DNA of 64,000 bases from Octopus sinensis (lineage: Eukaryota): the NCBI RefSeq assembly GCF_006345805.1, contig NC_043022.1, positions 11,656,001 to 11,720,000 of the forward strand. Direction: 5' to 3'. Shown piece by piece: positions 1 through 64,000 of the stretch. The translations under genes and the position numbers were made by a program. Numbering within the stretch: the stretch's first letter is position 1; the number at the start of each line of letters is the position of its first letter. The notes under the pieces are model-generated. The model saw only the letters and a program-made list of their open reading frames with translations, made no database searches and was not told the origin of the DNA.

Positions 1-235
1 GTTGATAACAGGATCTGTCCCATATATGATAGCAGGTGATATGACATAAACCCACAGGTCAGCAATGCTCAGGTACAGGACCAGTGCATGCAGGATGGCC
101 TGGTCACCCTGCATGCATCTCAGGCACTTTTGGCTGATGGCAATTTTGTGCCTGTAGAGTTTATGTCAAACAGGAAAAGCTCCCCAGAAGCCCTGCGAGG
201 CCAGGGACTTCTGAAAGTTACTGCTAATGCAATAC
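1..235 (-). mobile_element. Decayed L1/Tx1-like LINE 3' fragment (CCHC zinc-knuckle region)
   Basis: The reverse complement resembles the KLYRH...CxRC...LHAL...IADLW region at 25730-25850. Confidence 0.5.
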
Positions 236-761
236 CAGGCAGCGGCTCTCAAGGCTTTTGATCTTAACTGATTGGAAGTGTTATCATGTACATTGTTTTG
301 TCTTGGTATAAAAGATGGGCTACAGCAAATATACTGCTCAATACCACAGATTTGCTTGTTAGTTGTTTGACCTTAACCAGTTGACCATGTCCCTTAGTGG
401 ATGACGATATGTGCATCTCTGATCATGAGCAGAAGTAGTAGGGGAGCATCATGGCCACGTGTTGAGAGGAATTCTTTGGGGTTTGAATAATTCACCTTTG
501 GAAACATGGGTGCTTCATTCATCATCCTTAAACAACCCTTCTTCAGGAATCTTTTGAGTGGGATGGGCTACTAGACCCGAAGAAAATTCTAACTGGGACC
601 CACCTGCAAGGTCATGCGCTGTTTATTTTGATATGAGATCGCTATGTCACGCACATATGGTTGTGATGCATGTGCTTGGCATACCTTATCAGATGAGTAG
701 TCAGGATGAGTATACTAGGCTTCATATATTTTACCCAAGTGTCACTTTGATGGCATGCACT

Positions 762-762
<1 letters not shown>
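236..762. mobile_element. About 520-bp dispersed non-autonomous repeat
   Basis: Reverse-complement copies at about 22490-22905, 23402-23955 and 46295-46795. Confidence 0.8.
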
Positions 763-832
<70 letters not shown>

Positions 833-2023
833 ACGACGACGACAAAAAATTCTAATTTAGAGACCAGATAAGCAATTTGGTAGAGGAGAGTGTTAAGTCA
901 TTTAAATTGACCCCAGTATTTGACTGGTACTTTTGTTTTATCAACCCCATGTCTATGAAAGGCAAATTTGACCTCAGCTAGGTTTGTGCTCAGATTGTAA
1001 AGAATTGTAGCTAAATAATATATGGAATTTTGTCCAATGATTCTACCACAATAACAACAATAACAATTTAAATTTAAATGAAATTTCAATAAAAATTACT
1101 GAAAGTTAAATTTGAATTTTTAAAACGAATTTAATGAATTTTAACCAAATTTATCTATTTTTATTTTTAGTTATTTTTATTTATTTTGAGTTGATATTTT
1201 TTATTTTATGTTGAATGAAATTTCTCATCCAGTAACCCTTAAGTTTTAGCAACAAAACCTAACAGAAGTAAACTTAGCCAGCAAAATATATTGATTATTA
1301 AATGGAAAGCTTTAGATTTCCAATAGATTGCATTTTCTATGAATCAATTTAATATGGCAAAAGAAAAATGTTTTTTGAATAAATAAATTACTCAAGTAAA
1401 TAACTGTTTTAAACATTTGCAATATGGTTGCCACATATAAGTCATTGAAAAACAAACAAAGACTGCTAACTTCACTTTATCAGCTGCCTGACAAGTACAC
1501 TTCCAAAAACTCAGTTTTAATTTTACTCAGAATTCTTGTTTTCCATAATGGATGTTTTTAATAAGTTGTGAATATAAAATTTAACCTTTGCTCAATAACT
1601 GACGACTGAGTCATGAAGAATCCTAGTCTTTTTTTTGCATTTTGGAATTTTATTTTTCCTTTTTGAGAATTCTAGGACATTGTAGGGTAGGTGTGAAAGG
1701 CTAGATTTGGCTGGTTTGAACATAAAACAGAGTATTTGGGCCTGATATGGCTCGTCTCGTTTAAATCCTGAAGGGTTAATTAAATGAGAAATACATTCTA
1801 CATAACTAAATTAGCAACAAATAAGTGAGTGAAGTCTAAATAATTTCCTTGTACCTTTTTAAATTTAACATAATAACTTAATAATTACAAAACAATTTTT
1901 AATTTATTAATTAACTGGACATTAAAAACACCAATTTAAGAGATTAAAAACAGTAATGAGGGCCCACTAACCAGTCAAACTGGCAAGTGATAGATATGTG
2001 ACTTGACCCTTATCAGTGGACCT

Positions 2024-2083
<60 letters not shown>

Positions 2084-2473
2084 CTGGGTGCTTATAATGG
2101 ATGCAATCATAGCTGAGTGATTCAGAAGTTTGCTTTGCAATCATGTGGTCCTTTATTATTTAAACTAGTCTTCTCCAGCCCAAATGTCCTTATGTTCAAA
2201 CCAGCCAGATCCAGCCTCATACACCAACCCTACAGTGTCAATCTAACAATTATATCATTGAAATCTCAAAGCTATAAGATAATGCATGATTAATTAAAAA
2301 CAATACATTTGATAGAATACTAAGAATGCTATCGGGTTATAAAAGGATTTATTTCCCATGACTTAGATGTGCAATGACATTACATGAATGTTTCCTTCTT
2401 TTGGGTTTTGCAGTAAAAACTTAAGGTTTCCCTTTCTCTCCTTGCTTCTCACAATTGTTTATTTTCTCTTCAG

Positions 2474-2745
2474 GGCAAGTACAAGCTATTATTAGGGACT
2501 GTAATGATAAGACATTTTCATTCTCCATGGAACATCCACCATACAAAAAACTTGAAACTGTTGATGGGAATTACAACATTTCTGTGTGCTCTTATGTTAC
2601 CTCTCTAGGAGCAATACTGTGCATTTCGTTGTGCAATGAAGACATGTGCAATGGCATATTTGGCAAATCAGATTGCATTACATTGAGCTTACCACTATTT
2701 GTCATATCATTACTTTCAGTGAAGCGACTCACAAACTTCAGTTAA
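2474..2745 (+). CDS. Ly6/uPAR three-finger gene A, proximal terminal exon 3a (C-terminal half of LU domain plus hydrophobic tail)
   Basis: Pyrimidine tract and ttcag acceptor (AG 2472-2473), phase 1. Translates (G)QVQAIIRDC-x28-C-x10-C-x3-C-x4-CNGIFGKSDCITLSLPLFVISLLSVKRLTNFS*, with the LU terminal CN motif and an NIS sequon. Paralog at 51406-51677. The upstream exons lie outside the window. Confidence 0.88.
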
Positions 2746-3177
2746 CTCTTTAATCATTGTCAGTCCTACCAGCCATGATTTCAATATTAGTTCACAGACG
2801 TTGTTTTCCACATTTTATTGGTTTATATTAAGGGTATTTATTTAATTGACACCAGAAAGATTAACAGTAAAACCTGTAGGATGGCAATGAAGAAGAAGAA
2901 AAATACTAAACTATTGTCAGCTTCATTACAAATTCAAATATTATCAAATAAAATAAACCTGTCATACTTTAAAGAAAGAAACAAAGACTTGACAAAAGAA
3001 TGGACAAAGAATGGATTGAAAGAAGGAAGAAAGAAAGACAAAGAGTTTTGTTGAGTTCAGTTTGTCATCACATTCATTCACAATATAAAGATAAAACAGA
3101 GTCATCTGGCTTTCTACATTCAAAGGTCACATCCTGTCATGGTCAACTGTACCTTTCTTCCTTTCCAGAACCTATAA

Positions 3178-3194
3178 AATAAAGAATCAATAAA
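3178..3194 (+). promoter_or_regulatory. Candidate polyadenylation signals for exon A3a
   Basis: Two AATAAA (3178-3183, 3189-3194). The A/C paralogous similarity ends about 55 nt downstream. The same signals occur at 52123-52139. Confidence 0.5.
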
Positions 3195-3267
3195 ATAATA
3201 GAGCCATTTTAATTGACTCTCTCTCACACCTGCTATCAAAATTCCTGGTTTTATGCCTGTATTAGAA

Positions 3268-3476
3268 ACAATTGGCTGAAGCATCAGCATGCCAGGCAAA
3301 ATGCTTAGCATCATTTCATCTGTTCTTACATTCTGAGTTCAAATTCTGCCGAGGTCGACTTTGCCTTTTCATCCTTTCGGGGTCAATAAAAGAAGTACCA
3401 GATGAACACTGGGGTCATTGTAATCAACTCATCCCCACCTCCCCCAATCTTCCCTTGTGACAAAAATTTGTAATCA

Positions 3477-3507
<31 letters not shown>

Positions 3508-3735
3508 TCATGAAGGTGGCACGATGGCAGAATCCTTAACATGCTGGGCAAAATACTTAGTGGTGATTCATCCATCTTTATATTCTGAGTTCAAATTCTG
3601 CTGAGGTCAACTGTGCCTTTCATCCTTTCAGGGTTGATAAAATAAATACCAGTTGAACATTGGGGTCAATGTAATAGACTAACCTCCTCCCCTCAAATTT
3701 CAGGCTTTGTGCCTATAGTAAAAAGGACTGTGGCA
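3268..3735 (+). mobile_element. Cephalopod-type SINE copies (two in tandem; family has more than 15 copies in the window)
   Basis: Conserved core ttctgagttcaaattccgccgaggtcgactttgcctttcatcctttcggggtcgataaa with (ATT)n flanks. Other copies near 4880-5600, 19522, 23168, 26198-26835, 28302 (-), 43330 (-), 43890 and 46051. Confidence 0.8.
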
Positions 3736-3799
3736 AATAAATGAAATCATTATTATTATTATTATTTACTTTTAATCTGCATGTTTGTTACAATCACTC

Positions 3800-4850
3800 A
3801 CCGAGACACACCCAGTGTCCTAGGGCAAGTGAAGAATAAAGGACGTTACAGAATGGGTGAAAGCTTGTGGAGGGGAAATAGCAGGGGCAGTAGCAAAATA
3901 TCTTCATGTAATACAACACATACATTTAAATTGATAGCGTTTTTCTAAGGATGTGGGCAGTACTTGTCAGCACAATCTTTTAGATTTCTCTGAGACATGG
4001 TTATCCTGGGATAATATCTAGATGTTTCTGATATCCCTTTCTTATCATACCTAGGGTACCCACAATAACAGGAACAATTCTCGCTTTAAGATGCCACATC
4101 TTTTGTATTTCAATTTCCAGGTCCTTATATTTACTTAATTTGTCAAATTCCTTTATAGATATATTTTTATCAGTGGGAACACTACATCTGTTAGTCTACA
4201 AGTATTTTCTTCTCTGTCTTTAATGATTATGTCTGGTCAATTATCCTGGATCATTTTGTTGGTGTTGAAAGGAAAATCCCAAAGAATAGTGACATTTTTA
4301 CCTTCAACAACTGGTCCACGATTATATTCATACCAATAAGCAGGAGTGCTGATTTTGTAGTGTTTACATATTTTCCAATGTAAATACTGTTCTACACTAT
4401 CATGGCAATTTTTGTATTCATTTGGTGTCAGCACAAGCCATGCCAAGATGAGATGGTCTATTGTTCCATCAAATGTATCACAGAATCTGCATTTAGGATT
4501 AGAACCATTTTGAAGAACGTTAGCCTTGTAGTTTATGGTATGCAAGCTTTTAACTTGTGCCGCCAACATGAAACCTTCAAATCTCTGTTTTCAGTCCTGA
4601 GCTTCTCAGCCACTGATGGGTTGTTGTTTGATCTACATCAGCATTTCGGCTTCAAAGTATATACTGTCTATGCAGAGGCTTCTGGCTCCACCACACCTCA
4701 ATTTGTTTTTGCAGTCTGTTTGATCTGTTTTGCTTTTTCCATGGCAGGGGTTTCAGGTTCTTCATCTAATTCAGGGTTAATGCCAAGTTCCCTTGCAAAT
4801 TTGCAAGCTCCCTTGACAATAGAATGTGACTTTTTGCTACTTTCATGTTA
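3800..4850 (-). mobile_element. Decayed R4/Dong-like non-LTR retrotransposon 3' part (CCHC plus restriction-like endonuclease)
   Basis: ORF 4237-4569 reads AAQ...PKCRFC...TIDHLI...HD...YLHWKICKHY...ILWDF, followed by a PDII-like segment with stops and frameshifts. Confidence 0.75.
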
Positions 4851-5104
4851 CTATTATTATCATTATTATTATTGCTAGCATGTCAAAAATTGTTAAATAG
4901 CATTTATTCTAGCTTTACAGTTTGAGTTCAAATTTTAACAAGGTCAGCTTTCCCTTTCATCCTTTCAGGATCAATAAGTACCAGTTGACCACTGAGGGTA
5001 GAGGAGGATTTATTTGACCAATCCTTTTGCAAAATATTTTGTGCAAAATTTAATATAGTAGAAAGCATTGTTATTATTATTATTACTACTATTACTATTA
5101 TTGA

Positions 5105-5182
<78 letters not shown>

Positions 5183-5726
5183 CATTAAGGCGGTGAGCTG
5201 GCAGAATCATTAGCACTCTGGACGAAATGCTTAGTGGCATTCTGCCTGTCGCTATGTTCTGAGTTCAAATTCCGCCAAGGTTGACTTTACCTTTCATCCT
5301 TTTGGGGTCGATAAATTAAGTAACAGTTGAACACTGGGGTCAATGTAATTGACTGGTCCACGCCCCCAAAATTTCAGGCCTTGTGTCTATAATATAAAGT
5401 ATTATTATTATTATTATTAAGGTGGCGAGCTGGCAGAATTGTTAGCATGCTGAGTAGTATTTTGCCTGTCACTACATTCTGGGTTCAAGTTCCTTTGAGG
5501 TCAACTTAGCCTTTCATCCTTTCAGAGTGGTCAATGTAATCGACTAGTCTCCTCCCACAAAATTTCAAGCCCTTGTGCCTTCAGTAGAAAGGATTATTAG
5601 TAATATTTTCATATACACTCAACAGATTAGACTGTTAGAAAACAAAAGGATCCTAACAAGTAGCCTTAGATGCCAAGAACCCTCCTAAGTATCCTAGTTG
5701 TCCTTAATAACACTTTTTTCTGGAGC

Positions 5727-5778
<52 letters not shown>

Positions 5779-5992
5779 TGCTATGAATAACAGCCATATC
5801 TCCTTCAAGTCTGCAATCTTAAATAAGGTGAAAGCACATTACAAAATGTAGTCAGAGATATATTCTTAGAAAAGGATGGTCATGGTCGGAATGCTAATGG
5901 TCTTAGATATGCTTGAACTGGATTGATCCCAGAGTAAACAACAACAGCAGGAGCAGCAATAGCAACAACAACAATGAAATCAAGTGAAAATA

Positions 5993-6031
<39 letters not shown>

Positions 6032-6440
6032 TCATCATCATCATCGTCGTTGTTTAACATCTGCCTTCCATGCTGGCATGGGCTGAACGGTTTCGTTGAG
6101 GACTGGCAAGCCAGGAGGCTGCACCAGGCTCCAATCTGATTTGGCAGAGTTTCTACAGCTGGATGCCCTTTCTAACACTAACCACTCCGAGAGTGTAGTG
6201 GCTGCTTTTTACATGCCACCAGCATAGGGGCCAGTTAGGTGGCACTGGGATTGACCATGTTCAAATGGTGCTTTTTATGTGCTACTAGCATAGGAGCCAG
6301 TCAGGCAGCACTGGCAACAGCCATGCTCAAATGGTACTTTTTAAGTGCCAACAGCATAGGACCAGTCAGGTGACACTGGCATCAACCACGCTCGAATGTG
6401 CCACTGGCATGGGAGCCAGTCATGTAGTACTGGCATCAGC

Positions 6441-6831
6441 TGTGGAGGCGCAATGGCCCAGTGGTTAGGGCAGCGGACTCGCGGTCATAGGATCGCGGTT
6501 TCGATTCCCAGACTGGGCGTTGCGAGTATTTATTGAGCGAAAACACCTAAAGCTCCACGAAGCTCTGGCAGGGGATGGTGGTGATCCCTGCTGTACTCTT
6601 TCACCACAACTTTCTCTCACTCTTACTTCCTGTTTCTGTTGTACCTTGTATTTCAAAGGGCCGGCCTTGTCACTCTCTGTGTCACGCTGAGTATCCCCGA
6701 GAACTACGTTAAGGGTACACGTGTCAGTGGAGTGCTCAGCCACTTACACGTTAATTTCACGAGCAGGCTGTTCCGTTGATTAGGATCAACCGGAACCCTC
6801 GTCGTCGTGACCGACGGAGTGCTTCCATTCC
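6441..6831 (+). mobile_element. tRNA-derived SINE with 12-bp target-site duplication, nested in an older repeat
   Basis: Pol III A box (tggcccagtgg) and B-box-like gtttcgattcc. TSD actggcatcagc at 6429-6440 and 6832-6843. Related head at about 57995-58300. Confidence 0.85.
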
Positions 6832-7282
6832 ACTGGCATCAGCCACAACAATGATTTCACTTGACTCTATACATATATATATACACACAAACCTTTTATA
6901 CATACATCAAAACATTTGTCATATAAAATGAAGAAAGGAGAAAGGAGCTGAGGAGACTGACAATATTTTCATCATTTAAAATTTGCACACATTCATATGA
7001 ACTCCATATATAATCGATACAAACTCATATAAACATATTCTGATAAATTATCTTCTGAAGAAGCAAAGACAAAAGATCAATTCTTTTAAATTCATTCTAT
7101 ATATATATATATAAATTGAGATAGGGGTTGTGAGTGCAACCCTCCATGGGATAACATATATCCAATATACTGCTAGTAAAGCACCCAACAAAGTTAATAC
7201 ATAAATGTTAAGAATTGCGATGCAATCAATTCATTTACTGTATTATATGGGTAAAGGTAAAATGTTTTACCACAAATTAATA

Positions 7283-7857
7283 ATACAAAATAAGAAAACG
7301 GAGAAATACATCTTAATCAATAATCAACTACCAGATAATACCCAATCACATAATTTATTAAACCACTACATATGAACATTAAGGTCAAACATAATAATAT
7401 AGAACAAAACAATGTACATCAATGAGTAATATGATACAATAAGTACAGTATGTATAAGTGAATATAAATAAATACAAATATAAATATAAACTACATCTTA
7501 CAGCTGTTTTGGCCATGCAGATATGGGTGTCTCATTATGCTCATATTAGCCATGTGAGATACGTTCTACATATTAACCTATCTCACATGGCTACTATGAG
7601 CATAATGAGACACCCATATCTGCATGGCCAAAAGAGCTGTAAGATGTAGTTTATATTTATATTTGTATTTATTTATATTCACTTATACATACTGTACTTA
7701 TTGTATCATATTACTCATTGATGTACATTGTTTTGTTCTATATTATTATGTTTGACCTTAATGTTCATATGTAGTGGTTTAATAAATTATGTGATTGGGT
7801 ATTATCTGGTAGTTGATTATTGATTAAGATATATTTCTCCATTTTCTTATTTTGTAT
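7283..7857. repeat. Long palindrome (about 280-bp arms), probably Penelope-derived
   Basis: Near-perfect inverted arms centred near 7570. Arms contain a degenerate (G)AAACAGCTGTA hammerhead 3' half. Confidence 0.85.
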
Positions 7858-8586
7858 ATATATATATATATATATTTGTATTTTTAATTTTTAATTTACC
7901 TGAAGAAACAGTTCTTTATATGATGTAATTGATTTGTTAATCAATAAAAAAACATGTCTGAAACAGCTGTAGTGAACCACAGCCCCTTTGTGCAAATATG
8001 CAACCAATAATGGAAGCAAATGATCTGATGCATAAGAATTTTTTCTACCCTCATGACAGCAGGTCGATTTATCAAATGTATATTTGTTGTGTAGTTTTGA
8101 TCTATTAATATTTAAATATCTATTCAATATATATTTATATTTAAATATTCATTATCTGAAAACCTTCAGTCTTTGCTTTCTTTCTGTTTGCATGTGTATG
8201 TATATACATATATATATACATGTAAACAGCTATTATATTTAATTTGTTTGCCTATATACAAATATATATATATAAACTACTGGAGATCTTAAAGTAATAT
8301 TTGTTTTATTGCTTGTGTTTTCTTTACTTTTTATTTTATTGTACTTTTTATATCATTTCTTTTACTTGAACTTGTTTCAGTCATTAGACTGTGGCCATGC
8401 TGGGGCAGTGCCTTAAAGGGCTTTGTTGAATAAATCAATCTCAGTACTTATTTATTATTATTTTTTTTTTGTAAGCCTGGCACTTATTTTATTGGCATAT
8501 TTCTGCTGAATTGAGGAGTTACGCAGACATAAACAAACCAACACCAGATGTCAAGCAGTGGTAGTGGACAGGCACAAAAACAGACG

Positions 8587-8626
<40 letters not shown>

Positions 8627-10224
8627 AAACCAAATTATTTTATTCCACCCGGGTAGAAATATAGAAAAAAGAAGTTGAAAAATCACTGGGATTTGTTTAG
8701 ATTTTTTTATTAAAAAATTTTAAAAGTCTTTACCAATTTCACAGATTTCTCTGATTTTCGAAAGTTGCAACAGCAGGAGATGGAGCTATGCTGCAACTGT
8801 CTTGCTCCTAACTGGGGTTCAAAAATTCTTTAGATTTTATAGAGAGAACATGGCTGAAATTAATTTCTATTTTGGATATGATTTGATTGACCAAAGATGA
8901 TCACATAATTAGGGTTAGAAATTTTTGTAAGTTCCCAGCCACACCTGTTCTTTAAGGTCATGTGACAATATGTTGGGCACCATAAGTTAAAGTTATCACA
9001 GATGAGTGAATGTCTCTTGTGACAATCTCAAACAATCAAGGTTTTCTGAATTTAATCTGCCAAGTGTGGTAGAGGGTGATCATGTGATCAAGCTTAGAAA
9101 TTTTTTATAGGTTCAATACTACATCTGTGCCATTCAATGGTTGTACCATTTAACCTTTTAGCACTTCAGCCAGCCATATCTAGCCCAGATATTTTACCTG
9201 TTTTATGTTCAAGCACCGACCTTAACATTTACACCAACTCTACATCATCCTAAAAGTAAACAATCACATCATTGGAATATTCAAGATGCATGATTAATTC
9301 AAAAAATGTCAACAAAGAAACATTGAATTTAAGAGAGTAGTTTGAATGCTGTTGTCAAAGGGTCTTTCTGGTTAAATGTTTGGTCATCTTCAGGTTACAT
9401 GTAGATGTCACATGATGCACAGGTAAGACACAGTAAAGTAAAATGAAACACAAAGAGCAATCACTGAAAGAAACAACAACAACAACAACAACGGGGAACG
9501 GAGAATATATTACCTGACATTCTGTCTGTTACAACGAGGGTTCTAGTTGATCTGATCAATGGGAAAGGACTGCTTGCGAAATCAATGTGCATGTGGCTGA
9601 GTATTCCACTGATGTGATTACCCTTAAGGTAGTTCACAGGGAGATTCAGTGTGACGCAGAATGTGTCGAGGCTGGTCCCTTTGAATTACAGATACAACTC
9701 ATTTTTGCCAGATGAGTGAAGTGGAGTCATGTGAAATAAAGTGTCTTGCTCAAGGACACAATGTATTGCAAGGAAAAGAACTCACAACCTTACAGTCATG
9801 AGCTGAATAGCCTAACCACTGAGCCACCCACCTTCATTAATCATTACTTCTACCTGGGCACCCTGTCCCTTCATAAAGTCACACACCATCATAGGAGCAA
9901 TCACAGGTACCACATTTAGTCAATAGAAAGCAACAAAGAATATGTCAGAGCTACCATGGACTATGCCATTCTTGGTTGGGCCCTTAATCTCTCTACAATA
10001 CCATACAAAGAGTATAAAACAGTGCAGTTTGCAACATAACAGGTTGTACACAGCATACACCCATGGACCATCTACACAATGAAATGAAATTACTAAAAAT
10101 GAAAGATCACCCTGTCATGCAAAAAGCACAGTCTTTAATATTCACAGCCCGTGTCACTACATAAAAAACAACCTACAAATATCCAGACATATGTATAATT
10201 CATCTGAACTCTATAAATAAATAA

Positions 10225-10480
10225 ATAAATAAATGCGCCCTTTTAAAGCCTAGCCAGGCTCATGGGCCCGGTTTCCCAGTTTCAATGGCATATGTGTGCC
10301 TCAGCTGGACAGGATGCCAGTCCATCGCAGCGTTTCTCATTTTTGCCAGCTGAATGGACAGGTGCAACATGAAATGAAGTGTTTTGCTCAAGAACACAAC
10401 GCATCGCCCGGTCCAGGAATCGAAACCACAATCATACGATCATGATGCTGACACCCTAACCAATAAACCACGTGCCTCCA
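10225..10480 (-). mobile_element. tRNA-derived SINE
   Basis: Reverse complement has a tRNA-like head (tggaggcacgtgg...ggttagggtg...gtttcgattcc) and a (TTTA)n tail. Confidence 0.65.
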
Positions 10481-11266
10481 CTCTGAACTCTATCCCGACA
10501 ACGTAAAATGATATTTCCATCTCTCAGCCTGGTCCAGCATAAAGAACATATGCCCAGAAATATCTGCAACATTTCATTAACTCCAAACAGTAAGATGGGT
10601 TGTATGCCAACACTAATAACTGAAAAGAGGCCTCAAAACTTGCATAGCAACTGTGTCCACCACATTTGACTCTACTGGGATCATAACCAGGTCCCACAGA
10701 CATACAGAAACCACCTGGACAGGAAAGAAATTGCAATATGCCCAAACTGTCACACTGCACCCTATAAGGTTTAGCATTTATATTTGAGAGTATTCAGTGT
10801 GGTTCTTGGACAGAAGGAAACAGTATTACAGATAGGAAGGCAGTATGGTTCAGACCTTGTTGTGTGGTTAACTATATTAAATCTACAGAACAGCTGAAAC
10901 AGAACATGGGTGCAATGCCATACAAACAACAAAAACACCACTTTTAACATTATTATCAAGATCCCTTAACTGTTGCGGTGTCACTCTAGATGCTTTCATA
11001 GTCAGCCATCACCACTGGTCTCTGTTCTCTGACAGATTCTCTCTATAAGGTGACCTGTCCAGTCCTTGATATTGTCAAACCAGGATTTTCTCAGTCTGCA
11101 TTTCTTTCCTCCTCCCTCATCTCTACCTTGAAGAATAGTTTTGGGCAGGAAGTTGAGGCAGGGTGCATAACCGTACCAGGCAAGCTTCTGTCTTTTTATC
11201 TGCTCAAGGAGTGGTACCTGTCTGCCAGTATAGTGGTTGACTTGCTGCCTGACATTAGTACTTTAA

Positions 11267-12613
11267 AATAACAGACAGGACACTAGTATTATACAAAAGG
11301 TAAGTTACCAGTAATAAACAACAGAAGATATAACAGAGTTATCATACAACACATAGGGGTTGCTTTAGTATACCAGCACTACCATCATATCCTCCTTCTA
11401 ACTTCTCTCACTTATATAAAGTGGAGTAAGCATACATCTTTAAGGTGCTTGACTATCACATTAGCCTCTCAATGCTGGCATAAAACCATCTCTTCCTCTC
11501 AAATACAACCCCCTCACACACACACATTAGGCTGAAGGGGATTTTCCCTTTTTGTTACCTTGTAAGTTACTTGGAAATCTCACTTGAGCTAGCATGAAAA
11601 CAGCACCCAGTGCACATAGTAGAGTGGAAGGCATTAGAAAGAGCATTCAGCCATACAACCATGCCAAAGCTGACACTGGAGCTCAATACCGCCCTGTGGT
11701 TCATCAGATCCTGTTAAACTATAAATGCAAGCCAACCTGGAAGACAGAAGTTGATTGATGATGGCAAGTAATAGGGATGATGATGATGATACTCACGTTA
11801 CATACAACAAAAGATTTCAATCTCATCATACACAGCACCTGATTTCACACAAGGATTGTGCAATTCTCGGTATGACAAGTAAGATGAAACAGTATCGCAT
11901 ATAATACTATTATTATCCATTTCAAGAAATGACACAGGCATTGTACAACAGATATAACAGTAAGTATAAGAGATACGCCACTAGCATTATACAGTCACCA
12001 GTTGTGATAACAGCACTGCACAACACCAAATATCACACTAGAATTACATATATCAACAGATATGACAACAGTATGATACAATATGAACATTATATACCAA
12101 ATATACAACTCCACATATGAACTCCACATTATACAACTCCACATATGAAAATAAAATTATGCAAGACCAACTTTTCAGACACTGAGGTGTCCAGAACCAC
12201 TTGTAATCTACATTAATTTTCACTGATGTACAGGTACCTGTATTTTTATGTAATTATTTAAATAAATCTAATATTTGTTAAATTTAATATTTGTTAAATT
12301 TAGAATGTGTTGACCAAGATGACCAACCTTGGTCTGAAAAAAAAAGAAACAAATTGTAATTAAGAAAGGTTTTGGAACCAAAGGTTCCAGAAAGTTGATA
12401 CTGTACTTGTAGTTGAAGGCAGGTATATGTAACATTACCTGCAAGGTATGAAATCTATGTGTTATAAAACCATGAGATTTCCTATAGTTATGTGTGATTT
12501 GTGTGTGTGTGTGAGAGAGAGAGAGAGAAAAAAAGAGTGTGTGTGTGAGTGAGAGAGAGAGGGGGAGAAAGAGAGGGTGTGTGTGTGTGTGCGAGAGAGA
12601 AGGGGAGAAAGAG

Positions 12614-12656
<43 letters not shown>

Positions 12657-13235
12657 TTGTGCATATATGTCTGTGTGTGTGTGAATGTATGTGTCTGTGT
12701 GTGAGCATGAGTGTGTGTGTGTGTGAGAGAGAGAGAGAGTGTGTGTGTGTGTGTGTGTATGCGTATGTGAGTATGTGTCTGCACCAGAGTGCGTGCATGT
12801 GTATGTGTGTGTGTGCATATACATGTGCATGTGTGTTTGTCATGTTTGCATGTGTGGTTACTGATATGCAAGCAAATATTCCTATGCATCTATCTACATC
12901 TCTTTTCCTTTTTCCTTTTCCCCACCAGGTGAGATATTCAGCATCATCAGAGACTGCAACCAGCAACAGTTCTCATTCAACACTGGCCTCAATAAATACA
13001 AAATCTTCCAATACCTGAATCCATCCAAAAACACCACACTGTGCACAATCAGTGGCTGGTCCCTTATCTGTGTCACCATGTGTGACACAGATATGTGTAA
13101 TGCTCCATCCAAAGGCCATCAGCCAACATCTGTCACTGGACTTTGGTTCCTGACCATTCCACTTTCCACCAGCATCAGTTGGTTCTTTTAATGAAAACTG
13201 CCTACATATTCTACAAATAGTGAATACATACATAC
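11267..13235 (+). repeat. Segmental duplication blocks around exon 3b (copy 1; copy 2 at about 56067-58710)
   Basis: 11267-11355, 11670-12262 and 12870-13235 match 56067-56155, 56160-56903 and 58345-58710. Confidence 0.9.
12929..13191 (+). CDS. Ly6/uPAR gene A, distal alternative terminal exon 3b (not in ORF track)
   Basis: Strong acceptor tcttttcctttttccttttccccaccag, phase 1. Translates (G)EIFSIIRDCNQQQFSFNTGLNKYKIFQYLNPSKNTTLCTISGWSLICVTMCDTDMCNAPSKGHQPTSVTGLWFLTIPLSTSISWFF*, with 5 Cys, CN and a GPI-like tail. Paralog at 58401-58663. Confidence 0.88.
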
Positions 13236-13474
13236 ATATATATATATATATTGTTTCAGTCATTTGACTGTGGCCATGCTGGAGCACCTCCTTTAGTCAA
13301 ACAAATCCCCAGGACTTATTCTTTGTAAGCTTAGTACTTATTGCATCGGTGTCTTTTGCCGAACTGCTAAGTGACAGGGACATAAACACACCAACATCAG
13401 TTGTCAAGCAATAGTGGTGGGTGGGGAGCAAATACAGACACACAACATATAAAAACACACACACACACACACAC

Positions 13475-13539
<65 letters not shown>

Positions 13540-14186
13540 ATGGGCTTCTTTCAGTTTCCATCTACCAAATCCACCCATAAGGCTTTGGTTGGTCTAAGGC
13601 TATGGTAGACAACACTTGTCCAAGGTGCCATGCAGTGAAACTGAACCCGAAACCATGTGGTTTGTAAGCAAGCTACTTACCACACAACCACTCCTGCTCC
13701 TATATTAGTAAATATATATATATATATATAATTATACTTGTTATTATTATTGAACAGTGTGAATGAGTGCTCAACACCACATTGGTGGATATTCTTTATT
13801 CGTAAGTTAACCAGACTGCCATTGGTTTCATGTTGCGCAAAATATCTCTCAGCAATTATTCGAGTCTATCACATGGGATATTGGTGTTCATCTCCATCTT
13901 GGATGAAAACAGCTAAGATGGAGACAAACACCAATGTCCCATGTGAACATGAAACCAATGATAGCTGAAATTGCGAGGATGATCTGGTCCTTGACTCAAG
14001 ATTAGAGGCTTTGAATGACCCATCCGTTTTTTGTGTCGTCTATTTGAATGTTTTGCGTTCTTGTCCCATTTTGTATTTTTATATATATTTTTTATACATA
14101 TATATATATATATATGTAAGTTCTGGGATTGATTTGTTTGACTAAAGGTGGTGCTCCAGCATGGCCACAGCCAAATGACTGAAACA

Positions 14187-14229
<43 letters not shown>

Positions 14230-14514
14230 CATACATACATACATATTTATAGGACAAGGTAGAAAATGGTAAAACGATTTTATTATGAAGAACATTTTGG
14301 TACCGGTTTCAGCCTTTGCGACTTTTTCAACTTAGAGTAAAGCATGAAAAATATTAAATGAAATGACTTTTTAAGATATTTCAATAGTATACAAATACTT
14401 GGTACATTTTCCTTTTTTCTGTCTGTCTGTCTGTCTGCCTGTCTCTCTCTCTCCCTCTCTTTTACTTTGTGAAGGCTTGGTAGGTATGTAGTAGCAGTCT
14501 AAAGAAATATTTGT

Positions 14515-15628
<1,114 letters not shown>

Positions 15629-15994
15629 CTGTAGCCCACTGAATGTTGGTACAATAAAAATATTAAAAATGATCAAATACTCTATTTTTCATGGAACTAT
15701 TTTATTAGCTTTTCAATTAGAGTTATCTCCCTTCCCTCGCCATTGCTTCAGTGACTTTTGCCAATACCTCTCACACAGCTTCAAATTCTCGTTTCTAATA
15801 AACTGATTAAAGAAATGGAAGGATTTGTTTCTTGATGGATTCCTGTGTTTTTTTTTTTCAATATATTCTTTGTTTGATACTTCGACTGGTTCACGTCTTT
15901 ATTTGCTGAAAGACATTCTCCTACCAGGATCACAGCCGAAAGGTTGAAATAGGTAAGACATACATTCATGCATGCATACATGCATACATACACA

Positions 15995-16330
15995 CACACC
16001 TGATATTATGATTTGGGATAGAAAAGAGAAACAGTGTACAGTTGTGGAAATTATCTGCCCAGCAGATGTTAATTTAAAGCTGAAGATCAGTGAAAAAGAG
16101 AATACCTACACTGAGCTATTGAGAAATCTGCAGTTACTATATCCAGATTACAAGTTCAGGTTTATACCTGTAAATATTGGGCCCTGGGATATGTAACACA
16201 CTGTCTAAACACCACTCTTGAGAAATTAGGTTTCTCAAAACCAGAAAGGAGAAAGCTAATTTGAAGACTACAGATCTAATCCATCACTAGAAGTGTAAAA
16301 CTTTCTAGAAGTTTGTCATTTAAATCTATA
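15995..16330 (+). mobile_element. Non-LTR retrotransposon restriction-like endonuclease fragment
   Basis: PDIMIWDRKEKQCTVVEIICP...EKENTY matches the PD-(D/E) RLE motif of R2/R4/NeSL-group elements. Confidence 0.7.
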
Positions 16331-17204
16331 TGAGCATGTCTAGATATGCAACTATGTGCATGAGAATACATAAAGCAAAACATACAAATCTACACATTCA
16401 CATACATACATAAATACATACATACATACAAAAATACCCTGTTGTTGATGTTGAAATTCCAATGAAGGAGCCTTGGATTTAGGTTAGAAACCGGCTCTTT
16501 TTCTATTAGCGAAAATTTTTTAAATAAAAGTGAAAAACGACATACATACATACATTACATACATACATACATTACATTCATACATACATACATGTGTGGA
16601 CACCTACACACATACAAAGAGAGAAAGAGGGAGGTGGGGAGAAGAAAGAGATGATTGTTGTTTCACATTCATATGAATTGCAATTAAGTACACAATACTG
16701 TAAGACAGGGCGGAATAACAACATTTATTGAAAGGTGAATCTTGTGAGTCACTGCTATGAGATTCTCATTCTTGTTCCACAGTCCCTGCTGTGTGTGTAT
16801 TGAATTTTCTGTATACTGGTATGTAAAAGGTATGTAGAGCTGATTTTCTTTAACAAAAGGTAAAACTTAGCCATTCAATAAATAGACACTGATAAAATAA
16901 GGGTGACACTGGAATACAAACTGGAGTTAATATAGTGTGTGTGTGTGTGTGTGTGTGCATATGTATTATTATGAGAAGCTATAACTGTTTACCATTGTCA
17001 GGGAAAGAGTGTTTTGTAGATTAACGGTACTGGGTTACAATACTCTGCTAGAGGTAGCCAAGGACCAAATTAAACTGGACAATGGATTTAGGATTGCTAA
17101 TCAAGCACTCAGAATGCAGAGCTGCAACAAAAGCTTGTCTGTTGCTCAGACAATTCTGCCACTCTGGCTCTCTTCACTCGGATTTTATTTTATTGACCTC
17201 ATTT

Positions 17205-17263
<59 letters not shown>

Positions 17264-18495
17264 TATCTGTCAATCATTTTCACACAAACAAATGAAAAGG
17301 GCCTCAAAACATCAGGTTCTTCAGTTCTAATGGCAATTAAACTTAAGAAATATCTTCTGGAATGTAAAAGCAATCAATCTATCACTAAATTTAACTCTTT
17401 CATTGCCATATTTCTGTTGAAATACATTGCTATTTTTTTTTTTTCAATTAATTTTGAAAATAATGACAAATTTTGTAAAATAACTTTGTTATTATTAAGC
17501 TGGTGTATGGGACTGCAAATATGAAATTTTGATGGAAGATTCTAATTTAGATCACATTAACCCTTTTGTTACCATATTCTTCTTGAAACACATTGCCTTT
17601 TTTTTTCAATTAATGATGAAAATAATGAAGACTTTAGTAAAATAGCTTCATTGTTATTAAGCTGGTGCTTGGGACATAGAGTAATATGACATTTTGATAG
17701 GAGGTTTTTATTTAGATAACTTTAAACCTTTAACATTTAAATTGGCCATATCCAGTCCTATATTCTACCTGTTTTATGTTCAAACTGACCAGATCTGGCC
17801 TCTCACACCTACCCTACTATGTCATCCTAAAAACAAACAGTCACATCATTGAAATCTCAAGGCTGTGACATAATGCCTTATTACTTGGAAACAATGTCAA
17901 TGAAGGAGCAAAGCATTTGACAGAGTAATCTGAATATGAAAGGATTAAAATAGGAAGTTTGTATCAGAGATAGTCTCAAGTGGGTTGGTATCAAAATGGC
18001 TAATGTTAATCACAGGTGTATGAGTTTTAGAAGTTTCCCCCCTCTCTTTCTCATGCACACACTCCCCCTCTCTCTCTCACGCTCTCTCCTACTCGCTCTA
18101 CTCCCCCCCTTTCACTTACTGAGATCTGAGAAGTAAAATGCAACTGATACTTCAGTATTGAGACTTTTACTAGTTTAGCCACACCCACTAAAATCTATGA
18201 ATTCACATCCAATGATATGGGGAAATCCTGATGACAACCTGCTGTCAATCATAAAGTTCCTTCATTTAGCCACTCCCACCAGTCTTGCTTACAACCAAAA
18301 ACTTATCAAATCATAAAACCAACACACACACACACACACACATTACAATCACATATACACACATATCTTTTATGTATGTGTGTATATAAATACATATAAG
18401 CACACATATACATTACATATAACCACACACACACATACATTACACTACCTTGCAGTGTTCCTAATAAGAAGAAGAAATAAGATTTGAGAGAAAAC

Positions 18496-18550
18496 ATGTC
18501 GGCTCAAGGCTTACATTGGTTTGTCATACCTTTATGTCTTCTAATATCAG
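18496..18550 (+). CDS. Ly6/uPAR gene B, first coding exon (signal peptide)
   Basis: aaaacATG start, MSAQGLHWFVIPLCLLIS plus G, donor CAG|gtaaga, phase 1. Joins the 22253 exon in frame to give ...LLISVLRVTSLQC. A possible upstream acceptor ccttgcag ends at 18455. Confidence 0.8.
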
Positions 18551-20146
18551 GTAAGAAACTTTGTAAATATCTCTCAACTAATAATCATTTCTTTTGGATT
18601 ATGTGAGAATGTATTTGAATCAGAATTAATGTTTGCTTGTTGAGTCTTTATCTATTTCGTTTACTCTCTACAAGTCCTTATGTCTCTCTCTCTCTCTCTA
18701 CCACAGCCAGACATTCCTTGTCTCTGTTGAATTCATCATCTCTCTAAATATATGTCTGCCTGTCTATCTGTTTGTCTGGCTGTCAGTTTGTCTGTCTCAT
18801 TTTGTCTGCCTCCATCTCTAATTACCTCTCTGTCTCATCAGTCTCTAAGTCCATCTCTCTATTTATCAACCTCTTCCTGTTTGTCTAACCCTGTTGTTGT
18901 TTTTGTTGTTTAGTTCCTCATTAGCCTTCACAGAGCAGACATAAGATCAAATGGGCTTTAAGCCATGTCTACATCATTCTTCACCCAAACATTCTGTATA
19001 TCAAACCACATTACCTAAAGAGCCCCTTTTTGAAAATAATATTTGAAGTTGTAGAAGATTTTACTGCTATTTCTAGCATTCTGAACAATCATGTAAAACT
19101 TCTTTGTTCATGTGTTATTAATTTGTGGGTGCGGTGTATGGATATATGTTGCACACACACAAGAATGCTGTTTTGAGGTGAGGGGTTAATTGGTTTGGTC
19201 TGAAGAAGATTTTACCCCTGATACACTCACAGGGTCCCACAGGGTTCTCAGTCATTTGCATGTTAAGTGCACAAGCAAGCTGCTCCATTGATGGGATTAA
19301 CTGGGACACTTCTCATCATAACTAACAAATAACCGACTGTGGGCCAGTTATTTTGTATGTAATGTACATGTGCAACATACGTGATGCATGCATGACTGTT
19401 GTATGTGTGTGTTGCCTATTCTGTCTATGTTTGTGCTGTATGTGATGTATGTGTGGAGGTTGTATATATATGTGTGTGTCTGTGTGAGAGTGTGTGTGTT
19501 GGCTATGATGTGTGTATGTGTTGGCGAGCTGGAAGAAACGTTAGTATACCTGGCGAAATGCTTAGCGGTATTTCATCTGTCGTTACGTTCTGAGTTCAAA
19601 TTCCACCAAGGTCGACTTTGCCTGTCATCCTTTCGGGGTCGATAGATAAAGTACCAGTTTTGCACTGTGGTCGATGTAATTGACTTAATCCCTTTATCTG
19701 TCCTTGTTTGTCCCCTCTATGTTTAGCCCCTTGTGGGCAGCAAAGAAATATATGATGTTTTTTTACATGCTGTATGTGTTGTATATGTAATGTATCTGTG
19801 TGCATTGCATGTGTTGTATGTGAGTGTTGTGTGTGATGTATATGACACCATCATCATCATTTACCTTTCCATGCTGGCATGAGTAAGATGGCTTGATGGG
19901 AAACTGCTGAGCTCAATATTTCAACTTGTTTTCTCATCTCCTCACAAAGTTAATTCGGTTTTCAAATAATGGCATTTTTGTTAGCTAATATGCTCTTCTG
20001 TTATATGGAAAATTATTAGATGTAAGTGATCATATGGTGCAGAGATCACAGCAATTAAGGAAAGAAAAGGGTATTTTGGCTGATCCTGACCCAAAGGAGA
20101 GCGAGAGAGCATTTGAATATTCTATCTACTTATCTATCTGTGTATG

Positions 20147-21012
20147 TACAGGGTGCATAAGGTATTTGAGAGCATACCATTTTTGGGTCATTGCTGCATT
20201 TTTTACTAACTCAGTATAATCTTTGTTTCAGAAAAAAATAATGGTAGACCCTCAGTTTACTCAACAAATGAAGAGGCATGGTGTTCTTGTGGTTATAAAG
20301 GCTGATCATAAAGATTTAGAAATATCTTGATTTTTGAAAGTTGCCAGATCTTTTGTCTACAAAGTTTGTAAGGAGCTAGAGACTGAAGATGAAAACGTAT
20401 CACCAGTATCAAAGCATAAAAAGCATTCTAAACGCCCTGAAATCATCAGAACACCTGAATTTCTCCAGCAAGTTCAACAGACCATTGATTACAATCTCAG
20501 AAAGTCCATGAGGTCAATTGCATTAGATCTCCATGTTTCAGGTGAAACAGTCAGAAATGTTGTCCACAAAGACATCAGATATAGCTCTTATACGATGAGG
20601 AAAGGTCAATTTGTCAGAAAAAGGAAAAGAAAATCACTACATTAGATCTAGAAGGTTCTTAAACAAACTGAAAAATCCAGCAGAAGAAGATCTAGTTTGG
20701 CTTTTCTCAAACGAGAAAAACTCCAACCAAGATCAAAAAGTTAGCAGAAGTAATATGCAGACCCTTCTGAAGTTACAAGTGTTATGCATACAAAATTTCC
20801 TACAACTGTCATGGTTTTGGGGATTGTCAGCAATAGCCTCCTTACTTCTTTACACAAGGCCTTAGCGTTAACTCTGCCACCTACATTGAGGTCCAGGAAA
20901 TATTTGTTAAGCCCTGGATAGACAGTGTAATGCAATGGAAGGCCATTTGTGTTTCAGCATGACTCTGCATTATTACACATGAAACTAGTAACACAGGAAT
21001 GGATGGCTGAAA
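20147..21012 (+). mobile_element. Decayed Tc1/mariner-superfamily transposase remnant
   Basis: Starts tacagggtg. HTH-like ORF 20334-20645 (KSMRSIALDLHVSGETVRNVVHKDI), FSNEK, and later an FQHDSA-like catalytic motif. Confidence 0.7.
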
Positions 21013-21019
21013 ATGAAGT

Positions 21020-21492
21020 GTATTCAGCTGAATAAAATTACTGCCATTGTTTGTCAACAACAACTATTGGCACTGTTATTTATGACATTGTCCATGCATT
21101 TGTACTGGTTTTAGCTTTAGAACATTAGGATTAGGGTTTTAGGGTTAGGGTTTTAGGGTTAAGGTTTTAGGGTTAGGGTTAGTGTTTTAGGGTTAGGATT
21201 TTAGGGTTAGAGTTACGGAAAAAAGTGAAAATGAACAAATTGGAGTGGGGATGCAAAAAAAGTCTTTCCGAAAATAGTAGCTGAAAAACAAGAAAAAGAA
21301 AAACCTAAGAGCAGTAGAAATGCTTGAACGATTGTGGAGGTGCTATGAAGTAAACATGCTTTAGATACACTCATTTATTCATACAAATGTAACTGAGATG
21401 AAATATGTCATAAATAACAGTGACAAACGAAATATACACTGCTGGAAGTTGTTGTTGAGAAACAACAGCAGTAATTTTATTCAGCTGAATAC
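21020..21492. mobile_element. MITE-like element with terminal inverted repeats and an internal TTAGGG-like array
   Basis: gtattcagctgaataaaattactgc... is inverted at ...gcagtaattttattcagctgaatac. Inner inverted repeat cactgttatttatgacat. Internal (TTAGGG/TTTTAGGG)n at about 21125-21215. Confidence 0.75.
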
Positions 21493-22182
21493 AAGTCATT
21501 GGTTGAAATTACCGAAATACGACAACTTTAGCATGAAATAACTTTGAAAATACAAACATTTCTCAACAACACTAAGAGTAAAAGATGTTTTATATGACAC
21601 ATTCGACCAGTGTCTGAAGTTTGAAAGTTTTAGATACAAAAAAATAATTTCTCAATCTGCCATTCAAAGGGTAAAGATCCGTTTGTTTTGTAACCACATG
21701 GTTTCAGGTTCAGTCTGAGTGCATGGCACCTTGGTTAAGCATCTTTTTGCATGGTCTGCCTCAGTCTGATCAATGGCTTATGAGTGGATTTGGTAGTTGG
21801 AAACTGTAAGGAAGCCAGTTGTGTGTGTGTGTGTGTGTGTAATCATGAAGTTGTCATTTCTACTTCTTTGCATGAACTCCACCCCACTCGCATGCACACA
21901 CACACACACACACAAACATACACACACACGCATGCACACGCATGCACACACATGCACACAAACACACACACACATTAAGGAAAGAAAATAAAACAGGACA
22001 TTGTTGTCATGCTTACATTTCCAGTGAATAATATTGTTATTCTGCAACAGTCTCACAGTTTTGAGAAACACCACCACTACCACCTCCACCAACACCACTA
22101 CCATCACTACCACTCTCCCCACTACCGACTGCTGCTACTCCCCATCACCACCACTAACCCTACTTCCCTACCTAACTACTAT

Positions 22183-22215
<33 letters not shown>

Positions 22216-22252
22216 CACTACTTCTCAAAAGTTAATGTCACTTCCATTGCAG

Positions 22253-22429
22253 TTTTGCGTGTCACCAGCCTACAATGTTTTCATTGTTCCAGCTCAGCTC
22301 CTGGTTCCAAATGTGAAACGGGTGTTAAGGAATTTGCCAAGTACAACAATTCTAAATTTGCACAAAACTGTTCTGACTACAGTTTTAAAGGCAAAGTTTT
22401 CTGTGCCATTGAAACCAAACATGTCAATG
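22253..22429 (+). CDS. Ly6/uPAR gene B, exon 2 (N-terminal half of LU domain, Cys1-5)
   Basis: ttgcag acceptor and ATG|gtaaga donor, 177 nt, phase 1-1. Translates (V)LRVTSLQCFHCSSSAPGSKCETGVKEFAKYNNSKFAQNCSDYSFKGKVFCAIETKHVN(G), with the LxCxxC start typical of LU domains and spacing C-x2-C-x8-C-x18-C-x10-C. Confidence 0.9.
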
Positions 22430-24302
22430 GTAAGAAAGATTTCTTCTTTTTCAAACCTATTCATTGTTTTTGTTGTCGTTGTTAGGTAAGAGAACAATGC
22501 ATGCCATCATGGGGAATCTGGAGTACAAATATCTGAAACCCAAAATACCCCTCATGACTACCAGTCTGATAAGAATACACCCAGCACATATGGTTATATG
22601 TGCATGACATGGTGATCTCATATCAAGATAGACAGCACATGACCTTGCCAGTGGGGCCCAGTTGGTATCTTCTCCGGGTTGAGTAGTGAATCATACTCAA
22701 AAGGTCCTTGAATAAGGGTTATTTAAGAATGATGAATGAAACACCCATGTTTCCAGGGGGTAAATTATTCAAACCCCAAAGAATCCCTCTAAATGCATGG
22801 CTATGATGCTCCCCCATTATTCATGCTCGCATATATCGTCAGCCACTAAGGGATATGCTCAGCTGATTAAGGTCAAGCAACTGACTAGCAAATCAGAATA
22901 TTTGCTGTAATTATTATTATTATTCCTTCATAACACAGTGTCGATAAAGATGCACCGGAGTCTTTAGTCATTTGTCAAGTCACAACAAGGACCTCAGACA
23001 GAAAATACTTTCCTTAAGATGTGCATTGTGTCCAGTAGGGCTGCTTCTTGCAAGACATCAATCTTGCATGGGTTTTCCAGCTGCCTTAAAAAGTTTTGAA
23101 GTTTCAATGGGATTGAGCCCAATGCTCCAATCACCACTAGTATCACTTTTATTATTATTATCATTAAGGCAGTGAGCAGGCAGAATCATTAGTATGCTGG
23201 ATGAAATGCTTTGCGGTATTTCACCCATTGCTACAGTCTGAGTTCAAGTTTTGCCAAGATCGACTTTGCTTTTACCTTTTTGGGGTCGATCAATTAAGTA
23301 TCAGTGGGACACTGGGGATTGATGTAATCGACTATACTCCTTCCCCAAAATTTCAGGGCTTGTACCTATAGTAGAAAGGATTATTATTATTATTATTATT
23401 GAGTGAGAGAGAAGTGCATGCCATCAAAGTAACACTGGGATAAAATATACAAAGCCCAGTAAACCCATCATGACTACCAGTCTGATAAGTTACACCAAGT
23501 ACATGCATCACAACCATATGTACACGACCTGGTGATCTCATGTCAAGATAAACAGCACATGACCTTGAAGGTGGGGCCCAGCCAGAATTTTTTTCAGGTT
23601 GAGTGGCCCATCTCACTCAAAAGGTCCTTGAATAAGGGTTGTTTAAGGATGATGAACAAAACACCCATGTTTCCAAAGCTGAATTATCCAAGCTTCAAAG
23701 AATTCCTCTCAACACATGACTTTGATGCTCTCCCACTACTTCTGCTCGTGATCAGAGATGCACATATTGTAAGCCACTAAGGGACATGCTTAACTGGTTA
23801 AAGTCAAACAACTGACAAGCAAATCTATGGTATTGAGCAGAATATTTGCTGTAGCCCATCTTTTATACCAAAACAAAATGTACATGATAACACTTCCAAT
23901 CAGTTAAGATCAGAAGCCATGAGAGCCACTGCTTGGTACTGCTGCATCAGGGCATTAATTATTATTATTATTATTAATATATGTTTATCAGTCAAGTTTA
24001 TTTGTTTGTTTTTCCGGGGACAAGATATCTCAAGAACCGCTGGATGGATTCGAAAAAACTTTCAGGAAAGTTTGGCCTCGTAACTGGCACGAACTGATTA
24101 GATTTTGGGATTGATCTGGTTCTCAACAAGGATTCTGGATTATTTTTCATATTTTCTTTACTTTACATATATATGTAAAGTTTCACATAGTTCTCTTGTA
24201 CACGCACATACATGCACACATCAAATGCCATTTATCTCCTCTACCTTCACCTCTCACCCCAGCTCTATTATATATATGTGTATATATATATATATGTGTA
24301 TA

Positions 24303-24377
<75 letters not shown>

Positions 24378-24699
24378 AAGTGAAGTTGCAAGGTACTGCA
24401 CGAATAGAATTATATATGAAAGAAGGTTTGAAAATGCAATTTTAAAAGATGTTTATTTACTTGAGCGGTTTCACTTTTTTAGAAAAAGATTGTCAAAAGT
24501 AACATGTAAAAGCTTTGTTGTGTTAGGTACCGGTTGTCACAAAATATTACAATACATATATACATTCTTTGATAATAAGAAGAACATGTTACAAGCAGTT
24601 TACAAGGAAAAATCTCCCAAGATTTTTCCTTGAAAACTGCTTTTAACATGTTGTCCACAATTTGAACTCATCAGCTATACAGACCACAAATTTGTGATT

Positions 24700-26000
24700 T
24701 GTATGGTTAACCTAGATAAGCATCATAGGAAGGGTCCCAGATACTGGAAGTTGAACGCGTCCTTCCCGGCACATCAGGCTTTCAGAGACCGACTTAGCAA
24801 GTTAGTCCATCGAAAGTTGACAGGTGCAGTCATCAACAACTGATGGTGGGTAACCCTAAAATGGGTGATGAGAGTAGAAGCTGTAGAATTTAGCAAAAAC
24901 TAGCAATAAAGAAAATTAGAGTAGAAGGAGACCTAGTTAGGAAATTAGAAGAGGAAGTCAGTAGAGGCATAGCAACCAACATACTGGCAGTCAGATTGGT
25001 TCTGAACCAATTCTTTAACACCAAGTATGAAGTTTGTATCATCAGAGCTAGGGTACATGCTCTAAATCAAGAAGGAATAAAAGCCATTTGATGGGCTTGG
25101 GTGGCTGAGGCGCAATGTGGTTATAAAACTACAATTTGGTCTTTGAGGGGTTGGGTTGGGTGCATGCTACATGAGTTCAAGCAGATTTGTGCAGAATTTC
25201 TGCAGAACCTTGCTGAACTGTATGGGGCGCTTGCTTTTCTGTGCAGGCTTGTGCGCTTGCTTTTCTGCTTCCTGTGGAAGGGACAGGTACCGCTTGTCAG
25301 ATGGTCCATTTGCTGTCAGCACCTGTTGCATGGAATGCATGGCTGATGATGCGTAGACATGCACTGAGGCTGCAACATCTCTAATGATACTTTAACGGTG
25401 AGCAGATGTGGTTGCCGTTTGTTGGATGCGCTTTCCTGCAGCTCATCTCCTTGATGGAGCTACAGTCCAGGATCAGGTGTACACCAAGGCAGAGTGCTTG
25501 GTACGTGGAGTGTCTCCAGGTGATTACAGCCTTTGGTCAATCAGGCAATGCAGTTGGTGGAAGTTCCACCTTTGAGTTCTATAGGGGGTTAGTGGAGGGC
25601 AAGAGTGGCGAGTTCTCGGAGAGGTTCTGAGTGTCAGGAGGGATCAACTGGCTGGTCTCTTCCAGAAGACTTTTGGGCCAGGGCCTAGAAATCCCTGGCC
25701 CGGAAGTGCTATTGGGGAGCTCTGCCAGATCATGACAAGCTCTACAGGCATAGGTGTGCAGTCAGACAGGCTTGTCCGAGATGCACACAGATGAAAGCGT
25801 TCTGCATGCTCTCATACAGTGTCCATGCATTGCTGACTTGTAGAGCTTTGTCGAACAGTTATTGTCATATGTAGGATGGATCCGGCTATTGTCCAAATCC
25901 ATCATGAAATTCGCCCCGCCTCCTTCCTTTGGAGGGGAAGGACAGGCAGTTTTTCTATCTGATGGCTATGGCAAAAGAGGTGGTGTGGTGGACTCAACTG
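24700..26000 (+). mobile_element. Decayed L1/Tx1-like LINE
   Basis: YWKLN-like motif (tactggaagttgaac) near 24742 and C-terminal CPRC...VLHALIQCP zinc knuckle near 25770. GC-richer than the flanks, many stops. Confidence 0.65.
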
Positions 26001-26119
26001 AAAGCATTAGGAAGGGCATCCAGATGTAGAAACCATGCCACAACAGACAATTGGAGTCTAGACAGCTCCTGTCAAATCATCCAACCTATGCCAACAAAGA
26101 TTAAATGATGATGATGATG

Positions 26120-26158
<39 letters not shown>

Positions 26159-26426
26159 TATTATTATTATTATTATCATCATCATCATCATCATTAGGGC
26201 AGCAAGTTGGCAGAATCATTAGCAAGCTGGATGAAATGCTTAATGGCATTTTGCCTGTTGCTATGTTCTGAGTTCAAATTCCGCTGAGGTCGACTTTGCC
26301 TTTCATCCTTTCAAGGTCGTTAAATTAAGTACTGGTGAAACACTGGAGATCGACATAATTGACTAGTCCCCTCCCCCAAAATTTCAGGCCTTGTGTCTTT
26401 AGTAGGAATGATTATTATTATTATTA

Positions 26427-26468
<42 letters not shown>

Positions 26469-27131
26469 TAAGGTGGTAAACTGGCAGAATCATTAGCACA
26501 CTGGACCAAATGCTTAGTGGCATTTCACCTGTTGCTACATTCCAAGGTCAACTTTGCCTTTTATTCCTTTGGAGCTGATAAATTAAGTACCAGTAAAACA
26601 CTGGGGTCGATGTAATCAATTTATCCCCTACCCCAAAATGGCTGCCCTTGTGGCAAAATTTGAAACCATTATTATTATTAATTACTATTATCATCATCAT
26701 CATTGCAGCGAGCTAGCAGAATCATTAGCACATTGGACAAAATGCTTAGCAGTATTTCGCTCATCATTATGTTCAAACTCTGCCAATGTCAACTTTGCCT
26801 TTCATCCTTTTGGAGTCAATAAATTAAGTACCAGTGAATTTGTGATTAAGTTCTTTTACCTAATCAATGTTGATGGTGGTAGTGGTGCTAAACTGAGCAG
26901 TGCATCAGCTTTAATAGCTAAGAATTAAGAACATAAAATTTGAACTCAGAAAGCAGGTTGTCATAAAGTCATAAAGTGTGATATTACTGTATGTATATAT
27001 ATATGCATACACACACACACACACATATATACACGCACATATACACATATATATATATACACACACATACACACATATATTTATACACACATATACATAT
27101 ATACACACACACATATACATACACACACACA

Positions 27132-27181
<50 letters not shown>

Positions 27182-27548
27182 CATACAACTTTCAAGATGG
27201 TATAATTTGGTTGTTCATTTTGAACCGATAAAAAGGTTTTTTCAAATATTTTATGTATAAGTCTGTGTGTGTGTATATATGTGTTGGTATAAATATCAAC
27301 ACACAAAAATATTTTTTCTTCTCCACTTCCTCCCTTATTTTTATTTTTATTTTTATTTTTATTTTTATTTTTTTTTTATTCTTTATATTTTTATTTATTC
27401 TTTATATTTTTTATTTTATTTTTTATTTTTTGTTTTTATTTTATTTTATTTTATTTTTTTTAAAATTTTTTTAATTTTTTATTTTTATTATTATTATTTT
27501 TATTTTCCCTTTTCTCTTTTTGTCTCTCTCCCCTTCTCCAAACACACA

Positions 27549-27612
<64 letters not shown>

Positions 27613-28115
27613 CACACACAGACACACAGAGACACACACACACACACACACACCTCCACAGAATGATCATAGAAAGTGTGACCCCAAATGACATTTGCCA
27701 GGCCAACCTATGCACAACACACACTCAGTGACATTGAAATGGACGGCCAAAGTTCTTATAAAACCACAGGGGGTCCAGCAGACCAACGGAAATAACACTT
27801 CTTCACTCTCAGATATAAATGCGCACACACACACACACACACGCACACACACACACACACACACACATACACACATATTTTCTCTCTGTCTCACTTCCTC
27901 CTCACCCACTACTACGAAACTATAAAAAGGTTCAAACTACCCACAACTGATTTGATTTGAAAACCCACTAGAATGGGAGCAAGCGCTAATCCGAATGATA
28001 TGATATATATGTAAAAAATGTAATATATAAATAAATATCTACAAATATGAACCATCTGATCTGATTACCTCAATTTTTCTAATATATAATACCTGTACAT
28101 CATCTCCAAACCTTC

Positions 28116-28172
<57 letters not shown>

Positions 28173-28611
28173 AGGCTATTAGACCATAGAAATTGTTACC
28201 TGGCTAAAGATCAAACACTGAATGGCAATGTGGATGAGTGACCCTAATGACCACATGTGGTTTGGCATACTAATGACCCCAGATTCATCCTCAATATAAT
28301 ATTGGTTTCAAATTTTTCCACAAGGCCAGCAATTTCAGGTAAGAAGGTAAGTTGATTGCATCAACCCCATTGCTCATCTGGTACTTATTTTATTGACCCC
28401 AAAAAGATGAAAGGCAAAGTTAACCTCAGCAAAATTTGAACTCAGAACATAAAGACAGACAAAATGCTGCCAAGTATTTTACCTGGATTCTGCCAGCTCA
28501 CCACCTTCATTCACAGTAATAATTGTGGACTAACAGTGCTTTGTAATTAACGAAAATTATAATTAACTTATCAACAATTTTAAAACATTCTTTTTTTTTT
28601 TTATCTCTTAG

Positions 28612-28868
28612 GTAAGAGTTCATATTTGATTAGAGAATGTTCTGATGGAAACACTAAGAACTTCGAGAGTTTCCGCAAATTACGATACCTTAATCCTGAA
28701 AAAAACACAACACTATGTACCTTTATCAATGGCATATTTTGTTTGACAATATGTGAAACAGATTTTTGCAATGGTCCTCAAAGTATGGCTGTGATAAATT
28801 CACACACACCTGCGTTGGTCATTACTTTAGCAACAGGCATTTTGGCTTTGTTGCAGTCATACTACTAA
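28612..28868 (+). CDS. Ly6/uPAR gene B, proximal terminal exon 3a
   Basis: Poly-T tract and ctcttag acceptor, phase 1. Translates (G)KSSYLIRECSDGNTKNFESFRKLRYLNPEKNTTLCTFINGIFCLTICETDFCNGPQSMAVINSHTPALVITLATGILALLQSYY*. Spliced product is about 162 aa with a 10-Cys LU domain and GPI-like tail. Confidence 0.9.
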
Positions 28869-28958
28869 AAGAAAATACTCAAATTAATTTGATTTTTTTT
28901 TACATTTTTTTTACATATTGAACTTATTTTATGCATGACTTTTGGTCCACTCTGTATG

Positions 28959-28991
<33 letters not shown>

Positions 28992-29710
28992 AACATCTGC
29001 TTCATTTGATGCTTTATGTCTGCTTTTCATACTGGTATGAGTTGGATTTTTTTTTATATGATCCAACAGGTTGGAAACCATGTCTTGCTCCAATATCTTA
29101 GTTTTGGCATGGTTTCTATGGCTATATGACCCACTTAACACCATCAATTATACATACATACATATGTACTCATACACATTTACATAGATGCTTATATATG
29201 TGTAGATACATATACATGTTTGTATGTCTCTGATTTTCTTATGGGGATTCACAAGAATCAAAGCTCATCAACTCTTGGATGTCAGAAATGGTTAGGTACA
29301 ATAATTTAGGGCACAGTGGAATAAACCACAATGAAGACATCAAGTGCTGACAGGAATACTGTAGATATGCAAGTCCCAAATCCAGTTTATATCCAGAAAT
29401 CTGACTCAACAGTGAACATGTATATGTGTGTATGTATGCATGTATGTATGTAAAGGGAAAGTTTATGAAAATAAACAAAAGACAAAGGCAGGTGTAGTAC
29501 AAACAAACAAATGTATTAGTATAGCACTCAGGAATAGAAATAGAAAAAGTCTTTTACGTTTCGAGCCTACGCTCTTCGACAGAAAGATACACAGAAAAAA
29601 ACAAGGAGAAAAACAAGGAGAGAAACAAGGAGAGAAAAAAAGGAGAGAAAAAAGTGTGTGTAGGAGCTAACGATCTATCATGGTGTCCTGACTTCGGACA
29701 TGTATGTATG

Positions 29711-29745
<35 letters not shown>

Positions 29746-29954
29746 ATATTTGTGTGTGTGTGTTCTTTAAACTGGCAATGCATGTGAATTTGTTGCCATA
29801 TTTTCTGTTTCTTTAATCTTCATCACTTTTAATGCTTCTTTATTGAAGTGTAAAATATTGTTCACATTACTTTTAGCTCCATTTTCTTAAATATTTTCTT
29901 ATATGCACGCACACACACACACACATATATATACATACATACACATATATACAA

Positions 29955-29985
<31 letters not shown>

Positions 29986-30315
29986 TATATAAATATATAT
30001 AGTTAATCCAAATATGAAAACACAAAGAGAAAAGGAAAGATATATATATATATTGAGAGAGAGACTTCTGTCACTAACCTGTGGTTATCTCACACTGAGG
30101 ACAGGTAACCATTTGGAAACCTGGGTCTGTGAGTATAATGTAAGGCTAGAGATGGGAGCAATGACATCCCTTGTAAATAATATACAGTCACAAACTGTGT
30201 GTCGATAGCCAGCTGGAAAAGATATTTTCCTGGTGCTATAGCAACAGTCTAACATCATACTTTATAGGGCTGCCACATTCTGTTGGCATATAATCATTAC
30301 TACATATACATATAA

Positions 30316-30353
<38 letters not shown>

Positions 30354-30893
30354 ATCATCATCATCATCGTTTAACGTCTGTTTTCCATGCTAGCTTGGGT
30401 TGGATGGTTCGACCGAGATCTTGGAAGCCAGGAGGCTGCACCAGGCTCCAGTCTGATCTGGCAGTGTTTCTACAGTGATGCCCTTCCTAATGCCAACCAC
30501 TCCATGAGTGTAGTGGGTGCTTTTTACGTGCCACCGGCACAGAAGCCAGTCAAGGTGGCACTGGCATCGGCCATGTACAGATGGTGCATTTTTAGGTGCC
30601 AGGGTAGGCTGGCAACGGCCACAGTCAGTTGGTGCTTTTTACGTGCCACTGGCACGGAAGCCAGTCAAGGCTGCGCTGGCATCGACCAGGTACGGATGGT
30701 GCATTTTACGTGCTACCAGCACAGGTATCACAACTACAATTTCCATTTGTATATATATATATATAATATTAAATTAGAGATAAAACCACTATTAGGCAAA
30801 TCATACAATGAAAAACTTAAGCCAATACATAAGATTAATTAATTTATATTATTTTAAATATATATCAATATTATTAAAAAAAATAATTAGTAT

Positions 30894-30958
30894 AACACTA
30901 CGATCGTTTCATGGCTGTCCAATTCTTAAAATTTCGAGTTACAGTCATTCTTCAGGTG
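30894..30958 (-). ncRNA. Minimal type I hammerhead ribozyme, mirror copy
   Basis: Exact reverse complement of 31091-31155 in the left palindrome arm. Confidence 0.68.
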
Positions 30959-31090
30959 ATTTAAATATTTAACTTAGCGAGGTTTATGTCCAATTCTTAA
31001 AATTTCGAGTTACAGTCATTCTTCAGGTGATTTAAATATTTAACTTAGCGAGGTTTAATCAATAAACCTCGCTAAGTTAAATATTTAAAT

Positions 31091-31155
31091 CACCTGAAGA
31101 ATGACTGTAACTCGAAATTTTAAGAATTGGACAGCCATGAAACGATCGTAGTGTT
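31091..31155 (+). ncRNA. Minimal type I hammerhead ribozyme (Penelope-type)
   Basis: cac-CTGAAGA-atgactgt...acagccat-GAAA-CGATCG-TA-gtg: intact catalytic core, helix II, palindromic helix III (ACGATCGT), GUA triplet and a short helix I. Confidence 0.7.
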
Positions 31156-31356
31156 ATACTAATTATCTTTTTTTAATAATATTGATATATATTTAAAATA
31201 ATATAAATTAATTAATCTTATGTATTGGCTTAAGTTTTTCATTGTATGATTTGCCTAATAGTGGTTTTATCTCTAATTTAATATAATATAATATTTTACT
31301 ATAAAATTGGATTCAATCTTAAATCTAAGTTTGGATTTATTCCCTAATATTTTATT

Positions 31357-31398
<42 letters not shown>

Positions 31399-31688
31399 TG
31401 TTGTGTTTTGGGATGGCAATATTGTTGTTTGTTTGTTTTGGGGCTTTTTTTTGCCAAATAGACACATGCACTATAATTTCGTATTTCCTGTCAAAAAAAA
31501 AAAATTTAGAAAATGACTACCCCGAAATACAATATCTGTTTCAATACACGGTTTCACATCAGGAATCTTGCAATACAAATTCATAAATGTATATATGTAC
31601 ATGTATGGAATCTGGTGCAGCCTTCCAGTCCAGTCAAACCATCCAACCCAGCATGGACATTAAATGATGATAATATATATACATATAC

Positions 31689-31757
<69 letters not shown>

Positions 31758-31758
<1 letters not shown>

Positions 31759-33027
31759 GAGGGGCATTCAATAAGTAATGTCCTTGACCCATTTCCCATA
31801 GAAGTAGAGCAACGAAACTTGGGACAGTTATTAGTCTTTTTCTGCATAGAAAATACCCAGAGTTATGCATTTCTCCCATCGTTTGATGCAGCTCTGGAGA
31901 CCGTTTTTGTAGAAGACCCCAGCCTGGTCCTCCAACCACAACGTGACTTCAGAAATCAAGGCTGCATCATCTGGGAAACGCTTTCCTTTCAAAATCAACT
32001 TCATGGCTGGGAAGAGGTGAAAATCAGAGGGTGCAAGGGGAGGAGTTCATAGCTGCACGCCTGTGCTTCTGATCTGGCGACACACGAGTTGTGGACCGGA
32101 GCGTTGTCCTGCAGGAGGAGGATGCCTTTGCTGATCTTGCCCCGCCTCTTGATTTTGATAGCTTCTCTTAATTTCCTCAAAAGTGAAGCATAATAGGCTC
32201 CTGTAATTGTGGTAACCTTTGCCAGGAAATCTGTCATCACTACTCCGTCCTGGTCCCAGAAGACTGTGAGCATGTCTTTGCCAGCGGAGGGCTGCACCCT
32301 TGCCAACTTTGGAGGAGGTGAATCATGGTTCTTCCGCTGCATTGACTGGGATTTGGTCTCTGGATCATAGTGATGGGCCCAGGTTTCCTCCTGTGTAATC
32401 AGTCTTTTGAAAAATTTTGACTCATCTTCTTGGCACATCTCCAAATTCATCCTCGAGCACTCGAAGCGTTTTTGCTTCTGGAAAGGTGTGAGCAACCTGG
32501 GAATCCATCTGGCAGACACCTTTTGCATATGCAAATGGTCATGAATGATAGTTTCCACAGATCCGATACTAATCTTGACCTCATGGGCTATTTAGCGAAT
32601 AGTTATGCATCGATCTTCCAAAATAGCAGCCTCAACTTGACGGACAGATGCCTCATCAATGGCAGAAGGGGGCGACCAGATCTGGGAGCTGTTTAAACAA
32701 AGTTCCGACCATGTTTGAATTCACGATGCCAGCGTTTTACAAGGTCATATGATGGAGCATCATCACCATAAGTTACTTTCATTTCATCAAAAGTCTCCCA
32801 TGGTGTGCGTTCTTTCAAATACAAAAACCGGATCACTGCTTGACACTCAACAAGCTCCATTTCACACTTGACTCAGTTCAAACACCTGTAAATCAGAAAC
32901 CACAATTAGTTCAGAGCTGTAATTTGCCACTTCATCTATAGCGATATGAATAATTGCACATGCAAAATTTCAGCTAGATCAAACAAGTGCGAGAGGGTCA
33001 GGAGCATTACTTATTGAACGCCCCTCG
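31758..33027 (-). mobile_element. Full-length but inactivated mariner transposon
   Basis: TA target duplication on both sides. TIRs cgaggggcattcaataagtaatg / cattacttattgaacgcccctcg. ORF 32001-32558 has WIPRLL, ITQEETW and LLQDNAPVH. Transposase is broken by stops and frameshifts. Confidence 0.92.
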
Positions 33028-33069
33028 TATATTTATATATATAGAGCATCACATTTAGTGTGATTTTTC

Positions 33070-33295
33070 TTTATTTCACACTCACCTGGCAACCCTTTCT
33101 TCAGAACTGCTGAAGGGTTGGTCAGAGCTACTCTTCTTTGTATTTTCTGTTCCAATGTTGACTCATCTGGTACCTCAGAAAAAAATTTCTCCACATGTTC
33201 TTTGAACACATTCACACTTATAGTTTGCAGATCTCTGACATTTGGCAGAATGTTGAAAAGTTGTTTGCTCTTGAAATTTAAGCTGTTACAGTACT
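33070..33295 (-). mobile_element. LINE ORF2 extreme C-terminal fragment
   Basis: Minus frame QLFNILPNVRDLQTISVNVFKEHVEKFFSEVPDE resembles the CR1/L2-group ORF2 tail (FN.LP...FK..LD.FL). Confidence 0.6.
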
Positions 33296-34017
33296 GGGTC
33301 CTTAATCTAGATCAGTCGTTGTCAACCAGGGTCCATATAACCCTTGGCAGGTGGCAATACACAAAATATTTTAATAATTATTTTTATACAATTCCTAATT
33401 GTATTTTACTTTAAAAATATTATAGGATTTTTTGAACATTAAATAGCTATGAGGGCCAATCTGGTTAAAATAGGAATCAAAGGGGTCTAAAAGCAAAAAA
33501 TGGGTGAGAATAACTGATACAGATAATGACCTGTGTTGAAGCACTCACTTTTCTCTCTCTATCTCTTCCCCTCTCTCTCACTATCTAATTTTCTCTCTCT
33601 CACTATCTCGAGTTTTCTCTCCTGCCTTCTCTCATTCTTACTTATCCTAATCTGTTTTGCAGTTTTGTGTTTTGCCTTGCTATTATCAAAATTATTCTTA
33701 ATATGTTACGGTTTTAGGATTTTGAATTTGCTTGTATATATACATGTGTATATATGCATGTATGCCTGGATATAAACCACCTGAGAAAGTTCACTTCATA
33801 ATGAATCTGCATGTATATATACATGTGTATATATGCATGTATGCCTGGATATAAACCACCTGAGAAAGCTCACTTCACAACCATGTGGTATGTGTATATC
33901 TATGTGTGAGAGTATGTGTCTTAATATAACTGTATACATATGCATGTGTGTACTCATGCATATATATATATATGTATACATTCTCATACATATATATATG
34001 TATATATCTATGTATCG

Positions 34018-34102
<85 letters not shown>

Positions 34103-34134
34103 AGAAGTAATAGAAGCTGAAAATGCACAGAGAA

Positions 34135-34516
34135 TGTATAAAAAGATTTGTTTAATTGTATTAATATTAATATACTTAACCAGTTTCACATTTGTATGAT
34201 TTTCAAAAGTATAAACCTTAAAGAATGTGGAGCTGTCACAAGTTGTATCATCTCAGTTCAAAAATGATACAGTTTGTGACACAGCTCCACATCCCTCAAA
34301 ACTTAGACTTTTGAAAATCATACAAAAGTGAAGCAAGTTAAGTATACTAATATTGACATACATAAATCTTGTTATACACTGCCTGTATATATAGAGAGAA
34401 AGAAAGAGTTATCAATCCATACAGCTAGTACTATGGAACAAATAAGCAAAGTTGAAAATGTACACTGCCTGTACATTTTCAACTTTGCTTATTTGTTCCA
34501 TTGATAACTCTTTCTT

Positions 34517-34525
<9 letters not shown>
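34135..34525. repeat. Two adjacent imperfect palindromes
   Basis: Inverted arms centred near 34257 (tgtggagctgtcacaa / ttgtgacacagctccaca) and near 34465 (tggaacaaataagcaaagttgaaaatgtaca and its reverse complement). Confidence 0.75.
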
Positions 34526-34579
<54 letters not shown>

Positions 34580-35992
34580 GCGGAGATGTGGCTGTGTGGT
34601 AAGATGCTTGCTTCCCAATCACATGGTTCTGGGTAAGTGTCTTCTACTATAGCCTTGGGCCAACCAAAGCCTTGTGAGTGGATTTGGTAGACAAAAACTG
34701 AAAGAAGCCTATCGCATATATATATACGTGTGTGTGTCTATCTGTCTGTGTTTGGCCCCCACCATCACTTGACAACTGATGCTGGTGTGTATATCTTCCC
34801 ATAACATTTGCAGCTCAGCAAAACAGACCAATAGAATAAGTACTAGGCTTACAAAGCATAAGTCCTGGGGTCAGTTTCTTTGACTAAAACCCTTTAAGGT
34901 GGTGCTTCAGCATGGCACAATCAAATGACTAAAACGAGGAAGAGAATAAAAAAATATATATTAATATATGTATGTATATGCAAACATTCATATATATACA
35001 ATATATACCTACAAGCATACATACATTTGTATACACACATACACACAGATGTCACACTAACTGAAAGTGTGAGTGTACTAAGATTTCATCTTTTATTATT
35101 ACTAGAACACAGACAATTGCCATGTACTGAATCACACAAAAACACACAGCAAAATCTAGATAGAAAAATACATTCATATGTAACACACTTGTACTCTACA
35201 GGTTTTTCCACAAAAATAGTCGATTAATAATGGATATATAACTCCTGACATAACAGTGCTAAAATAAATTCACTGATAACATTTATCAATCATAAACAAA
35301 AAGAGACATCTGACTAATAACAGAAATGTAAGAGTGATGAAAATTTCAAATTCCAGCAGTTATTTCATTGTCCATGCGGACTCTAGATGTGACAGCGATG
35401 GCATTAATCAAAGAAGGGTTTTCAGACTTTCTTAAAAGAAACTAAACATAAAAGATAAAAAAGAATGATAAAACTAGAACAGAGCCGTATTTGTAATACA
35501 TGTTCAGAAGGAAAGATGTTCCAGAAACAGACACGCATATAGATAGTGAGAGAGTGACGTGGATAGATATAGATATACATATATCCACACACACACACAC
35601 ATATATATATACATAGAGAGAGAGAAAGGATATGAAGTGTTTTCCTCAGGATGACTCAAACTAAAAGGTATGCATTCTGAGTGCTCAAATAAGTGTGCCA
35701 CCAAATTTACAGTTTGAACAACAGTGGACATTGTAGTTGTGCAAAACTTGTCCAAAAGTGGCATCCCTTTGAGTCAGAAGGTGTAGGTTAAAGTAGTGAG
35801 GAAAGGCAAAGGGTGTTTAATTCAATTTCAATTTAGCTACATAATGAATGGTAAAAATTCTTTCAGCATTTTTTACTATTTTTTTTACTATTTTTACCAT
35901 TTGTTATGTAGCTAAATTAAGACTGAATTAGATGAAGTTAAATGTTTTTGTCCAGCTTTGCCTAATTGTTTGCCTTTCCTCACAGCTTTAAC

Positions 35993-36048
<56 letters not shown>

Positions 36049-36323
36049 TGTTGTGTTTGGGGAGAGTCATTTTCTTTTTGTGCCTTATTATGTAACACAC
36101 TCACCGGTAAAATTTCCACTTTTTACTTATTTTTATTGTCCTAAAATTTTCGTTGCATCTTGCAAACTTTTCAGTAGTTTTGACTATTGAATTACTATTA
36201 CAATCTTTAAAGTCAGAATCAAAACAGCTATCAGGGATTATGTTTGCTTTTTGCAATTGATAAATATAATTATTAACTGATTAATCTCTATTTTCTCTTT
36301 TTTCTCATATACATCTATGTATG

Positions 36324-36365
<42 letters not shown>

Positions 36366-36662
36366 ATATATATTTATGTTATATGTAATGTATTGTATAT
36401 ATTACATACGTACTTTTTCCCATTCTCTGTGACATTCATGCTTTGTCAAACTAAACCCTTTTAACCCAAACTTCTACCATTAATCTTAATTTTAATTTCA
36501 AATCATAACCACAACCTTCAATTTGATCCCTAACATATGCCTTCCTTCATCACCCTCATAACCCTGATCCTGAATCCAGCTCCTACAATCTTTGGCAATC
36601 AATAACTTTATATATTTTTTAGTTTCTCTTCTCTTTTCCTTTTTTTCCCTCTTCTATTCTAG

Positions 36663-36895
36663 GTGAAGTTAAAGCAATCATCAGAAGTTGTAGTGACGGA
36701 ACATACCCTTTTGTTAAAAACGTATCATTTACAAACAAAACGGTTACAATGAATGGTTTGAGTGTAAGATTTTGCCAGGAGTCATTTTGTAATGGAATTT
36801 CTAGTGCCCAAAGCTTGCTGCCAGATCATCTCTTCACACCATTTCTTCTTTACATGATAACCACTTTGATCACTTCAGCTCTTAATACTACTTAA
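36663..36895 (+). CDS. Ly6/uPAR gene B, distal alternative terminal exon 3b (not in ORF track; lacks one Cys pair)
   Basis: Long pyrimidine tract and ttctag acceptor, phase 1. Translates (G)EVKAIIRSCSDGTYPFVKNVSFTNKTVTMNGLSVRFCQESFCNGISSAQSLLPDHLFTPFLLYMITTLITSALNTT*, with the IIRxC and CxxxxCNG motifs and a hydrophobic tail. Confidence 0.85.
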
Positions 36896-39711
36896 CAAAC
36901 TTTTTAAACGATGACAAGAAACCCAAATGGGCTTCTGTCGTCTTTTAGTAACATATTACAATTAACCAATGCTAGCATGGGTTTCATGTATATTGTTGTT
37001 GATGTATATATTATTGTTAGCAACCCTCTAGCATTCAGATTATTCTCTCAAATGTAATGCTTCATTATTTTGTAGCTTCAAGATTTACACCAACACCCAA
37101 TAATTGACAGTGCATAATTGAAATCTGTCTACCTCTATTCTTCTCTGTCTGTCTGTGTGTCTGTCTGTCTATCTCTCTGTTCTTCTTTTTGTTTTTTATA
37201 TCTCTCTTTATCTCATTTTCCATGCCACAATCTAACTCTACATCTGCTTTTCTCTCTCTCTCTCTCTCTCTCTCTCACAAACATACATACATATACACAC
37301 ACATGCATAAATGCGCAAATAATTCAATTTAGAAAAATACTGTAATATTCTGTTTAGAGTGAAACAAAATTAAAAAAAAAAAACTTAACAAAATTTAGTC
37401 CTATTTTTCCCAGCAACACATTGGCATTTGATATAATCAACTCAAGAAGGATAAAATGCAAAGCTGACATTCTCACAACTCAATTCAGAACATAAAACAT
37501 CACAAATAGATACTGCCTGGGATCCACTTCTGTTGCTCTAATATTTCTGTCAACTCACCACTAATTGCAAATTAACATTAACAGCTAATTCATTAATATT
37601 AAATACTCTGCCATCTTCTCTTCATCTGTTGACATAATTGATAAAATAATGGGAAGAGGAGGAGGTGAGAAAGAGAGGGCATGGTGGGAACAATGGGCTG
37701 TTTAAAGAAAATATTTTTTTTTCATTATTTTTTTCATGTTTGTTTTGTGATCCACACAATATTTGAAATAACCTGGTTTCTTTTTGTGTAAATAAATAAT
37801 AAAATGTAAGAAATAGAAAGTAGAAATCGAAACAATTTTGCTTGAGTTTAATTTATTATTTTGATTTTTTTAAATTACATTGTCTTGCTTTATTTACTTT
37901 TTTCTAATATGAATTATAAATGAATTTATTAAGTAGGTGTATACGCATCATCATTATCTGCATCATCATCATCATCTTTTTACATGTGTTTTTCCAAGCT
38001 TGCAGAGGTTGGAGGAGTCTCAGTTCATTAGTATATCACACTTAACAACAAACACCATGAGATTATAAACCACAAGTACAGTTTAGCTGGTCAAGAAAAT
38101 AGGTAAAGAAAGAAGACAAATAAAGGGAAAGTAATAAAATAAAACTGCTCCTGCAACTGTGTTTCTATTGTTTGTTATGCACAGAGATATAGCAATGCAA
38201 CGTGCAACACATTGCATCTATAACCATTACAGCTCCTGCAGCTGTAACAATGCAGCTGTCAGTGATATTATAAGTTGCATTCAGAAGACTTTCTACAGAC
38301 ACCTTTGCACAACAGAAGCTTTATTTCAGGTAATGTCCATCATGCAAACTCACTTGCATCATATGTTTACAGACATGATAATTTCTTTTTAATGCTCAAA
38401 CCAACAATCTTGTAGAACTTTGTGTTCATCACAATGATTGGAATTATCACTCTTTTTTTAGTATATCTGAAAGATTCATCCATTTTAAGTACATATATTC
38501 TATGAGTATACATGCAACATACATTTCTGTAATGCAGTGTTTCTCAACAATTTTTTACTTATGGACATCTTTGATTCTTATTTTACTCTACTGGACCCCC
38601 ATAGTCATTCAATGTTTCAAAAAAATCATATTTTTATAATAAAATATTTGGAATTGTATTAAAAAAAATTGTTAAAATAGTTTGGATATTGTTGAAGTAT
38701 AACCAAATTATTAGACATAAATTTTAACAACAAAGACTTATATGTACCCCAGAAGGGTCATATGTACCCCGGTTGAGAACCATTGCCCTAATGTCAAAAT
38801 GAATCTTCATACCAAATGCACAATTTATCATGGTAGCTTATTTAAACCTTTTGTTACCATATTTCTGTTGAAATGTTTTGTTATTTCTTTCAATTAATTT
38901 TAAATATAACAAAGAATTTAGTAAAATAACATCGTTATCATTAAACTAGTGTTAGGAACATAAATTGTGACTAAGGTTTGGTGGAAGATTTTAATTCAGA
39001 ACTTTTGAAAACAAGACATTTGTACTACAGAGCCAAAGACAGTTTCAGCCAGGTTGGTAATGAAAGGGTTAATGACCACTAAAGTTCAGTATGTAAATAA
39101 AACCCTTTTCACTGATATAAAGTGTTTTTTCATTATCGTCAAAATTTGCAAATTTCCTTTCTCACTTTCTCTCTCTCTCCTTCACACTATGTGCATGTTG
39201 TGTGTGTGTTTGTATATGTGTCTATGTGCCTGTAATCACATGAGTGCATGTGTGTGTATTTTTTTTTACCACAATTAAAATATAAACAAGAGTGAGAAAA
39301 ATTTTAAAAAAACACAGCTTTGGAACAAAATACCTTGTGGTATTTGTCTTGCCTGAAATCTACAGATGATCCCTTGAGACTCTCACCAACATCCAATGCA
39401 GTAAACCAGAGATTGATCCATGGGAAAACCCATGACTATCAACATAAACTGTGATAAAAATAAAATATTATCAGAATTAAAAACAAATGAGTTGATCTTA
39501 TTGTTGCTGCTGTTTTTGTTTTGTTGTTGCTGTTGTAGTTGTTGTTGTCATTGTTTTTGTTGTTTAGCTCCAACCAGTTGAAACTGAGCAGATCTCTTCC
39601 TGTCAGGAACATTCTGTTGTTTTTTAAAAGAGACTGTACTATGATTTGACTTCTATTTCTAGCAGATCAAGTAAACTCATAAAGGGACCTTCAAATTGTT
39701 GTCATTATCTT

Positions 39712-40190
39712 GATGATAATGTCATTATTACCAGATATGAATCCCTGTTAACCTGAAACTTCATAACTAGAAAATAGTACAACCCAAAACATACTTAATG
39801 GATCCTAGCAACAATCTAAGACCAATCTCTACTCACAGACACCACACTCAAGTCACTAGGACCAGGCTAGTTTCTTATCACAAAAACAAAACTGACAAAA
39901 AGATTTATCTTTCCATAATGCTTGTCGCAAGAATCATGGGAATGCTATTATCTTAACGATAATGTCATTATAACCAGATATGTAACCTGTTAACCTGAAA
40001 GTTTATAAACAGACAATAATACAATCCAAACCATAGATAACAGATCCTAGCAACAACCTAAAACCACTCATGACTCACAGATGCCACACTCAAGCAAAAA
40101 ACCAAAATGAGTCACTCAGACCAGACTAGTTTCTTATCGCAAAAACAAAACTGATGGAAAAATTCATCTTTCCATAATTCATGTCACAAG
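39712..40190 (+). repeat. Diverged tandem duplication, unit about 245 bp
   Basis: gataatgtcattat...ccagatatg...ctagtttcttatc.caaaaacaaaactga...ttccataat occurs twice. Confidence 0.75.
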
Positions 40191-40499
40191 AAATTATTCC
40201 TAGCATCAAGTCAAGTAAAGTCATTGTAATCCATACATACAGGCTTCTTTACAAGTGTTGGTGCTATGTGAAATGCCCATGTGCCAGCGCTGCTTAAGTG
40301 CTCCTGTGTTTGTGCCACATAAAAAGCACCAAGCGCATTCTGTAAAATGGTTGGTGCTAAGAAGGACATCTGGCTGTAGAAACCATGTCACAACACACAA
40401 TGTGGAATCTAGACATCTCCCTGGCTGGACAGATCCTGTCAAACTGTCCAACCCATGCCATCATGGAAACCCCAAGTTAAACAAAGATGATGATGATGA

Positions 40500-40544
<45 letters not shown>

Positions 40545-40554
40545 CATACATATA

Positions 40555-41420
40555 CACATGGACACAATGCAGCAGTGGATCATGGACTGGCAACTTAAGC
40601 TGGCTGAGGACAAATGTACCACCATGCATTTTGGGAGGAGAAACCCAGCGTCCACCTACTCCCTCCACAACACTAATCGCAAAAAGTCTTCATGTGAACG
40701 TGACCTGGGTGTCATTGTCGACAGTGATTTGCGTTGGACAAAACACATCGCTAAAATTGTCAAGAAGGCTGAGGGTGTCTTGGCATCACTCACCAAATCC
40801 TTTGTGAGCCGCTCACCGACTATCTATCTGCGGCTTTATATAGCTATGGTAAGACCTCACCTGGAATTTGCATCGCCGGTCTGGAACCCCTATCTTGCCC
40901 AGGATATCAATTGTCTGAAGCCATTCAGCGACGTGCAACCAAAAGAATACCCTCCATCAGGCATCTGCTATATTCTGAACGCCTTACTTCCCTGGGCATG
41001 GACACATTGAAACTCCGACGTCTGGCAGCTGACTTGGCAGACACCCATAAAATTATCAACCATCTTACAAACAATAACTCTGAGCACCATTTCAAACTCC
41101 ACCCGTGGACATATTTACAAAGTCAGAAAACAGCAGAGCTCCCATGACTTTAGGAAACATTTTTTCACGCTGAGAGTTGCTGAAGCATGGAACAAACTGC
41201 CGGCATCAGTTGTTAGTTGTAGGAGCACTGCATCCTTCAAAACTTCCATGCTTTCTGAGATTCGCCAACACTACACCTGATTTTCTCCCCTCCATACACA
41301 CACAAACATGTATCTGACTCATACATTGTTCGCTTTCCAGACATTTGTACATTACTGCATATACTCTGACAAGTTGTGGTGCACCTGAGCACCGTATACA
41401 ATAATCTCATTATTATTATA
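40555..41420 (+). mobile_element. 5'-truncated CR1/L2-group LINE (RT C-terminus plus 3' UTR)
   Basis: QWIMDWQLKLAEDKC...ERDLGVIVDSDL...LYIAMVRPHLEFASPVWNPY...IQRRATK...AWNKLP, one frameshift, (ATT)n tail. Confidence 0.88.
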
Positions 41421-42815
41421 TATCAAATTTGATGATTGGCATCCATACTAGTGGAGTGCTAAGACCAAATTCAAGCTTCTCAGCTAGTTCCTCAACAGTT
41501 AGGTGGGATTTTGTTCCACCAGGTTTTGCAGAACATCTTTGTCGAGCTCTAGAGATCTTCAAGGAAGAATGTATAATGGAATTAAATTAAATGAATGTAT
41601 AACGGAATTAAATTATCATATGAATAGAGATACAGAGTATATTTTAAACCAATATAAGAACTATTTTCTTTATTACAGGTGGATAAATATAGGATATCAT
41701 AAAAGATGGCATCTAGTTTATGGGGCTATTGAATTAGAGGTGTACTAAATGTATATGTGAGTACATACTTAAACCAATTTGTGCATGTAAATGAATATAT
41801 TGCATGATTAAAAAATATACTAAAATAAGGATTCCCATATACAGTAAATTATATAAAAAGACTTTATACATTGTCAAAAAAATTATTTATAATTATAAAC
41901 TCTAAGAAAGTATATGAAAGGATATACAAATGTATAAATATATCAAATATCAAATACAAAAAATTTCTAAAACATATGTAATTACAAATATAAAGAAATA
42001 TAATATTGTATTATACAGTGAGTTTTACGAAAAATTATAAACTGCCAAACCCTTTATAAACTATATAAGCCACACAAATGTATGGGAGGGTGTATAAATA
42101 CATAAAGATTTAATAATATAAAATATTAAAATTTTATAAAAATTTGGTGAAATATATTTTTTACGAAGGTATTTAACTTCTTAGATGCTACACTAAATGT
42201 GTGTATGTATGCATATGTGTGTATGTGGTATGTGGAGGGTGCATATGTGTTTATGTGTATGTGGTATATATGTGTGTGGATGTGTTTGTGTGTGTATGTG
42301 TACATAGCTGTGTGGAGGTGGGAGTGTGGGAATGTGCGGTGGGGAGGTGAATTTCTGGTCTCTTTCCCCTCACCAACACTTGATAATCAGTGTTGGTTTG
42401 TTTACATCAAACTGTAACTTAGCAATTTGGCAAAAGAGACTGAAAGATTAAGTACTAGATGTTCAGTAAAACAAAAATCAAGTCCTGGGTTTGATTTCTT
42501 CAACTAAAAACCCTTCAAATCAGTGCCCCAGCTTGGCCTCAGTCAGATAACTGAAACAAGCAACAAAAAAAAGAGAGACTGATAAAACATAATATATCAC
42601 TCTTACTCTATAACTTTATCTTCAGCTTTGTAATTATTATCCAATCATGATGATGATAATGACGACAGACTACTTATCAATATTCAAACCTATTTCAAGT
42701 TACCAGCAGGCTTAGAGGGGGGTGAGTACACTCAAATGAACAGTCAAGACTGTTGATAAGAAATAGACGTGATCCGAAGGTGAGAGGAACATAACATTTA
42801 TGAGTTACAGCAACA

Positions 42816-42858
42816 ATGGTTCCTGCATGGTCTGTTCTCATTACCTTTCTTCTAACAG
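42816..42858 (+). CDS. Ly6/uPAR gene C, first coding exon (signal peptide)
   Basis: acaATGG good-context start, MVPAWSVLITFLLT plus G, donor CAG|gtaact, phase 1. Joins 46829 in frame to give ...FLLTVSTSNGLFC. Confidence 0.75.
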
Positions 42859-42999
42859 GTAACTGTGTACTTTATTGCTTCTATGTTCGTTAATTTCTCA
42901 ATTACTCACTTGAATATCTTTCTCTCTTAAATCAATGGATCCACATTTCTCTTCTATATAATTTCATTTCACTTTTTAAAATTTATTTTCATTGTAAAC

Positions 43000-43050
<51 letters not shown>

Positions 43051-44413
43051 TAATAATCCTTTAAATTCCAAGGGGATGGGAAAATCAATCACATTGACCC
43101 CACTATTTGACTGCTACGTAACTTATTGACCCCAAAAGGATAAAAGGCAAAGTGGTGGAATTTGATTTATAATAATAATAGTAATAATGGTGATGATGAT
43201 GGTTGCTCCTGTCGATTTTGATGCACGAGTTTTTGAAGGAGAGGATTTGAAGTTAAGGAGAGTAACGGGAAAAAAGAGGAAAAGAGAAAACTTTCGAAAA
43301 AAATAAATAATAAAAAATAATAATAATGGCTTCAAATTTTGGTACAAGACCAGCAATTTCAAGGGAGGGGACTCACCAATTACGTTGACCCCAGTGCTCA
43401 ACTGGTACTTATTTTAACAACCTCAGATAGATGAAAGGCAAAGTCAGCCACTGCTGAATTAGAACTTAACACATACCCAGACGAAATACCACTAAACATT
43501 TTGCCCAGTGTACTAATGATTCTGCTCACCATGATAATAATAATTATGATAATAATAATAATAAGACTACTGAATAATAATAATCATAGGCATAAAATCT
43601 GAAATCTTGGTGGAGGGGTCTAGTTGATTACATTGACCCCAGTACTTGACTGGTACATATTTTATCAACCCCTGTAAAGGTATGAAACAACATACCTTCA
43701 CACTCGTAATTTTAAAATTATTAATCTTTTAGACGATTAACCTGAGTTTTACAAATGGAGCAGTTATTTCCAAATTTCAACAATTTCATAAGAATTACAA
43801 TAAATATTTGAATATTTACTTGTTTTTTACAGTATTTACATACATTGTTTTTTGCCACATTTTACAATAATTATTTATTTATATTATTTCGTCTGTCTTT
43901 ACGTTCTGAGTTCAAATTCCGCCAAGGTTGACTTTGCCTTTCATCCTTTTGGGGTCAATAAATTAAGGACCAGTTGCATACTGGGATCAATTTAATCGAC
44001 TAGCCTCCTCCCCCAAAATTTCAGGCCTTGTGTCTAGAGTAGAAAAGAATAATTATTTATTTATATATTTTACAATATTCATATCTTTACATATTTTGCA
44101 ATATTGTCACAGTATTTACATATTCTAACAATGTTTTCTCCACAAGGTCCTATCAGAAGAAGCTGTCATTATACTTTCCGGTTGAGTCCCCAAACATGTC
44201 CAACTGAAACTAGGGATATTATCCAACCATTTCATTCTTGGTCTACCCATAGGTTTCCTGCTTGGCTTTAAAAATTAGTTTTGAGATTCTTTCCTATGAC
44301 ATTCTAACCACATGCCTGTAGTATTCACATATATTTACAATATTTACAACAATTACTGCATTTATTTTATTTGCAACAGACTTGCATTATTTACAATATT
44401 TCCATATTTTACA

Positions 44414-44456
<43 letters not shown>

Positions 44457-44576
44457 AACCACATGTGAATCGTTTGTGATTCTCTTTCCTCCAGCTTCCT
44501 TTTCTATTAGACTTCCCTCTAATTCTGAAGAAGAGCTTTGCTCAAGATGTAAAACCACACACACACACATGCAGAT

Positions 44577-44765
44577 ACAAAGGGAAGCTGAAAAGTTCCT
44601 GGCTTTGGGTAAAAGAAAATACAGGAGGATCAGTTAATTATGATTTTATTCAACATATTCCCCTCTCAAATTCACACACTTATTGCAGTGGCCCTTCAGT
44701 TAGTTTCTCTAAGTTCTATAAAAGAACTCAGAAGGTTGGGCCTCAAATCGTGATATCTTTGAAGT
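44577..44765. mobile_element. Mariner terminal fragment
   Basis: tacaaagggaagctgaaaagttcctggc resembles a mariner TIR next to TA. Confidence 0.5.
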
Positions 44766-45808
44766 CAAAAACTTTTCAGTACCAACTTCATATAGTAGGT
44801 TTTAAAAAAAACTCTATTATATTTTTTTATTAACCTTACTGGGAATTTTATGAGAAAATTATTAAAATATTTAGTGCATAGTAGAAGTACAACCAATATA
44901 TTGCAGATAATTTTTAACAGCAAAATCTTATATGGACCTGCAAGATCCATGTGGACCTCTGTTGAGAACCACTGTTCTGCCTCATAACCAGATAATCTGC
45001 AACCCAATCCAATGGACTCTCCCTGTCCCCAGACTATTTACTATGTTCCCATGACTACACTTGTAGTAACAAGATATACTGCCAATGAGTAAGCCACTAC
45101 AGGGTCATTTCAACCTGCTAGAGATAGTAGTTAAATCTCATTCGAACCACACTATAGAAAAGGAGAGTAAAGTTTTGCTGGAAAAACATTGTTGATCTGA
45201 ATATAGATTAGTTTCACCGTGGCAGGCCTGGGGTTAAAAAACAACAACAAAATAAACATTGAGACATTGTTGCTGCTGCTGCTGCTGTTGTTGTTGTTGG
45301 TGCAGTTGTTTTACTCCCAGGTCTGCCTAGGTTGAGCAGCCCCATGATTAAAAGCAGTTTTCTAAGAATGACCATTCCGCCTTATTTTCAAACATAGTCT
45401 ATTTAGGACTACATTATCTAATGTGTTCTTACTTAAAATGGTAGAATGTAATTTTGAGAAAGATTTGGGTGTTATTTTTAGAATATAAAACAACCAATTA
45501 TAGGCATCTTAAGAGATAACAAAAATATATGAAATAGAAAATTACTATTAGTAAATCTCTCGACAAGAGACATTCAGTAACAGTACTCTAGAGTAAAGAT
45601 TATTTGCCAACATAATGTAGCAGTCCTGGTTAGGATGAATGTTACGACCTTTTAACCCCCTGTTTGAAAATATAAGAGCAGGGATAATGTGTCGTATAGC
45701 CAGCTGGAGATGATGTTTCATGGGGTTACATACAGCAGAATTCATCCTAACCAGGACTGCCATGTTATGTTGGCAAATAATCTTTACTCAAACACTTGTA
45801 CACATACA

Positions 45809-45846
<38 letters not shown>

Positions 45847-46828
45847 ACAGGGTTCTTCCAGTTTCCATCAACCAAGTCCACTCACAAGGCTTTAAGTTTA
45901 TGAACCCTTCCCCAAGATGGCACAATGGGACTGAAACTAAACCAAGTGTTTGGGAAGCAAACTTCTTACCACACAGCCACGCCCGTGCCCGTAATTTATT
46001 ACATTTATTATGATTATCATTTTTTGTGATTTTTATTATTATTATTATTAAGGTGGCGAGTTGGCAGAATTGTTAGCACACCAGGCAAAATGCTTAGTGG
46101 CAGTTTGTCCATCTTTACCTTCCTGGTTCAAATTCTGCCAAGATAGACTTTGCCTTACATCCTTTCAGGGTCAATAAATTATGTACCAGTGAAACACTGG
46201 GGTAGATGTGATCAACTAGATCCCTCACCCAAAATCTCAGGCCTTGTGCCTTTAGTAGAAAGGATTATTATTATTATTATTATTATAATTATTGAGTGAG
46301 AGAGCAGTACATGCTATTAAAGTGACACTAGGGTACAAATATAAGAAGCCTAGTATACCCATCATGACCACCCACCTGATAAGGGTACACCAGGCATGTG
46401 CATCACTTCTGTATATGTCTAACATAGTCATCTTTTATCAAGATAAACAGTGCACAACTTTACAGGTGTGGCCCAGTTAGAATTTTCTCCAGGTTGATTA
46501 GCCCATCCTGTTCAAAAGGTCCTAAGGAGTGAATTATTCAAACCTCAAGGAATCCCTCTGGCTATGATGTTCTCCCACAATCCCTGCTCATAATCAGAAA
46601 TGCACATATCATCAACCACAAAGGGACATGCTCAACTGATTAAAGTCAAGCGACTGACAAGGAAATCTGTGGTATTGAGCAGAGTATTTGCCATAACCCA
46701 TCTTTTATACCAAGCTAAAACATAAACAGGATAACATTTCTTATCAGTTGAGATCAGAAGTTATGAGAGCCAGTGCCTAATACTACATCAGGGCATATTA
46801 TATTTGCACCTCTCAATTTTACTTTCAG

Positions 46829-47005
46829 TTTCAACCAGCAATGGTCTGTTCTGCTACAGTTGTGAAGGAAGCCAACCTTTTTCAAAATGTGAATCAGATA
46901 TAAGGGAATACAGACGGGGAATGGATTCAAAGTTTGCAGTAAACTGTTCTAAATATTCACACATGAAAGAGCCATACTGTGGAATTGAAAGATACATGAA
47001 AAATG
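46829..47005 (+). CDS. Ly6/uPAR gene C, exon 2 (N-terminal half of LU domain, Cys1-5)
   Basis: tttcag acceptor and ATG|gtaagt donor, 177 nt, the same length as gene B exon 2. Translates (V)STSNGLFCYSCEGSQPFSKCESDIREYRRGMDSKFAVNCSKYSHMKEPYCGIERYMKN(G), with identical Cys spacing and shared SKCE and SKFAxNCSxYS motifs. Confidence 0.9.
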
Positions 47006-48519
47006 GTAAGTTGAATATATATCCACTAGATGCAACAACAGTAGTTTTTTAACATTTAATTCTCCTTACTTCAGACTGTCTGACTGACAACAGGTGCCAC
47101 ACTTACTGTATTTTCCTACATACAAGTCAAAAGTTTTCTGACCATAATTTACAGCCAAAAAGGGTAGACCAACTTTACACCAAGACGACTTTGGTGGAGC
47201 AAACATTCCATGTGAAATGCTGCAGGATTTGGAAAAACAGTGACAATGTTTGAATGTTCACACCACATGTGTACACAACATACTATGTTGACTTGTATAG
47301 CAAAAAACAAGGTACATCTGCATACATATGTATGCGTGTTGTGTGCTCACACACCACGCGTGTATTATATTTTCTGGTATACAAGTCAAATATTTCAGGC
47401 TAAAATTAACAATCAAAAATGGCAGGTCAATTTATACATCAAGTTAACTTTGAAGAACTAAGAGTTTTATGTGAAGGGCAGCAGGATTTCGAAAGACAGT
47501 GATGAAGCTTGAATGTTTCCACTGTATACTACGTTGACATGTATGCTGGAAAATACAGTAGGTTGTTCTTTTCTTTAAGGTTTAATAAGAGGAGAAAAGG
47601 TACCCCACACCCTCTCACTAACAATGACTCTTCTAAAGGTTTCCATGACTGATGTGAGAAAGGGAAGAATTATCCCTGACTTGAAGCCTTGCTCAAATGC
47701 TTGCAATGGAGTGGACCCCACTAAAGGTACTGAAAAGCCAAGTGGTGGTTTTGAACTAGGTGGAGAATTGGGTTTGCCACTCATGCTCCTCAAAGGAATA
47801 TAAATACTGGGTTAATTATATTGATAACAATTAGCCACAATGCTAATATTATGCCCCTTGGTAAAGCACCTAACTTTGCTTCAGTATGCCTCACTAGTAA
47901 TACTGTCTGCCATTCAACCAACTTCATTAAATAAAGGCACTGGGTAAATTTGATATGCTTAACTGTAATACTAGTATTGTGGATCTTGGTTAAGGCACAT
48001 AACTCTGCATTCTTCATTTGGCCTGGCTGACATGTATTTCCCACTCCTTGCCAGAGTAAAGTCACTAAGTAAATTTTATATAATGACTAGTCACAGTACT
48101 AATATTAAGCAAACTGGTAAGGGGAAAGAAATCCGTTTCCAGTTGTCTTTGCATCTTTGGTTATGAACTGGAAGAAGACAAGTGTTGTGTGTGTGCGTGT
48201 GTGTGTGCTCACGTATATACTTTCTTACCACAAAACCCTTTAAGGTCAAATTGTCTTTATCCTCTTAAATTGGCTTAAATTTGCAACAGTGAACAAAACT
48301 GGGGTCAACTAGTCATTTCAGTTAGGGAAGTGAAGGAAATCAGCAAAAAAATGGGTAACTGGAAGGCCCCGGGACCTGGAGATGATTTTTAAAATGAGAC
48401 TATCTGAAATAAACTCGACTGCTCTCACAAATAAGAATACTAAATTTGAGCCTGACCACTCTCAAAAATTAAGTAAAAAACAGAAAAACAATCCAGAGTC
48501 CTTGTTTGGTACCTGACCA

Positions 48520-48790
48520 ATTCCAATGGTAGTCATGGAATGTGGAGGTAGGTGTTTGGGCCATGTTTGTAATGGTATGTGTGTGTGTGTGTCGTCTGCA
48601 GTGGGAACAGGGACAGTTTTCTCTGTGAAGGCTTTTTTCAGTCTATCCATTGATATGGTGTTTTTATGACCATTAAGGTTTAAAGTGAAAAATTTATCCG
48701 TGCATGAAAGAAAATGGAAAGGACCTGCATACAGTGCTGTTAACGAAGGTTTAACAACATTATTGTGCACAAGAATGTGAGTCCAAGAAG
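48520..48790 (-). mobile_element. Gypsy LTR retrotransposon integrase C-terminal fragment
   Basis: PSLTALYAGPFH...KFFTLNLNGHKNTISMDRLKKAF is GPY/F-module-like. Confidence 0.65.
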
Positions 48791-50599
48791 TAAAGCTTCC
48801 CTCAAGGCAGAGCTAGAAATGCAACTGTCAAGTAGGTAAGAAGTTTTAGAGAGGAGCGATCTATTCAAAATTGGTAAAACTAAAAATTGTCAAGGATAAA
48901 TTAAATTTATTATTGTTACTGAATATGTTGATGTTATTTAATTTCTGAATGGTTTTGCTGCTGTTTGTTTATGTAGCTTGATTTATTTATCCATCAGTTT
49001 CTACTAACATAGAGACACAAGTAAAAATTAATAATAGAGAAATGAAAATAAAACTTTGGAAACAGCAAGGCAGCCATATCTTGTGTGGAAACCATGAACA
49101 TACTTTCAAGGGAGATGTTCAGAGAAAGACTTGAATGTCAACGTAAGTTCATAATACTTTATGTAAAGTAAAGTAAGTATAACAAATAATCCAGAATCCT
49201 TGTCCTGGACTGGATCAATCCCAAAATCTAATCAGTTTGTACAAGTCATGAGACCAAACATCCCTGAAAGTTTTATCCAAATCCATCCAGCGGTTCTTGA
49301 GATATCTTGTCCACAAACAAACAAACACGATTGAAAACAATACCTCTGCCTCTGCTAAGGCAATAACAACAAAAACAACAACAACAATAATAATAAAAAA
49401 TTCTAATTTAGAGACCAGATAAGCAATTTGGTAGAGGAGAGTGTTAAATCATTTAAATTGACCCCAGTATTTGACTGGTACTTTTGTTTTATCAACCCCA
49501 TGTCTATGAAAGGCAAATTTGACCTCAGCTAGGTTTGCGCTCAGATTGTAAAGAATTGTAACTAAATAATATATGGAATTTTGTCCAATGATTCCACCAC
49601 AATAACAACAACAATAACAATAATAATTTAAATGAAATTTCAATAAAAATTACTGAAAGTTAAATATGAATTTTTAAAATGAATTTAATGAATTTTAACC
49701 AAATTTATCTATTTTTAATTTTACTTATTTTTATTTATTTTAAATTGATATTTTTTATTTTATGTTGAATGAAATTTTTCATCCAGTAACCCTTAAGTTT
49801 TAGCAACAAAACCTAACAGAAGTAAACTTAGCCAGCAAAATATATTGATTATTAAATGGAAAGCTTTAGATTTCCAATAGATTGCATTTTCTATGAATTA
49901 ATTTAATATGACAAAAGAAAAATGTTTTTTGAATAAATAAATCACTCAAGTAAATAACTCAGTTTTAAACATTTTCAGTATGGTTTCCACATATAAGTCA
50001 TTGAAAAACAAAGACTGTTAACTTCACTTTAAACATATCTGCTCTACACCACAGGACATCTACCCCTGGCCCTCTATACCTTTCTTCTCTCATCAACTGG
50101 CACAAAGCCACCCCACTCATTATTACTCCCTGCTTCGAGCTGAGGTGGTGTTTTGTCTTGCTAGTAACTTGATGACCCTATCGGTGCTGGTGTTACATAA
50201 AATGCACTGGTACTAGTGCCATGTAGAAAGCACCCAGTACAAATCTGTAAAGGGGTTCGCATTAGGAACGGCGTCCAGCCATAGAAGCCATACCAAGATA
50301 AACTATGGAGCTTTGTGTGGCCTTGGGCCTTATCAGTTCCTATCAAAAACCATCCAGCCCATGCCAGCATGGAAAATGCACATTAAATGACAATGATATT
50401 GATGACGATGATGATGACAATGATGTTTGATGATGAAAACAGCGATGATGATGATTTGCTGCCAAAACTTTTTTCGCATGAACTGACACTGATGGAAATA
50501 TTGTCATCAAATAACAAATAATAACAATTGAAGTGAAGTTAACTGTTTGTGCATTTTTGAGTGGCTAAAAATGTGTCATCAATCGTTTTAGTTTGAACA

Positions 50600-51077
50600 C
50601 ATGACCTCGGATCAAATCAGCTGCCTGACAAGTAAGTCTCCAAAAACTCAGTTTTAATTTTATTCATTCCTAAAGAGATGCCCCAAATTCATCTAAATGC
50701 GGCTCAAACCTTGAGCATGTTTGGTATTATATATCTGTGTGAGAAGCTGTTCTCTGGGATGAAGCTTTACAAAATATCACACAGGTGTCATCTCATTGAT
50801 GGACACCAGCAGTCCATCATGAGAATCTCTATAACTCAGAACCTTATTCCAAACATAAATGAACTTATTGCCAAGGAAAGATGCCAAACATCCAGCTCTG
50901 ATAAATTGGTATGACTTGATTTGCTATTATTTTAAATTTTGTCTGTTTTAATTCATATCATTGTTTAAAAAAAGGTTTCATTTTCCACTGCTTAATGAAT
51001 GCTTATCTCAGTTTGGTCTGCAACCTTAAGTGTGATTTGAGTTTTGGCTCTCTGTGTGATTGAGTTTGACACCTCTG
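50600..51077 (+). mobile_element. hAT (Charlie/SPIN/GTF2IRD2-like) transposase C-terminal remnant with right end
   Basis: A..LSMFG..YLCEKLFS.MKL.K..HR..L.D.H is the hAT dimerisation motif. Ends in gtttgacacctctg, a CAG-type TIR. Confidence 0.7.
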
Positions 51078-51405
51078 ATTTAAACCAACCTTATCCAGCC
51101 CAAATACTCTACATGTTTTATGTTCAAGTCAGCCAGATCCAGCCTCTCTCACTTACCCTACAATGTCATTCTAAAAATAAACAATTACATCATCGAAATC
51201 TCAAAGCTATAAGATAATGCATGATTAATTAAAAACAATACATTTGATAGAGTAATAAGAATGTTATCAGGTTAAAAAAAAGATTTATTTCCAATGACTT
51301 GCGCAAAAACATTACAGGAATGTTTCCTTCTTTTGGGTTTTGCAGTAAAAACTTAAGGTTTCCCTTTCTCTCCTTGCTTCTCACAATTGTTTATTTTCTC
51401 TTCAG

Positions 51406-51677
51406 GGCAAGTACAAGCTATTATTAGGGACTGTAACGATGAGACATTCTCATTCACAATGAACAATTCACCATACAAAAAACTTAGAAAAGTTAATGGG
51501 AATTACAACATTTCCGTGTGCACTTATATTATGTCTGAAGCAGCAATACTGTGCGTTTCGTTGTGTAATGAAGACATGTGCAATGGCATATTTGGCAAAT
51601 CAGATTGCATTACATTGAGCTTACCACTATTTGTCATATCATTACTTTCAGTGAAGCGACTCACAAACTTCAGTTAA
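51406..51677 (+). CDS. Ly6/uPAR gene C, proximal terminal exon 3a
   Basis: Same acceptor as 2474. Translates (G)QVQAIIRDCNDETFSFTMNNSPYKKLRKVNGNYNISVCTYIMSEAAILCVSLCNEDMCNGIFGKSDCITLSLPLFVISLLSVKRLTNFS*. Spliced product is about 163 aa. Confidence 0.9.
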
Positions 51678-52319
51678 CTCTTTAATCATTGTCAGTCCTA
51701 CTAGCCATGATTTCAATATTAGTTCACAGACGTTGTTTTCCACATTTTATTGGTTTATATTAAGGGTATTTATTTAATTGACACCAGAAAGATTAACAGT
51801 AAAACCTGTAGGATGGCAATGAAGAAGAAGAAAAATACTAAACTATTGTCAGCTTCATTACAAATTCAAATATTATCAAATAAAATAAACCTGTCATACT
51901 TTAAAGAAAGAAACAAAGACTTGACAAAAGAATGGACAAAGAATGGATTGAAAGAATGGATGGAAAGAAGGAAGAAAGAAAGACAAAGAGTTTTGTTGAG
52001 TTCAGTTTGTCATCACATTCATTCACAATATAAAGATAAAACAGAGTCATCTGGCTTTCTACATTCAAAGGTCACATCCTGTCATGGTCAACTGTACCTT
52101 TCTTCCTTTCCAGAACCTATAAAATAAAGAATCAATAAAATAACAGAGCCATTTTAATTGACTCTCTCTCACACCTGCTATCAAAATTCATGGTTCATTT
52201 GACTATAGGCACAAGGCGTAAAATCTGAAAAGAGAGATTTTGTTTATTACATCAACCCCCTAAGTTCAACTGATACTTAATTTTGCGATCCCAAAAGGAT
52301 GAAAGACAAGGTTGACCTC

Positions 52320-54450
52320 AGACAGATCACACTCTCCTTAAGATGTGGGCTGTGCCCAACAAGGCTGCTTGTTGCAAGACATCAATCTTGCATGAGATTT
52401 CCTGTTTTGAAGTTTCAATGGTATCACTTTTACATTACCCTCTCGCATTCCATTTCCACTTTCAATTTGGAGTACTTAGTCAATTTTTCAACCTCTTTAC
52501 TCACAATATTCATGTCATTTGGTATGGCTACATCAATGATCTGACAGTATTTGTCTCTCTTATTCAATATGACAAAATCCGTCCGATGGTGTTCAATTAC
52601 ACAATCTATCTGAAAATCAAAATCCCAGAGTATCATTACTTTTGCATCTTCCTACATAACTTTACTTGGTACATGCTCATACCAGTTCTCTGTAACTTCA
52701 TATTGGTATTTACAGCATAAGAGTCAATGAACACACACACACTTTATCGTGGTAGCTCTTGTATTCTTTTGTGCAAGGCTCTCATCTCCACTTACAAAGT
52801 GGGTCACTCTTTCCACAGAGTCTGCATTTCTGGATGTCAGAAATTTTATAGATGTTATACTTCACTGACTTGCTAGTGAGAGCCTGGTCTTGTGCAACAA
52901 TGATCCAGCTTTTAGTGGGGCGCTTCAAATCACCTCGCAGAAGCCATGCCCACAATGCTGTATTATCCTTAATGTCCTGTGTATTCCTTCGAAACTGTCC
53001 ATGCATTCTCATTTCAAGAAGGTCTTCATTCCTCTTCTCCTCAGCTCTTTGGTTAAACTCTTCCTTGCCCATCATTTCATCTGCATTTACACCTATATCT
53101 TTTGTGGCATATTGCAGCAGGTCTTGACTATTTATCAAATACTCAGTAAGTGTTCTCCTTTCACTTCTTATACAATGGTCTATACTAATTAGTCCTCTGC
53201 CACCATTCTTTCTTTTTGTATCCAGTCTGTTTACATTTGCTTTAGGGTGTGGCGCCCCATGCAGCGTCATCAACTTTCTTGTCCTTTAATCCATTTGAGG
53301 GTGGACACACTATATCTCACCACCACAACTGTCCAGATATTCATTGCGGTAATCAAATTTTTGGCATTCAGGTTGGATTTCAACACCATCTTCACCCTTT
53401 TCTGATATGCCTCACTGACATTGACTCCCATTTCTCTGTGTAGAATGTCATCCAGCTCCAAAATCCCTAAATATCTATACCCACTACCATCAGGTTCACC
53501 CATAAGTCTCTCCTGATGGTAATCGCAATCCTCTGCAGGCTGTTTTCTTCCCTCTTTTCGTATTAAGTACTGAGAATTTGGTCATCCCAAATTCCATACC
53601 GGTGTTCCTACCACACTTCTAGACTGTTTTGGTTAAGGAATCTATCTGTTTTTCAGACTTTCCAAACAATTTCAGGTCATCCATGAATAAGAGATCGTTC
53701 AATGAGGGGCCTTTCTTCCCACATTGTTAACCCATCTTAACTTTCCTAAGTGTCATTGTTATGGGTATTAGTGCAATTACAAACAGAAACAGAGAAAACG
53801 AGTCACCTTGGAAGATACCCCTTTTAATATTAACTTCTCCAAGGAATACATTACTTGAGTACAATTTGGTTTTCCACTCTTTCATGCTATGCATCAGAAA
53901 ATTTGTGATATTGTCAGCAACACCAAACATATGCAGGCATTCAATGATCCAAGAATGAGGCATCATATCATATGCCTTCTTAAAGTCAATCCAAGCCATA
54001 GACATGTTTGTATGAGGTTTTTTACAATGCCTCAAAATTGTTTTATCAAAGACCAGGTGATCTTTGGTACTCTAAAAACTCTTCCTACATCCTTTTGTTC
54101 CCTTGGTGGTATTTCTTCCTGTGCCAGGAAAGTATATGTCTTTGCTGAACATATTCCAGTGACTATCTTCCAGATTATGTTTAGGCATGTTATGGGACAG
54201 TGGTTTCCCCACAATATTCTCCTATTTTTCATTATAAGTGTTATTCTCCTAGTCACCATCCATGCAGGAACTGTACCTTTCTGGACACACTCATTCAACT
54301 GGGCTGTTAGTCTTTTAAACACCGTGGCATCTCTTTAGCCAAAAGCCCTGAATCCCATCTGATCTGGGGTCTTTCCAGTTAGGCACTTTACCCACTTGTT
54401 CTTTCACATCAACTGTGCTTATAACAATATTCCATTGTTTCTTTCCTCCT
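52320..54450 (-). mobile_element. Decayed R4/Dong-like non-LTR retrotransposon (RT plus RLE)
   Basis: MAWIDFKKAYDM.PHSWI, GIFQGDS, FMDDLKL, YRYLGILE, AQDQAL, CRLCG, ILWDF...IIDVAIP in successive broken minus-strand ORFs. Confidence 0.9.
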
Positions 54451-54908
54451 TGGATTCTAATCATACACCCACCCACAAATGCAACCAATACATTCTCAAA
54501 TTTTCATCCACACCACAAGACCCTTTCAAATGAGCAACACAGAATCCACCCCTCCATACTTTCAAATGACTAAACATGAACTACTATTGGAACTTTTTTT
54601 ACCACTTCTATACACCACTTTCCTTGAATAATGGAACTGCAACTACAATATCTTTATATATTTTATATTTTCATTTCTGCTTTCATTCTCTTATTTCCCT
54701 CAATATTACCTATCTTTTCCTTTTCTGTAATAATTCCTTATTTCAAACTCAAATATTTACCTCTATTTAACTATCTCACATATCAGCGTTAATGAAGGGA
54801 TATCCATAATATCCCAGAAACAGCTGTAAAACTGTATCTTTTTCCTTATAAATGTCCTGAAAACTCCTCACAGCCTTGGCTTTGTTATCTGATTTTGTCA
54901 TAAATATA

Positions 54909-55047
<139 letters not shown>

Positions 55048-55074
55048 AAGGATGAAAAGGAACACACGAGTTGA

Positions 55075-55374
55075 TATATATGAAAAAGAAGTCAAGATAG
55101 AAAATGCTAAAATAATTTTATAAAGAACATTTCAGTACCGGTTTCAGTCATTTTGAGACCTTTTCAACTGTAACGATTAAATAATTAAATTTAGAAAAAT
55201 TTTTTAAAAAGTTTTTTTAAAAGAATATTTGTATAGTGTTCAAATATAAGTGGCATTTTCCTTTCTCTGTCTCTCTTGTTTACACTTACAGTTGAAGAGG
55301 TTTCAAAATTACTGAAACCGGTACTGAAATGTTCTTTATAAAATTATTTTAGCATTTTCTATCTTGACTTGTTT

Positions 55375-55382
<8 letters not shown>
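55075..55382. repeat. Inverted-repeat element with degenerate hammerhead motif
   Basis: Arms 55075-55172 and 55286-55382. The + arm reads cag-TTGAAGA-ggt...act-GAAA-CCGG-TA-ctg. A related half copy is at about 14265-14335. Confidence 0.7.
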
Positions 55383-55410
<28 letters not shown>

Positions 55411-55509
55411 ATTGATATCAGGAAATCAATATTAGAAAATTCTTCAGAAAGATATATACATATGTAAAATAATTTTATAACTTCACATATAATTTTATTT
55501 TTATATTAT

Positions 55510-56068
55510 TTAAGTATATGAACTATATTTGGAATACAGGATAATATAATGGATTTTATACATAATTATTATGGATTGCTACAGAAGAATTACCAAGGAG
55601 GCATAAATGAATTTCAAGATTCTCATACTAAAAGTGTACTTACCAAAATCAAAAGCAGTCATTTTTAATTCATATTTCAAACAAACACCATTTTCCCATA
55701 TTACTTCATAATATTTTTTTTTTAAAACTACCATTTGTAAAATTATACAAATTTCACATTTGATATTACCAAAGAGAAGAAGAGTTATCTATAGATGCTT
55801 ATCAATGTAGGATTCCATTATTCTATATTATCTAAGTCTATGAACTATATTTGGAATACAAGACAATATAATGGATTTTACACATAAATATTATGGATTA
55901 TTACAGAAGACTAACCAAGGAAGTATATATGGATTTAAAGATTCTCATACTAAAGTGTACTTGCCAAAATCAAAAGCAGTAATTTCTAATTTATATTTCA
56001 AACAAATACCATTTTATAGTATTTTTTTTAAAATACCATTCAATATATTATACAAAATTCAAATTTTA
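55510..56068 (+). repeat. Diverged tandem duplication, unit about 325 bp
   Basis: tatgaactatatttggaataca...gattctcatacta...ccaaaatcaaaagcagt occurs twice. Confidence 0.75.
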
Positions 56069-56902
56069 TAACAGAAAGGACACTAGTATTATACAAAAGG
56101 TAAGTTACCAGTAATAAACAACAGAAGATATAATAGTTATCATACAACACATAGTGTTGCTGATATTGGAGCTCAACACAGCCCAGTGACTTATCAGATC
56201 CTGTTAACCAGCCTGGCTGAAACCGGCTCTGGCTCTGAGTACAAATGTCTTGTTTTCAAAGATTTTAAACTAAAATCTTCCACCAAACCTTAATCACAAT
56301 TTATGTTCCTAACACTAGCTGAATGATAACTAAGTTATTTTAAATTGAAAGAAGCACAGAGCGTCTCAAAATAAATACAGTAACGAAAGACAGTAATGCA
56401 AGACAACCTGGAAGACAGAAGTTAACTGGTGATGATAAGTGATAGTGATGATGATGATGATACTCACGTTACATACAACAAAAGATTTCAATCTCATCAT
56501 ACACAGCACCTGATTTCACACAAGGATTGTGCAATTCTCGGTATGACAAGTAAGATGAAACAGTATCACATATAATACTATTATTATCCATTTCAAGAAA
56601 TGACACAGGCATTGTACAACAGATATAACAGTAAGTATAGCATTATACAGTCACCAGTTGTGATAACAGCACTGCACAACACCAAATATCACACTAGAAT
56701 TACATATATCAACAGATATGACAACAGTATGATACAATATGAGCATTATATACCAAATATAGTAATAGCATTATACAACTCCACATATGAAAATAAAATT
56801 ATGCAAGACCAACTTTTCAGACACTGAGGTGTCCAGAACCACTTGTAATCTACATTAATTTTCACTGATGTACAGGTACCTGTATTTTTATGTAATTATT
56901 TA

Positions 56903-57900
56903 AGTAGGGTGTGCATTAGGGTGGGTGGTGAAAAGTGAGTGGTTTGATATGAAGGTGGAATTAAGACAGAGTTGTGTGATGTCTCCATGACTGTTTAATT
57001 CATATATGGATGGTGTGGTGAGAGAGGTAAATGCTAGGCCCTTTGATAGGGAAGACCAAATGGTAGGAGAAAATGGAGAGAAATGGCAGGTGAGTCAGAT
57101 GTTGTTTGCTGATGATACAGCACTTGTGACAGATTCGGAATAGCAATGAAGGAAACTGGTGGTAGAGTATGGAAGAGTGTGAGAAGAGGAAACTGAAAGT
57201 GAATGTAGCTAAGAGTAAGGTGATGAGATGTTCAAGAGATGGAATGGCTAGTAGGATGGATGTGAGTATAAATGGTGATATGTTAAGGGAGGTGAGTGTT
57301 TTTAAGTATCTGGGAATACATGTGATGGCGGAGGGGGGGGTTGGCTGAGAAAGTGGGATATAGAGTGAGAGTAGGGGGGGGGTAAGATACTTGGTGTTGT
57401 GAATGGTATACTGAGAGATAAAAGGTTGAGTATGAACGCAAAATGAAGGGTGTATGAGGGCATGATTGTGCCAACAATGTTATATGGTGCAGAGACGTGG
57501 GGGCTGAGAGAGGCAGAAAAGAGGCGACTAGATGTGTTTGAGATGAAATATTTGAGGGCTATGGTTGGTGTGACATGGATGGACAGGATGAGGAATGAGG
57601 ATGTGTGAAGGTGAGCAGAAATGAGAGAATAGCTAACAACCAAAATGGATAGATTAATGTTGAGGTGGTTTGGCCACGTGGAGAGGATAGAAGAGGAATG
57701 GATGGTAAGGAGGAGTGATGAAGGCTGAAGTGGTAGGCAGCAGAACCAGAGACAGACCAGGGTTTGTGTGGATGGATGGAGTGAGGAAAGCTTTGGTGGT
57801 TAGAGGTGTTGGAGTGAGAGAGGCAAGAGAGTTTATAAATGATAGGAAAGCTTGGAGAGTGTTTGTGGACAGATGAGTGAATTTGATGTTGCTGAAAGGG
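56903..57900 (+). mobile_element. RTE-type LINE RT fragment, present in gene C intron but not at the paralogous gene A position
   Basis: GLRQSCVMSP.LFN, LFADDTALV, FKYLG, LYGAETW, LRWFGHVER motifs with stops. Confidence 0.82.
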
Positions 57901-57994
57901 GTACGGAACCAGCACGATGCAGCGGGGGTAAACCAGTGTATGCTGCCAGGCCCAGCTGCTGATATTAGGTGTTGTGCTGATATTGTGTGTGTGT

Positions 57995-58300
57995 TGTGGA
58001 GGCACATGGCCTAGTTGTTAGTGCAGTAGACTCGCGGTCGAGGGATCGCAGGTTCGAATCTCAGACCTGGCGATATGTGTGTTTATGAGCGAAACACCTA
58101 AGCTCCACGCAGCTCTGGCAGAAGGTAATGGCGAGACTTCTGCTGACTCTTTTGCCACAACTTTCTCTCACTCTTTCCTCCTGCATCTTGCAGCTCACCT
58201 TCGACGGACCGGCGTCCCGTCTAGGTGGGGAACCTACACGCCAAGAAACCGGGAAACTGACTCTTATGAGCCAGGCATAGCTCGAGAAGGAACAACCAAA
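57995..58300 (+). mobile_element. tRNA-derived SINE
   Basis: tggaggcacatggcctagttgttag...ggttcgaatc head, similar to the element at 6441. Confidence 0.75.
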
Positions 58301-58400
58301 TTGTGTGTGTGTGTGATTGTCATATTTGCATGAATATTTGCCAACAAATATTCCTATGCATCTATCTATATCTCTTTTCCTTTTTCCTTTTCCCCACCAG

Positions 58401-58663
58401 GTGAGATATTCAGCATCATCAGAGACTGCAACCAGCAACAGTTCTCATTCAACACTGGTCTGAATAAATACAAAATCTTCCAATACCTGAATCCATCCAA
58501 AAACACCACACTGTGCACAATCAGTAGCTGGTCCCTTATCTGTGTCACCGTGTGTGACACAGAGATGTGTAATGCTCCATCCAAAGGCCATCAGCCAACA
58601 TCTGTCACTGGACTTTGGTTCCTGACCATTCCACTTTCCACCACTATCAGTTGGTTCTTTTAA
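58401..58663 (+). CDS. Ly6/uPAR gene C, distal alternative terminal exon 3b (not in ORF track)
   Basis: ccccaccag acceptor, phase 1. Intact ORF (G)EIFSIIRDC...NTTLCTISSWSLICVTVCDTEMCNAPSKGHQPTSVTGLWFLTIPLSTTISWFF*, with 4 aa differences from 12929-13191. Confidence 0.88.
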
Positions 58664-58707
58664 TGAAAACTGCCTACATATTCTACTAATAGTGAATACA
58701 TACATAT

Positions 58708-58787
<80 letters not shown>

Positions 58788-58915
58788 ACAATGAGGATAT
58801 TCAAACCTCTTATAGGGATATTTGATCCAAGATACATTGGTTTAATATATTATATTTTGAAGAGATATTTCTTCAATGGATATATTATATAAAATATCAT
58901 AAAATATCCAACTCG

Positions 58916-58996
<81 letters not shown>

Positions 58997-59091
58997 ACAT
59001 ATATATATATATATATGAAAGGAACAGGGAGAGAAAATAAAGAATGTGTAGTCGCTAGCAATCTATCATGGCAAATGTGTGTGTGTGTATG

Positions 59092-59122
<31 letters not shown>

Positions 59123-59128
<6 letters not shown>

Positions 59129-61954
59129 AGAGACAAAACCACTATTTTGCAAAACAAACAAGGAAAGACTTAATCAATACCTAAAATTTTAAATAAACAC
59201 ATACATCCCCAAAAAATGGGCACAATCCCACTCACACCAATCATACATGTATACAATTACACACACAAGAACAATACATAACTAACCCAAATATACAGAA
59301 CATACCACAAATCACCAACAAACCACCATCACAAATGAAACCCACACCCATACAATGACAAAACTCCCCCTCCATACCCAATTACACCCACATAGCAATC
59401 CCCATATATTCATCCATACACAAACACACATACGCAAAACACACACACACAACACATACGTACAACCCCCCAAACACACTCATATACATACGTATTAAAC
59501 CCATATATGGGTTTGTTATATAGGTTTGGGGATGTATGTGTTAATTTGTCTGTGTGGGGAGGGAGTGGGTTTTTGGTGTATATTGAGGTTTATACGTTAG
59601 TATAGGTATGTGTGAGTGAGGTGGGTATTTGTATAAGTCGTGGGTCTGTGGTTTACGTGTGTGTATTTGTGTGTGAATGTTTAGGTTAGGGGGATTGCTA
59701 TATAGGTTTGTTATAGAGTTTAGCAAAGGGAGATTTTATCATTATATGTTTTTATGAGTTTTGGTTTGTCATGGTGGTTTTATTAAGGAATTCGTAGTAA
59801 TTTGTCTATTTACGATGTTTGTTGTTTTATTGCATTATTTCATTCATAATTTTTGAGTGGTGCTCGTTTTACCACGTGAATATTATTTTTAGTTCCATTT
59901 ATTCCATTTCTCCATTCATAATTTTAAAAGATGTTCGTTTCCAGAGCGGGAATACTTTTGATACATATGTTAGGTTCCTTGGTAACGTAATTTTGTTTGG
60001 TGTATATGTTGAGGCTTATATGTACTTGTGGGTGTGTGTGAGTGGGGTGGGTGTTTGTATTTGTTATGGGTGTGTGGTTTACGTGTGTGTATTTGTGTGT
60101 GAATGTATAGGTTAAAGGGATTGCTATATAAGTATGTTATAGGGTTTAGTAAAGGGAGGTTTTATCATTTATGTTTTTATGAGTTTTAATTTATCATGGT
60201 AGTTTTATTAAAGAATCCATTCATAATTTTTTTAAATAATGTTAGTTTACCGCGTGAATATAATTTTTAGTTCCATTTATTCTATTTCTCCATTCATAAT
60301 TTTAAATGACGTTTGCTTCCATAGCGCGTATTCTTTTTATACATAAGTTATGTTCCTATGGTAACGTAATTTTGTTTGGTGTATATGTTGAGGCTTATAT
60401 GTACTTGTGGGTGTGTGTGAGTGGGGTGGGTGTTTGTATTTGTTATGGGTGTGTGGTTTACGTGTGTGTATTTGTGTGTGAATGTATAGGTTAAAGGGAT
60501 TGCTATAGCGCGTATTCTTTTTATACATAAGTTATGTTCCTATGGTAACGTAATTTTGGTTTGATGTTTTTAACGGCTTAGAATTTAATTTCACTTCATA
60601 ATTTGAAACTGACTTGAAAGTATGTATATTATTTCTCCTTATGTCATATTGTTATTTTTGATATTCTGGTTACTTACGATGTATTTTATATATCGTATTA
60701 TGTGTAATAATATTGTTTTTCTTTGGCGTGTTTATGTATGTGGGATTGTGTGTGAGTGTGTGCGTGTTTTGGTTGTGTAATTTGTTTATCTGTGTGAGTG
60801 TGGGTGTGTTAATATTGTTGTATATATCGAGTTTAGTGAGTATGTATATGTATATGGTGTGTGTTTTACGTATGTATATTTGTGTGTGAATGTGTTTATG
60901 GGTTTGCTATATAGGTTTGGGGATGTATGTGTTTGTTTGTCTGTGTGGGGTTGAGTGGGTTTTTGGAGTATATGTTGAGGTTTATATGTATGTATAGGTA
61001 TGTGTGAGTGGGGTGGGTATTTATATGTGTCGTGGGTGTGTGGTTTACGTGTGTGTATTTGTGTGTGAATGTTTAGGTTAGGGGGATTGCTATATAGGTA
61101 TGTTATAGAGTTTAGTAAAGGGAGATTTTATCATTATATGTTTTTGTGAGTTTTGGTTTGTCATGGTGGTTTTATTAAGGAATTCGTGGTAATTTGTGTC
61201 TATTTGCGATGTCTGTTGTTTTGTTGCATTGTTTCATTCATAATTTTTGAGTAATGTTCGTTTTACCAAGTGAATATAATTTTTAATTCCATTTGTTCCA
61301 TTTCTCCATTCATGGTTTTAAATGATGTCCGTTTCTAGAGCGGGAATGTGGGTTGTATGTGTGTGTGAGGGAGTATGAATAAGTATTGTGTTGAAGTATT
61401 TGGCTATTTTATTTATTTATCGTTGCCTAGACAGGGATATATATATAGGTGTGTGATTTAGTGTATGTATTTAGATATGGTTATATATAATTAGTTATAT
61501 GTGTATGGGTGTATATATAGTTTATTTTTTGTTTTGTTTTATATTTTATATTTTATATTTTATATTTTATATTTTATATTTTATATTTAATTGTTGATAG
61601 GTTTATTTTAGTTTATATATTGTTTATATATTGATTATATATGGATTATATATAGGTTATATATAGATTATATATTTATATTTTTTTCATTAATACTTTA
61701 ATTATTTTAAAATTATTATTTTTATATTTTAAAATATTGATATTTTAGATTGGAAGATCAGGACAAGAAACAATTGTAGTGGCGGTTTTTTTGACTTTTT
61801 ATTAAAATTTTATGTATTGATTAAGTCTTTCCTTGTTTGTTTTGCAAAATAGTGGTTTTGTCTTTAATAATATTATATAATATTTTACTATAAAATTGGA
61901 TTTAATCCTAAATCTGATTTTTTCCCTGTAAATTTGGATTTATTCCCTAATATT

Positions 61955-61960
<6 letters not shown>
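59123..61960. mobile_element. Rearranged Penelope-like element with inverted termini and internal tandem duplications
   Basis: About 70-bp inverted ends (59123-59196 and 61796-61870) related to the 30766 element. Strand-skew switch at the hairpin aaacccatatatgggttt near 59505. Repeated T/G-rich internal blocks. Degenerate GAAACAATTGTA near 61765. Confidence 0.6.
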
Positions 61961-62007
<47 letters not shown>

Positions 62008-62008
62008 C

Positions 62009-62087
<79 letters not shown>

Positions 62088-62526
62088 CATATATATATAT
62101 GTATGTATGTATATTATATTCATACATACATATGGGAAGTGGTTCTTTGCATTGAGCGCCACTTCTCATCTCGAACCGGTGGTTGTCACATGCTGATGAA
62201 ATGTCAATACTCAGAAACTCGGATCCATGTGTATCATGTCAGGTTGAAGACGGGAAAGATGACTTTTCTTTGCAAATACTGACAAGGCACAGAAAGTGTG
62301 TCAATAGCCAGCTGGAGGAGATGTCTTCCTGGGGCTACGAGCTACAGTAGCATCTACCCTTAAAGGTTAGCCACATTTTGGTGGCAAATATACTTCACGA
62401 TAAAGTACACTATTTTTTATGTTGGAATAATTTTACTACCTTTCAATCATTTATCGCCTTCCTTCAACTTGCGCGTCTGTGACCTTTGCCAATGCCTCTC
62501 ACACAACTTCAAATTCTCATTTCTAA

Positions 62527-62883
62527 TCTTTCCCTATATAAAGCTGAAGTATGGCAGGTTTGGTAGCCTTCAACTAACACTATCTCCTCTGAGACCCTGC
62601 AGCGCAAATTGACCAAAATTGAGAGTATGATAGAAGAAGGCTTGCTCTTCCTTCCGTAGAAGAAAAAATTCAAATCAGACCATGTTAACACCAAAAATTA
62701 TTTACATCAAAAAGGTGCTTTTTTTCTATGAAAATCCCTATTTTTTACGATTTTTTTACTGCTGTGTCGCCATTTTTCACTTAAAGAGAATAACAAGCTA
62801 CATAATGCAAAGTTTTTACTTTTAAAATATTCCAATTCTAAACGGTCGAAACAAACCCGAGCAACGCCGGGCGATACTGCTAG
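62527..62883 (+). mobile_element. Non-autonomous Helitron
   Basis: 5' TC, subterminal hairpin cccgagcaacgccggg (62856-62871), 3' CTAG, inserted between A and T with no TSD. The empty site is visible in the paralogous block at 15798/15799. Confidence 0.88.
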
Positions 62884-63618
62884 TAAACTGATAAAAGAAA
62901 TGACAGGATTTGTTTCTTGATGGATTTCATTAAAAAATTTTTTTTGTTTGATACTTCGACTGGTTCACGTCTTTATTTGCCCAAAGACTTTCTCCTTGCA
63001 CAATCACAGCCGAAAGATTGAAACAGATAAAACATCCATCCATGCAGACATACATACACACATACATGCACGTATGGGTACATAGATTTACACGTTACAT
63101 ACATGTAAGTACATGTGTATAAAAGCATATATATATAACATATAATGAAATTTATTTTTAACCTGCAAACTTTATTTGCAACTAGGAAACAGAGTGGTAT
63201 CAACAAAATAACTTTTATGACTTAGTCAAGTGAAGAGAAAAACCCAAGAATTTTCTTACTTTTATTTACAGCTAACTAATATGGGTGACAATAGGGATAG
63301 GGAAGCAAAGAGGTGGGTGATACAGAATTATTATGTAGCTCCATTAAGAAGCAGTGTATCAAGAATATTTAGTTTGATTGGACCTTGCTAGAGTGGACCC
63401 CACGAAAGGTGTTCAAGGAGAGGTATTAGCGTTAACTAATGCAAGATCTACTTTTAAAATAGGTGCTCTCCCTTAGACTAGCATTTTAAATTTACTACCT
63501 GCTCACTATTACCTTCGGGTTTTGAATCGATCCATGCTACCTGCCTTTTTCACTTGTTCCAGTCATTGGACTACGGCCATGCTGAAGCACCGCCTTGAAA
63601 TGTTTAAACGAACAAATA

Positions 63619-63821
63619 GACCCCGGTAGTTATCTTTTTAAGTTTGGAATTAATTCTGTTGGTCCCTTTAGCCAAACTGCGGTAAATTTTTAGATCAACA
63701 CCCGCACGATTTTTTTTTCCTTAGTGAAAATCGTGCGGGTGTTGATCTAAACATTTACTGGGGTTTGGCTAAAGGGACCAACAGAATTAGTTCCAAACTT
63801 AAAAAGATAAGTACCGGGGTC
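63619..63821. repeat. About 200-bp palindrome derived from a dispersed repeat
   Basis: gaccccggta.ttatctttttaagtttggaa...gatcaacacccgcacgatttt is mirrored around 63720. Confidence 0.8.
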
Positions 63822-64000
63822 GGTACTTGTCAAGTGTAGTGGTCCCGGTTTCGCACACGCGAATTCGCGCGCGCGCCAGACGAGATCCTACTCGAGATCC
63901 TACGAGGTGACATGCGCAGTGCGCGATTCGCGCATGCGCGTTAACCCCCCCCCCCTAAAAAGAAAGGATTTTTTTAGATACCTTTCTGCTTTTTAAGACA

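Follow-up and report, generated by a model that had tools for sequence, protein, structure and literature searches.

Two neighbouring gene copies in Octopus sinensis raise the question of why one short stretch of a coding exon should differ strongly between them while the DNA on either side hardly differs at all. The window analysed here, by which we mean the whole stretch of 64,000 nucleotides at G000:C26:11656001-11720000, contains the last exon 3a of both copies. Alignment of positions 2503-2634 with 51435-51566 was free of gaps and contained 24 differences in 132 nt. Read in frame, these amounted to 14 amino-acid changes and four purely synonymous codons with every Cys kept, which are the counts that a first-pass annotation of this DNA had made by hand. 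Six of the amino-acid changes alter charge (K/E, E/N, E/R, T/K, D/N and L/E). The near-identity that the annotation had described for the flanks was also found, at about 99.5%: 119 nt upstream are identical, and downstream (2635-3250) the copies differ by three substitutions and one 13-nt indel, with the first 135 nt identical. The contrast between patch and downstream stretch (24/132 versus 3/610) gave a Fisher p of 3e-16 for a window that had been picked after the fact.

The region, including 200 kb of flanking DNA, was duplicated in tandem as blocks of 60.1 and 41.1 kb, with a gene c and a gene a in each block, and one more distant Ly6/uPAR (LU) gene lies upstream. Gene a starts with a signal exon, continues with exon 2 and has 3a and 3b as its two last exons. 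By identical database proteins, exon 3a belongs to LOC118760862 (P0001) in copy 1 and to LOC115224789 (P0002) in copy 2. The features are as follows, in window positions except for the first line:

G000:C26 about 11633504 and 11649022-11649198: exons 1 and 2 of copy 1, upstream of and outside the window
2386..2504, plus strand: run of 119 nt identical to copy 2, made up of 88 nt of intron and 31 nt of exon 3a; putative conversion tract
2474..2745, plus strand: exon 3a of copy 1 (LOC118760862), with the C-terminal half of the LU domain, hydrophobic tail and stop; phase-1 acceptor
2505..2634, plus strand: divergent patch of copy 1, residues 84-127, lying between the Cys of RDC and that of LCN
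2635..3250, plus strand: LU domain end, tail and 3′ UTR of copy 1; putative conversion tract
12929..13191, plus strand: exon 3b of copy 1, alternative last exon; protein about 34% identical to 3a
18496..18550, plus strand: exon 1 of gene c in the second block, a neighbouring LU gene
22253..22429, plus strand: exon 2 of gene c in the second block, which served as an internal control pair
28612..28868, plus strand: exon 3 of gene c in the second block, with a 12-nt in-frame deletion relative to its twin upstream of the window
36663..36895, plus strand: orphan last exon d, a shortened LU half without two Cys, in the second block only
42816..42858, plus strand: exon 1 (signal peptide) of copy 2; 0 of 43 nt differ from copy 1
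46829..47005, plus strand: exon 2 of copy 2, coding for the N-terminal LU half and holding the second peak of divergence
47130..47560, plus strand: decayed dispersed-repeat intron tract; putative conversion tract
51406..51677, plus strand: exon 3a of copy 2 (LOC115224789), joined to an a-type exon 2 in RNA-like contigs
51437..51566, plus strand: divergent patch of copy 2, carrying an N-glycosylation sequon
51567..52195, plus strand: copy-2 counterpart of 2635..3250 (LU domain end, tail and 3′ UTR), near-identical to it
58401..58663, plus strand: alternative last exon 3b of copy 2, which differs from that of copy 1 by 7 nt and 4 aa

AATAAA-type hexamers were located at 2947, 3178 and 3189 in the 3′ UTR stretch of copy 1. 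No exon-2-like piece was found between 3a and 3b, and in database isoforms, from the two loci of O. sinensis as well as from O. bimaculoides, exon 2 is joined to either 3a or 3b. Through this choice one gene would yield two LU domains with a common first half and second halves about 34% identical. Exon d has an intact frame and acceptor, lacks part of finger III and has no twin in the upstream block; gene c may use it as an alternative last exon. Database models P0002 and P0006 (O. sinensis) join exons 1-2 of gene c to exon 2 of gene a, as do P0004 and P0009 in O. bimaculoides, giving one and a half LU domains. These models reflect either conserved read-through or an annotation error common to both species. 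The distant upstream LU gene (L003-L004, about G000:C26:11599100-11601560) has an exon 3 without one finger-III Cys. Downstream of the cluster, at about 77.5-100.7 kb in window numbering (L011-L013), lies a tandem array of units of about 1.3 kb, mostly 96-99% alike, that stops at an assembly gap. A simple, self-complementary repeat of about 1.1 kb occupies window positions 14500-15600.

Both gene a proteins have ten Cys in a pattern ending C-x4-CN, seven of them invariant and three nearly so among 42 relatives; relatives found by sequence were molluscan wherever named. Reading of the splice sites gave gene a three exons with phase-1 introns. In the predicted structure model (pLDDT 90.4), the exon junction at residue 74 sits at the tip of the central hairpin, with strand 64-72 before it and strand 75-84 after it. 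VIA ranks 1-34 were three-finger folds throughout, the best being GPIHBP1 (Z 7.9, below 8; rmsd 3.1; 77 aligned), and the top rows of Foldseek showed the same fold, none reaching E 0.001. The best Pfam family over the whole profile was Quiver (PF17064 QVR), at 22.8 and 21.4 bits (E 2e-4). Since neither copy reached the gathering cut-off of 27.3 bits, yet E was 2e-4 over the whole profile, we call the proteins Quiver-like and not members of the family. In the Atlas, 27 of 30 matches were QVR clusters (best score 0.94). A Pfam search with the exon 3 pieces alone returned no relevant match, and a PDB sequence search gave weak LYPD6 matches only (E 0.021 and 0.057). The 3a protein has a hydrophobic N-terminus and a C-terminal hydrophobic stretch, and its tail could be a short membrane helix. 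Cys pattern, fold model and structure matches agree in classing the predicted products as two tandem Ly6/uPAR (Quiver-like) three-finger paralogs of O. sinensis, in line with the three-finger reading of the first-pass annotation.

Both versions of exon 3a were recovered from reads. The copy-2 stretch was present, whole or in part, in 20 of 24 listed runs, and read contigs were examined in eight: X16, X17, X18 and X20, DNA-like ones among them, and four RNA-like runs. From each of X16 and X17 (DNA-like) came a pair of contigs of 190 nt, one showing 0 and the other 24 differences; the depths within each pair were equal (47.4/47.9 in X16 and 9.4/9.8 in X17), and depth over the tail common to both copies was double in X16 (90.5); X18 and X20 yielded only a copy-2-type piece. 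As both versions stand at equal depth in read contigs, an assembly or polishing artefact was rejected. All four RNA-like runs, a label that is a program's guess supported by the splice junction, no listed run being recorded as RNA, contained both versions, with the intron uncovered and a loose end matching the end of exon 2. RNA editing was set aside because the differences are genomic and the RNA-like contigs match the DNA versions. A pseudogene was likewise rejected, since both versions are spliced and have intact frames, splice sites and Cys.

Among close relatives the patch kept its protein sequence. No amino-acid difference was found in either copy's patch across the covering runs of labels A, B and D, which are organism labels of the runs, older Asian samples possibly bearing another species name. 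O. vulgaris model P0003 equals copy 1 over exons 2 and 3a; a search for copy 2 among annotated O. vulgaris sequences had no result. The patch is thus stable in close relatives rather than hypervariable. In organism-B runs (X6, X10 and X14), the copies agree at two sites that differ in the reference, window positions 51405 and 51566. One of these is silent (51566) and one is Ala/Gly (Ala at residue 66), the rest of the patch being unchanged; they are either new mutations or recent small conversions.

The first-pass annotation had read the patch as accelerated, mostly non-synonymous divergence confined to exon 3a. The confinement was disproved by exon 2 of the gene a pair, which shows a peak of its own (17 nt and 11 residues in 58 codons), while the other LU exons of the block, those of gene c and exon 3b, carry 5-9 differences and no comparable peak. 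The excess of non-synonymous changes also disappeared on counting, as 18 of 24 differences (75%) is the share expected by chance (71-76% of sites). Five adjacent-doublet changes were counted, the number that chance gives (p 0.42), and clusters of multi-nucleotide mutation were rejected.

A pairwise version of the codon-model check that the annotation had called for gave no dN/dS above 1, whether by counting, by maximum likelihood (ML) or after a split into conserved and variable sites. For the patch, dN/dS was 0.91-1.23 by counting and 1.05-1.20 by ML in a pairwise codon model (grid interval 0.45-3.9, p 0.75-0.93), values that come from two sequences only, with low power, in a window picked for its divergence. 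Over the whole LU domain it was 0.62-0.83. When sites were split by conservation in 40 relatives, scaffold sites gave 0.09-0.22 and family-variable sites 0.85-2.28, with a best p of 0.12 among 36 fits. The scaffold is held by purifying selection, and divergence in loop codons with the scaffold kept is one part of the original description that stood. Positive selection on the loops may have occurred; the data are compatible with it and with its absence. In gene c, all seven differences of the exon 2 pair are non-synonymous and the exon 3 pair differs by a 12-nt in-frame indel; its LU dN of 0.055 and dS of 0.023 give a dN/dS of about 2, which is not significant (p 0.22-0.33; about 1 in one of four fits).

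Synonymous sites bear directly on a reading that extends the one in the first-pass annotation, by which a young duplication with a background of about 4% was followed by a positive-selection burst falling chiefly on copy 2. The patch dN of 0.22, about six times the background of 0.038, and the six charge changes with a new sequon agree with such a burst, but the rise is just as large at synonymous sites. The dS was 0.19-0.21 in the patch and 0.16-0.20 over the whole LU domain, four to five times the 0.038 per site (212/5559) of alignable unique non-coding DNA. Purely synonymous codons numbered 8 of 112 in the LU domain versus 4 of 233 in other paired coding segments (Fisher p 0.022), and LU synonymous changes exceeded the 0.038 rate (Poisson p 0.007-0.025). 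With synonymous sites equally diverged (dS about 0.2), the reading of accelerated, mostly non-synonymous change is not sustained. An age of 4% also fits poorly with the block as a whole, most of which is unalignable.

Divergence along the block is a mosaic. Only 11,655 columns could be aligned between the 60.1- and 41.1-kb blocks, and a sensitive search covered 15-53% of the shorter partner in six of six intron or spacer pairs. Non-coding divergence was over-dispersed: 96 overlapping windows of 132 columns had a mean of 3.7 differences and a variance of 18.5. Identical runs, counted on ungapped columns without tandem repeats or LU codons and thus possibly bridging indels, extended at the longest over 399, 393 and 304 columns, lengths reached in 0 of 2000 shuffles. 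In the intron tract at 47130..47560, which consists of decayed repeats 75-84% identical to other genomic copies, a single difference in 431 nt separates the twins; in decayed repeat such identity is unlikely to come from constraint. Old dispersed-repeat pieces that are 99-100% identical between the twins were seen across window positions 47130-47900. At both exon 2 and exon 3a, identical tracts come in from both sides and end at the loop codons. Near-identical tracts thus flank both peaks, the homogenised flanks that the first-pass annotation had itself named as telling against diversifying selection.

That annotation had also offered gene conversion, with another paralog as donor of the patch. 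A tract imported from a third, more distant paralog would have the sharp edges and raised dS that are seen, and the donor may since have been lost. In the genome, however, exon 3a has only two DNA matches, a search for a third a-type exon 2 found none, the other cluster exons are 29-45% identical in protein, and read contigs hold only two versions at 80% likeness or more. The import would moreover be needed in both exons. We consider this origin of the patch extremely improbable.

A plainer account also begins from an old duplication with conversion, and holds that the loops were missed by chance, then became too unlike to convert and drifted under relaxed constraint. Conversion is patchy in any case: unique non-coding windows range from 0 to 18 differences per 132, and most intron DNA is unalignable. 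The dN/dS of the family-variable sites (0.85-2.28, best p 0.12) is not distinguishable from 1, and the loops vary between species too, copy 1 and P0009 of O. bimaculoides being unlike at 7 of 59 residues. Chance would, however, have had to spare two exons 4-9 kb apart, with each peak bounded on both sides and once within one exon. None of 96 unique non-coding windows exceeds 18 differences. The absence of amino-acid differences in the patch across labels A, B and D and in the O. vulgaris copy-1 protein likewise sits badly with relaxed drift. Set against an unconverted level of 13%, 24/132 is marginal (p 0.055), four of 150 non-coding windows, all in dispersed repeats, have 24 differences or more, and the tests at hand do not separate selection from chance escape. 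We regard chance escape as a serious candidate, though on balance an improbable one.

The age of the duplication was approached through O. bimaculoides, which has two a-type exon-2 sequences, P0009 and P0011. At residues 29, 46 and 47, copy 1 goes with P0009 and copy 2 with P0011; residue 61 gives the opposite grouping. The four informative exon-2 sites therefore divide 3:1, with 0 grouping the two O. sinensis copies together; these are four amino-acid sites, in protein only, and P0011, a partial and unplaced model of 75 residues, may be an allele or have arisen by a separate duplication. The O. sinensis/O. bimaculoides split is placed at about 34 million years in bioRxiv 10.1101/2023.05.16.540928. 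Since the two O. bimaculoides types sort with copy 1 and copy 2, the duplication likely preceded that split and would be over 30 million years old. The signal and tail behave differently: 0 of 44 residues differ between the paralogs and 6 of 44 differ from O. bimaculoides (p 0.026; one tail and one signal). In exon 3b and in gene c exon 2, the twins agree with each other against the single O. bimaculoides sequence at four sites each. A second O. bimaculoides exon 3a was sought among its proteins and not found. Given an old duplication together with a near-identical signal, tail, UTR and repeat tract, the flanks were likely homogenised by conversion, and the loop codons likely show the true age of the duplication.

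The same comparison bears on a burst in copy 2. When exon 3a is polarised on P0009, copy 2 has 10 changes of its own and copy 1 has 2 (p 0.039); in exon 2 the private changes number 5 in copy 2, 2 in copy 1, and 1 and 0 in the O. bimaculoides types. P0009 may be a copy-1 ortholog, however, in which case the 10 v 2 count is inflated and cannot be read as copy-2 speed. With P0011 as a second sequence in O. bimaculoides, fast evolution limited to copy 2 becomes less credible, and residues specific to each copy also occur in that species. Copy 2 may still be somewhat faster on the exon-2 counts, which old twins under conversion would allow. A young duplication with a positive-selection burst we judge distinctly unlikely.

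The shared residues could also be explained if P0009 and P0011 were alleles. Old balanced alleles of one gene would then have been fixed side by side by unequal crossing-over, dS would be the age of the alleles, and site 61 would be accounted for by recombination. That history leaves the unalignable intron DNA across a multi-gene block of 41-60 kb unexplained, and it could dispense neither with selected loops nor with converted flanks; we find it very hard to credit.

The explanation that we favour, and hold with moderate confidence, is that these are old tandem twins under ongoing conversion whose loop codons are kept apart by selection for two surfaces. The Ly6/uPAR twins were likely duplicated before the O. 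bimaculoides split, and we infer, on strong indications, that they keep copying DNA onto each other wherever homology persists. The signal peptide, splice flanks, tail and 3′ UTR would thereby stay near-identical. Selection would likely remove those conversions that erase the two surfaces, so that the loop codons of exons 2 and 3a escape. Selection may therefore act here as a barrier to conversion and need not have driven a burst of amino-acid change. Several points weigh against this explanation: gene c and exon 3b went through the same block duplication without a peak; finger II, which is needed in Sleepless binding, is invariant between the twins; and the age is drawn from four sites and P0011, with one site disagreeing, and from one O. 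bimaculoides tail and signal.

The 25 changed residues lie at family-variable positions (p 5e-5). By Cys spacing, and with finger names that we assign by presumed analogy with CD59, they are distributed as 6 of 32 residues in finger I, 3 of 10 in the linker, 1 of 19 in finger II, 8 of 28 in the family-specific insert at 84-111, 5 of 12 in finger III and 1 of 10 at the end, plus residue 22. Residues 67-85 are the same in all five compared sequences, and finger II adjoins the putatively converted intron ends. The changes E93N/H94N/P95S create an N-x-S sequon at 93-95 in copy 2 that copy 1 does not have. In fly Sleepless, loop 2 alone is required for channel and receptor binding (PMC4735452). From this requirement and the sameness of finger II we would guess at a docking finger common to the twins, with differing side surfaces.

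By analogy with Quiver/Sleepless and Lynx1, both proteins are predicted to be lipid-anchored modulators of a surface receptor or channel, and their choice of partner is predicted to differ through finger I, the 28-residue insert (with its sequon in copy 2) and finger III. Other three-finger proteins act in gamete recognition according to PMC8830517, and by the same kind of analogy the octopus twins may do so too. For invertebrate members, PMC13719153 gives an average of 83 per mollusc genome and describes their function as not known. If selection is the barrier, the two peaks mark partner-choice surfaces in a molluscan three-finger family and provide a 25-residue natural contrast for a binding test. 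A wider reading, which we offer as speculation that is probably wrong as one joint claim, makes the cluster a small combinatorial recognition system in which N-half exons have been spliced to differing C-half exons (3a and 3b; c3 and d) for >30 My, with selection parting only the exon-2/3a surfaces of the twins. If true, one locus would tune several receptors or partners through three-finger proteins built from common halves.

A literature search that lay mostly outside subscription journals returned nothing on the locus, its protein ids or the cluster; cell-atlas marker tables could list the genes. In general layout the twins resemble known LU genes, which according to PMC6600238 have three exons, phase-1 introns and intron 2 at the loop-2 tip. 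The octopus genes are like those of GPIHBP1, Lynx1, LYPD6 and CD59 in exon layout, ten Cys, CN motif, exon-3 hydrophobic tail, gene cluster and fold. Unlike those proteins, the octopus domain is about 113 residues long, with finger I partly helical and 28 inserted residues separating Cys 6 from Cys 7, and gene a has two alternative last exons that give two C-terminal halves. Quiver/Sleepless, which regulates Shaker channels and nicotinic receptors (PMC4735452), stands for the best Pfam family of the twins. The score lies below the cut-off, and orthology, like any action on those targets, is at most a possibility.

In snake venom families (three-finger toxins and PLA2), exons diverge faster than introns. 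The octopus twins are like snake three-finger toxins in having the same fold and coding sequence that is more diverged than its flanks. They are unlike them in that dN/dS is not above 1, a hydrophobic C-terminal tail is present, and the patch is free of amino-acid change among the sampled close relatives.

A closer parallel is the divergence peak under conversion, represented in PMC3924837 and PMC2588116 by the Teshima-Innan model, human red/green opsin exon 5 and the Drosophila transporter pair CG18281/CG17637. The opsin and fly pairs share with the octopus twins a tandem arrangement, one that in the octopus is probably as old as the pattern asks, near-identical introns and flanks, a local coding peak and copy-specific residues common to two species. 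The octopus twins show two peaks, in two exons of one small domain, and a difference in function is for them a prediction. Those papers set their peak against neutral simulation and flat ortholog divergence; the octopus peaks come from comparison of the two copies. The twins are a fresh example of this established divergence-peak pattern and do not prove that evolution has been fast in the manner of toxins: an exon can be more diverged than its flanks without evolving fast, and here it is the flanks that have likely been reset.
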